Source of the DNA: a virus
Direction: 5' to 3' (one strand)
Length of the DNA stretch: 41,736 bases
IMG/VR virus record: IMGVR_UViG_3300045988_047176
Positions 1 through 41,736 of this stretch are shown here, one piece after another. Each line of letters starts with the position of its first letter. Within the stretch, counting starts at the first letter, position 1. The position numbers and the translations under genes are program-made. The notes beneath the pieces were generated by a model. That model was not told the origin of the DNA. It made no database searches and saw only the letters and a program-made list of their open reading frames with translations.

Positions 1-119
1 GGTGTATTGGGAATATTTTACCCCGGATTTTTCGATATGCCTGGGGAGCACATGGGAGAAGCAATAAAACAGTGCTTTTGGTTTATCAACGGCGGGAATG
101 AGGAAGCGCAAAAAAAAAC
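1..119. repeat. Terminal direct repeat, copy 1 (identical to 41618..41736)
   Basis: Read base by base, ggtgtattgggaatattttaccccgg...aggaagcgcaaaaaaaaac is present at both ends. Confidence 0.95.
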
Positions 120-414
120 AACCAAGTTGATGGACTGGGAACAGGACTTTAGACTGCTCATCGCCCCCATTAACCGCATAGCGGGGCAGGAAGTGCGAGC
201 GCTACCATATCTGCATTGGTGGACGTTTCTTTCGTATTACGGTGAAATCGGCGATTGCTACTTCGCGCAGATCGTGCGTATACGCGATCTGAAAGCAAAT
301 GGGAAACTGAAAGACAAAGCCGACAAAGAGTTTTACCGCAGAAACCGAGACGCTATCGACATTAAGCGCCGGTACTCGGAGGCCGAGGAAGAAGTAATTA
401 AGGGCTGGACGTAA
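1..414 (+). CDS. Gp15-family protein of the tail-assembly region, 3' part. The CDS wraps the junction; the 5' part is at 41486..41736.
   Basis: The frame is open from base 1 (GVLGIFYPGFFDM...) and is in phase with the ATG at 41486. The joined product is about 181 aa. The N-terminal LPKSVEVCGVEYPIETDFRVILDI pattern looks like Phage_Gp15. The gene lies between the tail chaperone and the tape measure. Confidence 0.7.
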   Translation, partial: GVLGIFYPGFFDMPGEHMGEAIKQCFWFINGGNEEAQKKTTKLMDWEQDFRLLIAPINRIAGQEVRALPYLHWWTFLSYYGEIGDCYFAQIVRIRDLKANGKLKDKADKEFYRRNRDAIDIKRRYSEAEEEVIKGWT

Positions 415-418
415 AAAA

Positions 419-436
419 GCCGCCCCGGAGGGCGGC
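419..436 (-). terminator. Rho-independent terminator for the reverse-strand moron. It may also act on the + strand.
   Basis: There is a perfect 7-bp GC stem, GCCGCCC/GGGCGGC, with a CGGA loop. The A6 run at 413-418 gives a U-tract on the minus-strand transcript. Confidence 0.7.
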
Positions 437-446
437 TGCGTAGAGG

Positions 447-1061
447 TCATTGCTTTGCGATAAATGTAATGTCGTTTCCAGACCAAAAATCCGGGGTAAA
501 TCTGATTTCAAGCGTTTTCCAATCTGCTGGGACTTCGTAGCCTATTACGCCGAACATCTTTTTCCCTGGTGCAACAGTACCGTCCAGCTGACCTTTGTCT
601 GCGGCCAACGTTCCGGTCATGCTCATGTTTGTGGAGTAGTCATCGACATACGCTTCAAAAGACATTATAGAGCTTATGGAAATATCTTTGCTGGATTTAT
701 TCTCAATGGAAAATTCGCAAAATAGAAACACGTTTCCGCTTTCTGGCGTGTAAAACCCTTCTCCGTTTGATTGGGTGCAGGACACAAAAGTGACCTCAAT
801 GTCTTTAAGGGAGACAACGTCACCAACTGCAAATTTCGTTTTCTGCGAAGCAGATGATCCGCTTCCAGGTTTTTCGTCTGTAGTCCCCACCTTTTCTGGG
901 GAGCTTCCGCCAAACGCAGCGCCAATAATGCCGATAGCAATAAACACAGCTATAACGATCAGCACGACCGGCTTTTTCTGTTTGGCCCCGCAGGCGGGGC
1001 AAACTTTCGCGGATTTTGCAATATCTGCGCCACAGGTCTTACACTTAGTCATTTTATCCAT
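447..1061 (-). CDS. Zinc-ribbon, TM and DUF4352-like extracellular domain protein (moron)
   Basis: 204 aa. It starts with CKTCGADI...CPACG, followed by the hydrophobic helix VVLIVIAVFIAIGIIGAAF and a Ser/Gly linker. The beta-rich C-terminal domain (FEAYVDD..., GVIGYEVP) resembles DUF4352. It is the only reverse-strand gene in the tail module, and it has its own promoter and terminator. Confidence 0.7.
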   Translation of the reverse strand: MDKMTKCKTCGADIAKSAKVCPACGAKQKKPVVLIVIAVFIAIGIIGAAFGGSSPEKVGTTDEKPGSGSSASQKTKFAVGDVVSLKDIEVTFVSCTQSNGEGFYTPESGNVFLFCEFSIENKSSKDISISSIMSFEAYVDDYSTNMSMTGTLAADKGQLDGTVAPGKKMFGVIGYEVPADWKTLEIRFTPDFWSGNDITFIAKQ

Positions 1062-1099
1062 TTTCTTCCACCCTCCAAGAAGTTTTTTGTGGTTTGTTT

Positions 1100-1128
1100 A
1101 TAATACCACACAAATACCATAAAAGCAA
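1100..1128 (-). promoter_or_regulatory. Sigma-70-type promoter for the moron
   Basis: On the minus strand: -35 TTGCTT (1128-1123), a 17-nt spacer ending TGg (extended -10), then -10 TATTAT (1105-1100). A GGAGGGTGG RBS precedes the ATG at 1061. Confidence 0.6.
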
Positions 1129-1140
1129 GTAGGTGATTGT

Positions 1141-3150
1141 ATGGCAAACGCTGACGGCTCCGTCGTTATCCGGGTGGATGCCGACGACAAAAAAGCAATA
1201 AAGAAACTTGACGATGTCGCGAAGAAGGCGAACGACGTCCGAAAGGGCTTGGACGGTAAAAGCATCCTGATCAATACGGATGTTTCGCAGGCTGAAAGAG
1301 AAATTGACCGTTTGCGGACAAGCATCGGTAAACTGGAGGAGGATATTCGCGTAAAAGAGCGACTTGCGCTTGAGACACAAAACGCTAAGGCTATGGCAAG
1401 GGAAAGAAGCAAGATGGCGAGCGATTCCGGCGATGATGCCACCGCACAAAAGATGGCAAAAGAATGGGACAGGCTGGATGCAAAAGCGAAGAGGTATGCC
1501 GAGCAGATCAACGAAGCGCAAGTACGCCTTGACGTTGAAAAAGAGGCTGCGGGGAACATTGCGCAAGCCGTTTTAAAGGCGGCGGAAGAAACAGGAGAAG
1601 CCTCGCGTAACGCAGAAAAAATGAATGCCGCTGTCAAGAAGGCTGCCAAAAGTGCAGAGGCATTTGGTAAGCGCATCAAATCTGTTGTGCAGGGAGCGTT
1701 GGTATTCACCGTCATTACACAGGGGCTTTCCAAACTGCGTGACTGGATGTCCGATGTGGTATCTACCAATTCTGCGGCAAGCGCTTCCATCGCCAAACTG
1801 AAAGGTGCGCTGCTGACGATGGTTCAACCGCTTGTACAGGTCATCATCCCGGCCTTTACCACGCTCGTAAAGGTGCTTACAGCGGTAGTCTCTGTCATCG
1901 CAAATGTTGTATCCGCGCTGTTTGGCACTACGGCAGCAGAAAGTGCTAATGCGGCGAAATCTCTAAATGACCAAAAGAACGCCTACAAGGGCGTGGGCAG
2001 TGCGGCAAAATCCGCCAGTAAGCAGCTCGCATCGTTTGACGAGATAAACAAGTTGAGCGGAGAAAGCAGCGACGGCAGCTCTGCGGACATCGCGCCGGAT
2101 TTCAGCTTTATGGATTCTATTTCTCCGCGGCTGGAGCAAATAGGAAAAGATGTTGCCCTTATTGGGGCAGGTTTTGCGCTATGGAAAATCGCAGACAGCT
2201 TACCCGGAGCGCTCGGAACAATCGGCACAAAACTGGGCGGAATTTTGATCGCTATTGGCGGTATTGCACTGGCGGTAGACGGAATAAATGACGCTTGGGA
2301 AAACGGCGTAGACTGGGGCAACATGGCGGAAATTATTGGCGGCGTTGCCGCTGCCGCCTTTGGGCTTTCGGCTGCTTTTGGAAAAGTGGGCGCAGGAATT
2401 GCGTTAGTCGTTGGTGGCGCAGCCATGATTGTCACGGCGTTTAAGGACATTATCGACAACGGCGCAAACCTTAAAAATACGCTGCTTTTGATTGCCGGAA
2501 TTGTAGCGACGGGGCTAGGTTTCTTTTTCCTTACTGGCAGTGTAGTCCCGCTAGTTATAGCGGGTATTGCAGCTGTTGTGGTTGCCGTTTTGGCGTTGAC
2601 AGGGAATTTGGAAGAATTTTGCAAAAACCTCAAGGAAAACATCTTGGGTGGGCTTATTGATTTTATCGCGGGCGTTTTTACGGGAGACTGGGAGCGTGCA
2701 TGGGATGGCGTTAAACGCATATTCAAGGGCGTTTGGAACGGTATCGTTGTGGTTTTGGAAAGCGCAGTAAACCTTGTCATAAAAGGGATCAACTGGCTTA
2801 TTAGTAAACTCAACACTATCCAAATCAAAATCCCGGATTGGCTCGGAGGCGGCTCTTTTGGGTTTAATATTAGGCCCATTACAGAGGTACACATCCCCCG
2901 TTTGGCGCAGGGTGCAGTTATACCGCCGAACCGCGAATTTATGGCGGTGCTGGGCGACCAAAAGCAAGGGACAAACATAGAAGCGCCTGCCGATCTTATT
3001 CGCCAAATTGTGCGAGAAGAAATGAATAACGCAAGCGGCGGAGAAGAAATCACCATTAAATTTACTGGTGATTTAGCGCAGCTGGCACGTGTGCTGTCCC
3101 CGGAAATCACGCGGCAACAAAGAAACCGACAGCGGGCATTGGGGGTGTAA
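1141..3150 (+). CDS. Tail tape measure protein
   Basis: 669 aa. It has a long charged coiled-coil N-terminus and central Gly/Ala-rich hydrophobic segments. It lies downstream of the major tail and chaperone genes. RBS AGGTGA. Confidence 0.85.
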   Translation: MANADGSVVIRVDADDKKAIKKLDDVAKKANDVRKGLDGKSILINTDVSQAEREIDRLRTSIGKLEEDIRVKERLALETQNAKAMARERSKMASDSGDDATAQKMAKEWDRLDAKAKRYAEQINEAQVRLDVEKEAAGNIAQAVLKAAEETGEASRNAEKMNAAVKKAAKSAEAFGKRIKSVVQGALVFTVITQGLSKLRDWMSDVVSTNSAASASIAKLKGALLTMVQPLVQVIIPAFTTLVKVLTAVVSVIANVVSALFGTTAAESANAAKSLNDQKNAYKGVGSAAKSASKQLASFDEINKLSGESSDGSSADIAPDFSFMDSISPRLEQIGKDVALIGAGFALWKIADSLPGALGTIGTKLGGILIAIGGIALAVDGINDAWENGVDWGNMAEIIGGVAAAAFGLSAAFGKVGAGIALVVGGAAMIVTAFKDIIDNGANLKNTLLLIAGIVATGLGFFFLTGSVVPLVIAGIAAVVVAVLALTGNLEEFCKNLKENILGGLIDFIAGVFTGDWERAWDGVKRIFKGVWNGIVVVLESAVNLVIKGINWLISKLNTIQIKIPDWLGGGSFGFNIRPITEVHIPRLAQGAVIPPNREFMAVLGDQKQGTNIEAPADLIRQIVREEMNNASGGEEITIKFTGDLAQLARVLSPEITRQQRNRQRALGV

Positions 3151-3152
3151 AA

Positions 3153-3530
3153 ATGGAAGTGCCGTATTTCAAGATAAACGGAACGGACATTCTGCCTTGG
3201 GTAGAAACAAACGGAATACAGTGGAAGCGCAACGATTTAGACAGTGACAAGTCAGGGCGCACAATGGACGGGACTATGCATCGAGGCCGAGTAGCAATCA
3301 AATACACGGTCAACATTACGTGTCTTCCTCTGCGCCGCGCCGATGAAATAAAGCTAATGCAGCTGATACTTCCAGAGTTTGTTACCGTGGACACAAATCT
3401 ACACCCGCTGTATTCGGCATACTCCGCGCAGTATTACTCCAACAATGTGCCGGCTACTATTTCTGCGGTTGACCCGATAAGCGGGGAAACAGTGTGGGCG
3501 GACATCACATTCCCGCTTGTGGAAAAATAA
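3153..3530 (+). CDS. Minor tail protein (possible minimal distal tail protein)
   Basis: 125 aa and immediately downstream of the tape measure, 2 nt after its stop. The call is based on position only. Confidence 0.45.
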   Translation: MEVPYFKINGTDILPWVETNGIQWKRNDLDSDKSGRTMDGTMHRGRVAIKYTVNITCLPLRRADEIKLMQLILPEFVTVDTNLHPLYSAYSAQYYSNNVPATISAVDPISGETVWADITFPLVEK

Positions 3531-3541
3531 GGGAGATAAAT

Positions 3542-4324
3542 ATGCAGCAGACATCAGCGCTATACAAAGAATTGCTGGCGGGGAACTACACCGTAGAAAC
3601 GCGAGTGACTATCGGCGGCTCTGATTTGTTGATAGACAAAGCGGGTGATTATATTACTTTCGGCAGCACAAGAATATGTGTAGCATCTGCGGGCGCGGAT
3701 GGCGGGTACGCAGAGAACATGATCTCCAGCGTATCTACGACAGGCGGCTTGTTCAGCGGAGACGAGCCGACCGTTGGCGAGTGCATAAGCCGAGAGGTAA
3801 ACATTAAGATGCTGAAACCTGTTGGGCAAATACAAGGGCTGTCCCGCATCGTCGTGTACTCAAGGCTCACAGACGGTAACAGACACTCAGAGTGGCTGCC
3901 GCAGGGCGTGTATTTTGCAGACGAAATCGATGAAGACGCTGAGGAAAACGATGTTACTTGGCTCCGCATTCACGGTTACGACGCGCTTCTGTTTGCAGAG
4001 CAGGATTATCCAACAACAACAAAGTTAGCGTGGCCAGCAAAAGATGTTGATGTTGTTTCCGAAATTGCATCGGCGTTAGGCGTTTCCGTAGACGCAAGGA
4101 CAATCGCACGTATAGCAAAAGCATATCGCGTGCAATACAACACTACGTATTCTTGCCGGGAATACCTTGGTTATATTGCGGCGATGTACGCAGGCTGCTT
4201 TGTTATGAGCGAGGCGGGAGAATTGCAGCTTGTTTGCTTTTGGGACATTCCGAAGGAAACGCAATATTTGATTGACAGCGCGGGGTTTGCTATAACGTTT
4301 GGAGGTGACAGGATCGTTGTCTGA
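3542..4324 (+). CDS. Tail tip protein (similar to the N-terminal part of a tail-associated or baseplate-hub protein)
   Basis: ATG at 3542 follows a GGGAG RBS. 260 aa. The call rests on position after the Dit-like ORF and on the C-terminal ...REYLGYIAAMYAGCFVMSEAGELQL pattern, which recalls prophage tail N-terminal domains. Confidence 0.5.
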   Translation: MQQTSALYKELLAGNYTVETRVTIGGSDLLIDKAGDYITFGSTRICVASAGADGGYAENMISSVSTTGGLFSGDEPTVGECISREVNIKMLKPVGQIQGLSRIVVYSRLTDGNRHSEWLPQGVYFADEIDEDAEENDVTWLRIHGYDALLFAEQDYPTTTKLAWPAKDVDVVSEIASALGVSVDARTIARIAKAYRVQYNTTYSCREYLGYIAAMYAGCFVMSEAGELQLVCFWDIPKETQYLIDSAGFAITFGGDRIVV

Positions 4325-5495
4325 TGTTGTTCGATGCAAAAAAAATGTAGCCTCGCTGGAAAAAGAAAATTTGTTTAACGGTTATTCTCGTGTTGCCATA
4401 AACGTTTCCGATGATCTGTCTTATATCGCTGGGACAGACAGCGGGCGCACATTGACGTTGGAATGCCCCTGGGGCACACAAGAGATGGCAAATAATATAC
4501 TTTCCAGTATACGAGGGTATCAGTATCAACCGTATAGCGCGACGGAAGCGTATATCGATCCTGCTGCGGAGCTGGGAGACGCTTTATCCGTTGGAAATGT
4601 GTACGGCGCAATTTGCAAAAAAAATGTGTCTCACGGGCGATTGTATACCGCTGATGTGTCCGCTCCCGGCGGCGAAAAAATAAACTATCGCTACAAATAC
4701 AAATCCCCAACAACCCGAAAAATAGACAGGCAGTACAAAGAAACAAAGGCAAGTTTTACCGTGCTTGCTGACAAAATCAGCGCAGAAGTAGAGGCGCGAA
4801 CCGCAGACACAGCATCCCTTAAATCTGCGCTTGCCGTTCAAGCCGGAGAAATCTCTGCCAAAGTAAGCCGAAATGGTGGAAACAGTTCAAGTTTTGGGTG
4901 GAGTTTAACTGCCGATGGGTGGACGCTGACGAGCAACGGCGGAACAGTGCTCAACGCAAACAAAAACGGGTTAAAAATAACGGGCGAGGTCGAAGCGACA
5001 AGCGGAAAAGTTGGCGGCTTTATTATAAAAGATGGCTACCTGAGCACCAACAGTCAAACGTGGGGAGGCACAAATACAACAGGGATTTACATCGGATCGT
5101 CCGGGATTCAGCTCGGAAAAAATTTTTCGGTAGATGCGGCTGGAAATCTTACGGCGTATAGCGGTACATTTTTAGGCACGGTTAGCGCCGGAAACATTGA
5201 ATACGGCGGGTTCGATGGCTATTTTAACGCGTCGGGGTTGCTTGATATGTCGATTTTTAATGACAAGATTGCAACAGATGCCATAGCAAATCGAAATATA
5301 CAGTCAGCATCTATCTACCCGAGCACCTGCAACAGCACAATCAACGGTTACTTTGCGGATGTGATCTACGCGAACAAGGTGTTTGCAGGTAACGCGACTA
5401 TACCTAACTTCAGAACAACAAATCTCGCGGTAGGAAATATAGCGGTCAGTTGGGTAGATGGTTCAAGAGCTAGACGGGTTTTGGGTATATACTAA
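4299..5495 (+). CDS. Tail tip or fibre-associated structural protein
   Basis: 398-aa ORF overlapping the previous gene by 26 nt. It has a coiled-coil stretch (ADKISAEVEARTADTASLKSALAVQAGEISAKV) and a Gly/Asn-rich beta C-terminus. No in-frame ATG lies near the 5' end, so the start is uncertain (TTG 4299, GTG 4305 or TTG 4317). Confidence 0.55.
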   Translation: MEVTGSLSDVVRCKKNVASLEKENLFNGYSRVAINVSDDLSYIAGTDSGRTLTLECPWGTQEMANNILSSIRGYQYQPYSATEAYIDPAAELGDALSVGNVYGAICKKNVSHGRLYTADVSAPGGEKINYRYKYKSPTTRKIDRQYKETKASFTVLADKISAEVEARTADTASLKSALAVQAGEISAKVSRNGGNSSSFGWSLTADGWTLTSNGGTVLNANKNGLKITGEVEATSGKVGGFIIKDGYLSTNSQTWGGTNTTGIYIGSSGIQLGKNFSVDAAGNLTAYSGTFLGTVSAGNIEYGGFDGYFNASGLLDMSIFNDKIATDAIANRNIQSASIYPSTCNSTINGYFADVIYANKVFAGNATIPNFRTTNLAVGNIAVSWVDGSRARRVLGIY

Positions 5496-5508
5496 TGGAG
5501 GTGTTGTC

Positions 5509-5790
5509 ATGCCTACAATTACGCTTAACAACAGAACAGTGTACGAATGCCCTTTTTGCGGGCTGGCGTCCGTCGGCATCCTGTATGCCGACATTCTAGG
5601 CGTCACGTTGGCGGAGGCGCTATCGGCGTTCAGCGATCCAACAAACACCTTGGGCATGGAGTACCGCGCCGGGGAGGAGACCCGACGCTACGACGGCTTT
5701 ACGCGGCTCATCGGCGTGGAGTACGCCTACAACGACACATCGGCGGTGCGGGTGGCCCTGCGCCGCCCCTATGAAGGAGAGACAGCATGA
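5509..5790 (+). CDS. Hypothetical tail-module protein
   Basis: ATG at 5509 follows a GGAGGTG RBS. 93 aa. The stop overlaps the next start (ATGA). Confidence 0.5.
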   Translation: MPTITLNNRTVYECPFCGLASVGILYADILGVTLAEALSAFSDPTNTLGMEYRAGEETRRYDGFTRLIGVEYAYNDTSAVRVALRRPYEGETA

Positions 5791-5954
5791 AGGAGACCAT
5801 CAGAGCCATCCGCACCACACTGAACAGCGTGGAGGTGCGGGGCAAGACCAATTTGGACAGGCTGCTGGCGTGCATCAACGCACTGGAGCAGCTGGAGACT
5901 ATAGTGCCCAACTTGGGCACGGTGGAAAAGGAGGACGAGGCGCATGGCGGATAA
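5787..5954 (+). CDS. Small helical tail-module protein (55 aa)
   Basis: This ORF is not in the supplied track, which appears to omit ORFs under 60 aa. Its ATG overlaps the upstream stop, and its own stop overlaps the fibre gene's ATG at 5944, so it appears translationally coupled on both sides. Confidence 0.45.
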   Translation: MKETIRAIRTTLNSVEVRGKTNLDRLLACINALEQLETIVPNLGTVEKEDEAHGG

Positions 5955-7695
5955 GGCGATTTCCGAGCTGGTAGCAGCGGAGCAGATCAAGTCAACGGAC
6001 ATGTTCGTGCTGGAACAGGACGGCACGGCAAAGCGCTTGCAAGGGCAGACGCTGTTGAACTGGCTGACAGCGGCGGCTGACGGGCACGGCGGTATTTCCA
6101 ATATTGCCAAAACCGGTACGGATGGGCTTGTGGATACCTACACCATTACGCTGGCCGACACTACCACGAAAACCTTTACCGTGACCAACGGAAACGGCTT
6201 GACAGCATTTGAAAAACTGTCTACGGTGGGGCTAGTGGATACATACCGATTTACCCGGTCGGACGGTACATATTTTACGTTCGCTGTGTCCAACGGTGCT
6301 AAGGGTGATACCGGCGACGCAAGCCACGTGTGGATCAAGTATGCATCGCAGCAGCCCACGGCGAACAGTCATAGCATTGGCGACAACCCTGATGACTGGA
6401 TGGGCATTTATTCCGGCACGGCAGAAACCGCTCCCACAGACTGGCAAGCGTACAGTTGGTATCAAATCAAAGGAGACAAAGGGGACACCGGCGCACCGGC
6501 TACCGTTACAGGCGTAACAGTGGAATACATTGTATCAGACAGCGGTACAATCGTGCCATCGGGAAGCTGGAGCACAACAATTCCATCTGTCCCGCAGGGA
6601 AAATATTTGTGGACGCGCAGTACTACAAACTTTAACACAGGGAACCCGGCTGTGTCCTACTCTGTTACGCGAATGGGCATTGACGGAAGCGGATCAGTTA
6701 TCTCCGTAAACGACAAATCTCCCAGCGACAGCGGCAACGTAACTCTGACAGCGGGTGACATTCAAACAAGCGGAAACGTCAGCGTAGAATACGAGTTGGA
6801 TAATGCAGTTAAATACAACACCCCCCAAACCCTGACCGACGCGCAGAAGCAGCAGGCACGGGACAACATCAACGCGCCAGCACCATACGAAGCGGGAGAC
6901 AACATCTCCATCACCGGCAGGATCATCACCACCAAGACGTTCCCTTGTAACCCCAACCTGCTGGACAACTGGTACTTTGGCAATCCTGTCAATCAGAGAG
7001 GGCAGACGCTCTACACAGGTGGGTACTGCATAGATAGGTGGATTGTTACAGGTGATAGTCCGCGCTCTACTGTAACTCCCGGAAGTCTTAAAGGGGTTGG
7101 TTATATAGTCCAGAAACCAGACAACTCAAATTTGCTTGAGGGGATGCAACTTACGCTATCTGCTCTCATGAGCGACAATACCTTTGGATCAGCAACTTTT
7201 CATTTAAGTAAGGGGATGGTAAGACCAGTGGCGATCAGAAAGAACGATTATATCGTTTATGCTGAATGGGCAAACACAAACGACTTTTTTACCGTGAATT
7301 GGAAAACTGACTCTGAAGCTGTTGGTTTGGTAGCCATCAAGCTGGAACTCGGCCCCCAGCAGACCCTCGCCCATCAGGAGAACGGTGTGTGGGTGCTGAA
7401 CGAGATACCCGACTACGGAGAGCAGTTGAGAAGGTGCCAGCGGTACTATATAGAGGGAGACGCCATCGCGGTATACAGTAAGGGTAGTTCTTGGGCTGTC
7501 CCGCTCCGCATTGAAATGCGAACTGCGCCGTCTGTAAAATATAGCAATGTGAATAGCTATCAGGATGGGGCTAAGATGACGGTTAGCTCATACTTCACTT
7601 CTCGATCCACACTGCTTCCGGGATTTGCAGCGGAGCGAGCCGACGGCGGAGATGCCTGCGCCCTTGTGCATTATAGTGCATCCGCTGACTTGTAA
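5944..7695 (+). CDS. Tail fibre or receptor-binding protein
   Basis: 583 aa. It contains short collagen-like triplets (GAKGDTGDA, KGDKGDTGAP) and beta-rich Thr/Ser/Gly sequence. It is the last large gene of the tail module. Confidence 0.7.
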   Translation: MADKAISELVAAEQIKSTDMFVLEQDGTAKRLQGQTLLNWLTAAADGHGGISNIAKTGTDGLVDTYTITLADTTTKTFTVTNGNGLTAFEKLSTVGLVDTYRFTRSDGTYFTFAVSNGAKGDTGDASHVWIKYASQQPTANSHSIGDNPDDWMGIYSGTAETAPTDWQAYSWYQIKGDKGDTGAPATVTGVTVEYIVSDSGTIVPSGSWSTTIPSVPQGKYLWTRSTTNFNTGNPAVSYSVTRMGIDGSGSVISVNDKSPSDSGNVTLTAGDIQTSGNVSVEYELDNAVKYNTPQTLTDAQKQQARDNINAPAPYEAGDNISITGRIITTKTFPCNPNLLDNWYFGNPVNQRGQTLYTGGYCIDRWIVTGDSPRSTVTPGSLKGVGYIVQKPDNSNLLEGMQLTLSALMSDNTFGSATFHLSKGMVRPVAIRKNDYIVYAEWANTNDFFTVNWKTDSEAVGLVAIKLELGPQQTLAHQENGVWVLNEIPDYGEQLRRCQRYYIEGDAIAVYSKGSSWAVPLRIEMRTAPSVKYSNVNSYQDGAKMTVSSYFTSRSTLLPGFAAERADGGDACALVHYSASADL

Positions 7696-7706
7696 GGAGG
7701 TGCACT

Positions 7707-8063
7707 ATGGAAATCCAAAAATCAAAAGTTTACGTCCTGCTGGACGAGAGAAACCGTGTCTTGCGCTGCGAGGGCGGGTACACCGTGAGCAACATCGACG
7801 ATGTGAGCAAGTGGACGTACATCGACGAGGGAACGGGGGACAGGTACAACCTGTGTCAGAGCCACTACCTCGACGGCGGACTGTACACCCATGACGGCAT
7901 TCCCCGGTACAAGTACGAGGACGGCGTGTGTGTGCTGCGGAGCGAGGATGAGGTGAAGGCAGACCGTGCAGCACTGCCGCCGACCGCTCCTACCCAGCTG
8001 GACAGGGTAGAGGCACAGGCGACGTACACGGCCATGATGACCGATACCATGATGGAGGGCTAA
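7707..8063 (+). CDS. XkdW-like or tail-fibre accessory protein
   Basis: 118 aa with a strong AAGGAGG RBS. It lies between the fibre gene and the XkdX-like peptide. The C-terminal ...QLDRVEAQATYTAMMTDTMME resembles proteins found at this position in PBSX-like elements. Confidence 0.4.
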   Translation: MEIQKSKVYVLLDERNRVLRCEGGYTVSNIDDVSKWTYIDEGTGDRYNLCQSHYLDGGLYTHDGIPRYKYEDGVCVLRSEDEVKADRAALPPTAPTQLDRVEAQATYTAMMTDTMMEG

Positions 8064-8066
8064 CGC

Positions 8067-8195
8067 ATGAAAGAGAAAATCAAGAAGTGGTATGAACAGG
8101 GACTGTGGACAGCGGAGATGGTACGGAACGCCGTGATTAAGGGCAAGCTGACGGAGGATGAGTACCGGGAGATCGTGGGGGAGGCAGAGCTGTGA
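8067..8195 (+). CDS. XkdX-family small phage protein (42 aa)
   Basis: MKEKIKKWYEQGLWTAEMVRNAVIKGKLTEDEYREIVGEAEL fits the XkdX pattern (W/Y..G.WT...V...V.KG.IT..EY..I.G). It is not in the ORF track, which appears to omit ORFs under 60 aa. Confidence 0.7.
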   Translation: MKEKIKKWYEQGLWTAEMVRNAVIKGKLTEDEYREIVGEAEL

Positions 8196-8370
8196 GCCTA
8201 ACACTGGAAAAGCTCCCGGCGCGGTTGCCGAGAGCCTGGGTGGACGGTATGGCCGCCTGCAAGAGGTTACTCCCCGTATCTTCGGGGCGTGCGTAGGCTT
8301 CTGCGCCGCAGCGCTGCTGAAAAGCGGAAAATAAACAACGGAAAGGGCATAGGCCCGGAAAGGTACAACT

Positions 8371-8691
8371 ATGGACATCAATACTATCGGCGTGGCGACT
8401 GTGGCCGCTATCATTGTGATTTGCTATCTGATCGGCATGATCGTGAAGGCCACGGCGCTGGACAACAAATGGATCCCCATTATTTGCGGTGTGTGCGGCG
8501 GCATCATCGGTGCGCTAGCGCTGGCATTCCATATACCGGATTTTCCTGCAAACGACTACGTTACGGCGGTTGCCGTTGGCATTATGTCCGGCCTGACCGC
8601 GACGGGCGTTAATCAGGTGTTTAAGCAGATGTCCCGCGTAAAGGAAGAAAAAGCACCGTCCAAAGCATTACCGTACATATACGGAGAATGA
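8371..8691 (+). CDS. Holin, Hol118/Hol44-like (Phage_holin_5-type)
   Basis: 106 aa with three hydrophobic segments. NKWIPIICGVCGGIIGALA and TATGVNQVFKQ resemble Listeria A118 Hol118 (SKWLPTVSILIGAILGALA ... GTGLFEQF). The C-terminus is charged. Confidence 0.75.
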   Translation: MDINTIGVATVAAIIVICYLIGMIVKATALDNKWIPIICGVCGGIIGALALAFHIPDFPANDYVTAVAVGIMSGLTATGVNQVFKQMSRVKEEKAPSKALPYIYGE

Positions 8692-8728
8692 GGGCATTGA
8701 GTAAGGCGTAAGCCGGAAAGGAGAGCGA

Positions 8729-9031
8729 ATGGAACCGTGGGTACAGCAGATCGTCGTACCGCTGGCGGTAGCGGTGCTGACAAGCAGCGGCTTGTGGGCG
8801 CTGGTATCGAAGCGGGCGGACAAGAACAATGCGGAGCGGAAGATGCTGGTGGGCCTGGCGCATGACCGCATCATCCATTTGGGCATGACCTACATCCAGC
8901 GCGGCGAGGTCACGCAGGACGAGTATGAGAACCTCAACGATTACCTGTATGCGCCGTATGAAAAAATGGGCGGCAACGGCAGCGCCAAGCGCGTGATGGA
9001 AGAGGTTCGCCGCCTGCCTATCCGAAAATAA
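8729..9031 (+). CDS. Lysis-cassette membrane protein of unknown role (N-terminal TM with a soluble C-terminal domain)
   Basis: 100 aa. One N-terminal helix (IVVPLAVAVLTSSGLWALV) is followed by ...GLAHDRIIHLGMTYIQRGEVTQDEYENLNDYLYAPYEKMGGNGSAKR. It sits between the two holin genes. Confidence 0.5.
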   Translation: MEPWVQQIVVPLAVAVLTSSGLWALVSKRADKNNAERKMLVGLAHDRIIHLGMTYIQRGEVTQDEYENLNDYLYAPYEKMGGNGSAKRVMEEVRRLPIRK

Positions 9032-9063
9032 CAGACAGGGCAAAAGCCCGGAAAGGAAGAATT

Positions 9064-9285
9064 ATGAAGCTGAACAACAAGGTTTATGACGTTATGAAGT
9101 GGGTGGTCATGATCGTGCTGCCCGCGCTGAGTGCCCTGTATGTGGGTTTGGGCAGCATTTGGGGCTGGCCGTACATCGAGCAGGTGGCCGGAAGCATCTC
9201 CTGCGTGACGGTGTTTTTGGGTGCTCTGCTGGGCATCTCCAGCGCCAACTATAAGAAGTCCACGCTGGACGAGGAGGCTATGTAA
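9064..9285 (+). CDS. Holin, Dp-1-family-like
   Basis: 73 aa with two TM segments. KVYDVMKWVVMIVLPALSALYVGLGSIWGWPY...FLGALLGISS fits the Phage_holin_Dp1 pattern. It lies directly upstream of the endolysin. Confidence 0.7.
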   Translation: MKLNNKVYDVMKWVVMIVLPALSALYVGLGSIWGWPYIEQVAGSISCVTVFLGALLGISSANYKKSTLDEEAM

Positions 9286-9969
9286 ATGGCCGCGCCGAAG
9301 GTCTACCTGTCCCCGGCTATGCACAGGGCAAACCCCTGTGTATATCCGCGGGAGGACGGGAAACAGTGCTATGAGGCGCTGGAGAACAACGAGTACATCG
9401 ACATCCTTGAGCCGATCCTGAACCGCTGCGGCATCGCGACAAAGCGCGGCTATCGGCGTACACCCATGAACGGCGACAACGGCGATGCCATCATGAAGCA
9501 GAACGTGCGGGAGAGCGATGCGTGGGGTGCGGACGTGCATTACGTCAGCCACACCAACGGCAGCGCAGACGGCAAGGGAAACTCCCGCGGTTGCTATCCC
9601 ATGTACTACACCTACTCCAAGAACGGAAAGAAACTGGGAGAGATCATGGTGAAGTACAGGAAGCAGATTTACCCGCGCACGGTGAAGCTGGTGGCCAGTT
9701 CTAAGTGGTATGAGCTTTACAAGCCCAAGGCGGTGAGCTACTACGAGGAGCACGTGTTCCACGACAACATGGAGGATGCCACATGGTTTCACACCCACAT
9801 GAAGGAGATCGCCGAGAGCGCGGCCAAGGGGCTGTGCGAGTGGTTCGGTGTTCCGTATGTGGAGGAGACGAAGCCTGCGGAGCCGGTGGAGCCCATGACC
9901 CCCGGCGAGCTGCTGGTAAAGATCATGAACAGCACAGGAACGTGCGGCACGTGGGAGATCGTGAAGTAA
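9286..9969 (+). CDS. Endolysin, N-acetylmuramoyl-L-alanine amidase (Amidase_3-like)
   Basis: 227 aa. It shows the LSPAMH...E...N...ADVHYVSHTNG...YELY...YYEEHVFHDN..DA layout of His/Glu zinc ligands typical of Amidase_3/CwlA-type phage lysins. The start abuts the holin stop. I see no recognisable wall-binding domain. Confidence 0.75.
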   Translation: MAAPKVYLSPAMHRANPCVYPREDGKQCYEALENNEYIDILEPILNRCGIATKRGYRRTPMNGDNGDAIMKQNVRESDAWGADVHYVSHTNGSADGKGNSRGCYPMYYTYSKNGKKLGEIMVKYRKQIYPRTVKLVASSKWYELYKPKAVSYYEEHVFHDNMEDATWFHTHMKEIAESAAKGLCEWFGVPYVEETKPAEPVEPMTPGELLVKIMNSTGTCGTWEIVK

Positions 9970-10056
9970 AATAAATCTGCTGGGCGGGAAAGAGCTACGA
10001 CAAGCCGTCTCTTTCCCCGGCGTAAAGTCCCGCAAGCTCACGGCTAAAACCGTGTT

Positions 10057-10299
10057 ATGGACAGATACCACAAGCAGATACGGCGCAGATTGCAGAGCAT
10101 GGCACCAAAGCGGGCTATTGCGTATGTTATGAGCGCCCAGCTGCCGCCTGACGAAGCGGTGTGCGTTATTGAATGTGACGTGAAGCGGAAAAGCTATTGT
10201 GAAACGGCGTTACTGCTGAATGTTTCCCCGGAAACGGTAAAGCGGTGCCGCAGGAGAGCGTATCAGAAATTTGCAGACGAAGAAAGAAGCCACACCTGA
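10057..10299 (+). CDS. Small DNA-binding protein similar to sigma-70 region 4 or a LuxR-type HTH
   Basis: 80 aa. ...KSYCETALLLNVSPETVKRCRRRAYQKF matches the region-4 HTH pattern. A terminator follows. Confidence 0.5.
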   Translation: MDRYHKQIRRRLQSMAPKRAIAYVMSAQLPPDEAVCVIECDVKRKSYCETALLLNVSPETVKRCRRRAYQKFADEERSHT

Positions 10300-10320
10300 A
10301 AAGGTGCGGCTTCTTTGTTT
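10285..10320 (+). terminator. Rho-independent terminator
   Basis: AGAAGCCACACC / GGTGCGGCTTCT forms a 12-bp stem with one mismatch and a TGAAAA loop, followed by TTGTTT. Confidence 0.7.
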
Positions 10321-10359
10321 GCGCCCGGTAGGTGAGCCGGGCGTATAAAAAGGGAGAAG

Positions 10360-10428
10360 ATGCCAGCCGGAAGTGTTCCGAAATGGCTGTCATTATTATA
10401 CATCGTGTCTGGTGGATTGTACAAGTAA
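10360..10428 (+). CDS. Possible 22-aa hydrophobic micro-ORF or leader peptide (MPAGSVPKWLSLLYIVSGGLYK)
   Basis: A GGGAGA RBS lies about 3 nt before the ATG. The ORF sits in the gap of about 145 nt between two terminators. There is no other support. Confidence 0.2.
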   Translation: MPAGSVPKWLSLLYIVSGGLYK

Positions 10429-10465
10429 ATAATTCGCAAATTAACGGCCTTTTTCTGACCTTTAA

Positions 10466-10491
10466 CTGCCCCTTTGCGGGGGCAGTTTTTT
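10466..10491 (+). terminator. Rho-independent terminator or attenuator, 9 nt upstream of the cargo operon
   Basis: CTGCCCC / GGGGCAG forms a 7-bp stem with a 6-nt loop, followed by TTTTTTG. Confidence 0.75.
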
Positions 10492-10500
10492 GTTACGCTT

Positions 10501-10656
10501 ATGGCAAGTAACGGAGGTGTTTGCATAATCGAAAAGTTGGTGTCGTTGGGATTTACCCAGCAGATGGCGGAGGACATCATTTGGGCGTATCAGGACGATC
10601 TTCCGGGGCTGAAAGCCTATGTGCGTGTGATAGAAATAGTGGCGGCGCATGTATAG
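10501..10656 (+). CDS. Hypothetical small protein (51 aa)
   Basis: This is the first in-frame ATG of ORF 10474..10656. The stop overlaps the next start. The RBS is weak or absent, so both the start and the reality of the gene are uncertain. Confidence 0.35.
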   Translation: MASNGGVCIIEKLVSLGFTQQMAEDIIWAYQDDLPGLKAYVRVIEIVAAHV

Positions 10657-11032
10657 CTACTTCAACGAAAACCCGCACGGAAAAAATGTGGGAGACTGCA
10701 CCGTTCGGGCTATTTCAAAAGCCACCGGGAAAGAGTGGGGCGAAACGTACCTTGCTATGGCGGTGCAGGGGTATTTGGAAGGTGATATGCCATCCGCAAA
10801 CGCCGTGTGGGGTGCGTATCTGCGGCGGATAGGCTACAGGCGGTACATGGTGCCGGATACTTGCCCGGATTGCTACACAGTCGGTAGGTTCGCCGATGAA
10901 CACCCGGAGGGGACGTTTATCCTTGCGCTATCCGGGCACGTCGTGTGTGTTCAGGACGGCGTGATCTATGACAGCTGGAACAGCGAAAACGAAATTGTTT
11001 TGTATTACTGGCAAAAAGAAAGTGAGGCGTAA
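10649..11032 (+). CDS. Putative papain-fold cysteine peptidase-like protein
   Basis: 127 aa. NVGDCTVRAISKATG is a candidate Cys nucleophile at a helix start. ...LSGHVVCVQDGVIYDSWN supplies a candidate His followed by Asp/Asn. The order and spacing resemble small C39/NlpC-like peptidase folds. The call is by motif only. Confidence 0.35.
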   Translation: MYSYFNENPHGKNVGDCTVRAISKATGKEWGETYLAMAVQGYLEGDMPSANAVWGAYLRRIGYRRYMVPDTCPDCYTVGRFADEHPEGTFILALSGHVVCVQDGVIYDSWNSENEIVLYYWQKESEA

Positions 11033-11034
11033 CT

Positions 11035-11475
11035 ATGGCATTTAACCCGTATTTCAACCCTTATTACCCGCAGCCAATGCAGGATAACCTTGCCCAGCTT
11101 CGGCAGCAGCAAATGCAGACCATGCCGCCGCAGATACCGCAAATTCCACCCATGCAGAACCCGGTGGCGCAGGGCGGCGTACAGTGGGTAGCTGGTAAGC
11201 CGGAGGCGGAGAATTGGTTGATCGCGCCAAACTCTGCTATTGCGCTGTGGGATAGCACGGCTCCTGTGGTGTACCTAAAGCAGGCCGACGCAAGCGGCAA
11301 GCCGACGCTCAAGACGTATGACCTTGTAGAACGCCTTGCAAGCGCTCCTGACGCGCAGAAAGCCACCGCCCCTGAATATGTGACCCGTAAGGAGTTCGAC
11401 GCGCTGGCGGCGCTTGTGGGCGAAATGAAGGGCAAGAAGAAGCGCAAGGTGGAGGAGGACGAGGACGATGAGTAA
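11035..11475 (+). CDS. Cargo-cassette protein 1: P/Q-rich N-terminus, small beta core, Lys/acidic tail
   Basis: 146 aa with a GTGAGG RBS. It begins MAFNPYFNPYYPQPMQ...QIPQIPPMQNP, continues VQWVAGKPEAENWLIAPNSAIALWDSTAPVVYLKQADASGKPTLKTYDL, and ends KGKKKRKVEEDEDDE. Confidence 0.6.
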   Translation: MAFNPYFNPYYPQPMQDNLAQLRQQQMQTMPPQIPQIPPMQNPVAQGGVQWVAGKPEAENWLIAPNSAIALWDSTAPVVYLKQADASGKPTLKTYDLVERLASAPDAQKATAPEYVTRKEFDALAALVGEMKGKKKRKVEEDEDDE

Positions 11476-11668
11476 TCCCTTTTTCGGTGCGCTCGGCGGA
11501 GGGAACGGCTTCATGCAGATGCTGCAACAGTTCCAGCAATTCAAGGCAAATTTTCATGGCGACCCCAAAGCCGAGGTCGAAAAGCTTTTGCAGAGCGGTA
11601 AGCTGAACCAGCAGCAGCTCAACCAGCTACAGCAGATGGCGAAGCAGTTTCAAAGCCTGATGCAGTAA
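11468..11668 (+). CDS. Cargo-cassette protein 2: Gln-rich helical 66-aa protein
   Basis: It overlaps the upstream gene by 8 nt. The sequence is GALGGGNGFMQMLQQFQQFKANF...LNQQQLNQLQQMAKQFQSLMQ. Confidence 0.55.
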   Translation: MSNPFFGALGGGNGFMQMLQQFQQFKANFHGDPKAEVEKLLQSGKLNQQQLNQLQQMAKQFQSLMQ

Positions 11669-11734
11669 TCATCAACATAAATCAACATCGTGGCCACGAT
11701 TTGATGAATAAAAATTTTTCAAAGGAGTGATACT

Positions 11735-12460
11735 ATGTCTCTTTCTGACGGCGGCGTTCAGGCCACTATGCCTGTTGCGCCAACCGGCATGATGAACAGC
11801 GGCTTTGGCGGCTTCGGCGGCGATGGCGCGTGGTGGATCATCATTCTTTTCCTGTTTGTTTTCTGCGGCTGGGGCGGCAACGGCTGGGGGAACAACGGCA
11901 ACGGCGGCGTCGTAGACGGCTACGTGCTGACCTCTGATTTTGCCAATGTCGAGCGCAAGATCGACAGCGTAAATCAGGGCCTTTGCGACGGATTTTATCA
12001 GCAGGCGCAGCTTGTCAACGGCACCAACATGGCGATGGCAAACGGCTTTGCACAGGCAGAGCTGTCCCGTAGCAACCAGCAGGCGGCGCTTATGCAGCAG
12101 CTCAACGCCATGCAGATGCAGGCGCAGCAGTGCTGCTGTGACCAGCGGGCTGATACAGCCCAGGTGCGGTACGACATGGCGGCGCAGGCCTGCGACACGC
12201 GCAACACCGTGCAGACGGCGGCCCGGGACATCGTGGAGAACGCGAACGCCAATTCCCGTGCGATTTTGGACTTCCTGACGCAGAGCAAGCTGCAGGATCT
12301 TCAGAGCGCCAATCAGGAGCTGCGCCTTGCCGCTTCTCAGGCTGCGCAGAACAACTACCTGATCTCCCAGCTGCGCCCTTGCCCCACCCCAGCTTACATC
12401 ACTTGTAATCCGTGGGCGGGCAGCGGCTATGGCGGATGCGGAACCGGCTGCGGATGCTGA
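11735..12460 (+). CDS. Cargo-cassette protein 3: membrane-anchored Gly/Trp-rich and Gln-rich coiled-coil protein with Cys clusters
   Basis: 241 aa with an AAAGGAG RBS. It carries one TM segment (AWWIIILFLFVFCGW) flanked by GFGGFGGDG and GGNGWGNNGNGG. A long Q/A/N-rich helical region contains a CCC triplet. The C-terminus is RPCPTPAYITCNPWAGSGYGGCGTGCGC. Confidence 0.65.
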   Translation: MSLSDGGVQATMPVAPTGMMNSGFGGFGGDGAWWIIILFLFVFCGWGGNGWGNNGNGGVVDGYVLTSDFANVERKIDSVNQGLCDGFYQQAQLVNGTNMAMANGFAQAELSRSNQQAALMQQLNAMQMQAQQCCCDQRADTAQVRYDMAAQACDTRNTVQTAARDIVENANANSRAILDFLTQSKLQDLQSANQELRLAASQAAQNNYLISQLRPCPTPAYITCNPWAGSGYGGCGTGCGC

Positions 12461-12600
12461 AAAGTGAATAGCACCAGCTGTTCGGAATTTCCGAACTGTT
12501 CAGCCCCGTGCTGATACTGACACCAACGCGGCGGGGCTATTGCCTCGCCGCTGTATTTTAACATGGTCGATTTCGACCACTTTAGAAAGGACTGATTATT

Positions 12601-13023
12601 TTGGCAGAGTACACAAACGCGAATATTGTGACCGTAGCTGCAGGCCAGAACGTTCCCTTGACCGAAACGGCGGTCAATAGCAAGCCTTGCATCGTGCATC
12701 GTGAGGGTGCCGGCATTGTCACGTTGCGTGGTTTCACCAATCAAAACCGCGCTCTGTTTAGGGTCTCCTATGGCGGCAACATCGCCATTCCAACCGGGGG
12801 CACGGTTGAGGCCATCACGGCGGCGCTTGCCATCAACGGAGAGCCGCTGACCAGCGCAACGGCGACTGTCACGCCTGCGGCGGTAGAAAACTACTTTAAC
12901 ATTTATGTTTCCGCGCAGGTCTGTGTCCCGAAAGGCTGCTGCCTGACGGTTGCAATGGAAAACACCAGCACTCAGGCCGTCAACTTCGCCAACTCGAACC
13001 TGACGGTTGAGAGAATCGCGTGA
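12601..13023 (+). CDS. Cargo-cassette protein 4: all-beta protein resembling the C1q/TNF-like C-terminal domain of BclA
   Basis: 140 aa, TTG start with an AGAAAGG RBS. It has alternating hydrophobic beta-strand patterning and the segments ...FRVSYGGNIAIPTGGTVEAITAALAINGEPL... and ...NSNLTVERIA. The last segment echoes the end of the BclA C-terminal domain (...SASIIIEKVA). This is recognition by eye only. Confidence 0.45.
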   Translation: MAEYTNANIVTVAAGQNVPLTETAVNSKPCIVHREGAGIVTLRGFTNQNRALFRVSYGGNIAIPTGGTVEAITAALAINGEPLTSATATVTPAAVENYFNIYVSAQVCVPKGCCLTVAMENTSTQAVNFANSNLTVERIA

Positions 13024-13036
13024 AAGGAGAATTAAA

Positions 13037-13453
13037 ATGAGTATGAAAGCAATGTACGATTTGCGTGATATGCTCTGCAAGGAGCTTGACGAGATCGCCC
13101 ACAAAGGAGAGCTGGGCGCTGGGGATCTGGACATCGCGCATAAGCTGGTAAGCACCATCAAGAACATCGACAAGATCGATCTGATGGAAGATGAAGGGTA
13201 CAGCCGTGACGGCGATTATTCCCAGCGGCGTTACTCCCGCGACGGCGACTATTCCCAGCGCAGATATTCCCGCGACAGCTACGGCGGCGGCAGCTCCTAC
13301 GCACGGCGCGGCACCCATTATGTGCGCGGCCATTATAGCCGCGACGGTGCAAAAGATGACATGAAGCGCCAGCTGCAAGAGATGCTGGACAATGCGGATG
13401 ATGATACCATCCGCAACGCCATTCAGCGGTGTATGGATGCCGTGGAGGGCTGA
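13037..13453 (+). CDS. Cargo-cassette protein 5: helical protein with tandem YSRDGDYSQRR repeats
   Basis: ATG at 13037 follows an AAAGGAGA RBS. 138 aa. The helical ends (LCKELDEIAHKGELGAGDLDIAHKLVSTIKNIDKI; DDMKRQLQEMLDNADDDTIRNAIQRCMDAVEG) flank a Tyr/Arg/Asp/Gly-rich repeat core. Confidence 0.6.
   Translation: MSMKAMYDLRDMLCKELDEIAHKGELGAGDLDIAHKLVSTIKNIDKIDLMEDEGYSRDGDYSQRRYSRDGDYSQRRYSRDSYGGGSSYARRGTHYVRGHYSRDGAKDDMKRQLQEMLDNADDDTIRNAIQRCMDAVEG
13199..13285 (+). repeat. Tandem 33-bp coding repeat, about 2.6 copies (YSRDGDYSQRR x2 plus YSRDSYG)
   Basis: The units are 13199-13231 and 13232-13264, with a partial unit at 13265-13285. The copies differ at synonymous positions. Confidence 0.85.
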
Positions 13454-13469
13454 GAGGGGGTAGTTCCCC

Positions 13470-13784
13470 TTGATCGACGAAAAGGAACTTAAAGCCTGGA
13501 TAGCCAGACTGGAAACGGAACAGTCAAGCTGGCCGAACTACGAGAAACTGGCCGCGCTGTACATTATACAAAATCAGCACGAAGGGCAGAGAAACCCTGC
13601 GCCGGTGGCTATGTATTCCAGCGCACCGGCTCCTGACGTGGTAGACGGTGACAGTGACTTTATGCAAGCGGTATCATCCCGCGCACCGGAGCAGGCGTGG
13701 GCCATAGTGGACGAGTTGATGGATGCGCTGAAAGTAACCAATGCGCGAATGTATGATAACGTGATGCGAAAGATGCGAGGATAA
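13470..13784 (+). CDS. Cargo-cassette protein 6: acidic 104-aa protein
   Basis: TTG start after a GAGGGGG RBS. This is the last gene before the terminator. There is no recognisable motif. Confidence 0.5.
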   Translation: MIDEKELKAWIARLETEQSSWPNYEKLAALYIIQNQHEGQRNPAPVAMYSSAPAPDVVDGDSDFMQAVSSRAPEQAWAIVDELMDALKVTNARMYDNVMRKMRG

Positions 13785-13787
13785 AGT

Positions 13788-13813
13788 ATCCCCCGCCTGT
13801 TTTGGCGGGGGAT
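13788..13813 (+). terminator. Hairpin terminator closing the cargo operon
   Basis: ATCCCCCGCC / GGCGGGGGAT forms a 10-bp stem with a TGTTTT loop. The downstream T-tract is weak (ATTCTT). Confidence 0.6.
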
Positions 13814-13821
13814 ATTCTTGT

Positions 13822-13865
13822 GTACTTAGTTTTGCATAACCTAAAGGTTTATATAAACTAAGTAC
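13822..13865. other. Candidate attP core: 11-bp perfect inverted repeat around an AT-rich 22-bp centre
   Basis: GTACTTAGTTT (13822-13832) pairs with AAACTAAGTAC (13855-13865). The inner imperfect palindrome is ATAACC...GGTTTAT. The element abuts the integrase stop codon at 13866. Confidence 0.4.
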
Positions 13866-15188
13866 TTACAGAAAATCAAATTCAATCCGGCGGTCTTTGT
13901 ATAGCCGGATTTCTTTTATTTTGAGTTTCCAAAATGCTTGTTTATTTTCTTTGTTAAGTTGTTTGTATATTTCTTGCCATCCTGCGGAAAATAAGGTTGC
14001 AATTTCTTCTGGTGCGCGGCTTTGTGATTTTACTTGTGTAATCTCATCCATTTGTGATGTCAGTTCTGCATACTTTTTTGAGTAGTCCGCCTTTGAAATC
14101 ATGTCGTCTATATATAACTCTGACAACTTGGATAGTTTCTTTTGTAAAGCCTTTAATTGCGCATCTTGGTTTTCTTTGGGTTCTTGACGCGGCTTGGCTT
14201 GCAATTTGATCTGTATCTGTTCGTCTATTGTCGACAAGAGATAATCTTCGATTTTCCATTCGACAGTAAAACTACCGTTGTTGCATCCTTTTCTCTGAGC
14301 AGACCCTTGACAATAGTAAGAGTAAGAGCACGCCCCGCTTGGTCGTGGAGACGGATGCCCTGTCATTCTGCGTCCACATTCTCCGCAGACTATCAGCCCC
14401 GAAAAAATATACGTTCGATTGTAAGGCGATTTTCGCGTAATCCTTGTTCGTAAGGCTTGCACACGCTGAAATTCCTGCGGGGTCAAATACGGGGGTAATT
14501 TTATCCCGTGCCAGTCACCCATGTATCCGGGGTTGTCCAACATTTGGCTGGCTGTTTGGTATTTAAGGTTTAATTCCGGGGCTGCGTCCATCGCTTTTGT
14601 TATGGAGCCGGTTTCCAAAAATGTAGAGAAGTATCTCCGTATAACTGGCTCTGTCTCTTTGTCTATAACGGCAAATTTCCCCTCTATTTTGTACCCCTTT
14701 GGTAAGTGCCCGGTGCAAACCTCATTCCGCTCTTTTTTGGCATCAAGCACACGTTTTATACGTTCGCTGGCGCGGTCAGCTTCGTCCTGTGCTACAGCAA
14801 GCATAATGTTGATCTTCAACCGGCCTGCGGCTGTGGATGTGTCGTAGTCCTCATAGATCGTTTTCCACGACACGTTGTGGGCTTCAAGGATCTCCTGCAC
14901 CTTGTAATATTCGCCGATATTGCGAAACCACCTGTCCAGCTTTGTGACAAGAATAATGTCTACCTCATCATGCTTTACGGCTTCCAGCAGTTGAAGCATG
15001 GCGGGACGCTTTTCAATCTTTTTTCTGGCGGAAAACCCGGCATCCTGGAAAACGCCTACCACCTTCATATTGTGGGCTTTGGCGTATTCTTCGAGGTCGT
15101 GCTGCTGATCGTGAATAGACAGGCCGAATTTTTTCTGTTCTTCTGTGGACACACGCGGGTATAATGCTGCCCGCAATACTACACTCAT
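13866..15188 (-). CDS. Large serine recombinase (phage integrase)
   Basis: 440 aa. It has the resolvase-type N-terminus AALYPRVSTEEQ (catalytic Ser), the recombinase domain, a zinc ribbon (CGECGRRM...C..GC) and a C-terminal coiled coil. RBS GGGAGGAG. Confidence 0.9.
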   Translation of the reverse strand: MSVVLRAALYPRVSTEEQKKFGLSIHDQQHDLEEYAKAHNMKVVGVFQDAGFSARKKIEKRPAMLQLLEAVKHDEVDIILVTKLDRWFRNIGEYYKVQEILEAHNVSWKTIYEDYDTSTAAGRLKINIMLAVAQDEADRASERIKRVLDAKKERNEVCTGHLPKGYKIEGKFAVIDKETEPVIRRYFSTFLETGSITKAMDAAPELNLKYQTASQMLDNPGYMGDWHGIKLPPYLTPQEFQRVQALRTRITRKSPYNRTYIFSGLIVCGECGRRMTGHPSPRPSGACSYSYYCQGSAQRKGCNNGSFTVEWKIEDYLLSTIDEQIQIKLQAKPRQEPKENQDAQLKALQKKLSKLSELYIDDMISKADYSKKYAELTSQMDEITQVKSQSRAPEEIATLFSAGWQEIYKQLNKENKQAFWKLKIKEIRLYKDRRIEFDFL

Positions 15189-15796
15189 TGTTCATCTCCT
15201 CCCTTATCTGGCGACAATGTATACTTTTTTGCATAGCGCAAATACATCATCAAAATAGCGGCAAAAATGCCGATACCGGCGGCAAGAAGCAAAAAGACGA
15301 TCCATGCGAATATGCTGGCCTCTCCACCCTGAATAAGCCCCTGGTGGGGGATACGGTAGTCAAAAAAGATATATCCCACGATAACAGCCATAAATATGGC
15401 GCACAAAAACGTAAGGCCATAAATAGCAAATTTTGTGTCTCGCGATTTCTTGCGGTGGTAGTTAATGGTTTTTGCCATCTGCTCCATGCTTCCCTCAAGA
15501 TGGGCTATTTGCACATCGGCATCATGCAGCTGCTTTTGGTGCTTTAACTGTTCATTGGCTTTCGTCAATTGATCTTCCGTTGTCACTTCTTTTTCGATCC
15601 CGAAATATTCATCCATTGAAACGCCAAGCGCGGCACAAATTAAACCCATTTTGTACACGCTCGGCTCCTTTGATGACGCGGAGAAAAAATTGCTTATGGT
15701 TGATGCTGAAATGTCCGTCATGTCGGACAAATCTTGTATAGTTAAATTCTGTCGGTCTTTTGCATCCCTGCACAAATCCTGCAACGATTTTACCAT
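15185..15796 (-). CDS. Membrane-tethered XRE-family HTH protein (candidate repressor or immunity factor)
   Basis: 203 aa. The N-terminal HTH is LTIQDLSDMTDISASTISNFFS, followed by a coiled coil and two C-terminal TM helices (FAIYGLTFLCAIFMAVIVGYIFF; IFAWIVFLLLAAGIGIFAAILMMYL). The stop overlaps the integrase ATG (ATGA). Confidence 0.7.
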   Translation of the reverse strand: MVKSLQDLCRDAKDRQNLTIQDLSDMTDISASTISNFFSASSKEPSVYKMGLICAALGVSMDEYFGIEKEVTTEDQLTKANEQLKHQKQLHDADVQIAHLEGSMEQMAKTINYHRKKSRDTKFAIYGLTFLCAIFMAVIVGYIFFDYRIPHQGLIQGGEASIFAWIVFLLLAAGIGIFAAILMMYLRYAKKYTLSPDKGGDEQ

Positions 15797-15941
15797 TTTC
15801 CCCTTTTACTCCTTTTTCGGGCAGGGAAATCCTAATTCTGTTTTGCCGCAAACGGTAATTATCCGAATTGGGTATTGCCCTGCCAAACCCTGATTTGTTA
15901 ATGTGGACGTGCAGCCGGAAAGCCGAAAGGCCACCGGCGAG

Positions 15942-15980
15942 AATAGCCCCGCTGTCCGTTGCGGGAGCAGCGGGGCTATT
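15942..15980. repeat. 12-bp perfect inverted repeat (hairpin) in the lysogeny-module intergenic region
   Basis: AATAGCCCCGCT ... AGCGGGGCTATT with a 15-nt loop. There is no clear U-tract on either strand. Confidence 0.5.
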
Positions 15981-16029
15981 TAATAAAGACACACATATAA
16001 ACACTTCCCCTCGAAAAAATTTACAAAAG

Positions 16030-16049
16030 GTTGCACGCTGGCGTGCAAC
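16030..16049. promoter_or_regulatory. 20-bp palindrome, candidate operator
   Basis: GTTGCACG-CTGG-CGTGCAAC lies upstream of the small + strand ORFs. A GTGCAACT half-site recurs at 18124-18131 in the immunity switch region. Confidence 0.35.
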
Positions 16050-16132
16050 TATTACCTTGAGCAAAACAATAATAAAGTACAAAAATATTGCACAGATTAG
16101 GAAAAAATGTCAAATTAAGAAAGGGGAAAGAA

Positions 16133-16300
16133 ATGGGTTCTTGTGCAAAGGCAAACGTGTGTGGTATAATGAACACAGGTTTATTGGGGGAATGCGACAT
16201 TGAAACGCTGCGTAGAATAGCGCTTGAAAAAATCAGCCAGCTTTCCGATGAGGACTGCGCTGATATTATGTTTAATCTAAAAGAAAGAGGTGTGCTATGA
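16133..16300 (+). CDS. Hypothetical small protein (55 aa)
   Basis: ATG follows an AAAGGGGAAAG RBS. The stop overlaps the next ATG. Confidence 0.45.
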   Translation: MGSCAKANVCGIMNTGLLGECDIETLRRIALEKISQLSDEDCADIMFNLKERGVL

Positions 16301-16491
16301 GCAAGGACTACGAGATTTACATTGATAGGCTGGCAGAAAACAGTATTATCATAAAAGGCCAAATCAACGACGTTGTATTTGGCTTAAAGGGAATCACAGA
16401 CAAACTTGACACGCTGATCGCGCTCAAGCAAGTTGAATTATCACTCCTGCAACAGCAGCGATTGCCGCAACAGCCGAAAGAACAGTTGTAA
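16297..16491 (+). CDS. Hypothetical small protein (64 aa)
   Basis: The start is translationally coupled (ATGA). The 3' 68 nt overlap the convergent minus-strand ORF. The C-terminal LLQQQRLPQQPKEQL may simply be the antisense shadow of an Ala/Val-rich TM segment. Confidence 0.4.
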   Translation: MSKDYEIYIDRLAENSIIIKGQINDVVFGLKGITDKLDTLIALKQVELSLLQQQRLPQQPKEQL

Positions 16492-16615
16492 TAATAAACC
16501 GCGTTTTTTCGCGGCGTTCCTTGTCGGCTTTTTCTTTGCGTTCCTGTTCCTTGTCTTTCCGTTCCGCTTCCGTTCGCAGCCAGTCTTGCGGATCGGTAGG
16601 ATATAGTGTAGGCAT
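16424..16615 (-). CDS. Small tail-anchored membrane protein (63 aa)
   Basis: The ATG overlaps the stop of the upstream gene (TAATG). The Lys/Glu-rich N-terminus (RKDKEQERKEKADKERREK) is followed by a C-terminal TM segment (FIITTVLSAVAAIAAVAGVIIQLA). Confidence 0.55.
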   Translation of the reverse strand: MPTLYPTDPQDWLRTEAERKDKEQERKEKADKERREKTRFIITTVLSAVAAIAAVAGVIIQLA

Positions 16616-17058
16616 TACTCCAGCTCCTGTAGTTTCTTCGTGGCTTCGTTGATAAGAGCCAACAACACCGCACGATCATTCGTAGCTTTAATAAAGTTTG
16701 ATGCAGCTTCTTTTGAGCCCTCGCCCTCTGCGGCGGGGGCTTCTTTTCCGCCCTGCATTTTTTCCATCAGCTCATGCACCAGGGCAATATCTTCCTGGTA
16801 CTGTGCTGTTTCTTTTTCCGTTTCGCCCTTGGTCAACAAAATTTCCTCCGGAGGAGTGTGGAGCAGGAGGCACATTTGGGCGGCTTCTTCAGGGGAAGGT
16901 AAATTTCTGTTCCTTTTCAAGTCAGAAACCCATGAAGTTCTGTTTTCAAAGCCCATGTCCAAGCAAAAAGATGTGTTATTCCCGCGGTATATCTTGTGGC
17001 AATCTATTGCATTTTTTACTTTATTATAATTTGTTTTTACAGTTTTTCTTTTAGGCAT
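16615..17058 (-). CDS. XRE-like HTH protein (candidate CI-type repressor)
   Basis: 147 aa. ...FCLDMGFENRTSWVSDLKRNRNLPSPEEAAQMCLLLHTPPEEILL follows the HTH_3 pattern. The C-terminal half is acidic and helical. It is the second gene of the leftward operon. Confidence 0.55.
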   Translation of the reverse strand: MPKRKTVKTNYNKVKNAIDCHKIYRGNNTSFCLDMGFENRTSWVSDLKRNRNLPSPEEAAQMCLLLHTPPEEILLTKGETEKETAQYQEDIALVHELMEKMQGGKEAPAAEGEGSKEAASNFIKATNDRAVLLALINEATKKLQELE

Positions 17059-17062
17059 AATT

Positions 17063-18079
17063 TTATTTTGAGTTATTTTGTCTGTCTATTTCTATAGCTT
17101 CTTCCAATGATTTTGGAATTTTGTATCCAGCATTTTCTACCAAGCAGACCAATTTTTGATACTTAGGGGAGTTTGCATTTTTCATTCTGGAAAAAGCAGA
17201 TGCAGTTTTTGGGAAATCGTTTGGAAATATTGGTTTAAACCAGTAATAAATAATATGGTTCAAGTCTGCTGGGCGCTTCAAAATTTTCGCTTTTTGGCGT
17301 ACTTCCAATAATTTTTTATAATTATAAATTTCTTCTGGCGATCTATCGTCTCTAAACGGCCTTCTACTGTAAAGATAATAATTTCGACACTGAAAAGTAG
17401 GCTCGCTTGTGCCTTCCACAAAAGGAAAAACGCCAAGTCCGCATTGAAAACAAAAATCTTTTGGGAATTTTGGAAATTTAAAATTTAATCCAGACAAGCG
17501 ATATATTCGATTTCTGTATTTGGCGCAAATTTCACAACAAGCCCCCAAATCCCCAACTTCAACTAAATGTGTTTTTAAGTATTCGCAAGACTCAAGGGTT
17601 CTTTTAAATGCTATTTTTCCATAATCGTCTGGATCATCTGTGTATTTTTTTATCCAATTTTCCCATTCTTCTGCTTTTGTAAAACGACCAAGTTCAATAT
17701 TCCAATTTACAATTCGATAATAATCTTTTCTTTGCCAGCTAATAGTTGAATAAAGCATTAACTGGCACGCCTTTCCAAGACAAATCATAGAAAGATCATA
17801 ATTTCCCTCGTTCCACAAAATTCCAGCGTGCATACGCAAGACATAATCCAAGTAACCAGTAACACCTAAATTTTGGGCATTTTTGTTTTCGTGCGTATAA
17901 GTATACTTGGGAACTTCTATTGAATATATAGAATTTCGGTCTGTTAAATCATAGGCAACTCCATCAGAAACAATCGAAGTTGCTTTGTTTATAAGCTCTC
18001 TGGCATCATAATATGATACTCCTGGCTCCGGCAGCATTTTAACTACTTGGCCGTTTTCATAATACACTGTAACGCCCAT
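17063..18079 (-). CDS. Unknown 338-aa protein with a Cys cluster, low GC (candidate prophage-encoded defence or exclusion gene)
   Basis: AAGGTGA RBS. It is the first gene leftward of the immunity switch. By my hand count of sampled lines, GC is roughly one third, against more than half for the structural genes. It contains CCEICAKYRNRIYRLSG...FPKFPKDFCFQCGLGVFPF and no HExxH or HTH motif. Confidence 0.6.
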   Translation of the reverse strand: MGVTVYYENGQVVKMLPEPGVSYYDARELINKATSIVSDGVAYDLTDRNSIYSIEVPKYTYTHENKNAQNLGVTGYLDYVLRMHAGILWNEGNYDLSMICLGKACQLMLYSTISWQRKDYYRIVNWNIELGRFTKAEEWENWIKKYTDDPDDYGKIAFKRTLESCEYLKTHLVEVGDLGACCEICAKYRNRIYRLSGLNFKFPKFPKDFCFQCGLGVFPFVEGTSEPTFQCRNYYLYSRRPFRDDRSPEEIYNYKKLLEVRQKAKILKRPADLNHIIYYWFKPIFPNDFPKTASAFSRMKNANSPKYQKLVCLVENAGYKIPKSLEEAIEIDRQNNSK

Positions 18080-18135
18080 AATAAATCACCTTGTCAAAAT
18101 GTACAAAAAAAAGGTAAATATTTGTGCAACTGTAC

Positions 18136-18152
18136 GCCAGAAAATTTCCGGC
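18136..18152. promoter_or_regulatory. Operator O1 (17-bp imperfect palindrome)
   Basis: GCCAGAA-AAT-TTCCGGC has one arm mismatch relative to O2. Its centre is 30 bp from the centre of O2. Confidence 0.55.
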
Positions 18153-18159
18153 AATAACC

Positions 18160-18188
18160 TTGACAGCCGGAAAAATTCCGGCTATAAT
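18160..18188 (+). promoter_or_regulatory. Rightward early promoter with consensus sigma-70 elements
   Basis: TTGACA (18160-18165), a 17-nt spacer, then TATAAT (18183-18188). Both hexamers are consensus. It faces the cro-like gene. Confidence 0.8.
18166..18182. promoter_or_regulatory. Operator O2, filling the promoter spacer exactly
   Basis: GCCGGAA-AAA-TTCCGGC has perfect 7-bp arms and occupies all 17 nt between the -35 and -10 elements. Confidence 0.65.
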
Positions 18189-18352
18189 GACATCAAGGGC
18201 TTAAACAAGGCAACAAAAAACCACACCCCCATCGCGCTCCATCGCTTTGCGGGATTATAACCGATATTTTGTTGGCTGTCACCTACATAATAACGGGTGG
18301 TTAAGCGTTTGTCAAGTTAAAGTTCTTAATATTGATAAGGAGGGATAAACGC

Positions 18353-18550
18353 TTGACGTTAAAGGAACTCAGGCTTGCGGCTGGATTGCAGCAAGCCGAT
18401 GTCGCAAAGAAACTGAACGTCACTATTACGGCGGTTTCAAATTGGGAACTTGGCAAGAACGCAATTTTGCGGAAGTACCACAAGAAGCTGGCGAAGCTGT
18501 ATGGCGTGAAGGTGGAGGAGCTGATGGGGACGATGATGGAGGGTCAATGA
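18353..18550 (+). CDS. Cro-like XRE-family HTH regulator
   Basis: TTG at 18353 lies 8 nt after an AAGGAGGG RBS (the track's TTG at 18332 lies upstream of the RBS). LTLKELRLAAGLQQADVAKKLNVTITAVSNWELGKN is a classic HTH_3 motif. Confidence 0.75.
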   Translation: MTLKELRLAAGLQQADVAKKLNVTITAVSNWELGKNAILRKYHKKLAKLYGVKVEELMGTMMEGQ

Positions 18551-18990
18551 TTTTTGCTACATGGCGGCAGGGTTGCCGGTATGTGGCCGACGCGCAAAAG
18601 GTCTATGAAGAAATAACGGCCATCGGCGCAGCGGCCACAACAAAGCAGATTTTGGACAAGGCACGAGATGAAAACACTGAGCTTCACAAGTGCTTTGACT
18701 GGAACGACACGGAAGCTGCTGAAAAGTGGCGGATGCATCAGGCGCGAAATATCGCTTGCAGCCTTGTCATTAAGGAGACCAAAAGTGAAAGTAGCCCGCC
18801 GGTGCGGTTGTTTTACCAAACAGACAGCGAAAGCGGGTATAAGCCGACGGTTCTTATTATGCAAAACAAGGGCGAATATCAGAAGTTGCTTGCCAGGGCG
18901 CTGGCAGAATTGAGAAGTTTTCAAGCCAAGTACAAGACTTTGACGGAGCTTGACGGCGTATTTGATGCCATTGAGCAGCTTGCGGGGTAA
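18547..18990 (+). CDS. Hypothetical early protein (147 aa)
   Basis: The ATG overlaps the cro-like stop (ATGA). It contains ...ELHKCFDWNDTEAAEKWRMHQARNIA..., a motif I recall from phage early proteins but cannot name. Confidence 0.5.
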   Translation: MIFATWRQGCRYVADAQKVYEEITAIGAAATTKQILDKARDENTELHKCFDWNDTEAAEKWRMHQARNIACSLVIKETKSESSPPVRLFYQTDSESGYKPTVLIMQNKGEYQKLLARALAELRSFQAKYKTLTELDGVFDAIEQLAG

Positions 18991-18997
18991 TTTCAAA

Positions 18998-19108
18998 GCG
19001 GTAAGCAGAAACAGGGGCGCGTAGCTCCAAAGGATAGTACAGCACGATACAATGCAACGCACTACACTACACTATAGAACACTACACGCTTCTGTTTCTG
19101 CTTACCGC
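18998..19108. repeat. Long hairpin H1: 17-bp perfect inverted repeat with a 77-nt A+C-rich loop
   Basis: GCGGTAAGCAGAAACAG (18998-19014) pairs with CTGTTTCTGCTTACCGC (19092-19108). The loop contains the motifs CACTACACTACACTATAG and ACACTACAC. Confidence 0.9.
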
Positions 19109-19166
19109 AGACGATAGTACATGTCAGCGCATAACAACAAATTACCCGACAGCACAAAACAACATC

Positions 19167-19280
19167 GTGCGCTTGCTGTGGCTTATGAATGCCACAGAGC
19201 AAAGCAACCGAAAGAACACCACAAAACAAGACACTACACAACAGCACAGGGCACTATAGCATAAGCCACAGCAAGCGCAC
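19167..19280. repeat. Long hairpin H2: 21-bp perfect inverted repeat with a 72-nt A+C-rich, T-poor loop
   Basis: GTGCGCTTGCTGTGGCTTATG (19167-19187) pairs with CATAAGCCACAGCAAGCGCAC (19260-19280). The loop contains ACACTACACAACAGCACAGGGCACTATAG. Confidence 0.9.
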
Positions 19281-19305
19281 GAACAAATTAAGGAGGAAAA
19301 GAAAA

Positions 19306-19941
19306 ATGAAGAAGGAGCGCATTATTGAAGTTCAGCCTGTGAGAATTGAGCAGGCCACCGTTCTGATCGAGGGCGACGGCGACCTTGTGTTAAACAAGAT
19401 GAACGCTCGTACTGTCCGCGAGTTGACCGCTGCCCGCGATGGCAAAAAGACCATCAAGGAAGTTCCCAACATTTGGGAGGACATTATCACAGCCATCCAC
19501 TGGCGGGACGGATACCCCTGCGAGGATACATACCGAGGCATGACCGAGGAAACGCTGCGGGATATGCTGGCGAACAACGCGCCGTGCATTACCGGGTTTG
19601 GGCTGAAAAAGTCCTTCTGTCAGGCAGTCGTGCGAAACGAGATCGACACTTACGCGACGAAGTTTGACAACGCCATGAATGTAACGGCAAGACTGGAACC
19701 TATTAAGTTTGCGGAGCATTTTGTTGACAAAACGCTGATGTCTCCGAAGCGCGGCGCACCTGTGCTGGTGTACATCAATCGGTTTTCCGGGTGGTCATCG
19801 CAAATCCACATTACATACACCGAGAATGTTTACTCTCTCGACCAGATCGTGAACATCATCAATATGGCCGGCTTTGGCTTGGGTATTGGTTCTGGACGCT
19901 CCAGCGGTTATGGAAGATACCACGTTGTCGATGTGAAATAA
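19306..19941 (+). CDS. Hypothetical early protein with a C-terminal Gly-rich loop (211 aa)
   Basis: ATG follows an AAGGAGGAAAAG RBS; the track's upstream extension runs through the hairpin region. The C-terminus reads ...NMAGFGLGIGSGRSSGYGRYHVVDVK. Confidence 0.6.
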   Translation: MKKERIIEVQPVRIEQATVLIEGDGDLVLNKMNARTVRELTAARDGKKTIKEVPNIWEDIITAIHWRDGYPCEDTYRGMTEETLRDMLANNAPCITGFGLKKSFCQAVVRNEIDTYATKFDNAMNVTARLEPIKFAEHFVDKTLMSPKRGAPVLVYINRFSGWSSQIHITYTENVYSLDQIVNIINMAGFGLGIGSGRSSGYGRYHVVDVK

Positions 19942-20049
19942 GAAAAAGCCCCGCCCAGTGGTTGCGGCACTGGACAGGGCGTCTCCGAAACATCTACCAA
20001 AATGTTCTGCGGATAGTATACCACGACCGCAGAGGAAAGGCAAGAGATT

Positions 20050-20145
20050 ATGACATGTGCTGAAATTGCCGTGATGTTATGGGCACGGCAGAACGAAATG
20101 GACATTATCGAGGTCGAGTACATTCGACAGGAGGAAACGACATGA
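20050..20145 (+). CDS. Possible micro-ORF (31 aa)
   Basis: The start is preceded by GAGGAAAGG, and the stop overlaps the next ATG (ATGA). Support is weak. Confidence 0.3.
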   Translation: MTCAEIAVMLWARQNEMDIIEVEYIRQEETT

Positions 20146-20231
20146 GTTGGTTTGCATGGGCGCTGGCGGTTATCGGCGCGGCGTGGCTGAGCTGGGCTAT
20201 CGTCAAGGGCGTGGAGGCGCTGGGGAGATGA
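20142..20231 (+). CDS. Possible 29-aa membrane peptide (MSWFAWALAVIGAAWLSWAIVKGVEALGR)
   Basis: An AGGAGGA RBS lies 5 nt upstream. The peptide has a hydrophobic helix, and its stop overlaps the next ATG (ATGA). Confidence 0.45.
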   Translation: MSWFAWALAVIGAAWLSWAIVKGVEALGR

Positions 20232-20728
20232 GGGAGAGGAACAGGCGGGCGCGGGAATACTCCCGCCGCTGCCGGCTTCTCCGCTGGCGCAGGCGGCTGT
20301 GGGCGGTGGCGATCATCCTATGGATGGCGCTGGCGGCGGCGATCAGCTGGACAATGACCCGCCCCGCGCCGCAGGAAGCGCCGCCGGTGCTGTCCCCGGC
20401 CACAGCGGAAGTTTTTGCCCCGCCGCACGAACCCTCCGAAACGCTGCTGATCTGCGACATCACCGGCTATTGTGCTTGCTGTACGCCCTATGCCCACATG
20501 AACCAGCGGGACGGCAAGGTGCTGACGGCATCCGGGCGTTGGGTGAACATCGGCGAGGCGGTGGCGGTAGACCCGGACGTTATCCCGCTGGGCAGCACCG
20601 TGACGCTGGGCGGCAAGACTTACATCGCAGCCGATACCGGGGTGTACGGCTACACGGTGGACGTGCTTATGAGCCACGAGGACGCAGCGCAGGCCGGTGT
20701 TGTGAAAGCGCTGGTGAAGTGGGGGTGA
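20228..20728 (+). CDS. Membrane-anchored 3D-domain protein (MltA/YuiC-like peptidoglycan-lytic fold)
   Basis: It has an Arg-rich N-terminus and a TM segment (LWAVAIILWMALAAAISW). ITGYCACC...GKVLTASG...GEAVAVDPDVIPLGSTV...YIAADTG...VDVLM matches the 3D (Asp-Asp-Asp) domain pattern. The start could instead be TTG at 20147. Confidence 0.65.
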   Translation: MRERNRRAREYSRRCRLLRWRRRLWAVAIILWMALAAAISWTMTRPAPQEAPPVLSPATAEVFAPPHEPSETLLICDITGYCACCTPYAHMNQRDGKVLTASGRWVNIGEAVAVDPDVIPLGSTVTLGGKTYIAADTGVYGYTVDVLMSHEDAAQAGVVKALVKWG

Positions 20729-20946
20729 TCGGGCTGGTGAACCGGACGGCTCCGCCCTGCAAGGGCTGCCAGCGCAGACACGCGATGTGCCACGGGGAGT
20801 GCGAGGACTACAAAGCGTTCCGGCGGGCCGTACAGGCCGACAAGGCGAAACGCTACGCATCGTACAGCGAGGCTGATTTTTACAGCATGAACAGCGCAAG
20901 ACGAGAGAGCGCCAAAAAGGCGATAAGAAAGAGGGATGGAAGATGA
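20725..20946 (+). CDS. Small Cys-rich (zinc-finger-like) protein
   Basis: The GTG start overlaps the upstream stop (GTGA). 73 aa with PPCKGCQRRHAMCHGECEDY. The longer track ORF starting at 20299 lies out of frame inside the 3D-domain gene (20228..20728). Confidence 0.5.
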   Translation: MIGLVNRTAPPCKGCQRRHAMCHGECEDYKAFRRAVQADKAKRYASYSEADFYSMNSARRESAKKAIRKRDGR

Positions 20947-21779
20947 AGGCTTACAAGGCAACAGACAAGGACATGAAATGCCGTGGGTTCCAGTATGAGC
21001 TTGGCAAGACGGAGGAGGTTGACGGAGACGCTAAACTCTGCGAAAGAGGTCTCCACGTCTGCGAAATGCCATTGGATGTTCTGGGTTACTACGCGCCCGG
21101 TGATGGCTCCCGGTATTTCGAAGCGGAGCTGGAGGATGTCAGCGATGAGATGCACAGTGATGACACGAAGCGCGTTGGCAAGAAACTGACTTTGAGCGCG
21201 GAGATCGGTATTCCGGGGTTGGTCAAGGCGCAGGTGGAGTACGTGAAAGCGCAGTGTGATTTTGACAATGTTATCAAAAAGGCGAACAGCGAAAAGAAAA
21301 ACCACGCCACCGGCAATAGGGGCGCAGCATCCGCCACCGGCTGGAGGGGCGCAGCATCCGCCACCGGCGAGAGTGGCGCAGCATCCGCCACCGGCAATAG
21401 TGGCGCAGCATCCGCCACCGGCAATAGTGGCGCAGCATCCGCCACCGGCTGGAGTGGCGCAGCATCCGCCACCGGCGAGAGTGGCGCAGCATCCGCCACC
21501 GGCGATAGGGGCGCAGCATCCGCCACCGGCAATAGTGGCGCAGCATCCGCCACCGGCAATAGGGGCGCAGCATCCGCCACCGGCAAATACTGTGTGGCTA
21601 TGACAACCGGATTTTTTGGCCGCGTTATGGGCGATATCGGCAACGCTATTGTCTGCGTAGAGCGTAGTGATAATGGAGATATCGCCGCCATCCTTTCTGG
21701 CATCGTGGATGGTGAAACGCTGAAACCCGGCGTGTGGTACACCGTTAAGAACGGCCAATGGGTGGAGGTACAGGGATGA
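20943..21779 (+). CDS. Nonapeptide-repeat protein (N-terminal Cys-containing domain, 10 x GAASATGxx, C-terminal beta domain)
   Basis: 278 aa. The N-terminus is MKAYKATDKDMKCRGFQYELGKTEE...CERGLHVCEMPLDVLGYY, a domain I recall from phage proteins of unknown function. The repeats follow, and the C-terminus reads ...GETLKPGVWYTVKNGQWVEV. Confidence 0.7.
   Translation: MKAYKATDKDMKCRGFQYELGKTEEVDGDAKLCERGLHVCEMPLDVLGYYAPGDGSRYFEAELEDVSDEMHSDDTKRVGKKLTLSAEIGIPGLVKAQVEYVKAQCDFDNVIKKANSEKKNHATGNRGAASATGWRGAASATGESGAASATGNSGAASATGNSGAASATGWSGAASATGESGAASATGDRGAASATGNSGAASATGNRGAASATGKYCVAMTTGFFGRVMGDIGNAIVCVERSDNGDIAAILSGIVDGETLKPGVWYTVKNGQWVEVQG
21321..21590 (+). repeat. Ten tandem 27-bp units: an invariant 21-nt core plus a variable 6-nt block
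   Basis: The core GGCGCAGCATCCGCCACCGGC is identical in all ten units. The variable blocks, in order, are TGGAGG, GAGAGT, AATAGT, AATAGT, TGGAGT, GAGAGT, GATAGG, AATAGT, AATAGG, AAATAC. A partial unit lies at 21303-21320. Confidence 0.95.
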
Positions 21780-22294
21780 ACCGATTGAAGGAGAGGCGGC
21801 TGGAGCTGGGTCTGACGCAGGAGGCGGTCAGCGGCATTCTGAAGCTGGCAGACGCACGGATGGACGTGAGCATGGTGAGCCGGTTTGAAAACGGCGTGTG
21901 CCTGCCCACGGAGGAAGTCACCGAGGCGCTGGAGGCGGCGCTGCGGGCCGGCAGGGCGTATCTGTTCGGCGAGGACGAGAAAGCCGAATTGCCCATGCGG
22001 ACGGCGGAGACAGAGCGGATCGCCGGTCTGATCCCCAAGGGGCGGAGGAACGCCATCAGCCGGGAAGATCTGGCGGCGGCGCTGCACACCACCGACCGGA
22101 AGATGCGAAAGGCCGTGGCCGAGGCAAAGACGCAGGGCGTGATGATCTGCAACGACGGGGACGGGTACTACCAGAGCGACGAGCTGAGCGACCTGTGGCG
22201 GCAATACAGGCGGGAGACGGCGCGGGCTAAGTCTATCCTAAAGGCGCGGAAGCCTATGCGGGACGTGCTGAAAGCGGCTGGGAGGCTGGTATGA
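21776..22294 (+). CDS. XRE-type HTH protein with a C-terminal winged-helix-like domain
   Basis: The ATG overlaps the upstream stop. 172 aa. The N-terminus is LKERRLELGLTQEAVSGIL...VSRFENG. Confidence 0.55.
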   Translation: MNRLKERRLELGLTQEAVSGILKLADARMDVSMVSRFENGVCLPTEEVTEALEAALRAGRAYLFGEDEKAELPMRTAETERIAGLIPKGRRNAISREDLAAALHTTDRKMRKAVAEAKTQGVMICNDGDGYYQSDELSDLWRQYRRETARAKSILKARKPMRDVLKAAGRLV

Positions 22295-22488
22295 TGCGAG
22301 TTAAAAAGAAAAGATGGGAGCGCAGAGACACCGGCGTTTTGTACATCTGCGATGATTGTGGTGCGGAGTTTGAAGACCCGGCCATGTGTACCTACAAACA
22401 TTACCCGGACGGCGAGTTCGGTGAGGAAATGACAGAATACCAATGCCCGTATTGCGGCAGTGAGTATGTGGGAAAGGCGGAAGAATAA
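22291..22488 (+). CDS. Small zinc-ribbon protein
   Basis: 65 aa with CDDCG ... CPYCG. It is coupled to both neighbouring genes. Confidence 0.5.
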   Translation: MMRVKKKRWERRDTGVLYICDDCGAEFEDPAMCTYKHYPDGEFGEEMTEYQCPYCGSEYVGKAEE

Positions 22489-23132
22489 TGCTGAAATCTT
22501 TTGACGAGTTAATACGGGTGGATGTAAAGCCGTTTTGCGATTTGCGCGACGCAAAGGACGAGAAGGGTAATGTTATCAAGGTCCCTTATTTGAGTTGGGC
22601 AAAGTGCGCCAAGTTGCTCCACGAAAACGGAGCATCCAGCGTGTGGTATGCTCCTCGGCGGTGCCCGGAAACAAATACATACCTGTGGCCGCAGGCCAAA
22701 ATTACTACCAGTAAAGGAAGGATTACAGAATGCTGGTTTGTGTCTGTTGAAATCCACATTGACGATTTGGAGTTTTCCTACGACATGCCTTTGCTGAACG
22801 GATCCCTTGTGGTGTATGAGGACACGCTGAACCAACTCCGCATAAACAACGCGCTGGCGAGAGCTTTCGTTAAGGGCGTTGCCGTTCGCACCGGACTTGG
22901 GTTTGACCTTTGGGCAGAAGGTGACGGAGACGATGGCGAGGACGATTTGAGCCGTCACAGTATCTTTGCCATAAAGGAGAGACTTGAAAGGCTAATCACC
23001 ATGAAAGAACGAAATGGGCTTGACCACAACGACCTGCTTCGGGGACTTGGGATCAACGAAAAACAGCTTGTTCAGTTGATGGGATATTTTGCAAAGCTGG
23101 ACGCGCTTGAAAAGGCTGTGAGTAAGCTATGA
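22488..23132 (+). CDS. Single-strand annealing protein, Sak/DUF1071 (Rad52-like)
   Basis: 214 aa. ...VPYLSWAKCAKLL... and ...RTGLGFDLWAEGDGDD match the YLSWA / GLGL.lY.GeD signature of Sak-type annealing proteins. A YqaJ-type exonuclease follows. Confidence 0.7.
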   Translation: MLKSFDELIRVDVKPFCDLRDAKDEKGNVIKVPYLSWAKCAKLLHENGASSVWYAPRRCPETNTYLWPQAKITTSKGRITECWFVSVEIHIDDLEFSYDMPLLNGSLVVYEDTLNQLRINNALARAFVKGVAVRTGLGFDLWAEGDGDDGEDDLSRHSIFAIKERLERLITMKERNGLDHNDLLRGLGINEKQLVQLMGYFAKLDALEKAVSKL

Positions 23133-23713
23133 TACGAAACCACGACAGAAGCGGTTGGTTTGGCGCAAGCGACACCGCCACCATCATGGGGAACTGGAAT
23201 ACAGATACATTCCGCAGATGGTGGCTGGTGAAGCTGGGTGTTAGAAAAGACAGGTTTGTCACACCGTCAATGCAATGCGGAACGGCTTACGAGCACAAGA
23301 TACTTGATGCGCTGCATGTAAAGACACGAGACAGGCAGATACGCATTCGTTCGCTACGTTTGCGCGTGAACTATGACGGGGAAAGCAGACAACTCATTAC
23401 CGAAGTGAAAACGCATAGCAAACCTGTATTCAAAGTTACGAAAGCGTATTGGCAGCAGTGCCAGGTGGAGATGTTTGCCAGCGGATGCGGGTTGTTCCGA
23501 AAGAGAAAGTTTTGCAGGATTGTGGCATACCGCGTTACAGAAGACGAATTGTTTAATTTTTTTCTGCCAATAGACGAAAACAGGTTGACACAGCACAAGG
23601 TTGATTATGACGCGGATTGGGTCGAGGGGTGTTACCTACCTCGTCTTAGGTATTTGGCAAAATGCCTACGAACAGGGCATTGGCCGCAGGAGGAAGAATT
23701 ATGCAGCAGGTGA
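23129..23713 (+). CDS. YqaJ-like (lambda Exo-fold, PD-(D/E)XK) recombination exonuclease
   Basis: 194 aa with GASDTATIMG, GTAYEHKIL and DGES..LITEVKT motifs. It is coupled to the annealing-protein gene. Confidence 0.7.
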   Translation: MIRNHDRSGWFGASDTATIMGNWNTDTFRRWWLVKLGVRKDRFVTPSMQCGTAYEHKILDALHVKTRDRQIRIRSLRLRVNYDGESRQLITEVKTHSKPVFKVTKAYWQQCQVEMFASGCGLFRKRKFCRIVAYRVTEDELFNFFLPIDENRLTQHKVDYDADWVEGCYLPRLRYLAKCLRTGHWPQEEELCSR

Positions 23714-24240
23714 CAGTCGATGGCGCACGGTGGCAGCAGGACAGTGATGGCGCGTGGCTGGCGCTGCGTGTGAAGTCGCCGCAGACCGCGATGGACGTGT
23801 GCGACGCGCTGAAGCCTGGCAAGGAGTACAACGTGACCATCAAGGGCAAAGGCCGGAGCCTGGATGCCAATGCCTATTGCTGGGTGTTGCTGGACAGGCT
23901 GGCGGCACACTACGGCATCTCCAAGCAAGAGGTGTACCGGCAGGAGATACGGAACATCGGAGGCGTGAGCGAGGTGCTGTGCCTGCGGGAAAAGGCGGCG
24001 GATGCGTTTTGTAAGGGCTGGGAGCGTAACGGCATCGGCTGGATGGCCGACAAGGGCGCAAGCAAGCTAAAGGGCTGCGTGAACGTGACAGTATGGTACG
24101 GAAGCAGCACCTACGACACGGAGCAGATGTCGCGCCTGATAGATGCCGTCGTGGAGGATTGTAAGGCGGTAGGTATTGAGACGATGACGACGGAAGAGCT
24201 GGACGCGCTGGTGAACCGGTGGGGAGAGGTGAGCGTATGA
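23701..24240 (+). CDS. NinB/Orf-family recombination mediator-like protein
   Basis: ATG follows an AGGAGGAAG RBS. 179 aa. ...VTIKGKGRSLDANAYCWVLLDRLA... parallels lambda NinB (...RNRSLDQNRKLWACLGDVS...). Confidence 0.55.
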   Translation: MQQVTVDGARWQQDSDGAWLALRVKSPQTAMDVCDALKPGKEYNVTIKGKGRSLDANAYCWVLLDRLAAHYGISKQEVYRQEIRNIGGVSEVLCLREKAADAFCKGWERNGIGWMADKGASKLKGCVNVTVWYGSSTYDTEQMSRLIDAVVEDCKAVGIETMTTEELDALVNRWGEVSV

Positions 24241-24452
24241 ACAAGCTGCACATACAGCCCTGCTGGACGTGCAAGAAGTGCTACGGCGACTGCAGCTGGT
24301 CGAGGAAAGACCCGGAGCCGGTGCCCGGATGGGACGCTACGCCTACGGTGAAGAAAAAAGGAGGCCGCAAGGCGGGCATCATGCACAGCTACGCCATTCA
24401 CAGCTGCCCGGAATACGAGTGGGACGGGACGGAGGAAGCGTATGAAGAGTAA
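24237..24452 (+). CDS. Small Cys-rich phage protein
   Basis: 71 aa with CWTCKKCYGDCSW ... SCPEYEWD. The start is coupled (ATGA). Confidence 0.5.
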   Translation: MNKLHIQPCWTCKKCYGDCSWSRKDPEPVPGWDATPTVKKKGGRKAGIMHSYAIHSCPEYEWDGTEEAYEE

Positions 24453-24720
24453 GAGATGCTTTTTGTGCGGCAGGAATGACCCAAGCGATCCGTTAGAGAA
24501 GCATCATCTGCTGGGTGGTGCGAACCGCAAGAAGAGCGAGAAATACGGCCTTGTTGTGTACCTGTGCGGCAACAGGTGCCACAGGAACGGAAAGACAGCC
24601 GTACACCGCAGCGGCGAACAAATGCGCAGGCTGCGGCGGTACGGCCAGCTCAAGGCCATGCAGGAGCAGTGCTGGACGGAAGATGACTTTCGAAGAGAAT
24701 TTGGAAAAAGTTACTTATAA
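24442..24720 (+). CDS. HNH-like zinc-finger protein
   Basis: 92 aa with CFLCGR...LEKHHLLGGANRKKSEKYGLVVYLCGNRCHRNGKTAVH. Confidence 0.45.
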   Translation: MKSKRCFLCGRNDPSDPLEKHHLLGGANRKKSEKYGLVVYLCGNRCHRNGKTAVHRSGEQMRRLRRYGQLKAMQEQCWTEDDFRREFGKSYL

Positions 24721-24739
24721 AAGAAGGATGGGAAAAGAA

Positions 24740-25165
24740 ATGAAACGAATTAAGGTGGACATCCCGGCTATTAAGAAGTATATCCGCGAGAACGGTATGA
24801 CGCAGGTTGACGTATGCAGGCGCATCGGACGAAGTTCCAATTTTCTGTGCTCTTGCACAGGAGATATGGCTGACTACACATACGACTTGTTAATTCGGGA
24901 GTTAGGCGCGGAAAATGGTGCATTTCAGAAAAAGGAAAAGGCGGCGCCTCAAGAAGTCAATAGGGGGGGTGAGTTGTATACGTTGGGGCTTGATGTTTCC
25001 CCAGAAAGAGTTGTTTTGCACATGTATTTTCAGGGCACGGAAATATGTAAGGCGGCATCTAAAGTGAAGGGCACGCGGGAGTTGGATTTGATGCAGGCTA
25101 TCTCGTATGCGGCACACATGATGTACAAATTTACAGAACAAAAAGAACTGAACAAGGAGATTTGA
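24740..25165 (+). CDS. HTH-containing hypothetical protein
   Basis: This is the second in-frame ATG after the previous stop; the alternative is 24728. ...IRENGMTQVDVCRRIGRSSNFL... looks like an HTH. The upstream part of track ORF 24515.. overlaps gene 24442..24720. Confidence 0.5.
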   Translation: MKRIKVDIPAIKKYIRENGMTQVDVCRRIGRSSNFLCSCTGDMADYTYDLLIRELGAENGAFQKKEKAAPQEVNRGGELYTLGLDVSPERVVLHMYFQGTEICKAASKVKGTRELDLMQAISYAAHMMYKFTEQKELNKEI

Positions 25166-25166
25166 C

Positions 25167-25562
25167 ATGGTAAACAGAATGATTTTGCAGGGACGGCTTT
25201 GTGCTGACCCGGAGATGCGGAGAACCCAGAATGGTACGGCGGTGTGCAGCTTTCGCGTGGCGTGGAGCGAGACCGTCAAAGACCGGGAGACAAAGCTGTT
25301 TCTGAACTGCGTGGCGTGGCAGGGCACGGCAGAGATGATCTGCAAATACTGGTACAAGGGCAAGGAAATCTTGCTGGAGGGTAAGCTGTCCACCCGCGAA
25401 TACCAGGACAAGAACGGCAATGACCGCAGCGTGACGGAGATGACAGTCGATCGTGTCCACTTCTGCGGCAAGAACGAGGACGCGCAGGGCATGCCTCCCC
25501 GGACGGGCGGCAAGAGCCAGTTCGTGGAGATGGACGAGGATGACAGCGATCTGCCGTTCTAA
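25167..25562 (+). CDS. ssb: Single-stranded DNA-binding protein
   Basis: 131 aa. It has the OB-fold pattern (MILQGRLCADPEMRRTQNGTAVCSFRVAW...FLNCVAWQGTAE...KGKEILLEGKL.TREYQDKNG) and the acidic tail DEDDSDLPF. Confidence 0.9.
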   Translation: MVNRMILQGRLCADPEMRRTQNGTAVCSFRVAWSETVKDRETKLFLNCVAWQGTAEMICKYWYKGKEILLEGKLSTREYQDKNGNDRSVTEMTVDRVHFCGKNEDAQGMPPRTGGKSQFVEMDEDDSDLPF

Positions 25563-25605
25563 AGGGGGTGACGTGAATGGGCAAGATGCAGGAGGAGTGG
25601 GGTCG

Positions 25606-26235
25606 ATGGGCAAGTGCTACGTGAAAGCCTACTATGACTGGATAGAGCAGACAGCGGCGCTGTCCGATGCAGAGCGTGGACGATTGTTTATCGCCATTCT
25701 GGAGTACGCAAGAACAGGCACCCAGCCGGAGTTGGAGGGTGCGGAAAGCATACTGTTTCCGGTGTTCCGGACGATGCTGGACAGGGACGAGGAGCTTTCC
25801 GCTGAACGGGCAAGGAACGGGACAAAAGGCGGCAAGCAAACGCAAGCAAGTTTAAGCAAAATCAAGCAAACCGAAGCAAACGCAAATGACCACAAGCCTA
25901 CTAAGACAAAGAAAGAAGACAAAGACAAAGACAAAGACTTATTCCCACCTGACGGTGGGAGCACGCGCGCGAAGCGCTTTACCCCACCCACACTGGCAGA
26001 GGTTCAGTCCTACGTGGCTGAACGCCATTCGGCGGTAGATCCGCAAGGCTTTATCGACTTCTACGAAGCGAAGGGCTGGATGGTTGGCAAGACCCCCATG
26101 AAAGACTGGAAAGCGGCTTGCCGAAATGCTGAGAAGTGGGAACGGTGGGGATATGCCCCTGCTGCACCTGTCGGCAAAACCGACGGTGCACGTGATGCCT
26201 GGATGGGCAAGTACATCAAGGTGGCGAAGCCATGA
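25606..26235 (+). CDS. Replication-associated protein with a conserved phage C-terminal domain (Phg_2220_C-like)
   Basis: ATG lies 8 nt after GGAGGAG; GTG at 25573 is also possible. The N-terminus is YYDWIEQTAALSDAERGRLFIAILEYA. The C-terminus, FTPPTLAEVQSYVAERH..VDPQGFIDFYEAKGWMVGKTPMKDWKAACRNAEKW, is typical of phage replisome-organiser-type proteins. Confidence 0.5.
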   Translation: MGKCYVKAYYDWIEQTAALSDAERGRLFIAILEYARTGTQPELEGAESILFPVFRTMLDRDEELSAERARNGTKGGKQTQASLSKIKQTEANANDHKPTKTKKEDKDKDKDLFPPDGGSTRAKRFTPPTLAEVQSYVAERHSAVDPQGFIDFYEAKGWMVGKTPMKDWKAACRNAEKWERWGYAPAAPVGKTDGARDAWMGKYIKVAKP

Positions 26236-26447
26236 ACGCGGGTATCTGGAAGATCGCCACGGCGAAGCTGTGCGGACAGTGCATACGGGACATGGAGGAC
26301 GAGTACATCTTCGCCCCCATGTGGCGGCGGACACTGGGCGGCACGTGCGAACGGTGCGGAGAAAACCGCATTGTCCATGAGGTGCAGTACACGATGAACA
26401 AACGAGGGCTGGAGAAAAGAGGGAAACTGAATGGGCCTGATGAGTAA
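26232..26447 (+). CDS. Small zinc-finger protein
   Basis: 71 aa with CGQC ... CERCG. It is coupled to the upstream gene. Confidence 0.45.
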   Translation: MNAGIWKIATAKLCGQCIRDMEDEYIFAPMWRRTLGGTCERCGENRIVHEVQYTMNKRGLEKRGKLNGPDE

Positions 26448-26892
26448 CGATCTGGCGCGGCTGTCCCCGGCGGCACAGAAGCAAATCATGGAGAAGATGC
26501 AGGGCAAAAAGACTCCAAAGAAGAATAAGTACCGGAACGAAAAAACGGTGCGTATCATGCCGAACGGCGAGGAGTATGAGTTTCACAGCAATAAGGAGGC
26601 GAAGCGCTACGATGCGCTGATGCTGCTGCAAGCAAACGGGGAGATACGGGGACTCAAATTACAGGTGCGATACTGCTTGCAAGAGGCGTACACGACGTTT
26701 GATGGCGACCGGGTGAAAAGTATCGACTACATCGCGGACTTCGTGTACGAGCGCAGAACGGCTCCTGACAGCTACGGCCAGCGGTACTGGTTGCCGGTGG
26801 TGGAGGACGTGAAGGGGATGCGTACCCGCGAGTATGCCATGAAAGCAAAGCTGTTCCGCAGTAGATACGGGTTTGCTATCCGGGAGGTGTGA
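26431..26892 (+). CDS. DUF1064-family protein (restriction-endonuclease fold, putative junction resolvase)
   Basis: 153 aa. ...FHSNKEAKRYDALMLLQANGEIRGLKLQVRY.L......IDYIADFVYE....VVEDVKGMRTREYAMKAKLFRSRYG matches the DUF1064 pattern. Confidence 0.65.
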   Translation: MGLMSNDLARLSPAAQKQIMEKMQGKKTPKKNKYRNEKTVRIMPNGEEYEFHSNKEAKRYDALMLLQANGEIRGLKLQVRYCLQEAYTTFDGDRVKSIDYIADFVYERRTAPDSYGQRYWLPVVEDVKGMRTREYAMKAKLFRSRYGFAIREV

Positions 26893-26895
26893 AGC

Positions 26896-27504
26896 GTGAA
26901 ACAACAAATCGCATTGAACGTAGACTGCATGGAGTATATGCGGACGCTTCCGGATAAGGCATTTGATCTTGCCATTGTAGACCCGCCGTATGGAATTAGC
27001 ATTCATGATAGTGGCCGATTGAAAAAATACAATGCCACTGAAACAAGATGGGACGATGCGACTCCGGGTGATGTGTATTTTAGCGAATTAAAAAGATGCA
27101 GCAAAAACCAAATAATATGGGGGGGAAATTATTACGATCTTCCGCCTTGTAGGGGATTTGTTATTTGGGACAAAAAGCAGCCGGAAGATATTTCTTTTGC
27201 ATCTTGCGAATTTGCATGGACTTCTTTCGATACATCTGCGAGAACTTTTTATTACTCGCCGTTGCAAGAAAAGGGGCAAAGAATACATCCAACGCAAAAG
27301 CCCGTGGCATTGTACGAGTGGCTGCTGATTAAGTACGCCAAAGAAGGCTGGCGCATACTGGATACACACTTGGGCAGTGGAAGCAGCAGGATAGCGGCCT
27401 ACAACCTCGGCTTTGAGTTTGTGGGGTGCGAGATCGAACCGACATATTTCCAACTGCAAGAACAGAGGTTTGCGGAACATACGGCGCAGGAAAGGTTGTG
27501 GTGA
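26896..27504 (+). CDS. DNA N6-adenine/N4-cytosine methyltransferase (beta-class, N6_N4_Mtase)
   Basis: GTG start after GGGAGGTG. It has DPPY (IVDPPYGI), HPTQKP and the late SAM-binding motif LDTHLGSGSS, which is the motif order IV then I. Confidence 0.85.
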   Translation: MKQQIALNVDCMEYMRTLPDKAFDLAIVDPPYGISIHDSGRLKKYNATETRWDDATPGDVYFSELKRCSKNQIIWGGNYYDLPPCRGFVIWDKKQPEDISFASCEFAWTSFDTSARTFYYSPLQEKGQRIHPTQKPVALYEWLLIKYAKEGWRILDTHLGSGSSRIAAYNLGFEFVGCEIEPTYFQLQEQRFAEHTAQERLW

Positions 27505-27507
27505 CGC

Positions 27508-27783
27508 ATGGGTAAACAGCATTTGAGCAGGGACGACCGCATCTTTATGCGTGGCAAGCTGCAAGGCACACGGGAGAACATGGACATGGTGGCGATGGTG
27601 CTGATGGACAAATGCGGCTGGCACGTCCAAGAGGAGACAGCGGACAGCCGGGACACGCAGAGCATTGCGTATCTGTATGAGTGCCTGGAGAAACTGGCGG
27701 AGGAGATAAACGAAGGCCGCATCAAGCGGAAGCACATCAAGGACGTGCTGAAGGACGAGTGCGGCGTGGTGTTTGGAGATTGA
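27508..27783 (+). CDS. Hypothetical protein (91 aa)
   Basis: The ORF is tightly packed between the two methyltransferase genes. It has no recognisable motif. Confidence 0.45.
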   Translation: MGKQHLSRDDRIFMRGKLQGTRENMDMVAMVLMDKCGWHVQEETADSRDTQSIAYLYECLEKLAEEINEGRIKRKHIKDVLKDECGVVFGD

Positions 27784-27787
27784 TGGA

Positions 27788-29236
27788 ATGAAAATACTGA
27801 TCGGCGGAAGCCCCTGCACACATTGGAGTATCGCACAGACCAAGAACCGCGAAACCGAGGCCAGCGGCGTCGGATGGGAGTTGTTTCTGAATTACCGCAT
27901 CGCGCGGGACAAGTACCAGCCGGACTATTTCCTGTATGAGAACAACAAGTCCATGTCGCCCGCCATCCGGGCGCAGATCACGGCGGAGCTGGGCGTGGAA
28001 CCCGTGCTTATCAACTCCGCGCTGGTATCGGCGCAGAACCGCCAGCGGCTCTACTGGGTGGGAAAGCGTAACCAGGACGGAACATACAGTCGAGTAGACG
28101 TAGAACAGCCGGAGGACAGGGGCGTTTATCTGCGGGACATTTTGGAAACGGGCCTGCCGCTGCGCGAAAAGGCGTATGCACTTTTGAAAGGACACAGCGC
28201 GACGGCGGAGGACGCCATTGCGCGCAGGGCGCGAAACGCGGCTGCGGAACCAATTACCATTAAGCCACTGACCGAAAAAGAGATGGATTACATGGTGCGC
28301 GATAGCAAGGGGAAATACACAGACAGATGGAGCTATTTGCAAAAACCGGGGCAATCAGATAAGGCACTTTGCCTCACGGCAAATGTCAGCAGGGGCGTTC
28401 CATACAATGTGTGCGCTGAACCCGTCCGCATCGGGACTATCGAAAACGACAGCAAGAACCAAGACCACGACAGCCAGCAATACCGTGTCTATTCGCCGGA
28501 CGGAAAGAGCGTGACGCTTTGCGGCAACGGCGGCGGAGTGGGTGCAAAAACTGGATTGTACGCCGTCCCGTGCTGTATGAGATACGAGAGATCGCCGGAG
28601 GCTAAACGCCTCCGCAAACAGTACGAGGCACACGAAATCAGCCACGGCTACCACGAGTTCTCCGAGCTGCACCCGCGCACAGACGGGAAAAACAATACAT
28701 TATCGACGGTTCTTAAAGATAATCCAATTTGCGAGCCTGTCATAGAAAAGGACGAAAGCGGTCATTATGCCATTTCTATGGCAGACGGCAAGAAATACCC
28801 GGTTTACGAAGTCCGAAACGGTCTTATTACCGTCAAAGACAAACAATATCCTATTAAGCTGGCAGACGATTTCTATATCATTCGCAAGCTGACCGTGCGC
28901 GAATGTATGCGTCTCCAAACGGTGCCGGAAACATACGCTTTCCCCGTGAGTGACAGTCAAGCCTATAAAATGCTGGGCAACGGCTGGACGGTGGAGGTGA
29001 TTGCCCACATTATGAGCCATTTTACCGGGCTGACGGAGGAGCCGGTGGAAGTCCTGCCCATGTACGATGGAATGAGTTGCGGGCATATTGCGCTGGACAA
29101 GCTGGGCGCGAAGATCACCGCCTACTATGCGACCGAGATCGACAAATACGCCGTACAGACCACACAGCACAATTTCCCGGACACCGTGCAGTTGGGCGAC
29201 GCTTTCCAAGTACGAAAAGAGGATTGGGTGCTATGA
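27788..29236 (+). CDS. DNA (cytosine-5) methyltransferase, circularly permuted (motifs IV-X precede motifs I-III)
   Basis: The motifs run in this order: IV GGSPCTHWS, V/VI ...YFLYENN, VIII SAQNRQRLYW, IX TVRECMRLQTVPETY, X KMLGNGWTVEV. The C-terminal 60 aa then carry motif I (LPMYDGMSCGHIAL), motif II (YYATEID) and motif III (LGDAF). The start could be TTG at 27773. Confidence 0.8.
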   Translation: MKILIGGSPCTHWSIAQTKNRETEASGVGWELFLNYRIARDKYQPDYFLYENNKSMSPAIRAQITAELGVEPVLINSALVSAQNRQRLYWVGKRNQDGTYSRVDVEQPEDRGVYLRDILETGLPLREKAYALLKGHSATAEDAIARRARNAAAEPITIKPLTEKEMDYMVRDSKGKYTDRWSYLQKPGQSDKALCLTANVSRGVPYNVCAEPVRIGTIENDSKNQDHDSQQYRVYSPDGKSVTLCGNGGGVGAKTGLYAVPCCMRYERSPEAKRLRKQYEAHEISHGYHEFSELHPRTDGKNNTLSTVLKDNPICEPVIEKDESGHYAISMADGKKYPVYEVRNGLITVKDKQYPIKLADDFYIIRKLTVRECMRLQTVPETYAFPVSDSQAYKMLGNGWTVEVIAHIMSHFTGLTEEPVEVLPMYDGMSCGHIALDKLGAKITAYYATEIDKYAVQTTQHNFPDTVQLGDAFQVRKEDWVL

Positions 29237-29454
29237 CAAGAGATGAGATCGTGACCGCGCTGCGGTGCTGCACAGCAATATATGAGATGTGCAACGATTG
29301 TCCGTACCACCACAAGTATGGGTGTGAGGCACTGATGAAAGCCAACGACAGCCTGAAGGACGCCATTGCACGGCGGGATAAGCAGATAGAGGACATGAAG
29401 CAGGGCATGGCACAGCTGGCAAAGGCTGTGGTGGTGAAGGAGGAGCAGAAATAA
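29233..29454 (+). CDS. Small Cys-rich coiled-coil protein
   Basis: The ATG overlaps the methyltransferase stop (ATGA). 73 aa with CC..........CNDCPYHHKYGC. Confidence 0.45.
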   Translation: MTRDEIVTALRCCTAIYEMCNDCPYHHKYGCEALMKANDSLKDAIARRDKQIEDMKQGMAQLAKAVVVKEEQK

Positions 29455-29471
29455 GCCTTGAGGTTTGCCCG

Positions 29472-29936
29472 ATGACGCTCAAAGAGGCGAACGCCTTTGT
29501 GGAGCAGCACCACCGGCATCATAAGCCAGTGGTGGGACACAAGTTCTCCATCGGCTGCACGGACGGAAAGGAAATCGTGGGCGTTGCCATTGTGGACAGA
29601 CCGGTGAGCCGACATCTGGACGACGGATGGACGCTGGAGGTCAACCGGCTATGCACAGACGGCACCCACAACGCCTGCTCTATGCTATACGCTGCCGCTT
29701 GGAGGGCGGCACGGGCGATGGGCTACAAACGACTTGTGACCTACATACTGGACAGCGAAAGTGGCACAAGCCTGAAAGCCAGCGGGTGGAAATGCGTGGG
29801 GCAGGCTGGCGGCTTGCGTTGGACGGGTAAGCGCAGACCGGAGGTTGACCTATACCCGGCACAAATGAAAATCCGGTGGGAGAAGGAGGAACACGATGGA
29901 TCGGTTGACTACGTACAGCAAGGAAACCACGCATGA
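29472..29936 (+). CDS. GNAT-fold protein of the XF1762/Mom-like type (possible DNA-modification enzyme)
   Basis: 154 aa. EANAFVEQHHRHHKPVVGHKFSIGC..GKEIVGVAIVDRPVSRHLDDGWTLEVNRLCTDGT.NACSMLYAAAWRAARAMGYKRLVTYILDSESGTSLKASGW has the same layout as I remember for phage Mu Mom-type acyltransferase-fold proteins. Confidence 0.5.
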   Translation: MTLKEANAFVEQHHRHHKPVVGHKFSIGCTDGKEIVGVAIVDRPVSRHLDDGWTLEVNRLCTDGTHNACSMLYAAAWRAARAMGYKRLVTYILDSESGTSLKASGWKCVGQAGGLRWTGKRRPEVDLYPAQMKIRWEKEEHDGSVDYVQQGNHA

Positions 29937-30234
29937 AAACGGCGTATGTTGCACACATTTTCTCGGCCCCGAATGCCTCGAAGTTGGCGGAAACTGCGCC
30001 ATGAATTGCAAGTGGGAAGAAGCAGCGTGGAGCCGCCTCGCCGCCTATGAGGACACAGGGCTGACGCCGGGAGACATCAAGGAATTGCTTGACGTGGCTG
30101 TGTCGAAAACAAACAAGGTTTTGCGGCTTAAAGAAGAATTGCACACCATAAAGAACGAGCTATGCCAATACTGCGGGAAGTACAAATACGCACACGAGGG
30201 CGCCTGTTACGGGTGCAGATGGAGGGAAATGTGA
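29896..30234 (+). CDS. Cys-rich hypothetical protein with an RLAAYEDTGLTP motif
   Basis: 112 aa. It overlaps the upstream gene by 41 nt and shares a motif with ORF 30434..30949. Confidence 0.45.
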   Translation: MDRLTTYSKETTHENGVCCTHFLGPECLEVGGNCAMNCKWEEAAWSRLAAYEDTGLTPGDIKELLDVAVSKTNKVLRLKEELHTIKNELCQYCGKYKYAHEGACYGCRWREM

Positions 30235-30425
30235 TGGACTGTTTTAATCATCTCTGTCCATTTCGGCAGAATACAACAAGTAACTGTAACCATTGCGAGT
30301 GCTTGGCGTGTCAGAACAGGTGTAAAGGGCCTGTTACATACACTGTAAGCAATCATACGCTGACCGCAGACGAAATTGCAAGGATGACCAATAATCCCGA
30401 TTATGGCGTTGGGGCTGGATGTTAG
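30234..30425 (+). CDS. Small Cys-rich protein (63 aa)
   Basis: ATG lies 7 nt after GGAGGG and overlaps the upstream stop. It contains CPF...CNHCECLACQNRC. Confidence 0.45.
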   Translation: MDCFNHLCPFRQNTTSNCNHCECLACQNRCKGPVTYTVSNHTLTADEIARMTNNPDYGVGAGC

Positions 30426-30433
30426 GAGGTGGA

Positions 30434-30949
30434 ATGATGGAAAATTTGTTGCAAAACTTCGCCAGCGGGCTGTGGATCGTGTTGGGCGTGTACTGTTTCT
30501 TCGGAGGCATGGGATGCCGCACTGAGGACTGTGGATTTGAGGTCGAAATCTGCGAACGCCTTGCCGCTTACGAGGACACGGGGCTGACACCGGAGGAAGT
30601 GTCTGAGTTGATTAAAGACTGGAGCGACCTTTGCATGACCATCAGAGAGTGCGGCGGCATCGACCGCCTGCGGGAGCTGGCGGAGGCCGACAAGGGCGAG
30701 CGCGTGATGGTGCTGCCGTGCAAGGTGGGCGACAGGCTTTACGAAGTAACGGGTCGAAAAACGATCAGTGTGTATAAAGTTAAAGCCATCCGCGTGGAAT
30801 TGTTCGGCTTGTTTATCGAGTGGGACATTGTAGAAGGGTTTGTTTGGCAATCGCTGTCAGGTATAAACGCCGGAGAAATCGGTAAAACCGTATTCCTCAC
30901 CCGCGAGGAGGCGGAGAAAGCGCTGGAGGCGATGAAGAATGGCAATTAG
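30434..30949 (+). CDS. Hypothetical protein with an RLAAYEDTGLTP motif
   Basis: RBS AGGAGGTGG. 171 aa with a hydrophobic N-terminus, the shared motif, and a C-terminal beta-rich domain. Confidence 0.5.
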   Translation: MMENLLQNFASGLWIVLGVYCFFGGMGCRTEDCGFEVEICERLAAYEDTGLTPEEVSELIKDWSDLCMTIRECGGIDRLRELAEADKGERVMVLPCKVGDRLYEVTGRKTISVYKVKAIRVELFGLFIEWDIVEGFVWQSLSGINAGEIGKTVFLTREEAEKALEAMKNGN

Positions 30950-31307
30950 CAAATCAAAGCGCGAAGCGGTCTATCGAAAGTATGACGGCCATTGCGCGTA
31001 TTGTGGGCGCGAAATCGCTTACAAGGATATGCAGGTAGACCATTTTCTCCCATTGAGGGCATGGGGGATTGAGGACGCTGGAACAGATGACCTTGACAAC
31101 CTCATGCCAGCCTGCCGGATGTGTAATCATTACAAGAGAGCAAATTCGATCGAGACATTCCGCCGCTATATCGCAGAAATTCCGCAAAAGCTGCGCGAGA
31201 ATTATATCTACAAGGTCGGCGTGGTTTATGGCAATGTCATCGAGGCAGAAAAACCGATTGCGTTTTACTTTGAGACGCAGGAAAGAAGAGGTGCTGACAA
31301 TGGCTGA
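30939..31307 (+). CDS. HNH endonuclease
   Basis: 122 aa with CAYCGREI...VDHFLPL...DNLMPACRMCNHYK, the classic HNH pattern. It lies upstream of the packaging genes. Confidence 0.85.
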   Translation: MAISKSKREAVYRKYDGHCAYCGREIAYKDMQVDHFLPLRAWGIEDAGTDDLDNLMPACRMCNHYKRANSIETFRRYIAEIPQKLRENYIYKVGVVYGNVIEAEKPIAFYFETQERRGADNG

Positions 31308-31371
31308 ATACATTGTGGCGGAGTGCGGCGGCGTGCGGGAGACATTCTTCCCGGAGGAGGTGGTAGGGTGA
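31300..31371 (+). CDS. Possible 23-aa micro-ORF
   Basis: It has an AGAGGTG RBS, the start overlaps the HNH 3' end, and the stop overlaps the next GTG start. There is no other support. Confidence 0.25.
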   Translation: MAEYIVAECGGVRETFFPEEVVG

Positions 31372-31592
31372 AAGAGCAGACGGTTGAATACTTGAGGCTG
31401 TACTTTGAGTGCGGCTGGCGCATGAGCGCGATTGCGCGGCATTTTGGTGTAAGCACATCCACTGTATCTCGCTGTATATCCAGAGCAGAACGGCGCGAGT
31501 GCCCCTTTGCTAAAAACTGCCGGTACTGCCCGCTGAAAGAATGTGCGATAAAAGAAGAGTATGCGCCGTATGTAAACGCAGAAATTAAGTGA
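31368..31592 (+). CDS. Small HTH protein with a Cys cluster (regulator or packaging accessory)
   Basis: GTG follows GGAGGAGGTGG. ...CGWRMSAIARHFGVSTSTVSRCISRAE is the HTH, followed by CPFAKNCRYCPLKEC. Confidence 0.5.
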   Translation: MKEQTVEYLRLYFECGWRMSAIARHFGVSTSTVSRCISRAERRECPFAKNCRYCPLKECAIKEEYAPYVNAEIK

Positions 31593-31660
31593 TGTTGCAC
31601 AACGAAATGCAACAATAAGAAAAAATGTGATAACGTGGGGATGCAGGGACAAACTCTGCA

Positions 31661-31698
31661 TCTCCCATTTTTTTTCTTTTCCCCCTTCTTTTCCCTCC
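31661..31698 (+). repeat. 38-nt polypyrimidine tract with a single A
   Basis: TCTCCCATTTTTTTTCTTTTCCCCCTTCTTTTCCCTCC, read directly. Confidence 0.9.
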
Positions 31699-31727
31699 GG
31701 GCGGGGCTTCGGCTCCGCCCGGAGGGA
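31692..31727 (+). other. Very stable GC hairpin with a TTCG tetraloop
   Basis: TCCCTCCGGGCGG pairs perfectly with CCGCCCGGAGGGA (13 bp). The stem continues through a G-T wobble and two GC pairs, closing on TTCG. No T-tract follows, so it is not a standard terminator. Confidence 0.85.
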
Positions 31728-32044
31728 GCAATATGCCGCAGGCCGATGCCGCCCCACATTTCGGGGAGCGGGAGGTCGCACCTCCCATGCGGCAACAGAT
31801 GGCAAGCCCCATGCGGGCAGACGGACGTCAAGTATCTGATGCGCTGGCAGACCGCTGCAAGGGATGCGTCCCAAATAGTCTGCTTACTGCAAAGGATTTC
31901 GCCGTGGTGGATGCTATGTATGCTTGCGGGGCACATAGCTCACGGCGGGAACATATTAGGTGAGGCGAAAGCCGGGCACAGACGTGCCAATGACAAAGGC
32001 CAGCGGTGGGAGGCCGGTGCGTCAGGCAAAGCGAGGTGGTGACA

Positions 32045-32437
32045 GTGGCTGCAAGGTTGACAGACCGGCAGAAAAAGAAAATACTGGCGGACTATGTGCA
32101 GACCAGCAACTATTGCGCCACAGCCAAACTTAATGGGGTTTCCGCAAACACTGTCAAAAAAATAGTGCAGACAAATGCGGATATTGCGGAAAAACTCATT
32201 AGAAAAAAAGAGGAGAACACCGCCGACGTTTTGACGTACATGGAGAGCCAGCGTGACATGGTGTGCCAGATTATAGGTAAGGGGCTGGCAGTGCTGAATG
32301 ATCCGGCGAAGCTGGCAGAGGCAACGCCCAGCCAAATCACGACTGCTATTGGGACATTGATAGACAAGTGGACGCTGCTACAAGAAAAGACCGCTAATGA
32401 TGACAGCGAGAGGGTTCGGGTGATAATTGATGTCTGA
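32045..32437 (+). CDS. terS: Terminase small subunit
   Basis: GTG lies 8 nt after GAGG; the start is uncertain (32036-32045). About 130 aa with an HTH-like segment (NYCATAKLNGVSANTVKKIV). It overlaps the terL start. Confidence 0.65.
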   Translation: MAARLTDRQKKKILADYVQTSNYCATAKLNGVSANTVKKIVQTNADIAEKLIRKKEENTADVLTYMESQRDMVCQIIGKGLAVLNDPAKLAEATPSQITTAIGTLIDKWTLLQEKTANDDSERVRVIIDV

Positions 32438-33668
32438 CATCCGCCTGTCTGAAAAAATCGGCTCTGCGTTCTACGACGTGGCGCATGACGTGTTTCAGCA
32501 TGGTCATACGCACTACGATTTCAGCGGTGGGCGCGGCTCACTGAAGTCCTCCACGGTGTCTGTACTCGTCCCCCTGCTGCTGATAAACAATCCGGGCACG
32601 CACGCTCTGGTGCTGCGTAAAGTGGCAAACACCATCCGTGACAGCGTGTACGCGCAGTATATCTGGGCAATCGGTGAACTGGGCATGGCGGCGTATTGGG
32701 AAGCAAAGGTTTCCCCGATGGAGCTGATCTACAAGCCTACCGGGCAGAAGATTATGTTTCGCGGCGCCGATGACCCTATGAAAATCAAGTCTATCAAGGT
32801 GCCGTTCGGTTATATTGCTGTGACGCACTTTGAAGAGAAAGACCAGTTTGCCGGTCGTGCCGAGATACGAAACATCTTGCAGTCCACCATGCGCGGCGGC
32901 TCGGTGTTCTGGAACTTTGAAAGCTATAACCCGCCGATCAGCCGCGACAACTGGGCGAACAAAGATAGCCTAGAGGAACGCGCTGACCGGCTGTGCCATA
33001 AATCAACATATTTGCAAGCGCCCCCTGAGTGGCTGGGCCAGCAGTTCCTTGACGAGGCGGAACATCTCAAAGAGACGGACGAACGTGCATATCAGCATGA
33101 GTACTTGGGGATTCCGGTCGGGACAGGCGGCAATGTGTTTGACAACCTGGAACTGCGGGAAATCACGGACGAAGAGATTTCGTATTTTGACCGCATTTAC
33201 CAGGGCGTAGACTGGGGCTGGTTCCCTGATCCGTTTGCGTTTATCCGGCTGCATTATGACCGAGCGCGAGAAACGATTTTTCTCATTGATGAGATTTACC
33301 AAAACAAATTGACAAACGAAGCAAGCGGTGGACTCATCAAAAAGCGCAACTATATCGATGCGTACATCACCTGCGATAGCGCAGAACCGAAAAGCACTGC
33401 GGACTATCGTGCATTGGGCCTTTCGGCAAAAGAAGCGGTCAAAGGCCCTGGCTCTGTTGACTACGGTATGAAGTGGCTGCAACGCCGGAAGATCGTCATC
33501 GACCGTCGCCGGACGCCGAATGCATACAACGAATTTGTAAATTACGAATACGAGCGGAATAAAGACGGCGATATCATCAGCGGTTATCCTGATGAAAATA
33601 ATCATTTGATTGATGCCACAAGATACGCTTTAGAGCGGATTTCTCGCCGGATGGGAGTTATCGCATGA
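32430..33668 (+). CDS. terL: Terminase large subunit (PBSX-family type)
   Basis: About 412 aa. It has a Walker A-like segment (FSGGRGSLKSSTVS), a Walker B/coupling region (...HFEEKDQF) and nuclease-domain motifs (GVDWGW..DPFA; ITCDSAEPKS; NHLIDATRYAL). Confidence 0.9.
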   Translation: MSDIRLSEKIGSAFYDVAHDVFQHGHTHYDFSGGRGSLKSSTVSVLVPLLLINNPGTHALVLRKVANTIRDSVYAQYIWAIGELGMAAYWEAKVSPMELIYKPTGQKIMFRGADDPMKIKSIKVPFGYIAVTHFEEKDQFAGRAEIRNILQSTMRGGSVFWNFESYNPPISRDNWANKDSLEERADRLCHKSTYLQAPPEWLGQQFLDEAEHLKETDERAYQHEYLGIPVGTGGNVFDNLELREITDEEISYFDRIYQGVDWGWFPDPFAFIRLHYDRARETIFLIDEIYQNKLTNEASGGLIKKRNYIDAYITCDSAEPKSTADYRALGLSAKEAVKGPGSVDYGMKWLQRRKIVIDRRRTPNAYNEFVNYEYERNKDGDIISGYPDENNHLIDATRYALERISRRMGVIA

Positions 33669-35095
33669 GTAATGCAGTTATCTTAAAACTTAACGAGTTG
33701 GGCTATACCACTATCCCGGACAGCTTCTACAGCAAAGTGTACGAGTGGAAAAGCTGGTATCAGGGCGATGTAAAAGGCTTCCACAACTACACTGTGCAGA
33801 ACGGTGAGCGACATGTGAAGTGTAGGCGCTACTCCCTTGGCATGGGAAAAAAGCTGTCCGAGGATTGGGCTAATCTCTTGATGAACGAGAAAGTCCAAAT
33901 CACACTTGAGGGTCAGAAAGAGCAGGACTTTATTGACCTGGTGCTGACGGAAAACAACTTCACCGTCAAGGCAAACGAGATGCAGGAGATGAAGTCCGCG
34001 CTGGGCACTGTGGCCTATGTCCCACGTGTCACTGGGCAAGAGATCAGCGAAAGCGGGGATATTGTACCAGGCAACGCATCCGGTATCGTGCTGGACTATG
34101 TGACCATCGAGAACATTTACCCGCTGTCCTGGCAAAATGGATATATCAGCGAGTGCGCGTTTTCTTCCGAAGTCACGCGTGGCGGTAAAGATTATCTGTA
34201 CTTGCAGATACACCGGCGTGAGGACAACGGCAACTATGTCATTGAAAACCGCATCTATTGGTATGACAATGAGCAGCTGGCGGACGAGCAGCTTGTTAAT
34301 GTCAAGGGATTTGAAAATATCCCGCCTGTGGTGCACACAGGTAGCGACAAGCGGCAGTTTGTCATTGACCGGCCCAACATCGCCAACAACGTCAACTATC
34401 TGCTGCCGACCGGTATCGCAATCTACGCCAATGCTATTGACGTATTGCAGGGCGTGGATATTGCCTACGACAGCTACGTCAACGAGTTCAAACTGGGCAA
34501 GAAGCGCATCATGGTTAAGCCGTCTGCGGCGCAGTATCTTGACGGCACCCCTGCTTTTGACCCTGACGATGTGGTGTTTTACGTCATGCCGGAGGATACA
34601 GAAGACGGCGCAGTTGTAACGCCAATTGACATGACGCTGCGGACGGCGGAGCACAACACCGGCATTCAGGATCAGCTCAATATCCTTTCCAGTAAGTGCG
34701 GCTTCGGCGAGACCTATTACCGTTTTGACGGCGGCAGCGTTGCGACGGCGACACAGGTAATCAGCGAAAACTCTACCATGTTCCGCACCATTAAAAAGAT
34801 GGAGATCGTTCTGGAGCAGGCGCTTGTGGAGCTGTGCCGCATCCTGCTTAGGCTGGGCAACACCGCCATGAACGCTGGGTTGAATGAGGATGTGGAGATC
34901 TCCATTGACTTTGATGACAGCATCATTGAGGACAAGCAAACCGACTTTTCCCGTGATATGCAGCTTCTCAGTGCGGGCATTATGAACGATTGGGAGTTCC
35001 GCATGAAGTGGATGAACGAGGACGAGGCGACCGCAAAGGCGGCGCTGCCGAAGATGCAGGACATGACGGATGAGCCAAACACGGAAACAGAGTAA
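33665..35095 (+). CDS. Portal protein (SPP1 Gp6-like)
   Basis: 476 aa. The ATG overlaps the terL stop. The call rests on size and position and on the acidic C-terminus. Confidence 0.85.
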   Translation: MSNAVILKLNELGYTTIPDSFYSKVYEWKSWYQGDVKGFHNYTVQNGERHVKCRRYSLGMGKKLSEDWANLLMNEKVQITLEGQKEQDFIDLVLTENNFTVKANEMQEMKSALGTVAYVPRVTGQEISESGDIVPGNASGIVLDYVTIENIYPLSWQNGYISECAFSSEVTRGGKDYLYLQIHRREDNGNYVIENRIYWYDNEQLADEQLVNVKGFENIPPVVHTGSDKRQFVIDRPNIANNVNYLLPTGIAIYANAIDVLQGVDIAYDSYVNEFKLGKKRIMVKPSAAQYLDGTPAFDPDDVVFYVMPEDTEDGAVVTPIDMTLRTAEHNTGIQDQLNILSSKCGFGETYYRFDGGSVATATQVISENSTMFRTIKKMEIVLEQALVELCRILLRLGNTAMNAGLNEDVEISIDFDDSIIEDKQTDFSRDMQLLSAGIMNDWEFRMKWMNEDEATAKAALPKMQDMTDEPNTETE

Positions 35096-35098
35096 AAG

Positions 35099-35437
35099 GT
35101 GGATTACATAAGAATGGTAAAATCTTTTTTGTCGAGCACGGACTGTTGCACAAGATATGTCACAATCACCAAAATGCTTTTAATTGTGCCGGAATGTGAC
35201 TATTTTACATTTAATACGACATGTGAATTTCGCGAGGATTATTCTCTTTGCATGCACATGCGCAAAACATCGAATTTGTCTGTATTTTGCGACAATCCAC
35301 CTATTTGGCCGAATGGCTTTTTTGTTGGATTTCTGAACGGACACATGCTCGATTTTTATGCGGTCGGCAAAGGGAGAATTATTGCAAAATCTAATGTAAA
35401 TATAGAAGATATTTTTGACATTGGGGAGGTAGAGTAA
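35099..35437 (+). CDS. Low-GC hypothetical protein inserted between the portal and head-morphogenesis genes
   Basis: 112 aa; GTG at 35099, or ATG at 35114. Hand-counted GC over the first 200 nt is about 36-38%. The protein is rich in Cys and aromatic residues, and I see no motif. Confidence 0.45.
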   Translation: MDYIRMVKSFLSSTDCCTRYVTITKMLLIVPECDYFTFNTTCEFREDYSLCMHMRKTSNLSVFCDNPPIWPNGFFVGFLNGHMLDFYAVGKGRIIAKSNVNIEDIFDIGEVE

Positions 35438-35526
35438 TGGGCTATGGAGAAAACCCCGGTACTTTTTGGGTAAACATTGGCACAGATGAAAACCCTAATT
35501 GGGTAGTTTTGGGCTATGTAAGATGA
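35437..35526 (+). CDS. Possible 29-aa peptide (MGYGENPGTFWVNIGTDENPNWVVLGYVR)
   Basis: A GGGGAGG RBS lies 7 nt upstream. The start overlaps the upstream stop (TAATG) and the stop overlaps the next start (ATGA). Confidence 0.4.
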   Translation: MGYGENPGTFWVNIGTDENPNWVVLGYVR

Positions 35527-36704
35527 GCAAGTATCCATTCTCCCCTGAACTGCTGGATGCCATGCCGGAAGAACTGGCAGAGCTGTACCGTGGGCTTGAG
35601 GACGCACTTCTGATGGAGATATGTTCCCGGCTTAAAGCTGCGGATGAACTGAACGAGGTTACGGTGCAGGACATCAAGGTGCTGCGGGCGCATGGCATCG
35701 ATCTGAAAGAGATTGAGAAAGCCATACGCCAGACTACCGGCATCAGCGAGAAAAAGCTGAACGAGCTGATAGACGATGTGGTGGAGCGCAACCAAAAGTA
35801 TTACACCGAGGTCATAGACCTTGCCCGTGTAACACAGCCTGACGTGCTGGTGGATGCAACCACCATTGACGCCATCAAACGGCGAACGCGGGACGTGTTC
35901 CGAAACATCACCGCTTCGATGGGTTTTTTGGTAGACGCAGGGCGGACGATGCTGCCCCCCGCAAAGGCTTACCAGTGGGCTTTAGATGCCGCTACGTTGA
36001 AAGTAGAAAGCGGGGCTATTTCTTATGGGAAAGCCATCAAAGACGCCGTTAGGGAGCTTGCAAGCGGAGGCCTGCGCGTGATTGATTATGAGAGCGGACA
36101 CCGTGACCATGTAGACGTAGCTGCACGCCGCGCCGTAATGACTGGTGTATCGCAGTTGTGCAGTAAGTACACGGAGCAAGCGGCGGAATACTTGAAAACG
36201 CCGTATTACGAAGTGTCTGCCCACGCCGGGGCGCGTGATGTGCTGGGGCCGTCCCCGTGGTCATCGCACAAGGAATGGCAGGGCAAAGTGTATTCCACCC
36301 GCAGCGGCGACATCTACCCGAACATCTACGAGGTTTGCGGCCTGGGTGCTGTGGATGGTCTGGAAGGAGCCAACTGCCGCCACCGCCGCAACGTTTGGGT
36401 TGAGGGCGTAAGCGAACGCACCTACACAGACGAACAGCTTGCCCACATTGACGATGGTTTGGGCTGTACGTTTGAGGGCAAGAACTACACGGCATACGAG
36501 GCCACGCAGGAGCAGCGCAAGGTGGAGCGCACCATACGCAAGCTAAAGCGCGAAAAGGCGGCGTACAGTGCCGCAGGGCTGACAGACGAAGAACAGGCAG
36601 TGAATATCAAACTGCGCCGCCTGAATGCAAAGTACAAGGCGTTCAGTAAGGCGGCGGGGCTGCCGGAGCAGCGGGAAAGGATGAAGGTGCTGTATGAGAA
36701 TTAA
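35523..36704 (+). CDS. Head morphogenesis or minor capsid protein (SPP1 gp7 / Mu F-like)
   Basis: 393 aa and located after the portal. ...GLGAVDGLEGANCRHRRNVWVEG sits in the position of the MuF ...HPNCRC motif. The C-terminus is a coiled coil. Confidence 0.7.
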   Translation: MSKYPFSPELLDAMPEELAELYRGLEDALLMEICSRLKAADELNEVTVQDIKVLRAHGIDLKEIEKAIRQTTGISEKKLNELIDDVVERNQKYYTEVIDLARVTQPDVLVDATTIDAIKRRTRDVFRNITASMGFLVDAGRTMLPPAKAYQWALDAATLKVESGAISYGKAIKDAVRELASGGLRVIDYESGHRDHVDVAARRAVMTGVSQLCSKYTEQAAEYLKTPYYEVSAHAGARDVLGPSPWSSHKEWQGKVYSTRSGDIYPNIYEVCGLGAVDGLEGANCRHRRNVWVEGVSERTYTDEQLAHIDDGLGCTFEGKNYTAYEATQEQRKVERTIRKLKREKAAYSAAGLTDEEQAVNIKLRRLNAKYKAFSKAAGLPEQRERMKVLYEN

Positions 36705-36885
36705 AGCAAGAAGTTACGAAGGAATTGTGCTTGAACTTGACGGAGATGTGCGGGCGCTGCGTGATTACACCCGCGAGATTGTGCGCGTGATCAAGTATCA
36801 GGTTGTAATTCTGTGTGATGATGGCGCAAAAGTTGAGCTTACAGATGTAGCCCCAAAAGAAATTGAGGTAGTCAATGAACCGTGA
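36694..36885 (+). CDS. Hypothetical small protein (63 aa)
   Basis: The ORF overlaps the upstream gene's 3' end. There is no motif. Confidence 0.4.
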   Translation: MRIKARSYEGIVLELDGDVRALRDYTREIVRVIKYQVVILCDDGAKVELTDVAPKEIEVVNEP

Positions 36886-37009
36886 TGAAATGGTACAGGC
36901 TATCGAAGCCATTTTGAAGCGGGGCAACAACGCAGAAGTGCGGCGAAAGGGTGACGGCGTTATCGTGCTGGAAGTCCAAAAGAAAATCAAATATCAATCC
37001 CCGGTGTAA
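36875..37009 (+). CDS. Hypothetical small protein (44 aa)
   Basis: A GAGGT RBS lies 5 nt upstream. The ORF overlaps the previous ORF, and hairpins follow it. It is not in the track, which appears to omit ORFs under 60 aa. Confidence 0.35.
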   Translation: MNRDEMVQAIEAILKRGNNAEVRRKGDGVIVLEVQKKIKYQSPV

Positions 37010-37033
37010 TCGGGCACCGGGAAGGGCAATAGG

Positions 37034-37075
37034 AGCCAACTGCTGACAGTTTATCAGTGGTTGGCTTTTGTTTTT
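37034..37075 (+). terminator. Rho-independent terminator
   Basis: AGCCAAC...GTTGGCT forms the stem, with an internal loop, and is followed by TTTTGTTTTT. Confidence 0.65.
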
Positions 37076-37190
37076 CAGTAAAAACCGCTGATGCGGATTT
37101 TATACAAAAATTGGCTATCTGCAAGCCTAAAAGTGCAGGCGGGGCGGTCACGGCAACGACCTAAAAAGCCTATCCCGTAAGGAGTTGAAC

Positions 37191-37757
37191 ATGAAGAAAG
37201 AAGAGCTGTTGAACATCGGCCTGACGGAAGAGCAGGCGGACAAGGTGTTTGCCATGAGCGGCAAAGACATCGAAAAGCACAAGAAAGCCGCAGAGGACGC
37301 AAAGGCGGACAAGGAAGCCCTGGAGCAGCAGGTCGCAGACCGGGATAAGGACATCGCGGAGCTGAAAAAGACCAGTGGTGACGCGGCCAAAATCCAGGAG
37401 AAGCTGGATGAGTTGCAGGGCAAGTACGACAAGGAAACCGAAGCGTACAAAGCACAGCTTGCACAGCGGGATTATCAGACCGCCATTGACAAGGCGATTG
37501 CCGACAGCGGCGTGAAGTTTTCCTCCAAATCTGCGGAAAAGGCTTTCCGAGCGGGTATCGGAGACAGCAAGCTCGAAATGAAGGACGGCGCTTTGGACGG
37601 GTTCGACAAGTACCTGGAAAATGCAAAGTCTGAGGATCCCAGCGCATTTGTAAAGGCTGGCGCTCGTGTTGACACGCAGGGTTCGCTTGAGGGCGGCACT
37701 CGTGAAACAAAGCCCACATCTTTGCTGGGTGCGCTCCACGAAAAATACGACAAGTAA
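37191..37757 (+). CDS. Scaffolding protein (GP20-like)
   Basis: ATG lies 6 nt after AAGGAG. 188 aa, highly charged and helical (LLNIGLTEEQADKVFAMSGKDIEKHKK...). It is directly upstream of the major capsid gene. Confidence 0.7.
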   Translation: MKKEELLNIGLTEEQADKVFAMSGKDIEKHKKAAEDAKADKEALEQQVADRDKDIAELKKTSGDAAKIQEKLDELQGKYDKETEAYKAQLAQRDYQTAIDKAIADSGVKFSSKSAEKAFRAGIGDSKLEMKDGALDGFDKYLENAKSEDPSAFVKAGARVDTQGSLEGGTRETKPTSLLGALHEKYDK

Positions 37758-37772
37758 AGGAGACAATGACAC

Positions 37773-38771
37773 ATGGCTATTACTCTTGCTGAAGCTAAAG
37801 TCGGCATGGCCGACAAGGTCGACCAGATGATCGTCGACGAATTTCGCCGCAGTTCTCTGCTGCTGGACAGACTGGTGTTTGATAACGCTATCTCTCCGGG
37901 CACTGGTGGTTCTACCCTGACCTACGGCTACATTCAGCTAAACACCCCCTCCACCGCCGCTGTTCGTGCGATCAACAGCGAGTACACCGCCAACGAAGCT
38001 AAGCGCGTTGAGAAGACCGCAAAGGCCATCATCATGGGCGGTTCCTTCTCCGTTGACCGTGTGCTGCAGAACACCTCCGGCGCTGTGGATGAGCTGGCGT
38101 TTCAGGCGCAGCAGAAGATCAAGGCGACCAGCAACTACTTCCATAACCTGGTCATCAACGGCACCTCCGCCGCTACCGGCGCTGGTTATGTGACCGGCAC
38201 CTTTGACGGTCTGAAGAAGCTGCTGTCCGGCACTTCTACGGAGTTGTCCTCCGGCATTAACCTGTCCACCTCTGCGCTGCTGGATAGCAACGCCAACGCG
38301 TTCATTGACCAGCTGGATCAGCTGGTGCACACCATCGACGGTGATACCACAATGCTGATGATGAACGGCGATATGCTGATGAAGGTTCGTTCCTGCGCAC
38401 GCCGTGCCGGTTACTACGAGCGTACAAAGGACGACTTTGGCCAGGTTGTGGAGACCTTTGCCGGTATCCCCCTGATGGACATGGGCAAGTACTACAACGG
38501 CACTTCCTCTGTGGACGTTATCGGCACTTCTGCCGCTACCGCTTCCGCCGACGGCACCACCAGCATCTACGCGGTGAGTATCGGTCTGGACGGCTTCCAC
38601 GGCATTTCCCCCACCGGCAACAGCGTCATTTCCAGCTATATGCCCGACATGAACGCCCCCGGTGCCGTAAAGACCGGCGAGGTCGAGCTGGTGGCAGGCG
38701 TGGTGCTGAAGAACACCCTCAAGGCCGCTGTGCTGGACAACATCATCCTGTCCCCCAAGACCGGTAGCTGA
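37773..38771 (+). CDS. Major capsid protein (HK97-fold type)
   Basis: 332 aa with an AAAGGAG RBS. The call rests on position after the scaffold gene and on composition and length typical of siphovirus major capsid proteins. Confidence 0.85.
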   Translation: MAITLAEAKVGMADKVDQMIVDEFRRSSLLLDRLVFDNAISPGTGGSTLTYGYIQLNTPSTAAVRAINSEYTANEAKRVEKTAKAIIMGGSFSVDRVLQNTSGAVDELAFQAQQKIKATSNYFHNLVINGTSAATGAGYVTGTFDGLKKLLSGTSTELSSGINLSTSALLDSNANAFIDQLDQLVHTIDGDTTMLMMNGDMLMKVRSCARRAGYYERTKDDFGQVVETFAGIPLMDMGKYYNGTSSVDVIGTSAATASADGTTSIYAVSIGLDGFHGISPTGNSVISSYMPDMNAPGAVKTGEVELVAGVVLKNTLKAAVLDNIILSPKTGS

Positions 38772-38791
38772 TTGGAAAGGAGCTGGCTCAC

Positions 38792-39229
38792 ATGACATAC
38801 GCTGATTACGACTATTACTCCGGGATCTATTTGGGCATCGTGAGCGAGGAGGATTTTCCGCGCCTGGCTGTACGAGCCAGCTCCTTTCTCGACTACTACA
38901 CGCAGAACCGGGCAAAAGATAACGCTGATATGTATGCTGTAAAAATGTGCTGCTGTGCACTTGTGGACAAGTATCAGCTGATCGAAGCTGCGCAGCAGCT
39001 TGCCGCAACCAAACTGACGAACGCGGCGACCGGCGATGAAGTGAAAAGCGAAACGGTAGGCGGGTACTCCCGGACGCTGGCCAGCGGCGGCGAAGCTGCC
39101 GCGTCCGCACTAAGCGCTACGGACGGTGCGAAGAAACTGCTGGCGGCGACCTGTAACGAGTATCTGGCGCATACTGGTCTGCTGTATCGGGGAGGGGGGT
39201 GCTGTGGTTGTACGCGCCCCACACTATAA
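38792..39229 (+). CDS. Head-tail connector or adaptor protein
   Basis: 145 aa and the first gene after the major capsid protein. The N-terminus, YADYDYYSGIY.G....EDFPRLAVRASSFLDYYT, resembles gp6-like connectors. Confidence 0.6.
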   Translation: MTYADYDYYSGIYLGIVSEEDFPRLAVRASSFLDYYTQNRAKDNADMYAVKMCCCALVDKYQLIEAAQQLAATKLTNAATGDEVKSETVGGYSRTLASGGEAAASALSATDGAKKLLAATCNEYLAHTGLLYRGGGCCGCTRPTL

Positions 39230-39657
39230 CGGTCTACAATGCCGTGCAGGAGACTGACCCGGCGACCTTTGAGGAAATCACAAAGCTGTATGTGACCATC
39301 CTGCGCGGCGTTATGCTGCAGGCCAGCAAGGCGGTCAACGTGCGTGAAAGCGGCCTTGAGAGCGCGGACGCGGTAAACCTGTACATTCCGTTTTCCGTGG
39401 AAGCGGTGGACGGAACGACAGGTAAAGCCAAGACCTACGCGCCCCCGCAGGCGTTTCTTGCGGCGGCGGACAAGTCCGGGCTGTGGACGCTGTCTGTGAA
39501 CGGTAACGGCGGGTTGACGTTCTTTGTGAAAGGCGAGTTTGTCACAGACAAAGAGGACGTGGCTATGGCACAGGACGGCTGCTACAACGTGACCAAAGTG
39601 GACGAGAAAGATTTTGGCAGCGTGGATATGCAGCACTGGGAAGTCGGAGGGGCATAA
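39199..39657 (+). CDS. Head-closure or minor capsid-type connector protein
   Basis: About 150 aa; the start is ambiguous (GTG 39199 or TTG 39208). The call is by position. Confidence 0.5.
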   Translation: MLWLYAPHTITVYNAVQETDPATFEEITKLYVTILRGVMLQASKAVNVRESGLESADAVNLYIPFSVEAVDGTTGKAKTYAPPQAFLAAADKSGLWTLSVNGNGGLTFFVKGEFVTDKEDVAMAQDGCYNVTKVDEKDFGSVDMQHWEVGGA

Positions 39658-39658
39658 G

Positions 39659-40078
39659 ATGTCGCTCAAGTTCTCTGTTGACGTGTCCGGCATGGACGAG
39701 GTAAAGCGGCAGCTTGCAAGGGCCTGTGGCCGCGCTGAAAGCGTTTTAGCGCAACAGGTGATGAAAGATACCATCCCATTTGTGCCTGCGCTTACAGGCT
39801 CTCTGACGCAGAGGACGCGGGTGGTAGGCAACGAGGTCATTTACCCAGGCCCATACGCCCGGTTTCTGTACTACGGAAAAGTGATGGTAGACCCGGCGAC
39901 CGGCAGCACATACGCGCCCAAAGGCGGGCACAAAGTGGTCACAGACCGCAATCTTGTATTTAACACAACAATGCATCCGCAGGCACAGGCACATTGGTTT
40001 AACGCTTCCAAAGCGCAGAACATGGAGAAGTGGATGCGGGTGGCAGATAAGGCGGTGAATAAATTTGGAAAAGATTAA
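39659..40078 (+). CDS. HK97 gp10-family or Minor_capsid_1-like tail-completion protein
   Basis: 139 aa. ...KDTIPFVPALTGSLTQRT... parallels the gp10-family P.DTG.L..S motif. Confidence 0.6.
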   Translation: MSLKFSVDVSGMDEVKRQLARACGRAESVLAQQVMKDTIPFVPALTGSLTQRTRVVGNEVIYPGPYARFLYYGKVMVDPATGSTYAPKGGHKVVTDRNLVFNTTMHPQAQAHWFNASKAQNMEKWMRVADKAVNKFGKD

Positions 40079-40511
40079 AAAGGCCGTGTCAGCTGCCGAA
40101 GAGGATCAGGTATCGCGCAAGCTGCTTGTGTGGCTGAACACATACCCGGAGCTGCCAGTCGACCTTATCCGCTTTGAGTTTCTTCCCGCTGACACTTCCG
40201 CTATGGCGATGTCGACCATCCAAGCGGCTTACATCGTGCGGAAGTATATCACCGGCGGTTATGTGGCGGAGTATCAGTTCAAGATAATCTACCGAGTGAA
40301 GCCGGGAAACAGCAACGACAAACGGCTTAAGGCTGACGAACTGTTGAACGCTATCGGGGATTGGGCAAATGGTCAGAAGCCCGACATCGGAGATGACAAG
40401 CGCGTTATCAGCATGGAGCCGACCACGCGATCTTCCCTGTTTGCCATGTATGAAAACGGGGACGAAGATCACCAAATTCTTATGAGACTGAATTACGAGG
40501 TGAATGTATAA
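40065..40511 (+). CDS. Tail terminator-like protein
   Basis: 148 aa, TTG start, overlapping the upstream gene. It lies directly upstream of the major tail gene. Confidence 0.5.
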   Translation: MEKIKKAVSAAEEDQVSRKLLVWLNTYPELPVDLIRFEFLPADTSAMAMSTIQAAYIVRKYITGGYVAEYQFKIIYRVKPGNSNDKRLKADELLNAIGDWANGQKPDIGDDKRVISMEPTTRSSLFAMYENGDEDHQILMRLNYEVNV

Positions 40512-41032
40512 TGGCAGATTTGGAATTTAACACCACGACGGGTCAGACCATTGGCCGCGAACTGCTAATTGCGTACCTGAACACAGGCACTGCATCCGCC
40601 CCCGTGTGGAGCGCCATCGGTAAGCGCGTTGAGGACAGCAGCGAGGAAATGGACTGGAGCACCGACACCAAGCAGGACATCCTGGGACACACCTTTACGA
40701 CCATGAAAAAGCCCACCATTACGCAGACCTTTGACCCCATTCCCTTGGACGCGGGCGACGCTGCGGCGGTGAAGATGTGGAACCTGGCCGTCAAAGACCA
40801 GGATGCCCAGGCGCTGGCAAATCAGGACATGATGATCGGCCACTTCTACGCCACCAGCGGCGAGGCGATGTTTGCGGAGCGCTACGACGCTTGCGCTATT
40901 GCCATCACCGGCATCGGCGGCGAAGGCGGCGGCACCCTGAACATCACCAGCGAAATCACCTATGGCGGAACCCGCACTGTGGGTACTGTGAAGAAGGGCA
41001 GCGGCGGCGCTATTGAGTTTACTGCGGCCTAA
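40511..41032 (+). CDS. Major tail protein
   Basis: 173 aa. It is beta-rich and followed by an attenuator-type hairpin and the chaperone genes. The N-terminus, GRELLIAYLNTGTASAPVWSAIGKRVEDSSEE, is typical of TP901-1/phi13-type tail tube proteins. Confidence 0.7.
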   Translation: MADLEFNTTTGQTIGRELLIAYLNTGTASAPVWSAIGKRVEDSSEEMDWSTDTKQDILGHTFTTMKKPTITQTFDPIPLDAGDAAAVKMWNLAVKDQDAQALANQDMMIGHFYATSGEAMFAERYDACAIAITGIGGEGGGTLNITSEITYGGTRTVGTVKKGSGGAIEFTAA

Positions 41033-41036
41033 ATAA

Positions 41037-41061
41037 AGGGGCGGGCAACCGCCCCTGTTTT
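41037..41061 (+). terminator. Hairpin terminator or attenuator after the major tail gene
   Basis: AGGGGCGG / CCGCCCCT forms an 8-bp stem with a GCAA loop, followed by GTTTT. Confidence 0.65.
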
Positions 41062-41072
41062 GGAGGAAACAC

Positions 41073-41489
41073 ATGAAGGAATTGACAATCACCACCGGCG
41101 TACAGGAATACCACCTGAATGACAAATGCACGGTGCATTTTAATCCCAGCGATCCAGCGTTTGCAGACAGGCTTTACACAGCGTTTGGCGCGCTGAAAAA
41201 GAAGCAGGATGCGCGGGACACTAACGTAGAAAAAATGAGTGCCCGTGAAATGTTTGACTGGCTCCGAAATATGGACACCGAAATGCGCGAGACTATTGAC
41301 GGCGTGTTTGAGCAGCCGGTGTGTGAAGCACTGTTTGGCAATGTCAGCGTGTATGCCATCGCAGACGGTGCGCCGCTGTGGATGAACCTGATGGTTGCCA
41401 TCGTGGACGAGCTTGACGAGGGTATCAAGCGGGAAAAGGCTTTTCACAGCGAGAAACTGGCAAAATACACAAAGAAGTATAGCCGATGA
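41073..41489 (+). CDS. Tail assembly chaperone
   Basis: 138 aa with a GGAGGA RBS. It lies between the major tail gene and the Gp15-like and tape measure genes. Confidence 0.6.
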   Translation: MKELTITTGVQEYHLNDKCTVHFNPSDPAFADRLYTAFGALKKKQDARDTNVEKMSAREMFDWLRNMDTEMRETIDGVFEQPVCEALFGNVSVYAIADGAPLWMNLMVAIVDELDEGIKREKAFHSEKLAKYTKKYSR

Positions 41490-41736
41490 TGTACGACTTG
41501 CCGAAAAGCGTTGAGGTGTGCGGCGTTGAATACCCCATAGAAACAGATTTCCGCGTGATCCTGGACATATTCGCGGTACTGTCCGCCGTGGAACTGACAA
41601 GCGAAGAGAAATGCGTCGGTGTATTGGGAATATTTTACCCCGGATTTTTCGATATGCCTGGGGAGCACATGGGAGAAGCAATAAAACAGTGCTTTTGGTT
41701 TATCAACGGCGGGAATGAGGAAGCGCAAAAAAAAAC
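41486..41736 (+). CDS. Gp15-family protein, 5' part (runs off the window end and continues at 120..414)
   Basis: The ATG at 41486 overlaps the chaperone stop (ATGA). The frame is open to the window end. Bases 41618-41736 duplicate 1-119, so the CDS is in phase with 1..414. Confidence 0.7.
   Translation, partial: MMYDLPKSVEVCGVEYPIETDFRVILDIFAVLSAVELTSEEKCVGVLGIFYPGFFDMPGEHMGEAIKQCFWFINGGNEEAQKK
41618..41736. repeat. Terminal direct repeat, copy 2 (identical to 1..119)
   Basis: Direct base-by-base comparison. Confidence 0.95.

Follow-up and report, generated by a model that had tools for sequence, protein, structure and literature searches.

A conserved and mobile eight-gene accessory module of Clostridia phages whose function is unassigned by family matches

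A group of small genes lies between the lysis genes and the integrase gene of a virus (IMG/VR record IMGVR_UViG_3300045988_047176), and the question that it raises is whether these genes form one unit and what such a unit might do. We analyzed the whole 41,736-nucleotide stretch of DNA (the window), covering the genes present, their conservation and mobility, the range of viruses that carry them, and the folds and composition of their products. Eight genes of the region form an accessory module that is specific to phages, conserved and mobile, and family matches assign no function to it.

Extent and conservation of the module

The initial annotation had described six co-directional genes, P1 to P6, with a hairpin on either side. 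All six open reading frames were found at the coordinates given there, including the start of P5 (ATG at 13,037), and Shine-Dalgarno-like sequences are present ahead of P1-P6. The six genes belong to a genuine multi-gene unit, but the actual unit is bigger: it also includes a papain-like protein (P0), a conserved 51-aa gene (Pm1) and, usually, a small HTH gene. In the window, the module is made up of eight co-directional genes (Pm1, P0 and P1-P6), and the HTH gene (10,057-10,299, + strand) stands ahead of them. The 80-aa HTH protein is of the sigma-70 region-4 type and matches Pfam Sigma70_r4_2 (E = 1.4e-9; 37.8 bits, cut-off 25.7). In at least 16 divergent loci, a similar small HTH gene immediately precedes the module, and the HTH gene and the module co-occur in almost all of the endolysin-sharing phages that carry the module.

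Pm1 (10,501-10,656, + strand) overlaps the start of P0. We found it by jackhmmer in 76 loci, abutting or overlapping P0 in every one, with a median dN/dS of 0.17. Its start codon is uncertain, as it has no Shine-Dalgarno-like sequence. Pm1 was absent from the gene list of the initial annotation.

Both flanking hairpins are real and far more stable than shuffled sequence. The upstream one (10,464-10,493, + strand) resembles an intrinsic terminator, with a 10-bp stem followed by TTTTTTG (positions 10,464-10,487, then the U-tract: -19.5 kcal/mol, z = -3.7 relative to shuffled sequence). A strong hairpin at 13,787-13,814 separates the module from the convergent serine-integrase gene (-26.9 kcal/mol, z = -7.0).

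Module order is kept, with all genes co-directional, in 88 divergent loci, and the carriers (>80 divergent loci) are phages of gut and rumen Clostridia. The co-occurrence in gut Clostridia phages that had been tentatively suggested for these families is thereby supported. Median dN/dS was between 0.08 and 0.32 for every gene, indicating that the module genes are under purifying selection. The low dN/dS values and the order kept in 88 loci indicate that the module is more than a chance grouping. The identical order found from Oscillospiraceae to Selenomonadaceae hosts, at three different genome positions, and the overlapping or abutting arrangement of neighboring genes also argue against the very unlikely alternative that there is no single system and that the site is a hotspot gathering unrelated small accessory genes, with order kept by linkage only. 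The same is true of the co-variation of P0, P1, P5 and P6 (r = 0.64-0.81) and of a parallel five-gene set, centered on P3, that 63-79 of 82 loci of Bacteroidota phages retain. A hotspot would account for the P0 family being found outside the module, alone in many unrelated phages, for insertions at several internal junctions, for a minimal form consisting of P1-P3-P4, and for the recombination of P3 and P4 independently of one another and of the module backbone.

P3 alleles are exchanged on their own, apart from the other module genes: identity is 75% for P3 in a comparison that gives 97-99% for P0, P1, P5 and P6. P3 also has the highest dN/dS of any module gene (0.32). P3 and P4 show no co-variation (r = 0.20), which gives no support to a specific contact between the two proteins.

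Properties of the module proteins

No member of the module had a match in Pfam, NCBIfam, PADLOC or the PDB sequences. The claim that P1-P6 belong to no known family holds for named families, and we detected no relation of the six proteins to named virion, lysis, replication, regulatory or defense families; five of the six do match PHROG families of unassigned function. The sequence traits that had been listed for P1, P2, P3, P5 and P6 were all found.

P3 (11,735-12,460, + strand; phrog_16490) is the core protein and the only one in the module with a membrane segment. An acidic 31-aa N-terminal tail is followed by a single Gly/Trp-flanked hydrophobic segment (about residues 32-46), and then by a Q/N/A-rich helical domain with an invariant CCC, AASQxAQ, PxPxPAY and a Cys/Gly-rich tail; the hydrophobic anchor, the CCC and the GCGTGCGC tail that had been noted earlier are all present. 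The family comprises 1,660 clusters at 50% identity, and all 150 of the 150 clusters listed are stand-alone proteins. Full-length homologs occur in crAss-like, Bacteroides, C. perfringens and Methanomassiliicoccales viruses. The viruses that encode P3 infect Firmicutes, Bacteroidota and wall-less archaea, so the function of P3 cannot be tied to one type of cell envelope. A small peptidase travels with P3 in both bacterial lineages: in Firmicutes phages it is the papain-like P0, and in Bacteroidota phages it is an HExxH protein, which is also found in some Firmicutes loci.

The layout of P3, a Gly/aromatic-rich hydrophobic peptide and then a long helical region, is like that of influenza HA2 and reovirus sigma-1 (class I fusion subunits and trimeric fibers). 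Nearly all top matches of the P3 profile in the PDB were to HA2, aligning P3 residues 47-128 with HA2 residues 6-91 at E-values of 0.08-3, which are not significant. P3 has neither a C-terminal membrane anchor nor a receptor-binding subunit; its invariant CCC and Cys-rich tail are missing in HA2, and it is carried by tailed viruses, a class that lacks an envelope. The likeness is one of architecture and not of homology.

P4 (12,601-13,023, + strand; phrog_20016) is a 140-aa all-beta protein and the most conserved member of the module, with conserved motifs HRxGSG, GNIAxPxGGTV and GCC; its family comprises 6,174 clusters at 90% identity. A C1q- or BclA-type jelly roll had been proposed, and P4 does resemble one, though with weak Foldseek scores. 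The AF2 model (pLDDT 67, pTM 0.65) is an all-beta sandwich, for which TNF ligands and C1q domains were on top in the PDB (best matches 4-1BBL, GITRL, cerebellins and C1QTNF5; E at best 2e-3, TM-scores 0.40-0.47), and a viral structure library returned C1q-domain, collagen-like and BclA-annotated proteins. The model places P4 among the TNF/C1q-like jelly rolls with modest confidence. P4 differs from the established members in its low TM-scores and pLDDT, in having no Pfam C1q match, in standing alone at 140 aa with no collagen stalk, and in its GCC motif. In most viral matches, the fold is one part of a larger protein (180-840 aa), and several of these proteins are annotated as collagen-like, baseplate, straight-fiber or capsid proteins. 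P4 is also far more conserved than the usual receptor-binding tips, and is too conserved for such a role.

P0 (10,649-11,032, + strand; phrog_3754) is a putative small papain-like (Cys-His-Asp) peptidase and adjoins P1 in most loci. P0 has an invariant CPxC motif. His97 and Cys72/Cys75 are invariant, and Cys17 and Asp108 are nearly so. In the AF2 model (pLDDT 91), the conserved Cys is at a helix start, the His at a strand start and the Asp in the next strand, as in the C39 double-glycine bacteriocin-processing domain. This peptidase gave the best TM-score (0.50; Josephin, 0.44), with E-values that were not significant (at best 0.06; about 0.7 for C39). P2 and P3 have conserved Gly-Gly motifs close to their N-termini, which adds to the likeness. 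In contrast to C39 systems, an ABC transporter is absent, P0 has the extra CPxC, and its family occurs in many phages without the rest of the module.

P1 (11,035-11,475, + strand; phrog_21718) has a Y/P/Q-rich N-terminus, a conserved small domain (WVxGE..A..Y.V.PN..V.L.D...Y.K..D..G.P), a helix and a basic-acidic tail, in agreement with the P/Q-rich N-terminus and KKKRKVEEDEDDE tail described before. It has no match in the PDB and a homolog in C. perfringens phage CPD1 (hmmsearch E = 8e-20; hhalign 98%). P2 (11,468-11,668, + strand; phrog_22984) is a 66-aa Q-rich helical protein (30% Q+N) with a conserved N-terminal motif, NP[FL]FxALGGG. P5 (13,037-13,453, + strand; phrog_28802) is helical, with a central Y/S/R/G/D low-complexity region that contains the YSRDGDYSQRR repeats reported initially. 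Its highly charged composition resembles that of a scaffold protein: 37% of residues are charged, compared to 38.9% for the product of the presumed scaffold gene (37,185-37,757). P6 (13,470-13,784, + strand) is helical and, as had been noted, net-acidic; it carries a conserved motif (YGDSDFLxAV...DELMDTLxVxNxRxYxxVMRK), occurs in about one third of the divergent loci and in CPD1 (E = 7.8e-8), and has no match in Pfam or the PDB.

Genome position and lysogenic conversion

In the window, the module is not part of the structural operon; it is flanked by terminators and neighbors the integrase gene. Here, as in a prophage of Vescimonas fastidiosa MM35, it fills the slot that separates the lysis genes from the integrase gene or the end of the prophage. 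A constant place beside lysis or integrase genes, which the initial annotation had considered, was not found. The position varies, and in at least 10 loci the module is in the head module, far from lysis genes; there it can lie inside the head-morphogenesis operon, between the minor head protein gene and the scaffold and major capsid genes. The module is always co-directional with neighboring late genes. Some of its carriers appear to be virulent. One of the phages with the module, Butyrivibrio phage Ceridwen, lacks an integrase, and only lytic growth of Ceridwen has been seen (PMC7372960).

These locations bear on the reading proposed in the initial annotation, that the module is cargo for lysogenic conversion, namely a secreted multi-protein assembly that decorates the lysogen envelope or the spore surface. 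The slot at the prophage end is as expected for such cargo, as is the BclA/C1q-like fold of P4, and the Cys-, Tyr- and Gln-rich composition of the module proteins is reminiscent of spore-coat proteins, which have such a composition. Bacillus Ena and exosporium assemblies have further features in common with the module: small subunits that have a beta-sandwich fold and conserved Cys, a partner rich in Cys, low-charge proteins and a C1q-like component. We disfavor lysogenic conversion and consider it highly improbable. The shifts in position, the virulent carriers and the restriction of the membrane segment to P3 argue against it; by sequence inspection, P1, P2, P4, P5 and P6 have no hydrophobic N-terminal segment fit for a secretion signal. 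P3 is encoded by phages of Bacteroides and by archaeal viruses, whose hosts do not sporulate, and the module proteins have no collagen-like repeats and no match to the exosporium or Ena families in Pfam (including DUF3992). Thus the unit, its co-occurrence, the P4 fold and the P3 anchor stand from the initial annotation, and the cargo and decoration reading does not.

Possible roles of the module

The late-gene orientation, the head-operon loci, the presence of the module in Ceridwen and the presence of P3 in crAss-like phages point to a function in the lytic cycle over one in the lysogen. We propose, with a probability of roughly one in three, that in lytic growth the module produces a structural assembly, which is carried on, or released with, virions. 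No other proteins of the phage are as poor in charge as P4, P3 and P2 (10.7-12.1% D/E/K/R and 51-54% N/Q/S/T/G/A), and the proteins closest to them in composition are receptor-binding, tail-tip and capsid proteins. Third parties annotated P3 homologs of crAss-like phages as "spike protein/glycoprotein" or "outer capsid protein/viral fiber". Composition is soft evidence; together with these labels, the P4 fold matches and the Cys motifs, it points to a structural, extracellular-type product. The CCC of P3, and the GCC and one more Cys of P4, would suit covalent cross-linking of an assembly.

In such an assembly, P3 could be an oligomeric, cysteine-knotted helical stalk, with its Gly/Trp-flanked hydrophobic peptide serving as an anchor in a membrane or particle or inserting into a target membrane. 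P4 would be a very conserved jelly-roll subunit, P2 a small structural partner, and P5 and P6 scaffold- or chaperone-like helpers. P0 may be a processing peptidase, for which the conserved Gly-Gly motif just before the P3 hydrophobic segment is a candidate target, and the upstream HTH protein may regulate the unit. Several findings count against a virion-associated assembly. A hydrophobic segment like that of P3 normally directs a protein to the cytoplasmic membrane and is unusual for a tailed-phage virion protein. About 27 phages that have the same lysis cassette, and are apparently unrelated otherwise, lack the module, and its place in the window is a typical accessory-cargo slot. P3 and P4 show no co-variation, P4 is too conserved for a receptor-binding tip, and the structural matches are weak (E no better than 2e-3 for P4, 0.06 for P0 and 0.08 for P3 with HA2).

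The membrane segment of P3 could instead indicate, as the initial annotation had allowed, a lysis or egress accessory, in which P3, made late and located in the cytoplasmic membrane, times or completes membrane disruption in the manner of class III holins, antiholins or spanins, with the remaining proteins regulating or assembling it. T4 holin T and i-spanins such as Rz consist of a short N-tail, a single hydrophobic segment and a large C-terminal domain, and P3 has this layout, with a C-terminal domain of about 200 aa and conserved Cys. Holin and endolysin genes precede the module in the window, Ceridwen, Dulem virus 33, the V. fastidiosa prophage and many other Clostridia loci, and the lysis genes of crAss-like cr116_1 are 1-2 kb upstream. 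In addition, the cytoplasmic membrane is the sole target common to every host type, wall-less archaea included. We regard this role as a serious but less likely rival, since the phage already encodes two holin-family genes and an amidase, the same lysis cassette occurs without the module, and the head-module loci are distant from lysis genes. None of the module proteins shows homology to a holin or spanin family, no outer-membrane lipoprotein partner is present, and the majority of hosts are bounded by one membrane. Spanin coiled coils also differ from the soluble part of P3, which is rich in Q/N/A and poor in charge, and a jelly-roll protein with low-complexity partners is not among known lysis components.

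The cargo-like behavior of the module (variable position, patchy presence in phages that have other modules in common, its own HTH gene, flanking terminators and a prophage-end site) would also fit a role in conflict between phages. P3 would then block genome entry by other phages (superinfection exclusion) or be the membrane effector of a new defense system, and the other proteins would act as sensors or regulators. The independent swapping of P3 alleles and the insertion of a methyltransferase and homing endonucleases in and around the module are consistent with this, although gene conversion by the adjacent homing endonucleases could alone explain the P3 mosaicism. Such a role is also a serious rival, though less likely still: PADLOC returned no match, and the nucleases and NTPases that are common in known defense systems are absent. 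To our knowledge, known exclusion systems are single small membrane proteins or lipoproteins, unlike eight mostly low-complexity, structural-type proteins; the late-gene orientation and the possible location in a head operon also argue against it.

A third hairpin, stable and GC-rich and missing from the initial annotation, lies in the gap between P3 and P4 (12,528-12,551, + strand; -23.1 kcal/mol, z = -5.3). It is possibly an internal attenuator or terminator, and in other phages the P3/P4 junction takes inserted genes.

Extent and conservation of the module

The six open reading frames P1-P6 (11035-11475, 11468-11668, 11735-12460, 12601-13023, 13037-13453 and 13470-13784) lie exactly where the initial annotation placed them, and the sequence features that it listed for each protein can all be read directly in the translations. 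Shine-Dalgarno-like sequences are present for all six, with P5 starting at the ATG at 13037. These six genes had been taken to be the whole unit. We found that the unit is genuine but larger, and also takes in P0 (10649-11032), a gene for a papain-like protein, and a 51-aa gene (10501-10656), which in 76 loci adjoins or overlaps the start of P0.

Profile HMMs made from divergent homologs were run on 88 diverse loci, drawn from phage records and from bacterial genomes (one for each species). Across these loci the genes follow the order P0-P1-P2-P3-P4-P5(-P6) and are always co-directional, confirming in gene neighbourhoods the co-occurrence that had been proposed. P0-P5 were complete in 25 of the 88 loci and P0-P6 in 21. 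There were 14 loci with a minimal P1-P3-P4 form, which is followed on its 3' side by a protein of P5-like composition and then a small HExxH protein. All eight genes are under purifying selection (median dN/dS of 0.08-0.32). That the module is real, conserved, mobile and phage-specific is well supported, and it is very unlikely to be a mere gene hotspot. Other genes have been inserted at internal junctions. Dulem virus 33 has an endonuclease there, and the Clostridium perfringens phage CPD1 has an HNH endonuclease. In a Lachnospiraceae prophage (locus L119, 7825-8940), the gene inserted between P3 and P4 is, from a reading of its sequence alone, like a cytosine-5 DNA methyltransferase. In one fecal phage contig (L087, MT837225.1; 1815-2259 and 2372-2791), P3 is split into two open reading frames and P4 has an in-frame stop, so that either this copy of the module is decaying or the contig is misassembled.

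Two hairpins were thought to flank the cassette. Both are genuine, with a stability well above that of shuffled sequence: the hairpin on the 5' side (10464-10487) is followed by a U-tract and has a z of -3.7, and the downstream hairpin (13787-13814) has a z of -7.0. A third strong hairpin (12528-12551; z = -5.3 relative to shuffled sequence) lies in the gap between P3 and P4. On its 5' side, in the same intergenic region, is a short inverted repeat at 12480-12496 (GTTCGGAA t TTCCGAAC) that could be an operator or a second stem.

According to genome records, the hosts of carriers are chiefly Oscillospiraceae, Lachnospiraceae and Acutalibacteraceae, with some Bacilli and Selenomonadaceae. That the core function of the module is independent of a particular cell envelope is well supported. 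It is equally well supported that the module is not a decoration of the spore or cell surface, as had been suggested initially, and the analogy with spore coats was dropped, being ruled out by the host range. Carriers in culture include the Butyrivibrio phage Ceridwen, CPD1 and related phages of C. perfringens, and the Bacteroides phage C3_41T2LP. The cultured carrier closest to the window is a prophage of the gut bacterium Vescimonas fastidiosa MM35, located on its 861-kb replicon. Its P3 is 89% identical, and the host of the window is therefore probably a Vescimonas-like Oscillospiraceae species. In this prophage (L172; NZ_AP023416.1, 251813-254547), P1-P6 are at the extreme end, which adjoins genes for lactate permease and LDH.

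Genomic position and lifestyle

The window is a circularly permuted temperate siphophage genome of ~41.7 kb. It begins with the tape measure and tail genes, a pair of holin-family genes and an amidase. The module comes next, and after it a convergent serine integrase, a repressor and early genes, followed by the portal, minor head protein and major capsid protein. Residence beside lysis or integrase genes is not a constant property of the module, as the slot varies among phages. In the window, Dulem virus 33 and the V. fastidiosa prophage, the module is 3' of the holin and endolysin genes, at the prophage end. It comes after the integrase in Dulem virus 39. In Dulem virus 35, and likewise in a prophage of a complete Lachnospiraceae chromosome, it has an SPP1-gp7-like minor head protein on one side and the genes for scaffold and major capsid on the other. 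Ceridwen has all of P0-P6 and no integrase, and its observed growth was lytic only (PMC7372960). Lysogenic conversion, by which the module would serve the lysogen, is very unlikely.

Phages that are otherwise unrelated also have the block 8729-9969 (72-95% identity), which makes the lysis cassette a mosaic unit in its own right. Among phages that have the endolysin of the window and at least 5 kb of downstream sequence, ~13 have the block running from the HTH gene through P0...P6 to the integrase and repressor, and ~27 do not. Because the lysis cassette is itself mosaic, these ~27 are otherwise different phages. The two holin-family genes in the window (8371-8691 and 9064-9285) are of different types (Hol44-type and Dp-1-type) and lie 5' of a single amidase.

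A small gene with a sigma-70 region 4 HTH is immediately 5' of the module in at least 16 divergent loci, and is present in nearly all module carriers among the relatives with the same endolysin. In the window this is an 80-aa gene (10057-10299, + strand). Its region 4 HTH scored 37.8 bits with Sigma70_r4_2 (cut-off 25.7), and there was no match to region 2, which is responsible for core binding and -10 recognition. Given its short length and the match to region 4 alone, the description 'small HTH regulator' fits it better than 'sigma factor'. We looked for a conserved promoter 5' of the module and established none, as the upstream region is too mosaic for one to be identified. Beside the lysogeny genes, a 338-aa open reading frame (17063-18079, - strand) lies in a sharp low-GC island (33%, compared to ~53% across the phage). 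It gave no match in a Pfam search and is probably an accessory gene acquired separately.

The partner proteins and a possible assembly

The initial annotation could match none of the six proteins to a known family. Searches of every member against Pfam, NCBIfam, PADLOC and PDB sequences were indeed uninformative, as were profile searches against the PDB for P0, P1, P3 and P6 (apart from the P3 matches described below) and Pfam scans covering every protein in the P3 and P6 alignments. Five of the proteins do match PHROGs, in which the families are catalogued without a function. We located no publication on these families, and no proteomics or functional work on any carrier. P1, P2, P5 and P6 each have a clear conserved core, and remote homology was not detectable for any of the four. 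The PADLOC models gave zero matches to P0-P6 at E-values up to 1. Superinfection exclusion, or another role in conflict between phages, is a rival reading of low probability; should the module exclude other phages, it would represent a conflict system that is both new and widespread.

P4, the most conserved member, was predicted by AlphaFold2 to be all-beta with modest confidence (pLDDT 67, pTM 0.65). It may have the ten-stranded jelly-roll sandwich of the C1q/TNF superfamily, in line with the C1q/BclA-type fold proposed initially. The top PDB matches found by Foldseek are nearly all TNF ligands or C1q domains, and proteins annotated as C1q-domain, collagen-like or BclA were matched in a viral structure library, but the PDB scores are weak (E at best 2e-3, TM 0.40-0.47) and the C1q and TNF Pfam models were unmatched at E-values up to 1. 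BclA-type exosporium and collagen-like fibres have a collagen GXX stalk N-terminal to the C1q-like domain, whereas P4 is 140 aa long and without repeats, and no GXX repeats were seen in the other module proteins. P4 keeps the motifs HRxGSG, GNIAxPxGGTV and GCC, plus a Cys just N-terminal to HRxG. The DUF3992 model of Ena endospore appendages matched neither P4 nor the Cys-rich beta proteins at its position in CPD1, cr116_1 and C3_41T2LP.

The model of P0 is confident (pLDDT 91). A near-invariant Cys17 is at the start of a helix (16-26), an invariant His97 at the start of a strand (97-102), and a near-invariant Asp108 in the next strand (105-108), a placement that agrees with a papain-like fold. 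The top Foldseek matches, which include a C39 double-glycine peptidase domain (TM 0.50), Josephin-2 (0.44 for Josephin), TssM and Tae4, are papain-like and not significant (TM at most 0.50, E 0.06 or worse). Phages of Bacillus and Pseudomonas and Lak phages have members of the family on their own, some of them annotated as peptidases. Transglutaminase activity on the Gln-rich proteins was considered for P0 and dropped, as nothing was found in its support. A CPxC motif is also invariant; a thiol-disulfide oxidoreductase was likewise dropped, with a single faint glutaredoxin match (E = 0.46).

Stand-alone HExxH proteins of 107-154 aa recur near P3 in lineages without the papain-like P0 (L123, 11512-11835; L119, 14741-15097; L169, 3886-4233 and 6466-6861; L170, 8770-9234), and one is annotated as a 'PolyVal metallopeptidase'. 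The pattern suggests that non-orthologous proteins have replaced one another in a peptidase function. The polyvalent-protein paper provides loose context for small peptidases close to late genes.

No proteins of the whole phage are less charged than P4, P3 and P2 (10.7-12.1% D/E/K/R), and none are richer in N/Q/S/T/G/A (51-54%), a composition nearest to that of receptor-binding, tail-tip and capsid proteins. P5 is 37% charged, like the presumed scaffold protein (38.9%). This soft evidence points to P2-P4 as structural proteins of extracellular type and to P5 as an assembly helper. We favor, with a probability of about one in three, a structural assembly that is a product of lytic growth and is carried on virions or released with them. 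P3 would be a cysteine-knotted stalk with a hydrophobic anchor, P4 a jelly-roll subunit, P5 and P6 helpers, and P0 a processing peptidase, perhaps cutting P3 at a conserved Gly-Gly that immediately precedes its hydrophobic segment. If the module is structural, it would represent a new kind of virion appendage or matrix. A more speculative version is a cross-linkable matrix of jelly-roll, coiled-coil and protease proteins, released with the virions and giving protection in the gut. The remaining probability falls to something beyond the readings named here.

Past its general architecture, the module has none of the defining features of known systems, and we rate it as an accessory structural or membrane unit of phages built from orphan families. 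With 6,174 clusters at 90% identity for P4 alone, it is among the larger wholly uncharacterised gene blocks in gut phages.

P3 as a shared and exchanged component

Among 29 divergent members of the P3 family, a CCC triplet is invariant, WGGNGxG (after the hydrophobic segment), AASQxAQ and PxPxPAY are near-invariant, and a Cys/Gly-rich tail is usual; Pfam gave zero matches to these members. The single hydrophobic segment (residues ~32-46) lies between Gly-rich stretches and follows an acidic tail of ~31 aa without Lys or Arg. Assignment of topology from charge bias was dropped, as the bias was unusable. An exhaustive search recovered 1,660 clusters at 50% identity (E up to 1e-3), and every one of the best 150 is a stand-alone protein of 80-333 aa without domain fusions. 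Full-length homologs were found in crAss-like phages, where they are annotated 'spike protein/glycoprotein' or 'outer capsid protein/viral fiber', in the cultured Bacteroides uniformis phage C3_41T2LP, in C. perfringens phages including CPD1 (where genes for P1 and for P2-like and P6-like proteins are present too, with the order unchanged), and in Methanomassiliicoccales viruses. The family is common to phages of Firmicutes and Bacteroidota and to archaeal viruses.

Almost the only PDB matches of the P3 profile are to influenza HA2, aligning the hydrophobic peptide and next helix with the fusion peptide and helix A. Given E-values of 0.08-3, the likeness is one of architecture and not homology. 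With its best HA2 match at 0.083, P3 does not have the significant sequence or profile similarity of a class I viral fusion protein. The C-terminal transmembrane anchor of that class is also absent; all 73 P3 homologs have a single hydrophobic segment near the N-terminus.

P3 also resembles a spanin in having an N-terminal hydrophobic segment and a helical, Cys-containing C-terminal domain, but its composition is rich in Q/N/A and not charged. No lipobox N-terminus, as expected of an o-spanin partner, was seen by eye in P1, P2, P4-P6 or small open reading frames, and holin families in Pfam and PHROGs were unmatched, the sole PHROG match of P3 being phrog_16490, of unassigned function. A role for the module as an accessory for lysis or egress is a rival reading of fairly low probability.

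The 82 Bacteroidota-phage loci have a separate conserved gene set that starts with P3, comprising an HNH endonuclease (41 of 82 loci), a beta-rich protein of ~149 aa (68), a beta-plus-coiled-coil protein of ~182 aa (79), a Y/R/G/E/D-rich protein of ~81 aa (63) and a small HExxH protein (78). P3 alone is homologous between this set and the Firmicutes module (hhalign probability of 99.7%). All other pairs were below 1%, and homology of the Firmicutes P1, P2, P4 and P5 to these partners was therefore dropped; the parallel is one of size and composition alone. A broader reading, which we regard as unlikely, is that the P3-centred module is an ancient and hitherto unrecognised class of viral machinery, common to the tailed viruses of both bacteria and archaea. 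It would form a cysteine-knotted spike that is HA2-like and membrane-active. Such a spike would be matured by a dedicated small peptidase and built with lineage-specific partners, and its target would be the cytoplasmic membrane, either at entry or at exit. If this is true, non-enveloped tailed viruses have a fusion-protein-like device. If P3 acts on membranes at all, tailed viruses of very different hosts would have an entry or exit step in common.

P0, P1, P5 and P6 vary together (r = 0.64-0.81), and P3 is decoupled from all others (r = 0.20-0.48), including P4 (r = 0.20). This lack of co-variation between P3 and P4 led us to drop the idea of a co-adapted P2-P3-P4 trio. In loci whose P0 and P6 have at least 95% identity to those of the window, identity is 71% for P2, 75% for P3 and 86% for P4. 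Variation in P3 is in the N-terminal/hydrophobic region and the C-terminal third, and residues 61-160 are conserved. This mosaicism could come from gene conversion by neighbouring homing endonucleases or, alternatively, from selection for diversity; the homing endonuclease genes that adjoin P3 may account for the exchange of its alleles independently of the rest of the module. Such genes, of HNH/HmuI type, lie beside P3 in at least four independent lineages (L002, 6410-6961, - strand; L168, 4984-5634; L170, 5270-5890; and 41 of 82 Bacteroidota-phage loci among L239-L318). A gene annotated as a reverse transcriptase is near P3 in a Methanomassiliicoccales virus (L171, 4152-5186), and a 429-aa protein with an RT-like FADD motif, recognized by reading the sequence, is encoded five genes 5' of P3 in L239-L318.

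Follow-up and report, generated by a model that had tools for sequence, protein, structure and literature searches.

The window analysed here, a 41,736-nt stretch of viral DNA (IMG/VR record IMGVR_UViG_3300045988_047176), carries next to its immunity switch a leftward gene for a 338-aa protein, here called X338, and raises the question of what this protein is and what it could do for the phage. An earlier note, written from the letters alone, held that X338 is not a repressor, with which our results agree, and named no motif in it apart from a Cys cluster. It took X338 as the head of a candidate three-gene defence or exclusion module, recently acquired, that would also comprise the HTH protein and the small membrane peptide encoded downstream.

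Gene order and base composition

The three co-oriented leftward ORFs were confirmed, with a 4-nt gap followed by a 1-nt overlap. They and the lysogeny and head genes referred to below are located as follows:

13866–15188, minus strand: large serine recombinase, lysogeny-module backbone
15185–15796, minus strand: 203-aa protein with HTH and two TM segments, lysogeny-module backbone
16424–16615, minus strand: ORF for a 63-aa tail-anchored membrane peptide, overlapping the 147-aa gene by 1 nt (TAATG)
16615–17058, minus strand: ORF for a 147-aa XRE-type HTH protein, 4-nt gap to X338
17063–18079, minus strand: ORF for X338 (338 aa)
~16,910–18,150: low-GC mosaic block in the GC profile, X338 plus the N-terminal HTH of the repressor
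32427–33668, plus strand: large terminase gene (Terminase_3)
33665–35095, plus strand: portal gene (SPP1_portal)
35499–36704, plus strand: true MuF2 (minor capsid protein 2) of the phage, following the portal gene (PF06152, E 4.4e-82, full length)

The backbone formed by the serine recombinase and the 203-aa protein is found at 94–99% identity in about 50 viral contigs. The gene order of the X338 locus was found again in at least six independent assemblies, so it is not an assembly artefact. Low GC content, which had been ascribed to the whole operon, holds for X338 (35% vs 53%; 0.348 for the gene vs 0.528 for the remaining window, with 0.32–0.34 across 17001–18000) but not for most of the HTH gene or for the 63-aa gene: the low-GC island takes in X338 and just the start of the HTH gene (~48 codons), whereas the remainder of that gene has a GC content of 0.47–0.56. 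A scan of 15700–18700 against Rfam gave a single sub-threshold match (IS009), which we judged to be due to chance.

X338 derives from a head protein

The AF2 model of X338 (pLDDT 94, pTM 0.85) suggests four parts:

residues ~1–55: N-terminal beta domain
residues ~66–168: TPR-like helical insert, paired helices in the AF2 model
residues ~170–246: small alpha/beta core with a 4-Cys site (C182, C185, C210, C213)
residues 248–337: helical C-terminus

The core contains the motifs AKYxxRxY, FPxxP and SxRPFxDDR, and the Cys cluster quoted in the earlier note, CCEICAKYRNRIYRLSG...FPKFPKDFCFQCGLGVFPF, is found in X338 as given there. The resemblance to a MuF zinc knuckle noticed in that note turned out to be correct, and the homology covers most of the protein. 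Comparison of the X338 family with genuine MuF2 proteins by hhalign gave a probability of 99.9% (E 1.3e-32) over residues 36–85 and 165–323. The template consisted of multiple sequences of verified PF06152 members; in L187, the gene sits between those for portal and major capsid protein. Only with such a multi-sequence template did the relationship become plain; when the window's MuF2 was the sole template sequence, hhalign gave the family just 1% probability. PF06152 was matched by 25 of 43 family members, two of which exceeded the gathering score (37.6 and 40.2 vs 26.3 bits), and X338 itself had no match above threshold in direct Pfam and NCBIfam scans, PF06152 included. It did match PHROG 4611, "minor head protein" (E 8.7e-8), and its top matches in BFVD are entries named "minor capsid protein".

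At the level of profiles, then, X338 is a shortened derivative of MuF2 (Phage_min_cap2, the SPP1 gp7 type) that has gained a TPR-like insert, and thus a protein without a nameable motif has become a member of the MuF superfamily. Like the MuF2 branch (PF06152; head proteins of the SPP1 gp7 and Mu gpF type; Jamet et al. 2017), it is phage-encoded and has YxGRvYSxSGxDxRFP, SxRPFxDxR and the Cys/His knuckle. Unlike these proteins, it is without the first ~150 residues of MuF2 and has an insert of ~75 residues resembling TPRs; the full-length MuF domain of ~360 profile positions is absent, the matched part being Pfam positions ~213–334 or hhalign columns 144–355. It also differs in its position, which is a lysogeny operon instead of the portal/terminase vicinity directly downstream of the portal gene, in a phage with a separate, full-length MuF2, and in having relatives in conjugative elements and chromosomes, some of them membrane-anchored.

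Matches to TPR families, which consist of tandem 34-residue helix-turn-helix repeats, remained below threshold among the 43 family members (TPR_8 in 13, TPR_2 in seven, TPR_1 in three). Foldseek searches of the PDB with the full model likewise returned TPR proteins on top, all weak (E >= 1), and no solved fold beyond these; the C-terminal model (pLDDT 92) matched no solved fold, although small domains may escape Foldseek. Assignments to the BECR and ART folds were dropped because of this result. Searches of PDB sequences with X338 and with the family profile gave chance matches only.

An exchangeable immunity cassette

Between X338 and the oppositely oriented cro lie the control elements of the switch, as predicted from sequence:

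18137–18151: operator O2 (predicted), CCAGAAAATTTCCGG, 30 bp from O1
18160–18188, plus strand: rightward (lytic, cro) promoter TTGACA-17-TATAAT, 12/12 consensus matches
18167–18181: operator O1 (predicted), palindrome CCGGAAAAATTCCGG, within the rightward-promoter spacer
18254–18315, minus strand: two tandem leftward promoter candidates, TTGACA-17-TATTAT and GTGACA-17-TATAAT, consensus matches only
18332–18550, plus strand: Cro-like HTH_3 protein, 72 aa from a TTG start (64–65 aa by gene callers; Pfam HTH_3, E 2.8e-13)

A search with the operator pattern returned two sites vs 0.45 expected by chance. The leftward promoter candidates are kept in the relatives L036, L001, L079 and L080 and would drive the operon of X338 and repressor via a leader of ~170–200 nt that crosses the operators. 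This putative leader holds a hairpin with a U-run, the stability of which is no greater than that of shuffled sequence (z −0.66).

The 147-aa HTH protein can be identified from these comparisons as the phage's own CI-type immunity repressor. It is a mosaic: its N-terminal DNA-binding part (~16910–17058) belongs to the low-GC cassette, and its C-terminal tail (...NDRAxLLALINEATKKLQELE) is that of heteroimmune relatives, being common to at least six repressor types. Alignments place a recombination breakpoint within the repressor gene. Left of ~16,900 the window resembles L036, and inside the low-GC block it resembles L001. The exchanged cassette continues rightward past this block and through the operators to ~18190, divergence from L036 starting at the operator and −10 region; the Cro-like protein is 91–97% identical in L001 and in relatives of the L036 type. 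In L036, O1 is replaced by ACGAC-N7-GTCGT along with a different repressor N-terminus, so that the operator palindrome co-varies with the HTH part of the XRE-type repressor. Repressor alleles of relatives exceed the Pfam thresholds for HTH_3 or HTH_31; that of the window has a weak PHROG match only. No autocleavage domain was found in the 147-aa protein.

X338 is the cargo of this cassette

None of about 50 phages with an integrase at least 94% identical to that of the window contains X338. Some of them have an unrelated 232-aa gene in the same slot and others nothing, as expected in the earlier note, which had asked whether the slot varies. Empty slots were settled by inspection, and spurious ORFs proposed by the automatic slot-gene caller were discarded. 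The 232-aa protein of the L036 type showed no relationship to X338 in BLASTP, is also TPR-like, and is paired with an HTH N-terminus of its own.

On either side of X338, cro (94–97% identical) and the 63-aa gene form conserved backbone in these relatives, so that X338 shows the presence/absence pattern of a prophage accessory ("moron") gene. The 63-aa gene is 90–100% identical in about 25 relatives without X338, and the peptide is not a conserved neighbour of the X338 family elsewhere. The genome comparisons thus place it in the conserved phage backbone, outside the variable cassette, and X338 is the only cargo gene of the three, an optional one in a swappable immunity cassette upstream of a CI-type repressor.

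A widespread family of lysogeny and regulatory modules

Clustering at 50% identity divides the X338 family into about 1,600 clusters, of which 334 have E <= 1e-30. Its members recur in the lysogeny and regulatory modules of phages of gut Clostridia, in conjugative-type elements and, standing alone, in chromosomes. Several diverged groups of phages have the gene between the switch and a serine or tyrosine integrase, and in several groups it stands directly beside an HTH gene; other phages have it abutting the integrase with no HTH gene adjacent to it. A position next to the integrase was also found in the cultured Blautia phage Montmirail, where the relative retains the N-terminal module alone. 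A copy 65% identical to X338 is solitary in an Oscillospiraceae chromosome, between CotH and MatE genes and without an HTH neighbour. Downstream neighbours vary between loci. The presence of the family in conjugative elements and chromosomes, together with the N-terminal-only Montmirail protein, shows no tie to capsids.

Architectures vary as well. The Cys cluster is no signature of the family, being missing in 95 of 231 relatives, which have SAVxAKYQGRVY instead; among the 46 members extended at the N-terminus, at least 13 have a membrane anchor, and fusions with an FtsK-gamma winged helix occur as well. Invariant throughout are the polar residues Y188, R191, R240, D244 and R246. At 95 of 102 family loci, the gene lies at least 5 GC points under its flanks (median −10). 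Since low GC is therefore a property of the whole family, it is by itself no proof of recent acquisition, which weakens that reading of the base composition; a persistently low GC relative to the flanks is typical of mobile accessory genes. Literature searches on MuF-like or TPR proteins in lysogeny modules or defence yielded no description of this family.

What X338 may do in the lysogen

The explanation we prefer, which we hold to be quite possible though short of an even chance, is that X338 is an optional, MuF2-derived cargo protein that is made in lysogens and interferes with a portal- or MuF-dependent step of a superinfecting phage. X338 shares the operon and the strand of the repressor gene; co-transcribed with the repressor, as we infer, it would be present in lysogens and no longer produced once induction sets in. 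The retained MuF core, which in real head proteins would be the part associating with portal and DNA, could disturb the superinfecting phage while its procapsids are loaded, its DNA is packaged or the delivery of DNA begins. The result would be exclusion of a dominant-negative or decoy type, which the resident phage would escape because synthesis of X338 stops at induction. Strong portal binding, DNA binding and support for the start of infection have been reported for gp7/MuF (PMC6316719, PMC4493119, PMC5576092). That the real MuF2 of this phage sits elsewhere, at 35499–36704, speaks in favour of this explanation, as do the recurrent placement of family genes between switch and integrase, the solitary copy and those in conjugative-type elements, the persistently low GC and the membrane-anchored relatives. 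Against it count the missing PADLOC match, the members with no tie to capsids, the U-run hairpin in the leader of a merely predicted promoter, and the linkage to the repressor N-terminus, which would fit a regulatory role as well. No effector domain is recognisable in X338 and nothing indicates enzymatic activity; the truncated protein may have lost the portal contact of MuF. Interference by a lysogen-expressed protein with the portal/MuF steps of rivals is therefore a best guess, leading but unproven and of low-to-moderate confidence. More speculative, and in our judgement rather doubtful, is the wider version in which the head-assembly protein MuF2 has been exapted as a widespread lysogen-expressed decoy. 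Such a truncated mimic of MuF with a TPR-like insert, expressed from the repressor operon or, in relatives, anchored at the membrane, would capture the rivals' portal, incoming MuF or DNA end and poison packaging or genome delivery, with shut-off at induction sparing the resident.

Genes at this position have well-known counterparts. The rexA and rexB genes of lambda are exclusion genes co-transcribed with cI, and in other temperate phages, prophage-mediated defence is encoded close to the repressor or integrase, in support of the earlier view of the repressor operon as a site of lysogen-expressed exclusion genes. X338 is like rexA-rexB in its position and inferred expression logic, i.e., as an optional cargo of the repressor operon that is present or absent among relatives, but has no similarity to them in sequence or fold, and here the cargo comes first, followed by the repressor. 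In concept only, it also resembles TERi/TerI of Listeria prophages, a lysogen-expressed block of the packaging step of invaders that leaves the resident cycle unharmed. TerI, a small protein that targets terminase and is accompanied by dedicated anti-TerI self-immunity proteins, provides a precedent for a prophage protein sabotaging packaging by invading phages (bioRxiv 10.1101/2025.02.27.640495); it is unrelated to X338, and the likeness is a proposal only.

Four other explanations were weighed against interference with rivals. One of these gives X338 a part in regulation alongside the repressor, be it as sensor, co-repressor or antirepressor: its TPR-like module would read a signal and act on the neighbouring HTH protein, tuning lysogeny or induction for the given immunity type. 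We consider this unlikely, even though X338 is inherited as a single block with the repressor's DNA-binding N-terminus and the operators, the alternative slot gene is TPR-like and comes with its own HTH N-terminus, family members adjoin HTH genes in several phage groups, some are fused to a winged helix, and a repressor without autocleavage domain needs some partner for induction. Close relatives with the same backbone and repressor tail do without any slot gene, and the linkage to the repressor is simply explained by the location of X338 between two elements that must co-vary. The solitary chromosomal copy, the genes abutting an integrase without a neighbouring HTH gene and the membrane anchors in many relatives also speak against a repressor partner. 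Small tail-anchored peptides act as effectors in some known systems, and the three ORFs are tightly packed and co-oriented, which had suggested the abortive-infection module of the earlier note, with X338 as sensor or effector, the HTH protein as regulator and the 63-aa peptide as membrane effector. The order X338, HTH gene, 63-aa tail-anchored peptide even recurs in L001, where the peptide is an unrelated analogue. The comparative data largely refute this reading and leave it very improbable: the HTH protein is, by its shared C-terminal tail, swapped HTH part and co-varying operator, the immunity repressor of the phage itself, the 63-aa gene persists in relatives devoid of X338, the three genes do not travel together elsewhere, where relatives of X338 are also solitary, and none of the 338-, 147- and 63-aa proteins had a match in PADLOC (PADLOC-DB v2) at E <= 1.

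The remaining two explanations start from the MuF homology itself. Iyer et al. (2017) put the C-terminal domain of Mu F in a predicted RNase clade with solo copies in phages and conjugative elements (PMC5512222), so that X338 with its invariant polar residues might be an enzyme, a PBECR/BECR-type RNase or an ADP-ribosyltransferase-like toxin acting as abortive-infection effector. X338 and the PBECR or "MuF-C" domains are alike in being described as MuF-associated modules that also occur solo in phages and conjugative elements. However, the C-terminal model matched neither a BECR fold, which has an N-terminal helix and 4–5 strands, nor an ART fold, and the family has no conserved His or Ser/Thr pair as described for the catalytic site of PBECR, where Arg may stand in for His. 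Its conserved motifs are common to structural MuF2 head proteins and are therefore inherited and not a new active site, and no immunity or antitoxin partner is consistently adjacent to the family genes; an enzymatic effector thus appears very improbable. Because MuF domains direct cargo into the capsid interior (PMC5576092, PMC6316719) and the family keeps most of the MuF2 core, X338 might also enter the phage's own capsid via the portal and reach the next host by injection, the TPR-like insert being its payload. This we regard as very improbable: the gene belongs to the leftward lysogeny operon and not to the late genes, with which 85–87% of muf genes lie (PMC5576092), X338 is devoid of the ~150 N-terminal residues of MuF2, and its relatives are also encoded in conjugative elements and chromosomes, some of them membrane-anchored.

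Significance

This locus is a clean example of an immunity cassette, consisting of operators, cargo gene and repressor N-terminus, that is swapped by recombination inside the repressor gene. To our knowledge, MuF proteins are known solely as capsid-internal proteins that are encoded beside the portal gene and sometimes bear toxins. New is a large, unannotated MuF branch outside the head module: its N-terminus is lost, an insert of helical repeats has been added, and its genes now lie in lysogeny and regulatory modules. With its related protein, the cultured Blautia phage Montmirail might serve for experiments. If X338 tunes the repressor, it would constitute a new input into lysis-lysogeny decisions. 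If it acts against rivals instead, a virion protein would have been recycled as immunity, adding a common defence in the under-studied gut virome; and should the decoy reading be true, a virion protein would have given rise to a new, decoy-type class of defence that is common in Clostridia phages of the human gut and in conjugative elements.

The leftward operon beside the switch

The gene for X338, a 338-aa protein, lies beside the lysis-lysogeny switch and leads three minus-strand ORFs, whose coordinates, sizes and spacing agree with the earlier note.

17063-18079, minus strand: X338, 338 aa
16615-17058, minus strand: HTH protein, 147 aa
16424-16615, minus strand: 63-aa protein with a C-terminal hydrophobic helix
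16297-16491, plus strand: 64-aa ORF, convergent to the 63-aa gene
16133-16300, plus strand: 55-aa ORF preceding the 64-aa ORF
15185-15796: 203-aa protein with an N-terminal HTH_3 domain and two C-terminal TM helices, overlapping the integrase start

X338 and the 147-aa ORF are separated by 4 nt, and the 147-aa and 63-aa ORFs overlap by 1 nt (TAATG). The operon is flanked on the left by the 203-aa HTH-TM gene and a large serine recombinase, and on the right of X338 by a cro-like HTH_3 gene. At least six metagenome assemblies, independent of one another, show this gene order. In one of them, a host GerA (spore germination) gene borders the phage at the integrase end (L206:6855-7103), which points to a real integrated prophage of a spore-forming Firmicute. 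The 203-aa protein, which may be a membrane-tethered regulator, is kept at 76-98% in relatives of all immunity types.

The low GC content ascribed to the whole operon holds for X338 (0.348, against 0.528 in the remainder of the window) but not for most of the HTH gene, of which only the first ~48 codons fall inside the island, nor for the 63-aa gene, which lies outside it with normal GC. Positions 17001-18000 have a GC of 0.32-0.34 (window about 0.52), and in a finer profile the dip spans about 16,910 to 18,150.

Several small features accompany these genes. The 63-aa gene overlaps the convergent 64-aa ORF by 68 nt and contains a minus-strand hairpin with a T-run (16498-16515); contig L001 has the same overlapping small-ORF layout as window 16297-16615, with unrelated sequences. 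Upstream of the small plus-strand genes, a perfect 9-bp inverted repeat (16030-16049, GTTGCACGC-TG-GCGTGCAAC) is a candidate second operator or bidirectional terminator. Elsewhere, the window encodes a DUF7666 protein with a collagen-like GxxAASATG repeat array and a long antisense ORF (20943-21779), and a C-5 cytosine DNA methylase (27773-29236).

X338 is derived from the minor capsid protein MuF2

Direct scans of X338 were nearly empty, with only a weak TPR_8 match in the domain scan, no NCBIfam match and, in the PADLOC search that the earlier note had proposed, no matching defence model. Its relatives are numerous, comprising 91 full-length sequences in 90% clusters (identity 33-99%), and searching 1.84 billion representatives with a profile gave 1,621 matches at E <= 1e-3, of which 334 reached E <= 1e-30. 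Residues 172-318 of X338 matched a PHROG annotated "minor head protein". PF06152 (Phage_min_cap2), the MuF2 branch of the MuF superfamily according to Jamet et al. 2017 (PMC5576092), was matched weakly by 25 of 43 members, and two longer members exceeded its gathering score. The genuine MuF2 of this phage is encoded elsewhere:

35499-36704: MuF2, 401 aa, after the portal gene (PF06152, E 4e-82)

We aligned this protein with ~350-aa Bacillales proteins as a template for profile-profile comparison, and the X338 family matched it with a probability of 99.9% (E 1.3e-32), bearing out the MuF resemblance suspected from the sequence. The two template Bacillales proteins checked were true PF06152 members, and contig L187 shows the order terminase, SPP1-type portal, MuF2, major capsid. 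X338 is a MuF2 homologue that is truncated at the N-terminus and has gained an insertion: the alignment begins about 150 positions into MuF2 and spans X338 residues 36-85 and 165-323, the gap at ~86-160 corresponding to a TPR-like helical insert.

The Cys cluster singled out in the earlier note is present (C182, C185, C210, C213), but only in 136 of 231 relatives; it is missing from the other 95 and is therefore a dispensable structural site. Invariant are Y188, R191, G197, P206, R240, D244 and R246, within the motifs AKYxxRxY, FPxxP and SxRPFxDDR. The AlphaFold2 model is compact and confident (pLDDT 94, pTM 0.85). Against solved structures, the full model and a separate C-terminal model (pLDDT 92) gave weak TPR matches at most; the best BFVD matches were gut-phage "minor capsid protein" entries.

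X338 is cargo of a swappable immunity cassette

X338 was found in none of about 50 viral contigs whose integrase is at least 94% identical to that of the window, and its closest viral match has 76% identity. Many of these same-integrase relatives retain the 63-aa gene (90-100% identity) and the convergent 64-aa gene (97-98%). The 147-aa protein is the repressor of the phage: in at least six relative types the C-terminal tail (...NDRAxLLALINEATKKLQELE) is common while the N-terminal HTH domains differ, and three allelic HTH domains passed the HTH_3 or HTH_31 Pfam thresholds.

The slot between the switch operators and the repressor gene is variable among relatives, a point that the earlier note had proposed to test. 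Besides X338, it can hold an unrelated gene:

L036:4435-5133: alternative cargo gene, 232 aa, low-complexity, TPR-like (also in L031, L033, L034, L041 and L066)

Its product has a weak TPR_8 match and no BLASTP similarity to X338. The L036 type has a cro 96% identical to that of the window, a different repressor N-terminus and another promoter-spacer operator (ACGAC-N7-GTCGT). In the L010 type the slot is empty, with the repressor gene near an oppositely oriented cro-like gene. In the DNA alignment, the left breakpoint falls within the repressor gene, close to the RNLPSPEEAA codons; on its left the window and L036 are almost identical, and the resemblance inside the block is to L001, a phage with an X338 of 73% identity. 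The exchanged unit thus consists of the operators, X338 and the DNA-binding domain of the repressor, and X338 is carried along because it is located between two elements that must co-vary. X338 is accessory cargo in the repressor operon, which agrees with the proposal of a variable gene at a lysogen-expressed position.

Promoters and operators of the switch

18160-18188, plus strand: rightward promoter P_R, intergenic, perfect consensus match (TTGACA-17-TATAAT)
18315-18287 and 18282-18254, minus strand: two strong leftward promoter candidates (consensus matches)

The P_R spacer contains the palindrome CCGGAAAAATTCCGG, a second copy of which lies 30 bp off (two sites, 0.45 matches expected by chance). 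As the strongest leftward matches lie at 18254-18315, the predicted geometry is face-to-face rather than back-to-back, similar to that of phages 186 and P2, and recurs in L036, L001, L079 and L080. Leftward mRNA would then cross both operators, and the predicted transcripts overlap by ~50-85 nt (window 18137-18315). A conserved hairpin with a U-run after it (~18213-18250, minus strand, CCCGCAAAGCGAUGGAGCGCGAUGGGGGUGUGGUUUUUUG) lies in the putative leftward leader, on the strand antisense to that of the cro leader; in L079 and L080 its inner stem is CGGA/UCCG instead of GCG/CGC. The fold z-score (-0.66) was not significant; the hairpin may act as an attenuator or mark where a short antisense RNA ends.

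Distribution and architectures of the family

Full-length members occur in Oscillospiraceae, Ruminococcaceae, Butyricicoccus and other gut Clostridia. Several diverged phage groups carry the gene between switch and integrase (serine or tyrosine recombinase), the next gene being an HTH or HTH-TM gene in some cases and the integrase itself in others. It can also exist without these neighbours: an Oscillospiraceae MAG has a solitary copy (65% identical) flanked by CotH and MatE genes, in the vicinity of rnpA and yidC. Copies of ~50% identity lie beside Bro-N or pRha genes in conjugative-type elements and have FtsK-gamma winged helices or multi-TM anchors at their N-termini. N-terminal extensions were found in 46 of 160 full-length relatives, at least 13 of them with membrane anchors, and one member is fused C-terminally to tandem AAA+ ATPases (AAA and AAA_lid_6). 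The fusion proteins noted are P0230 (1135 aa), P0168, P0053/54/57/61 and P0059; besides the ATPase fusion they include N-terminal fusions to an FtsK-gamma winged helix or to between 1 and 4 TM helices, and an amphipathic start (MGIF/MGLFxFLK) is recurrent.

Each half of the protein also occurs alone. In the cultured temperate Blautia phage Montmirail (ON453898.1; L203:3989-5020), the integrase gene is preceded by one for a 343-aa "hypothetical protein" that has in common with the family only the N-terminal beta and TPR-like module (hhalign 99.7%), its C-terminus being different; a bPH_3 and SHOCT protein is encoded next to it. Of 102 loci, 95 have the family gene 5 or more GC points lower than the flanking DNA (median -10). 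Low GC is therefore a standing family trait and not a timestamp of transfer, contrary to the recent acquisition that had been read from it.

Possible function

MuF (gp7) of SPP1 is a strong portal binder present in a few copies in the capsid; it also binds DNA and helps to start infection (PMC6316719, PMC4493119). MuF domains can, in addition, deliver fused toxins (PMC5576092). Against this background, X338 may be synthesized in lysogens and, as a MuF mimic, act on superinfecting phages by disturbing a step that depends on portal/MuF or on DNA, a tentative reading that we consider a serious possibility. The resident phage would be spared because X338 synthesis would stop at induction. Packaging sabotage by TerI of Listeria prophages (bioRxiv 10.1101/2025.02.27.640495) offers a functional precedent only.

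The main rival, X338 as a regulatory partner of the repressor, would suit its linkage to the repressor HTH N-terminus, the TPR-like nature of the alternative slot gene and the winged-helix fusions; given relatives without any slot gene and the stand-alone copies, we regard it as unlikely. An enzymatic role (PBECR/ART) is disfavoured, since the active-site-like motifs are shared with genuine head MuF2 proteins and the C-terminal model resembles no solved structure. A virion-delivered protein is disfavoured too: the gene belongs to the leftward lysogeny operon and not to the late genes, and X338 has lost the N-terminal ~150 residues of MuF2. The three-gene module of the earlier note is likewise disfavoured: the 147-aa protein is the repressor, the 63-aa gene persists in relatives without X338, X338 exists without either, and PADLOC found no match. 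The observation behind that proposal was confirmed with corrections, and its interpretation is partly supported.

That X338 is an immunity factor exapted from a head protein is a rather doubtful extension of the MuF-mimic reading. X338 itself is a MuF2 derivative with a new architecture in a new genomic niche, and it represents a large unannotated family.

What the first reader, a model, noticed from the sequence alone, without database searches (positions are those of the whole stretch)
18991..19305. Twin long hairpins in a 315-bp strongly A+C-rich, T-poor non-coding region between early genes
Seen directly: two perfect inverted repeats share the same architecture. H1 has 17-bp arms at 18998-19014 and 19092-19108 with a 77-nt loop. 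H2 has 21-bp arms at 19167-19187 and 19260-19280 with a 72-nt loop. The loops and the linker are dominated by A and C. I count only about 4-5 T in the 72-nt H2 loop. They carry reiterated CACTACA(C) and CACTATAG motifs, and GATAGTACA occurs shortly after the left arm of H1 and after its right arm. The track ORFs here (19189.. on the + strand and 19062-19247 on the minus strand) are artefacts of this composition.

Four readings are possible:
- A phage origin or recombination-dependent replication start, given that Sak, YqaJ, NinB and SSB lie downstream.
- A structured non-coding RNA.
- A C-rich, G-poor Rho-loading or antitermination checkpoint between immediate-early and delayed-early genes.
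- A processing substrate for the downstream protein.

None of these is established.
Basis: partly seen in the sequence, partly recalled or inferred. Interest (0 to 1): 0.65.

Follow-up and report, generated by a model that had tools for sequence, protein, structure and literature searches.

The report
Stem-clamped guide RNAs of a phage VIPR system
The two long hairpins are real RNA structures. Their loops are arrays of five-base repeats (A-Y-A-N-N) that most likely serve as guide RNAs for the neighbouring Cas7-like protein, making this a G-less, hairpin-enclosed variant of the recently described phage VIPR RNA-guided system.

Summary
H1 (18998-19024 / 19082-19108) and H2 (19165-19187 / 19260-19282) are the two strongest long-range stems in the 41.7-kb window.

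In 101 related loci, the same kind of hairpin (stem 21-39 bp, loop 42-193 nt) always lies between two conserved genes. These are a 147-aa protein (18547-18990) and a 211-aa protein with a RAMP/Cas7-like fold (19306-19941).

- Stems show compensatory changes and four times more G·U than A·C mismatches. This points to pairing in the + strand transcript.
- Loops are hypervariable but are phased pentamer arrays with consensus A-(C/U/A)-A-N-N, median 15 units.
- More distant homologues of both proteins flank unclamped (G-G-Y-N-N)n arrays. One is the homologous protein gp040 of phage SUSP2, the sister of SUSP1.

This matches the VIPR system described in two 2026 bioRxiv preprints. There, Vipr protomers bind one pentamer each, hide the GGY bases and present the NN bases to DNA.

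The residues reported to read the two guanines (H17, D177, W178) are kept in the G-type clade. In the window clade they are replaced by invariant N30, S196 and G197.

The G-less repeat, the stem clamp and the accessory-protein family are not mentioned in the preprint text I could read. No convincing target was found.

The parts
18160..18188 (+). Early rightward sigma-70-type promoter (TTGACA-17-TATAAT, 12/12). It probably drives the transcript that carries cro, the vap-like gene, the hairpins and vipr.
   Evidence: Promoter scan and sequence. It faces a near-identical promoter on the - strand (18282-18254). Together these gave a spurious 'stem'.
18547..18990 (+). 147-aa accessory protein ('p148'), a candidate Vipr-accessory (vap) gene of an undescribed family.
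   Evidence: Lies directly upstream of the hairpin array in 98 of 101 loci, while other neighbours vary. Matches phrog_15946 of unknown function. No Pfam, NCBIfam, PADLOC or PDB sequence hit. The family has 10,611 representative clusters. Not homologous to SUSP2 gp039. The AF2 model is poor.
18998..19024 (+). H1 5' arm.
   Evidence: Sequence conserved in L001-L027. G·U pairs have G on this arm.
19025..19081 (+). H1 loop: a vrRNA-like tract of about 11 phased pentamers (AAAGG ATAGT ACAGC ACGAT ACAAT GCAAC GCACT ACACT ACACT ATAGA ACA..).
   Evidence: Phase analysis: all 5 ACA triplets fall in one phase. Pentamer score 28 against a window mean of -20, sd 8. The loop is hypervariable among relatives.
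19082..19108 (+). H1 3' arm.
   Evidence: Compensatory allele at the apical end in relatives: GGGGCTTGAA/TTCAAGCTTC versus GGGGCGCGTAG/CTACACGCTTC.
19109..19164 (+). H1-H2 linker. It is also pentamer-phased (ATAGT ACATG TCAGC GCATA ACAAC AAATT ACCCG ACAGC ACAAA ACAAC) but occurs as a few conserved alleles.
   Evidence: Pentamer score 28.4. Alleles can be seen. Whether it is a third guide is not known.
19165..19187 (+). H2 5' arm. Its apical part (CTGTGGC) can also pair locally with the first loop bases (GCCACAG).
   Evidence: The local mini-hairpin is enriched across 56 unrelated hairpins: mean 5.8 bp against 4.0 for shuffled and 4.1 on the mirror side.
19188..19259 (+). H2 loop: a vrRNA-like tract of about 14 phased pentamers (.. 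ACACC ACAAA ACAAG ACACT ACACA ACAGC ACAGG GCACT ATAG).
   Evidence: 7 of 9 ACA triplets fall in one phase. Pentamer score 33.4, the window maximum. Loop length is 62-136 nt and the sequence is unrelated in phages that share the same stem.
19260..19282 (+). H2 3' arm.
   Evidence: In 8 variants, 5 stem positions change on one side only and all keep pairing through G·U.
19290..19296 (+). Ribosome-binding site AAGGAGG of the vipr-like gene. The hairpin does not sequester it.
   Evidence: Sequence.
19306..19941 (+). 211-aa Vipr-like RAMP protein (Cas7-like fold, G-rich loop GIGSGRSSGYG at residues 193-203).
   Evidence: AF2 pLDDT 86, pTM 0.80. Foldseek hits to Csm3, Cmr4, Cmr6 and Cas7-11 with probability 1.0 and E down to 6.5e-6. 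hhalign to the G-type clade gives 99.8%, E 8e-28. That clade to SUSP2 gp040 gives 97.9%, E 4e-13. Specificity residues are N30, S196, G197, R198.

Best explanation
The 315-bp 'non-coding' region encodes two, possibly three, guide RNAs of a phage VIPR (Viral Interference Programmable Repeat) system. They lie between its accessory gene (18547-18990) and its RAMP gene vipr (19306-19941).

**Proposed mechanism**
1. The region is transcribed rightward from the early promoter at 18160-18188 as part of the cro operon.
2. In the RNA, each 23-27-bp stem clamps a 57-72-nt single-stranded loop made of 11-14 phased pentamers A-(C/U/A)-A-N-N.
3. By homology with the published system, one Vipr protomer binds each pentamer. 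It sequesters the conserved A-Y-A triplet and presents the two variable bases.
4. The concatenated NN dinucleotides then form a non-contiguous guide that recognises double-stranded DNA, and binding represses the target.
5. In this clade, the residues that read the two guanines of the canonical GGY triplet are replaced by N30, S196 and G197. This fits the G-less repeat.
6. The conserved long stems play the part of the invariant handle. They are also long enough to be RNase III substrates that would release each guide from the operon transcript.

**Shown here**
- The structure and its strand.
- The periodicity and its consensus.
- The three-part synteny.
- The RAMP fold and the homology chain to SUSP2 gp040.
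- The residue-repeat co-variation.

**Inferred only**
- Binding by Vipr.
- DNA targeting and the skip rule in this clade.
- RNase III processing.
- The identity of the target.
For: 1. **Real, strand-specific structure.**
   - H1 and H2 are the top stems in the window, with z = -11.
   - There are 154 unique stems in 101 loci, falling into 56 unrelated sequence clusters with the same architecture.
   - G·U outnumbers A·C by 456 to 111 under symmetric scoring.
   - Within homologous stems, 26 positions show two-sided compensatory changes and 38 show one-sided G·U-type changes.
2. **Pentamer arrays in the loops.**
   - Base identity at lags 5, 10, 15 and 20 is 0.44-0.45. At lags 1, 4, 6 and 9 it is 0.24-0.26, and 0.316 is expected.
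   - 75% of ACA triplets lie in one phase, against 44% in shuffles. The PWM is A 0.69 / C,U,A / A 0.78 / N / N.
   - The consensus is the same in three clades.
   - The median is 15 units per loop. The published range is 9-16.
3. **Conserved module.** p148, then hairpins, then RAMP in 98 of 101 loci. The arrangement persists at 31% RAMP identity.
4. **RAMP fold**.
5. **Link to published VIPR.**
   - Distant homologues (hhalign 99.8%) flank 150-780-nt (GGYNN)n arrays.
   - 141 of 160 loci across many phyla have a 5-nt periodic segment next to the gene.
   - That clade matches SUSP2 gp040, whose locus carries YNNGG tracts, as described for SUSP1 VIPR.
6. **Residue-repeat co-variation.** The companion structure paper assigns G1 to H17 and D177, and G2 to R138 and W178.
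   - Loci with H plus (E/D)W carry G-rich arrays (about 90 loci).
   - Loci with N plus SG, TR or SR carry A-rich arrays (74 loci).
   - There are two exceptions.
Against: - No RNA, binding or targeting data exist for this clade.
- The direct profile match of the window clade to SUSP2 gp040 is weak (37%, E 3.6e-4), so membership rests on a transitive link.
- The defining GGY (or any conserved G) consensus is absent.
- The accessory protein is unrelated to SUSP2 gp039 and has no recognisable DNA-binding domain.
- Applying the published 1-nt-skip rule gave no convincing natural target:
  - The local search gave as many hits for real as for shuffled guides.
  - H2 seeds did not extend.
  - The H1 match to hamB is no better than a chance hit in an unrelated marine bacterium.
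- G·T pairs are also tolerated in single-stranded DNA, so the G·U excess alone does not exclude a DNA hairpin.
- 44% of in-phase pentamers depart from A-H-A, so the tracts are degenerate.
Confidence: 0.78

Rival explanations
1. The hairpins are a cis-acting leader that autoregulates the downstream gene. The RAMP protein, or p148, coats the phased A-Y-A triplets of its own mRNA, much as TRAP binds (G/U)AG-NN repeats, and so controls RNA folding, stability or translation. No trans guide function is involved.
For: - The array lies immediately 5' of the gene, and the last stem ends 23 nt before the ATG.
- Alternative pairing of the 5' arm apex with the start of the loop is enriched, as in attenuators.
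- No target was found.
Against: - The RBS is not sequestered.
- Up to five hairpins per locus with hypervariable NN positions exceed what autoregulation needs.
- In the G-type clade the array lies downstream of the RAMP gene.
- The homologous SUSP1 system produces discrete trans-acting RNAs.
Confidence: 0.08
2. The RAMP-RNA filament is a decoy or sponge. It sequesters host RNA-guided or RNA-sensing defence components, for example type III CRISPR subunits, and does not recognise DNA. This is what has been proposed for type IV-B complexes.
For: - Cas7-like fold.
- Immediate-early position, typical of counter-defence genes.
- Precedent hypothesis for type IV-B.
- Lack of identifiable targets.
Against: - A sponge would not need hypervariable NN positions framed by a conserved triplet.
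- Homologous systems have demonstrated sequence-programmed DNA binding.
Confidence: 0.06
3. The hairpins act at the DNA level as + strand single-stranded DNA hairpins. They would serve as a replication or recombination start, for example a primosome or SSB/Sak loading site.
For: - G·T is the most tolerated DNA mismatch, so the strand asymmetry is compatible with ssDNA.
- The Sak gene lies 3 kb downstream.
Against: - Only p148 and the RAMP gene are conserved neighbours. Sak and replication genes are not.
- Loops are hypervariable while keeping a 5-nt code that co-varies with RAMP residues.
- RAMPs are RNA-binding proteins.
- The region lies inside a co-oriented early operon with no terminator.
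Confidence: 0.03
4. The loops are Rho-loading (rut) or antitermination sites that gate read-through from immediate-early to delayed-early genes.
For: - The loops are unstructured and G-poor, with C exceeding G.
- Their position downstream of cro resembles that of lambda nutR.
Against: - Loops are 47% A and only about 21% C.
- Phased triplets are not a rut feature.
- Relatives carry G-rich arrays (about 40-48% G) at the equivalent place, the opposite of a rut site.
- No terminator-like site follows.
Confidence: 0.03

Closest known systems
VIPR (Viral Interference Programmable Repeat) systems: Vipr RAMP protein, vap gene and vrRNAs. Sources: bioRxiv 10.64898/2026.04.26.720920 and 10.64898/2026.04.26.720927 (2026).
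   Same: - Phage-encoded minimal locus with one small RAMP protein of about 20 kDa and one accessory gene.
- Adjacent non-coding tracts of tandem pentamers, each with a conserved triplet and two hypervariable bases.
- 9-16 units per RNA in the publication, and 11-14 here.
- Several RNAs per locus.
- A conserved structured part flanking a variable part.
- Protein homology through the G-type clade to SUSP2 gp040.
   Different: - The conserved triplet is A-(C/U/A)-A with no conserved G. The preprint text lists YNNGG, NNNGG, YNNNG and NNNNG.
- Each tract is enclosed by a 21-39-bp stem formed by its own flanks. The published forms are followed by a 3' tail or pseudoknot, are staggered, or are separated by hammerhead ribozymes.
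- The G-reading residues H17, D177 and W178 are replaced by N, S and G.
- The accessory protein is unrelated to SUSP2 gp039.
- No target or skip rule has been established.
- The figures and supplementary data of the preprints were not available to me. The variant could therefore be shown there without being named in the text.
Class 1 CRISPR effector backbones (Cas7: Csm3, Cmr4, Csf2) on crRNA.
   Same: RAMP fold with a G-rich loop. One protomer binds per RNA repeat unit. A variable guide is flanked by a conserved handle.
   Different: - No CRISPR array of direct repeats, and no cas1, cas2, cas5, cas6 or cas10.
- The period is 5 nt, not 6 nt.
- The guide information is non-contiguous.
- The conserved elements are inverted repeats unique to each unit, not direct repeats shared by all units.
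TRAP binding sites in Bacillus trp leaders: 11 (G/U)AG triplets separated by 2-3 nt.
   Same: Phased conserved triplets separated by two non-conserved bases, read by a homo-oligomer with one subunit per triplet.
   Different: - TRAP is a ring of unrelated fold.
- The spacer bases carry no information.
- The site is a cis attenuator.
- This is an analogy only.
RNase III processing stems, such as those flanking 16S and 23S rRNA, phage T7 early mRNA sites and tracrRNA:pre-crRNA.
   Same: Long-range, nearly perfect RNA duplexes of more than 20 bp enclose a functional RNA within a longer transcript.
   Different: Cleavage has not been shown here. This is an inference from stem length alone.

Membership tests
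VIPR system | Vipr protein: a small RAMP with an RRM core and a glycine-rich loop. | tested here: met
   AF2 pLDDT 86. Foldseek hits to Csm3, Cmr4, Cmr6 and Cas7-11 with probability 1.0 and TM about 0.5. GhGxxxxxGhG motif GIGSGRSSGYG at residues 193-203.
VIPR system | Thumb domain that flips the conserved triplet. | not tested
   The beta-hairpin 137-161 of the model aligns with the SUSP2 region that contains R138. The model was not inspected in 3D.
VIPR system | Sequence homology to an experimentally studied Vipr (SUSP1/SUSP2 type). | tested here: inconclusive
   The link is transitive. A1 to A4 gives 99.8%, E 8e-28. A4 to SUSP2 gp040 gives 97.9%, E 4e-13 over 66 C-terminal residues. The direct A1 to gp040 comparison gives only 37%, E 3.6e-4. 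The studied protein is from SUSP1; I compared with its sister phage SUSP2.
VIPR system | Minimal two-gene locus (vipr plus vap) with long flanking non-coding regions, encoded by a phage. | tested here: met
   p148 and RAMP are adjacent in 98 of 101 loci, on IMG/VR contigs and in prophage regions of gut Clostridia MAGs. The window has a cro/repressor switch, Sak and other phage genes.
VIPR system | vrRNA tract: tandem pentanucleotide repeats, 9-16 units, with three conserved and two hypervariable positions. | tested here: met
   Lag-5 periodicity. PWM. 11 and 14 units in the window, median 15.
VIPR system | Repeat consensus GGY/NN, or the listed relatives NNNGG, YNNNG and NNNNG. | tested here: not met
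   The consensus is A-(C/U/A)-A-N-N. G is the rarest base at positions 1-3, at 6-10%. The G-type consensus is found only in more distant homologues.
VIPR system | Conserved structured element capping the variable tract (3' tail or pseudoknot in type II). | tested here: inconclusive
   A conserved structured element exists but has a different form. The 5' and 3' flanks pair with each other into a 21-39-bp stem, and there is a local mini-hairpin at the start of the loop.
VIPR system | vrRNAs expressed as discrete small RNAs of about 100 nt that co-purify with Vipr. | not testable with these tools
   This needs sRNA-seq and pull-down experiments.
VIPR system | NN dinucleotides specify a dsDNA target with a 1-nt skip, and natural targets lie in competing mobile elements. 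| tested here: inconclusive
   The local search gave real hits equal to controls. H2 seeds did not extend. The H1 9-pentamer match to hamB cannot be distinguished from chance.
CRISPR array | Direct repeats of 24-40 nt shared by all units and separated by unique spacers, next to cas genes. | tested here: not met
   The arms are inverted repeats and differ between H1 and H2. No direct-repeat family spans the units. No cas genes other than the RAMP are present.
Rfam families (any described structured RNA) | A score at or above a family's gathering threshold. | tested here: not met
   Only sub-threshold miRNA-like hairpin hits appeared: 32.6 bits against a gathering score of 103. The G-type array gave nothing.
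Rho utilisation (rut) site | C-rich, G-poor, unstructured stretch of about 80 nt with no need for phasing. | tested here: not met
   Loops are A 47%, C about 21%. They carry phased triplets. Homologous positions hold arrays with about 40-48% G.

The most novel reading that the evidence does not exclude
This is an undescribed 'A-type' branch of VIPR. The Vipr protein has switched from reading GGY to reading A-Y-A, through H17 to N, D177 to S or T, and W178 to G or R. Each guide is delivered as a stem-clamped loop processed by host RNase III. At least some guides are aimed at host or prophage-borne defence genes rather than at rival phages. The H1 guide's 18/18 in-frame match to hamB of a type I R-M plus Hachiman island in gut Clostridia would be one example. 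That would make this an RNA-guided anti-defence device expressed from the immediate-early operon.
Probability: 0.12. Interest if true: 0.9.

Novelty: new variant of a known kind. Interest (0 to 1): 0.7.

Why it matters
VIPR was reported only in 2026 as a pre-CRISPR way of recognising DNA, with a gapped RNA code built on GGY/NN repeats.

This window shows that a large clade of phages of gut Clostridia uses a different framing triplet with no guanine. More than 2,300 protein clusters were hit. The clade also encloses each guide in a long stem and pairs the RAMP with a different accessory protein.

The residues known to read the two guanines change in step with the repeat. This natural pair of specificities gives a direct handle on how Vipr recognises its scaffold. 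It also suggests that orthogonal Vipr/vrRNA pairs exist for engineering.

It also means that searches keyed on YNNGG will miss this branch. For genome annotation, A+C-rich 'non-coding' hairpin regions downstream of cro in Clostridia phages can now be read as guide-RNA genes.

Tried and rejected
**Searches that found nothing useful**
- Rfam with permissive thresholds on the window region and on a G-type array: nothing real.
- blastn and tblastn of the region and the RAMP against GenBank phages: no match.
- Pfam, NCBIfam, PADLOC and PDB sequence or profile searches for both proteins: no family.
- Structure prediction of p148: pLDDT 54, too poor to use for a fold search. The idea that it is a Cas11-like small subunit therefore stays untested.

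**Apparent features that were dismissed**
- A third 'hairpin' at 18161-18281 turned out to be two face-to-face promoters with operator palindromes.

**Ideas considered before the periodicity was seen, then dropped**
- Invertible promoter or MITE. There are no dispersed copies, the stems stay at one locus, and the loops are too short.
- Retron or DGR. There is no reverse transcriptase.
- MazF (ACA) decoy. Phasing is not needed for a decoy.
- Hfq (ARN)n. The period is wrong.
- G-quadruplex. This is possible only for the G-type arrays.

**Target search**
- A local gapped search of 174 loops against 1.9 Mb with skips 0-3 gave no excess over shuffled guides. The skip-3 hits were unmasked arrays.
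- The IMG/VR scan with the H2 seed gave 2 chance hits.
- The genome scan with the H2 seed gave 120 or more hits whose flanks match at the chance level.
- The H1 seed gave the hamB lead. It was not corroborated by H2, the linker or any other phage's loops.
- The literature searches before one search returned nothing relevant.
Full report
**1. The observation**

- H1 has the perfect 17-bp core reported. It extends to 27-nt arms (18998-19024 / 19082-19108; 24 Watson-Crick, 2 G·U, 1 A·C) around a 57-nt loop.
- H2 is perfect over 23 bp (19165-19187 / 19260-19282) around a 72-nt loop of A35 C21 G12 T4.
- A symmetric scan of the whole 41.7-kb window finds only five stems scoring at least 12, and H1 and H2 are the two best.
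- A third apparent stem, at 18161-18281, is really two face-to-face sigma-70 promoters with an operator palindrome in each spacer.
- The + strand RNA of 18985-19310 folds at -110 kcal/mol against -59.5 +/- 4.6 for shuffles (z = -11), and the loops remain open.
Homologues of the downstream protein start at the ATG at 19306, behind AAGGAGG.

**2. Context**

The region lies in the early rightward operon of a temperate phage. In order, the operon contains:
- a perfect promoter at 18160-18188;
- a Cro-like HTH gene (18332-18550);
- a 147-aa protein of unknown family (18547-18990, phrog_15946);
- the hairpins;
- a 211-aa protein (19306-19941).

Further downstream are a 3D-domain protein, a DUF7666 repeat protein, an HTH protein and Sak.

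The 211-aa protein has no Pfam, NCBIfam, PADLOC or PDB sequence match. Its C-terminus carries GIGSGRSSGYG, the GhGxxxxxGhG loop of RAMP proteins. A confident model (pLDDT 86) matches Csm3, Cmr4, Cmr6 and Cas7-11 with probability 1.0.

**3. Comparative anatomy**

I collected 101 loci that encode relatives of the 211-aa protein at 53-97% identity. They come from IMG/VR and from gut Clostridia MAGs.
- In 98 of them the 147-aa protein lies directly upstream and the hairpins lie between the two genes. No other neighbour is conserved.
- Loci carry 0-5 hairpins.
- There are 154 unique stems (median 26 bp, range 21-39) and loops of 42-193 nt (median 77).
- The stems fall into 56 sequence clusters with no similarity to one another but the same architecture.
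- When G·U and A·C are penalised equally, the stems contain 456 G·U and 111 A·C. Pairing is therefore selected on the + strand.
- Within homologous stems, 26 positions show two-sided compensatory changes and 38 show one-sided changes that keep pairing. The apex of H1 itself has two compensating alleles.
- For H2, the 23-bp stem is nearly identical in 27 phages, while the loop is 62-136 nt long and unrelated in sequence.

**4. The loops carry a 5-nt code**

In 108 non-redundant loops:
- Base identity is 0.449, 0.445, 0.449 and 0.436 at lags 5, 10, 15 and 20. It is 0.24-0.26 at lags 1, 4, 6 and 9, and 0.316 is expected.
- 75% of ACA triplets lie in one phase, against 44% in shuffles.
- The phased consensus is A (0.69), C/U/A (G only 0.07), A (0.78), N, N.
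- This holds in all three clades, and also in loci whose RAMP is only 31% identical.
- Loops hold a median of 15 pentamers.

In the window only three stretches score high with this matrix. They are the H1 loop, the H1-H2 linker and the H2 loop, at 28-33 against a mean of -20 and sd of 8.

A further asymmetric feature concerns the 5' arm. Its apical 5-8 nt can also pair with the first bases of the loop. The mean is 5.8 bp, against 4.0 for shuffled loops and 4.1 on the mirror side.

**5. Distant relatives identify the system**

Loci found with distant homologues of the 147-aa protein have the order RAMP-like gene, then 150-780 nt of non-coding DNA, then the p148-like gene.
- The gap has no long stems, but it has the same 5-nt periodicity with a G-rich unit (GGC/GGT/GTT-N-N).
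- These RAMPs are homologous to the window clade (hhalign 99.8%, E 8e-28).
- Homologues occur in prophages of many phyla, and 141 of 160 loci have a periodic segment next to the gene.
- A literature search then returned two 2026 preprints that describe exactly this.

What the preprints report:
- VIPR systems consist of a small ancestral RAMP (Vipr), an accessory gene (vap) and vrRNAs.
- Each vrRNA has 9-16 YNNGG repeats plus a structured tail.
- One protomer binds one repeat and hides the GGY bases. The NN bases pair with double-stranded DNA, skipping every third target base.
- Natural targets are competing phages and satellites.

The G-type clade matches gp040 of Escherichia phage SUSP2, sister of the studied SUSP1 (tblastn; hhalign 97.9%, E 4e-13). 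The SUSP2 locus shows YNNGG tracts on both sides of gp040-gp039.

**6. Why this is a variant and not just a member**

- The preprint text lists YNNGG, NNNGG, YNNNG and NNNNG repeats. It lists tails, staggered, ribozyme-interspersed and single architectures. It does not mention a G-less A-Y-A-N-N repeat or tracts clamped by their own flanks.
- The structure paper assigns G1 to H17 and D177, G2 to R138 and W178, and the pyrimidine pocket partly to R179.
- In a joint alignment, the G-type proteins keep H, E/D-W and R. The window clade has invariant N30, S196-G197 and R198. The 31%-identity hairpin clade has N and T-R.
- Over non-redundant loci, H plus (E/D)W goes with G-rich arrays in about 90 cases. 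N plus SG, TR or SR goes with A-rich arrays in 74. There are two exceptions.
- The accessory protein is not homologous to SUSP2 gp039. It belongs to a very large family with no described domain.
- I could not see the preprints' figures or supplementary data. The variant may therefore be depicted there.

**7. Mechanism proposed, and its status**

Shown here:
- A strand-specific structure with conserved clamps and hypervariable loops.
- A phased A-Y-A-N-N code.
- Obligate synteny with a RAMP and a second protein.
- Homology to SUSP2 gp040, the sister of the published SUSP1 Vipr.
- Residue-repeat co-variation.

Inferred from the published homologue:
- Vipr protomers polymerise on each loop.
- The NN bases act as a gapped DNA guide that leads to repression.

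Inferred from stem length alone:
- Host RNase III cuts the 21-39-bp duplexes and frees each guide from the operon RNA. This would take the place of the hammerhead ribozymes or tails of other types.

The conserved linker (19109-19164) is also phased, but it occurs as a few alleles. Its role is open.

**8. Target search**

I decoded guides with the published 1-nt-skip rule.
- **Local search.** 174 loops against 1.9 Mb gave as many hits for real as for shuffled guides.
- **H2.** An 8-pentamer seed gave two IMG/VR hits, and 120 or more hits in genomes. None extends beyond chance.
- **H1.** A 9-pentamer pattern gave 12 genome hits, where about 17 are expected by chance.
  - Four of the 12 are the same site near the 5' end of hamB. 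The gene lies in a type I R-M plus Hachiman island of gut Clostridia, and the skipped base falls on the wobble position.
  - The same gene appears on one IMG/VR contig.
- **Why this is only a lead.**
  - The flanking pentamers do not match.
  - A hit in an unrelated marine Maritalea genome is better (21/22).
  - Neither H2, nor the linker, nor any loop from related phages hits that island.

**9. Verdict**

It is best read as two stem-clamped vrRNA-type guides of a VIPR system that uses an A-Y-A/NN repeat.

The origin and Rho readings are not supported.

The kind of system is known from the 2026 preprints. The repeat consensus, the clamp architecture, the changed base-reading residues and the accessory family make this a new variant.

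Noticed in passing
window 18160-18315: The genetic switch region has a perfect + strand promoter (TTGACA-17-TATAAT, 18160-18188). It faces an 11/12 promoter on the - strand (18282-18254). The + strand spacer holds the palindrome GCCGGAAAAATTCCGGC, with a degenerate inverted copy in the - strand promoter. A second - strand promoter lies at 18315-18287. The two facing promoters would give convergent transcripts that overlap by about 50 nt.
   Followed up: partly
L349, L350, L354, L358 (genome contigs) and L487:4190-10953 (IMG/VR): A type I R-M (with an integrase next to duplicated hsdS genes) plus a Hachiman hamA-hamB island is shared by several gut Clostridia and one 'viral' contig. Codons about 78-86 of hamB match the NN code of the window's H1 guide 18/18 under the 1-nt-skip rule, but the match is not statistically distinguishable from chance.
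   Followed up: partly
L176:2070-2500, L177:1866-2500, L182:1723-2500 and many of L185-L344: The G-type arrays run uninterrupted for 150-900 nt, far longer than one 9-16-unit vrRNA. They contain recurrent one-base phase slips at GGCAGGC. This suggests several guides set head to tail or staggered, with GGCAGGC as a possible boundary mark.
   Followed up: no
L061 and L096, about 2830-2990: These two loci have a single hybrid unit. It joins the 5' arm of the first hairpin of their relatives to the 3' arm of the last, which are not complementary. This looks like a deletion by recombination between units and shows how arrays shrink.
   Followed up: no
L042:117-689 and 800-1375: One locus has four hairpins upstream of the RAMP gene and the p148-like gene downstream of it (at 1626). 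It is an intermediate gene order between the window type and the G-type.
   Followed up: no
window 20943-21779: The DUF7666 protein has about 13 tandem heptapeptide repeats (GAASATG with variants). The repeat creates long spurious ORFs in other frames and on the opposite strand (20880-21758, 21089-22204).
   Followed up: no
window 20150-20450: G+C jumps to 0.68-0.73 over about 300 nt, against about 0.45-0.55 on either side. The stretch covers the N-terminal third of the 3D-domain protein (20147-20728). It is a compositional island of unknown origin.
   Followed up: no
window 38775-38789 / 38874-38888: A perfect 15-bp inverted repeat (GAAAGGAGCTGGCTC) with an 84-nt spacer of even base composition. 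It was not examined further.
   Followed up: no
window 18547-18990 and alignment A3: The accessory protein belongs to a very large family with no Pfam model: 10,611 representative clusters at E <= 1e-3. Its conserved core is ELHKCFEWDD..AAEKYR..QAR. Distant members are found next to both A-type and G-type arrays.
   Followed up: partly
L347 (SUSP2) 1770-2010 and 3185-3440: In SUSP2, three of the four YNNGG tracts are preceded by a short palindrome (ATCACTTAA..TTAAGTGAT or CCTTTTTAAAAGG). All are followed by a tail (GGGTAG..GCTAC or GGCAGTAGCC). The published type therefore also has structured elements on both sides of the tract, and these could be the evolutionary counterpart of the clamp.
   Followed up: no

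Follow-up and report, generated by a model that had tools for sequence, protein, structure and literature searches.

A predicted phage C5-cytosine methyltransferase circularly permuted between motifs III and IV

The window, a stretch of 41,736 nucleotides from IMG/VR record IMGVR_UViG_3300045988_047176, is a phage genome, with genes for the large terminase at 32427–33668 and the portal protein at 33665–35095. It carries a DNA-modification cluster that includes a DUF1064 resolvase-like protein (26431–26892), a β-class N6/N4 DNA methyltransferase (26896–27504, plus strand; PF01555, phrog_67) and a Mom-like DNA-modification protein (29472–29936, plus strand; phrog_1384, E = 1.9e-41), for which the Pfam Mom profile scored 23.8 bits, below its cut-off of 27.1. 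Between the last two lies the complete coding sequence of a circularly permuted C5-cytosine DNA methyltransferase (27788–29236; 482 amino acids plus stop), all features of which are on the plus strand. The ATG at 27788 and the stop at 29234–29236 were read from the sequence, as was a Shine–Dalgarno-like GGAGA (27775–27779) 8 nt 5′ of the ATG, and homologues begin at the equivalent methionine. The gene is tightly coupled to both neighbours: the stop of the preceding gene is at 27781–27783, and the downstream ATG, at 29233, shares ATGA with the methyltransferase stop. An ORF of 91 amino acids (27508–27783) lies directly 5′, and another of 73 amino acids separates the gene from the Mom-like gene. 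We considered the 91-amino-acid ORF as a hidden motif I–III module or a frameshift partner, and rejected it as either; it has no Pfam or PHROG match and no FxGxG-like motif.

The chain starts five residues ahead of GGSPC. Its catalytic subdomain (residues 1–95; 27788–28072) holds β4 and motifs IV, VI and VIII, and corresponds to PF00145 profile positions 63–196 and DNMT3 residues 75–169, with pLDDT values of 87–97. Motif IV reads GGSPCTHWS, with the codon of the catalytic Cys10 at 27815–27817; motif VI is YENN, an ENN variant (E51-N52-N53), and motif VIII is QNRQR (83–87). These supply the hallmark residues of C5 enzymes (P9-C10, E51 and Q83-R85-R87), which are conserved in the family. A variable or target-recognition region follows (residues 96–360; 28073–28867) and leads into motifs IX (RKLTVRECMRLQTVP) and X (LGNGWTVEVIAHI) in residues 361–412 (28868–29023; PF00145 profile 275–320, M.HhaI residues 272–316, pLDDT 84–97), with motif IX at about 366–383 and GNGW of motif X at 397–400, within LGNGWTVEV. 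Alignments then delimit a linker from X to I (TGLTEE, residues 413–418; 29024–29041), which is the covalent bond between what are the C and N termini of a normal-order enzyme; DRM2 has the same kind of join. The AdoMet-binding subdomain comes last (residues 419–482; 29042–29233; PF00145 profile 5–56, DNMT3C residues 4–50, pLDDT 90–97). It contains motif I (VLPMYDGMSCG, with DGMSCG at 427–432), motif II (YYATEID, with Glu450) and motif III (QLGDAF, with LGD at 469–471, including Asp471), and the chain terminates 11 residues past motif III. Together with GNGW, DGMSCG, E450 and D471 make up a full set of AdoMet motifs. The motifs quoted in the original prediction (IV, VI, VIII, IX, X, I, II and III among them) were all found where it had placed them.

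That prediction held the protein to be a circularly permuted C5-cytosine methyltransferase and proposed alignment to PF00145 as a check. In a Pfam profile search PF00145 was the only significant match, with no other Pfam domain, and it scored 107.4 bits (E = 1.3e-30, cut-off 22) in three stretches. When the pieces were scanned separately, residues 1–137 matched profile positions 63–196 (motifs IV–VIII), residues 361–414 matched 275–320 (IX–X) and residues 416–482 matched 5–56 (I–III), a split and reordered match in which normal motif order was not seen. We de-permuted the sequence by placing residues 416–482 (the last 67) before residues 1–415; this form scored 122.2 bits in a single contiguous stretch over profile positions 6–232. 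TIGR00675 reached 93 bits, below its threshold of 100.65, because the permutation splits the match. Among PDB chains searched with phmmer, DNMT3A, DNMT3B and DNMT3C ranked first (E about 1e-11 to 1e-12) and aligned in rotated order, with query residues 418–462 on DNMT3C 4–50, 3–92 on 75–169 and 371–410 on 234–275; M.HhaI matched motifs IX–X, and DRM2 195–285 was collinear with query 387–472 across the X-to-I join. The split PF00145 pieces, the better score after de-permutation and the rotated DNMT3 alignment confirm the permutation, and the E-values of the profile, phmmer and alignment evidence are far beyond chance. In place of the canonical linear order I to X, the protein has the order IV–VIII, TRD, IX–X, I–III; the canonical order is typical of the C5 family and is not mechanistically required.

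Comparison with phage C5 methyltransferases of normal order located the break. Such enzymes are found in Vibrio phage ICP1 (ADX88273), Bacteroides phage BT24 (XXJ49882) and Vibrio phage 1.147.O (AUR90578), and these, together with four metagenomic relatives (P0142, P0156, P0171 and P0173), share LSLFDGMSCG, YYA.EID, QLGD, GGSPC, INSALVSAQNRQR and GNGWTV with the ORF. The normal-order phage relatives are up to about 50–66% identical over the matched stretches and likewise have a phage-borne orphan setting; they run from I to X, whereas the window enzyme starts at motif IV and carries I–III at its C terminus. In tblastn searches, places in cultured phages (ICP1, BT24 and Vibrio phages) covered query residues 1–480 and looked like permuted homologues, since the tool had stitched rearranged segments together. 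Their translations have the normal order I–X, so they were rejected as permuted homologues, and the ICP1, BT24 and Vibrio phage sequences served as the normal-order comparison set. The de-permuted protein aligns to the ICP1, BT24 and Vibrio phage 1.147.O enzymes without loss, gain or overlap of residues, and its junction ...QLGDAFQVRKEDWVL|MKILIGGSPC matches ICP1 ...QLGDVTKWQEWGIDWASIDLVTGGFPC and BT24 ...LGDVTKLDVSKLEKIDLLIGGSPC column for column. This seamless alignment places the predicted new termini in the short β3/β4 connection, two or three residues ahead of β4. Two earlier claims stand on this evidence: that the break falls in the linker between motifs III and IV, on which the PF00145 pieces, the DNMT3 alignment and the alignment to relatives agree, and that rejoining the termini recreates an ordinary III–IV junction.

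Structure prediction gave the same arrangement. AlphaFold2 with the family alignment yielded a pTM of 0.73 and pLDDT values of about 85–97 for residues 1–120 and 370–482; over about 122–316 pLDDT was below 50, and the recognition region was modelled poorly. The secondary structure is the canonical fold read from β4 onward. The N-terminal part comprises a strand (2–7), a helix (28–43), a strand (47–53), a helix (58–68) and two strands (72–76 and 86–94); the part with motifs IX and X has helices at 370–376 and 389–409; and the C-terminal part consists of a strand (419–425), a helix (431–438), a strand (442–449) and helices at 453–462 and 472–476. In this model the protein has the fold of class I methyltransferases and a small TRD domain, and β4 would pair with β1. 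On the AlphaFold check proposed with the original prediction, that the two halves form a normal Rossmann fold, the model shows a confident core with canonical elements in rotated order; the pairing within the sheet we infer. The best Foldseek matches in the PDB were M.HhaI (E = 4.5e-11, TM score 0.54–0.57 normalised to the target), DNMT3A/B and ntDRM/DRM2. A structure search of BFVD returned only generic ‘cytosine specific methyltransferase’ names and nothing further.

The same order recurs widely. All 120 of the closest 90%-identity clusters, drawn from ENA, Logan, JGI and NCBI contigs, start with MK.LIGGSPC or shortened forms of it and have motifs I–III near the C terminus; most end in ...QLGDAFQVR..DW.., and some have a short extra tail. 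Their lengths range from 394 to 653 amino acids, with the differences falling in the variable region. Many contigs that bear homologues are, like the window, about 42 kb long. A homologue in GenBank phage nd4 (43% identity) has the same permuted order plus a C-terminal tail; it is annotated as a ‘hypothetical protein’. Relatives occur almost only in metagenome-assembled genomes (MAGs) of Clostridia (Oscillospiraceae, Ruminococcus, Oscillibacter, Lachnoclostridium and Herbinix), and 18 of 20 loci from MAGs carry the permuted architecture. Among 50%-identity representatives, which were searched exhaustively, 8974 relatives reached E <= 1e-3. We classed the best 150 of these by local phmmer with three query segments: 67 were full-length permuted proteins, 9 permuted fragments, 41 of normal order and 2 tandem two-domain proteins, so that at least 67 of the best 150 representatives share the permutation for which the original prediction had proposed a search. 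Large relatives of 700–1100 amino acids, with motif IV about 350 residues after I–III, were considered as insertions in the III–IV linker and rejected, as Pfam shows inteins at the catalytic Cys in these family members. A conservation alignment of 55 family sequences, down to about 41% identity, shows no variation at E51, N52, Q83, R85, R87, N398, W400, D427, G428, E450 and G470, and conservation of at least 90% at C10 and D471. These comparisons indicate that the permuted order is a conserved, selected architecture and that the ORF, far from a singular oddity, falls within a phage clade that is both large and conserved.

The variable region has a mosaic structure. It is built of modules such as QQYRVYSPDGKSVTLCGNGGGVGAKTGLY, has a phrog_17284 match and low pLDDT, and includes modules of the TL type, as is typical of TRDs that recognise DNA. 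Relatives contain between 1 and 5 copies of a module; in the window protein, every module tested is present once. In multispecific phage C5 methyltransferases of the SPR and phi3T type, several tandem TRDs each have a separate specificity; the mosaic recognition region here may confer several specificities.

We built a neighbour-joining tree on de-permuted cores (97 sequences, 197 columns). All permuted proteins fell in one clade with moderate bootstrap support (69/100), adjoining normal-order proteins that share GGSPCT[YH]WS and ENN. GGSPCTYWS and ENN are found in the normal-order P0142, P0156, P0171, P0173 and others, and the W is already present in ICP1. PCT is therefore a trait of the subfamily and not a product of the permutation, and both PCT and ENN are older than the permutation. 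The suggestion that replacement of PCQ and F by PCT and W reflects an active-site context altered by the permutation thus fails, as normal-order relatives carry PCT, W and ENN too.

Tandem relatives bear on how the permutation arose. A protein of 962 amino acids (P0128) has the order I–IV–X–I–IV–X, with a second domain very close to the window protein and a first-domain tail, ...IAHFFTGLS, that is similar to the X-to-I linker of the window protein, ...IAHIMSHFTGLT. A further tandem two-domain relative was found (P0263), and one locus (L010) has two permuted genes in tandem. Such forms fit permutation by duplication without proving the direction of events, and to that extent they support the tandem duplication and truncation at both ends that had been proposed. 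Most likely, a methyltransferase domain was duplicated in tandem, or two such domains were fused, and the outer parts were then lost, a single time, in the ancestor of a phage clade of gut Clostridia.

The enzyme should use the standard C5 mechanism. Cys10 of the PC loop would attack C6 of a flipped-out cytosine, Glu51 of ENN would protonate N3, and Arg85 and Arg87 would hold the base, while the methyl group would come from AdoMet bound by the C-terminal module (the motif I loop, Glu450 and Asp471), against which the motif X helix would pack. The sole change would be in the start and end points of the chain: about 6–10 residues would lead from the normal C terminus (the motif X helix) to the normal N terminus (β1), and the new termini in the β3/β4 connection would lie on the side of the sheet opposite the active site. 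As to its role, orphan anti-restriction methylation of the phage genome against host restriction seems most likely, with the permuted enzyme acting in a modification cluster alongside the β-class N-methyltransferase and the Mom-like protein. A shared gene neighbourhood was sought among 20 related loci and none was found; the neighbours are not conserved among relatives, so the tie to the modification cluster is circumstantial. In one relative (P0124), a Mom-like homologue is fused to a permuted C5 methyltransferase. The best explanation, origin and role included, is in our estimate (a probability of roughly 85%) that the gene encodes a functional orphan phage C5 methyltransferase of a DNMT3-like subfamily, with the order IV–V–VI–VIII, variable/recognition region, IX–X, I–II–III.

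Other readings of the gene were weighed against this one. An assembly error, frameshift or chimera could have made one ORF out of two ordinary genes lying side by side, or joined the contig wrongly; the gene was judged from the assembled sequence, and adjacent methyltransferase genes do occur in relatives, as in the tandem pair at L010. Against this, the ORF is one uninterrupted frame, no sequence resembling motifs I–III lies upstream (the 91-amino-acid ORF included), and the same start and motif order are repeated on independent contigs, in 120 of 120 nearest clusters, in phage nd4 and in 18 of 20 MAG loci. The possibility of two adjacent ordinary genes, named in the original prediction as what would overturn it, is contradicted by this repetition, and to judge from these sequences the artefact reading is effectively refuted, its probability being negligible. 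The ORF might instead be what is left of two tandem methyltransferases, decayed and without catalytic activity, and retained only as a DNA-binding or regulatory protein. Inactive paralogues are known elsewhere in DRM3 and DNMT3L. A cut inside the catalytic domain could also weaken the binding of AdoMet, as has been feared for permutants of type B (PMC5944983). Yet C10, E51, R85, R87, D427, G428, E450, D471 and N398 are invariant or nearly so across at least 67 clusters at 50% identity. Inteins, which typically occupy functionally essential sites, are found at the catalytic Cys of some members. Engineered permutants cut at the same site are also active (PMC5944983), and we regard a dead remnant as very improbable.

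A C5 fold could also serve another substrate or product. The enzyme might methylate RNA or tRNA, as Dnmt2-like enzymes do, act on single-stranded DNA at the time of replication, or open a hypermodification pathway. In favour of this are the unusual motifs (PCT.W and ENN, against PCQ.F and ENV), the adjoining Mom-like gene, with a fusion of the two kinds in P0124, and the existence in phages of C5 methyltransferases whose product enters TET-type hypermodification (10.1101/2023.12.21.572611). However, PCT and ENN also occur in the normal-order relatives, and the Gln of PCQ is not universal, DNMT3 having PCN. The 14 ORFs scanned in the modification-cluster and packaging regions have no TET/5mYOX, glycosyltransferase or Dnmt2-type feature, and the long variable region with its TL-type modules likewise speaks for a DNA methyltransferase. 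A different substrate is accordingly unlikely.

Several known systems resemble the window enzyme in part. DNMT3A, DNMT3B and DNMT3C, its best sequence matches among solved structures, have in common with it the short III–IV linker and a motif I of the FDG..TG type, and differ in their normal order and in having PCN in place of PCT; they are without a long variable region, have PWWP and ADD regulatory domains and form oligomers with DNMT3L. The plant enzymes DRM2 and ntDRM, also matched by Foldseek, are likewise permuted inside the catalytic domain and join motif X directly to I; DRM enzymes are eukaryotic and have UBA domains. Their order is VI–X, I–V, with the break between V and VI (PMC3227630), in contrast to the break between III and IV in the window enzyme, which has IV and V N-terminal, ahead of VI, and lacks N-terminal UBA domains. 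Natural prokaryotic permuted C5 enzymes with an X-to-I join are M.BssHII, M.Alw26I, M2.Eco31I, M.Esp3I and M2.BsaI (type H, zeta or class F), in which the termini lie in the variable region and IX–X precede I–VIII, leaving both structural domains intact (PMC5944983; 10.1101/2023.12.13.571470). The window enzyme is cut inside the large catalytic domain instead, and its IX–X follow the TRD. The original prediction was correct that the known breaks lie elsewhere, with IX–X first in enzymes of the BssHII type and VI–X first in DRM.

Outside the C5 family, the β-class N6A/N4C amino-methyltransferases (M.PvuII, M.RsrI, CcrM and the neighbouring gene product at 26896–27504) have the same order, IV, TRD, X, I–III (PMC7544214), but they carry (D/S)PP(Y/F) in place of the PC motif, act on an exocyclic N and not on C5, and belong to another Pfam family. 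Motif IV of the window protein is SPC, and it has neither the (D/S)PP(Y/F) motif nor a PF01555 match; the shared order is a case of convergence in topology and does not make the protein a β-class enzyme. Artificial counterparts exist in laboratory permutants of M.HaeIII, M.MpeI and M.SssI (types B and C), which have N termini between II and III or between III and IV. Types B and C keep methyltransferase activity, and M.HaeIII permutants starting between III and IV are active (PMC5944983, citing Peisajovich et al. 2006).

The surveys consulted list no natural enzyme of the present order. Albert et al. (2018) counted 27 permuted C5 enzymes in REBASE, all cut in the variable region as in BssHII (type H), and stated that other permutation types, though active when engineered, seem absent from nature (PMC5944983). 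Woodcock et al. (2020) mention ‘one alternative permutation’ of the 5mC motif order (PMC7544214), and Samokhina and Alexeevski assign C5 enzymes to no classes other than C and F (preprint version of December 2025; 10.1101/2023.12.13.571470). For prokaryotic C5 enzymes the 2018 survey, the 2020 review and the 2025 classification thus give only the BssHII type, which agrees with the suggestion that the topology may be new. We found no description of a natural IV–X–I–III C5 methyltransferase in the full texts searched, an incomplete set; an earlier notice, for example in REBASE entries, is possible. On its motifs, the window enzyme appears to be an ordinary C5 methyltransferase in mechanism and new in topology. 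A wider claim, which we hold at somewhat better than even odds, is that these enzymes form a large unrecognised natural C5 class of β-like topology, the first prokaryotic one cut inside the catalytic domain, which arose by a single duplication and truncation with tandem intermediates still extant and diversified, among the phages of gut Clostridia, into mosaic anti-restriction enzymes that may be multispecific.

C5-cytosine methyltransferases are a textbook family of fixed motif order, whose natural prokaryotic exceptions were held to be of one type, and the authors of the REBASE survey concluded that evolution favours pathways that leave both domains intact (PMC5944983). That generalisation would be contradicted by the existence of a large natural clade with its cut between III and IV, which would be the counterpart to the M.HaeIII permutants obtained by directed evolution and would show that C5 enzymes reached the same order as the β-class amino-methyltransferases. 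Normal-order sisters, tandem two-domain proteins, tandem permuted genes and permuted forms within one subfamily would also provide a rare natural series for permutation by duplication. Annotation and classification pipelines that assume a motif order can miss or under-score such enzymes, as with the TIGR00675 score below threshold and the ‘hypothetical protein’ of phage nd4, and classifiers based on motif order have no class for C5 enzymes of the order IV–X–I–III.

Two genes upstream of the permuted C5-cytosine methyltransferase, the window encodes a beta-class N6/N4 DNA methyltransferase (26896-27504) with DPPY near its N terminus and an AdoMet motif near its C terminus. The two near-adjacent methyltransferases thus share a linear topology but differ in chemistry. 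A Mom-like DNA-modification protein is encoded two genes downstream of the C5 enzyme (29472-29936), and in the relative P0124, a permuted C5 methyltransferase, a close homologue of this protein is fused at the C terminus (aa about 510-658), which hints at a functional link between the Mom-like protein and the permuted enzyme. Several small Cys-rich ORFs also follow the window methyltransferase (29233-29454, 29896-30234 and 30162-30425), and the motif RLAAYEDTGLTP(G/E) is common to two separate small ORFs at 29896-30234 and 30419-30949. None of these small ORFs gave a family match.

The variable region of the window methyltransferase (28073-28867; aa 96-360) is a mosaic of modules. One of these, RIG...Q.YRVYS.DGKS.TL..NGGG.GAKTGLY, occurs in one to five copies among relatives, with two in phage nd4, and motif IX is always preceded by a conserved hairpin module, PVYEV..G.I.IKGK.YPIKL. 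This modular arrangement may point to multispecific recognition. The permuted methyltransferase of nd4 (GenBank OR777945; WRQ08028.1, locus L004 3998-5674) is annotated as 'hypothetical protein' and extends beyond motif III by an acidic, coiled-coil-like C-terminal segment of about 100 aa.

The catalytic Cys of motif IV is the exact intein insertion point (GGSP|CFVAG...) in relatives P0254, P0131, P0149, P0237 and P0151; the intein spans aa 10 to about 382 in P0254 and aa about 74-425 in P0131. These inteins combine Hint and LAGLIDADG domains, and they occur in permuted as well as in normal-order members of the subfamily.

Tandem two-domain C5 methyltransferases with the order I-IV-X-I-IV-X were found in relatives P0128 (962 aa) and P0263 (618 aa), and locus L010 holds a head-to-tail pair of permuted methyltransferase genes (27-875 and 945-2510). 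Such two-domain proteins and this gene pair offer starting material for permutation, whichever way it runs.
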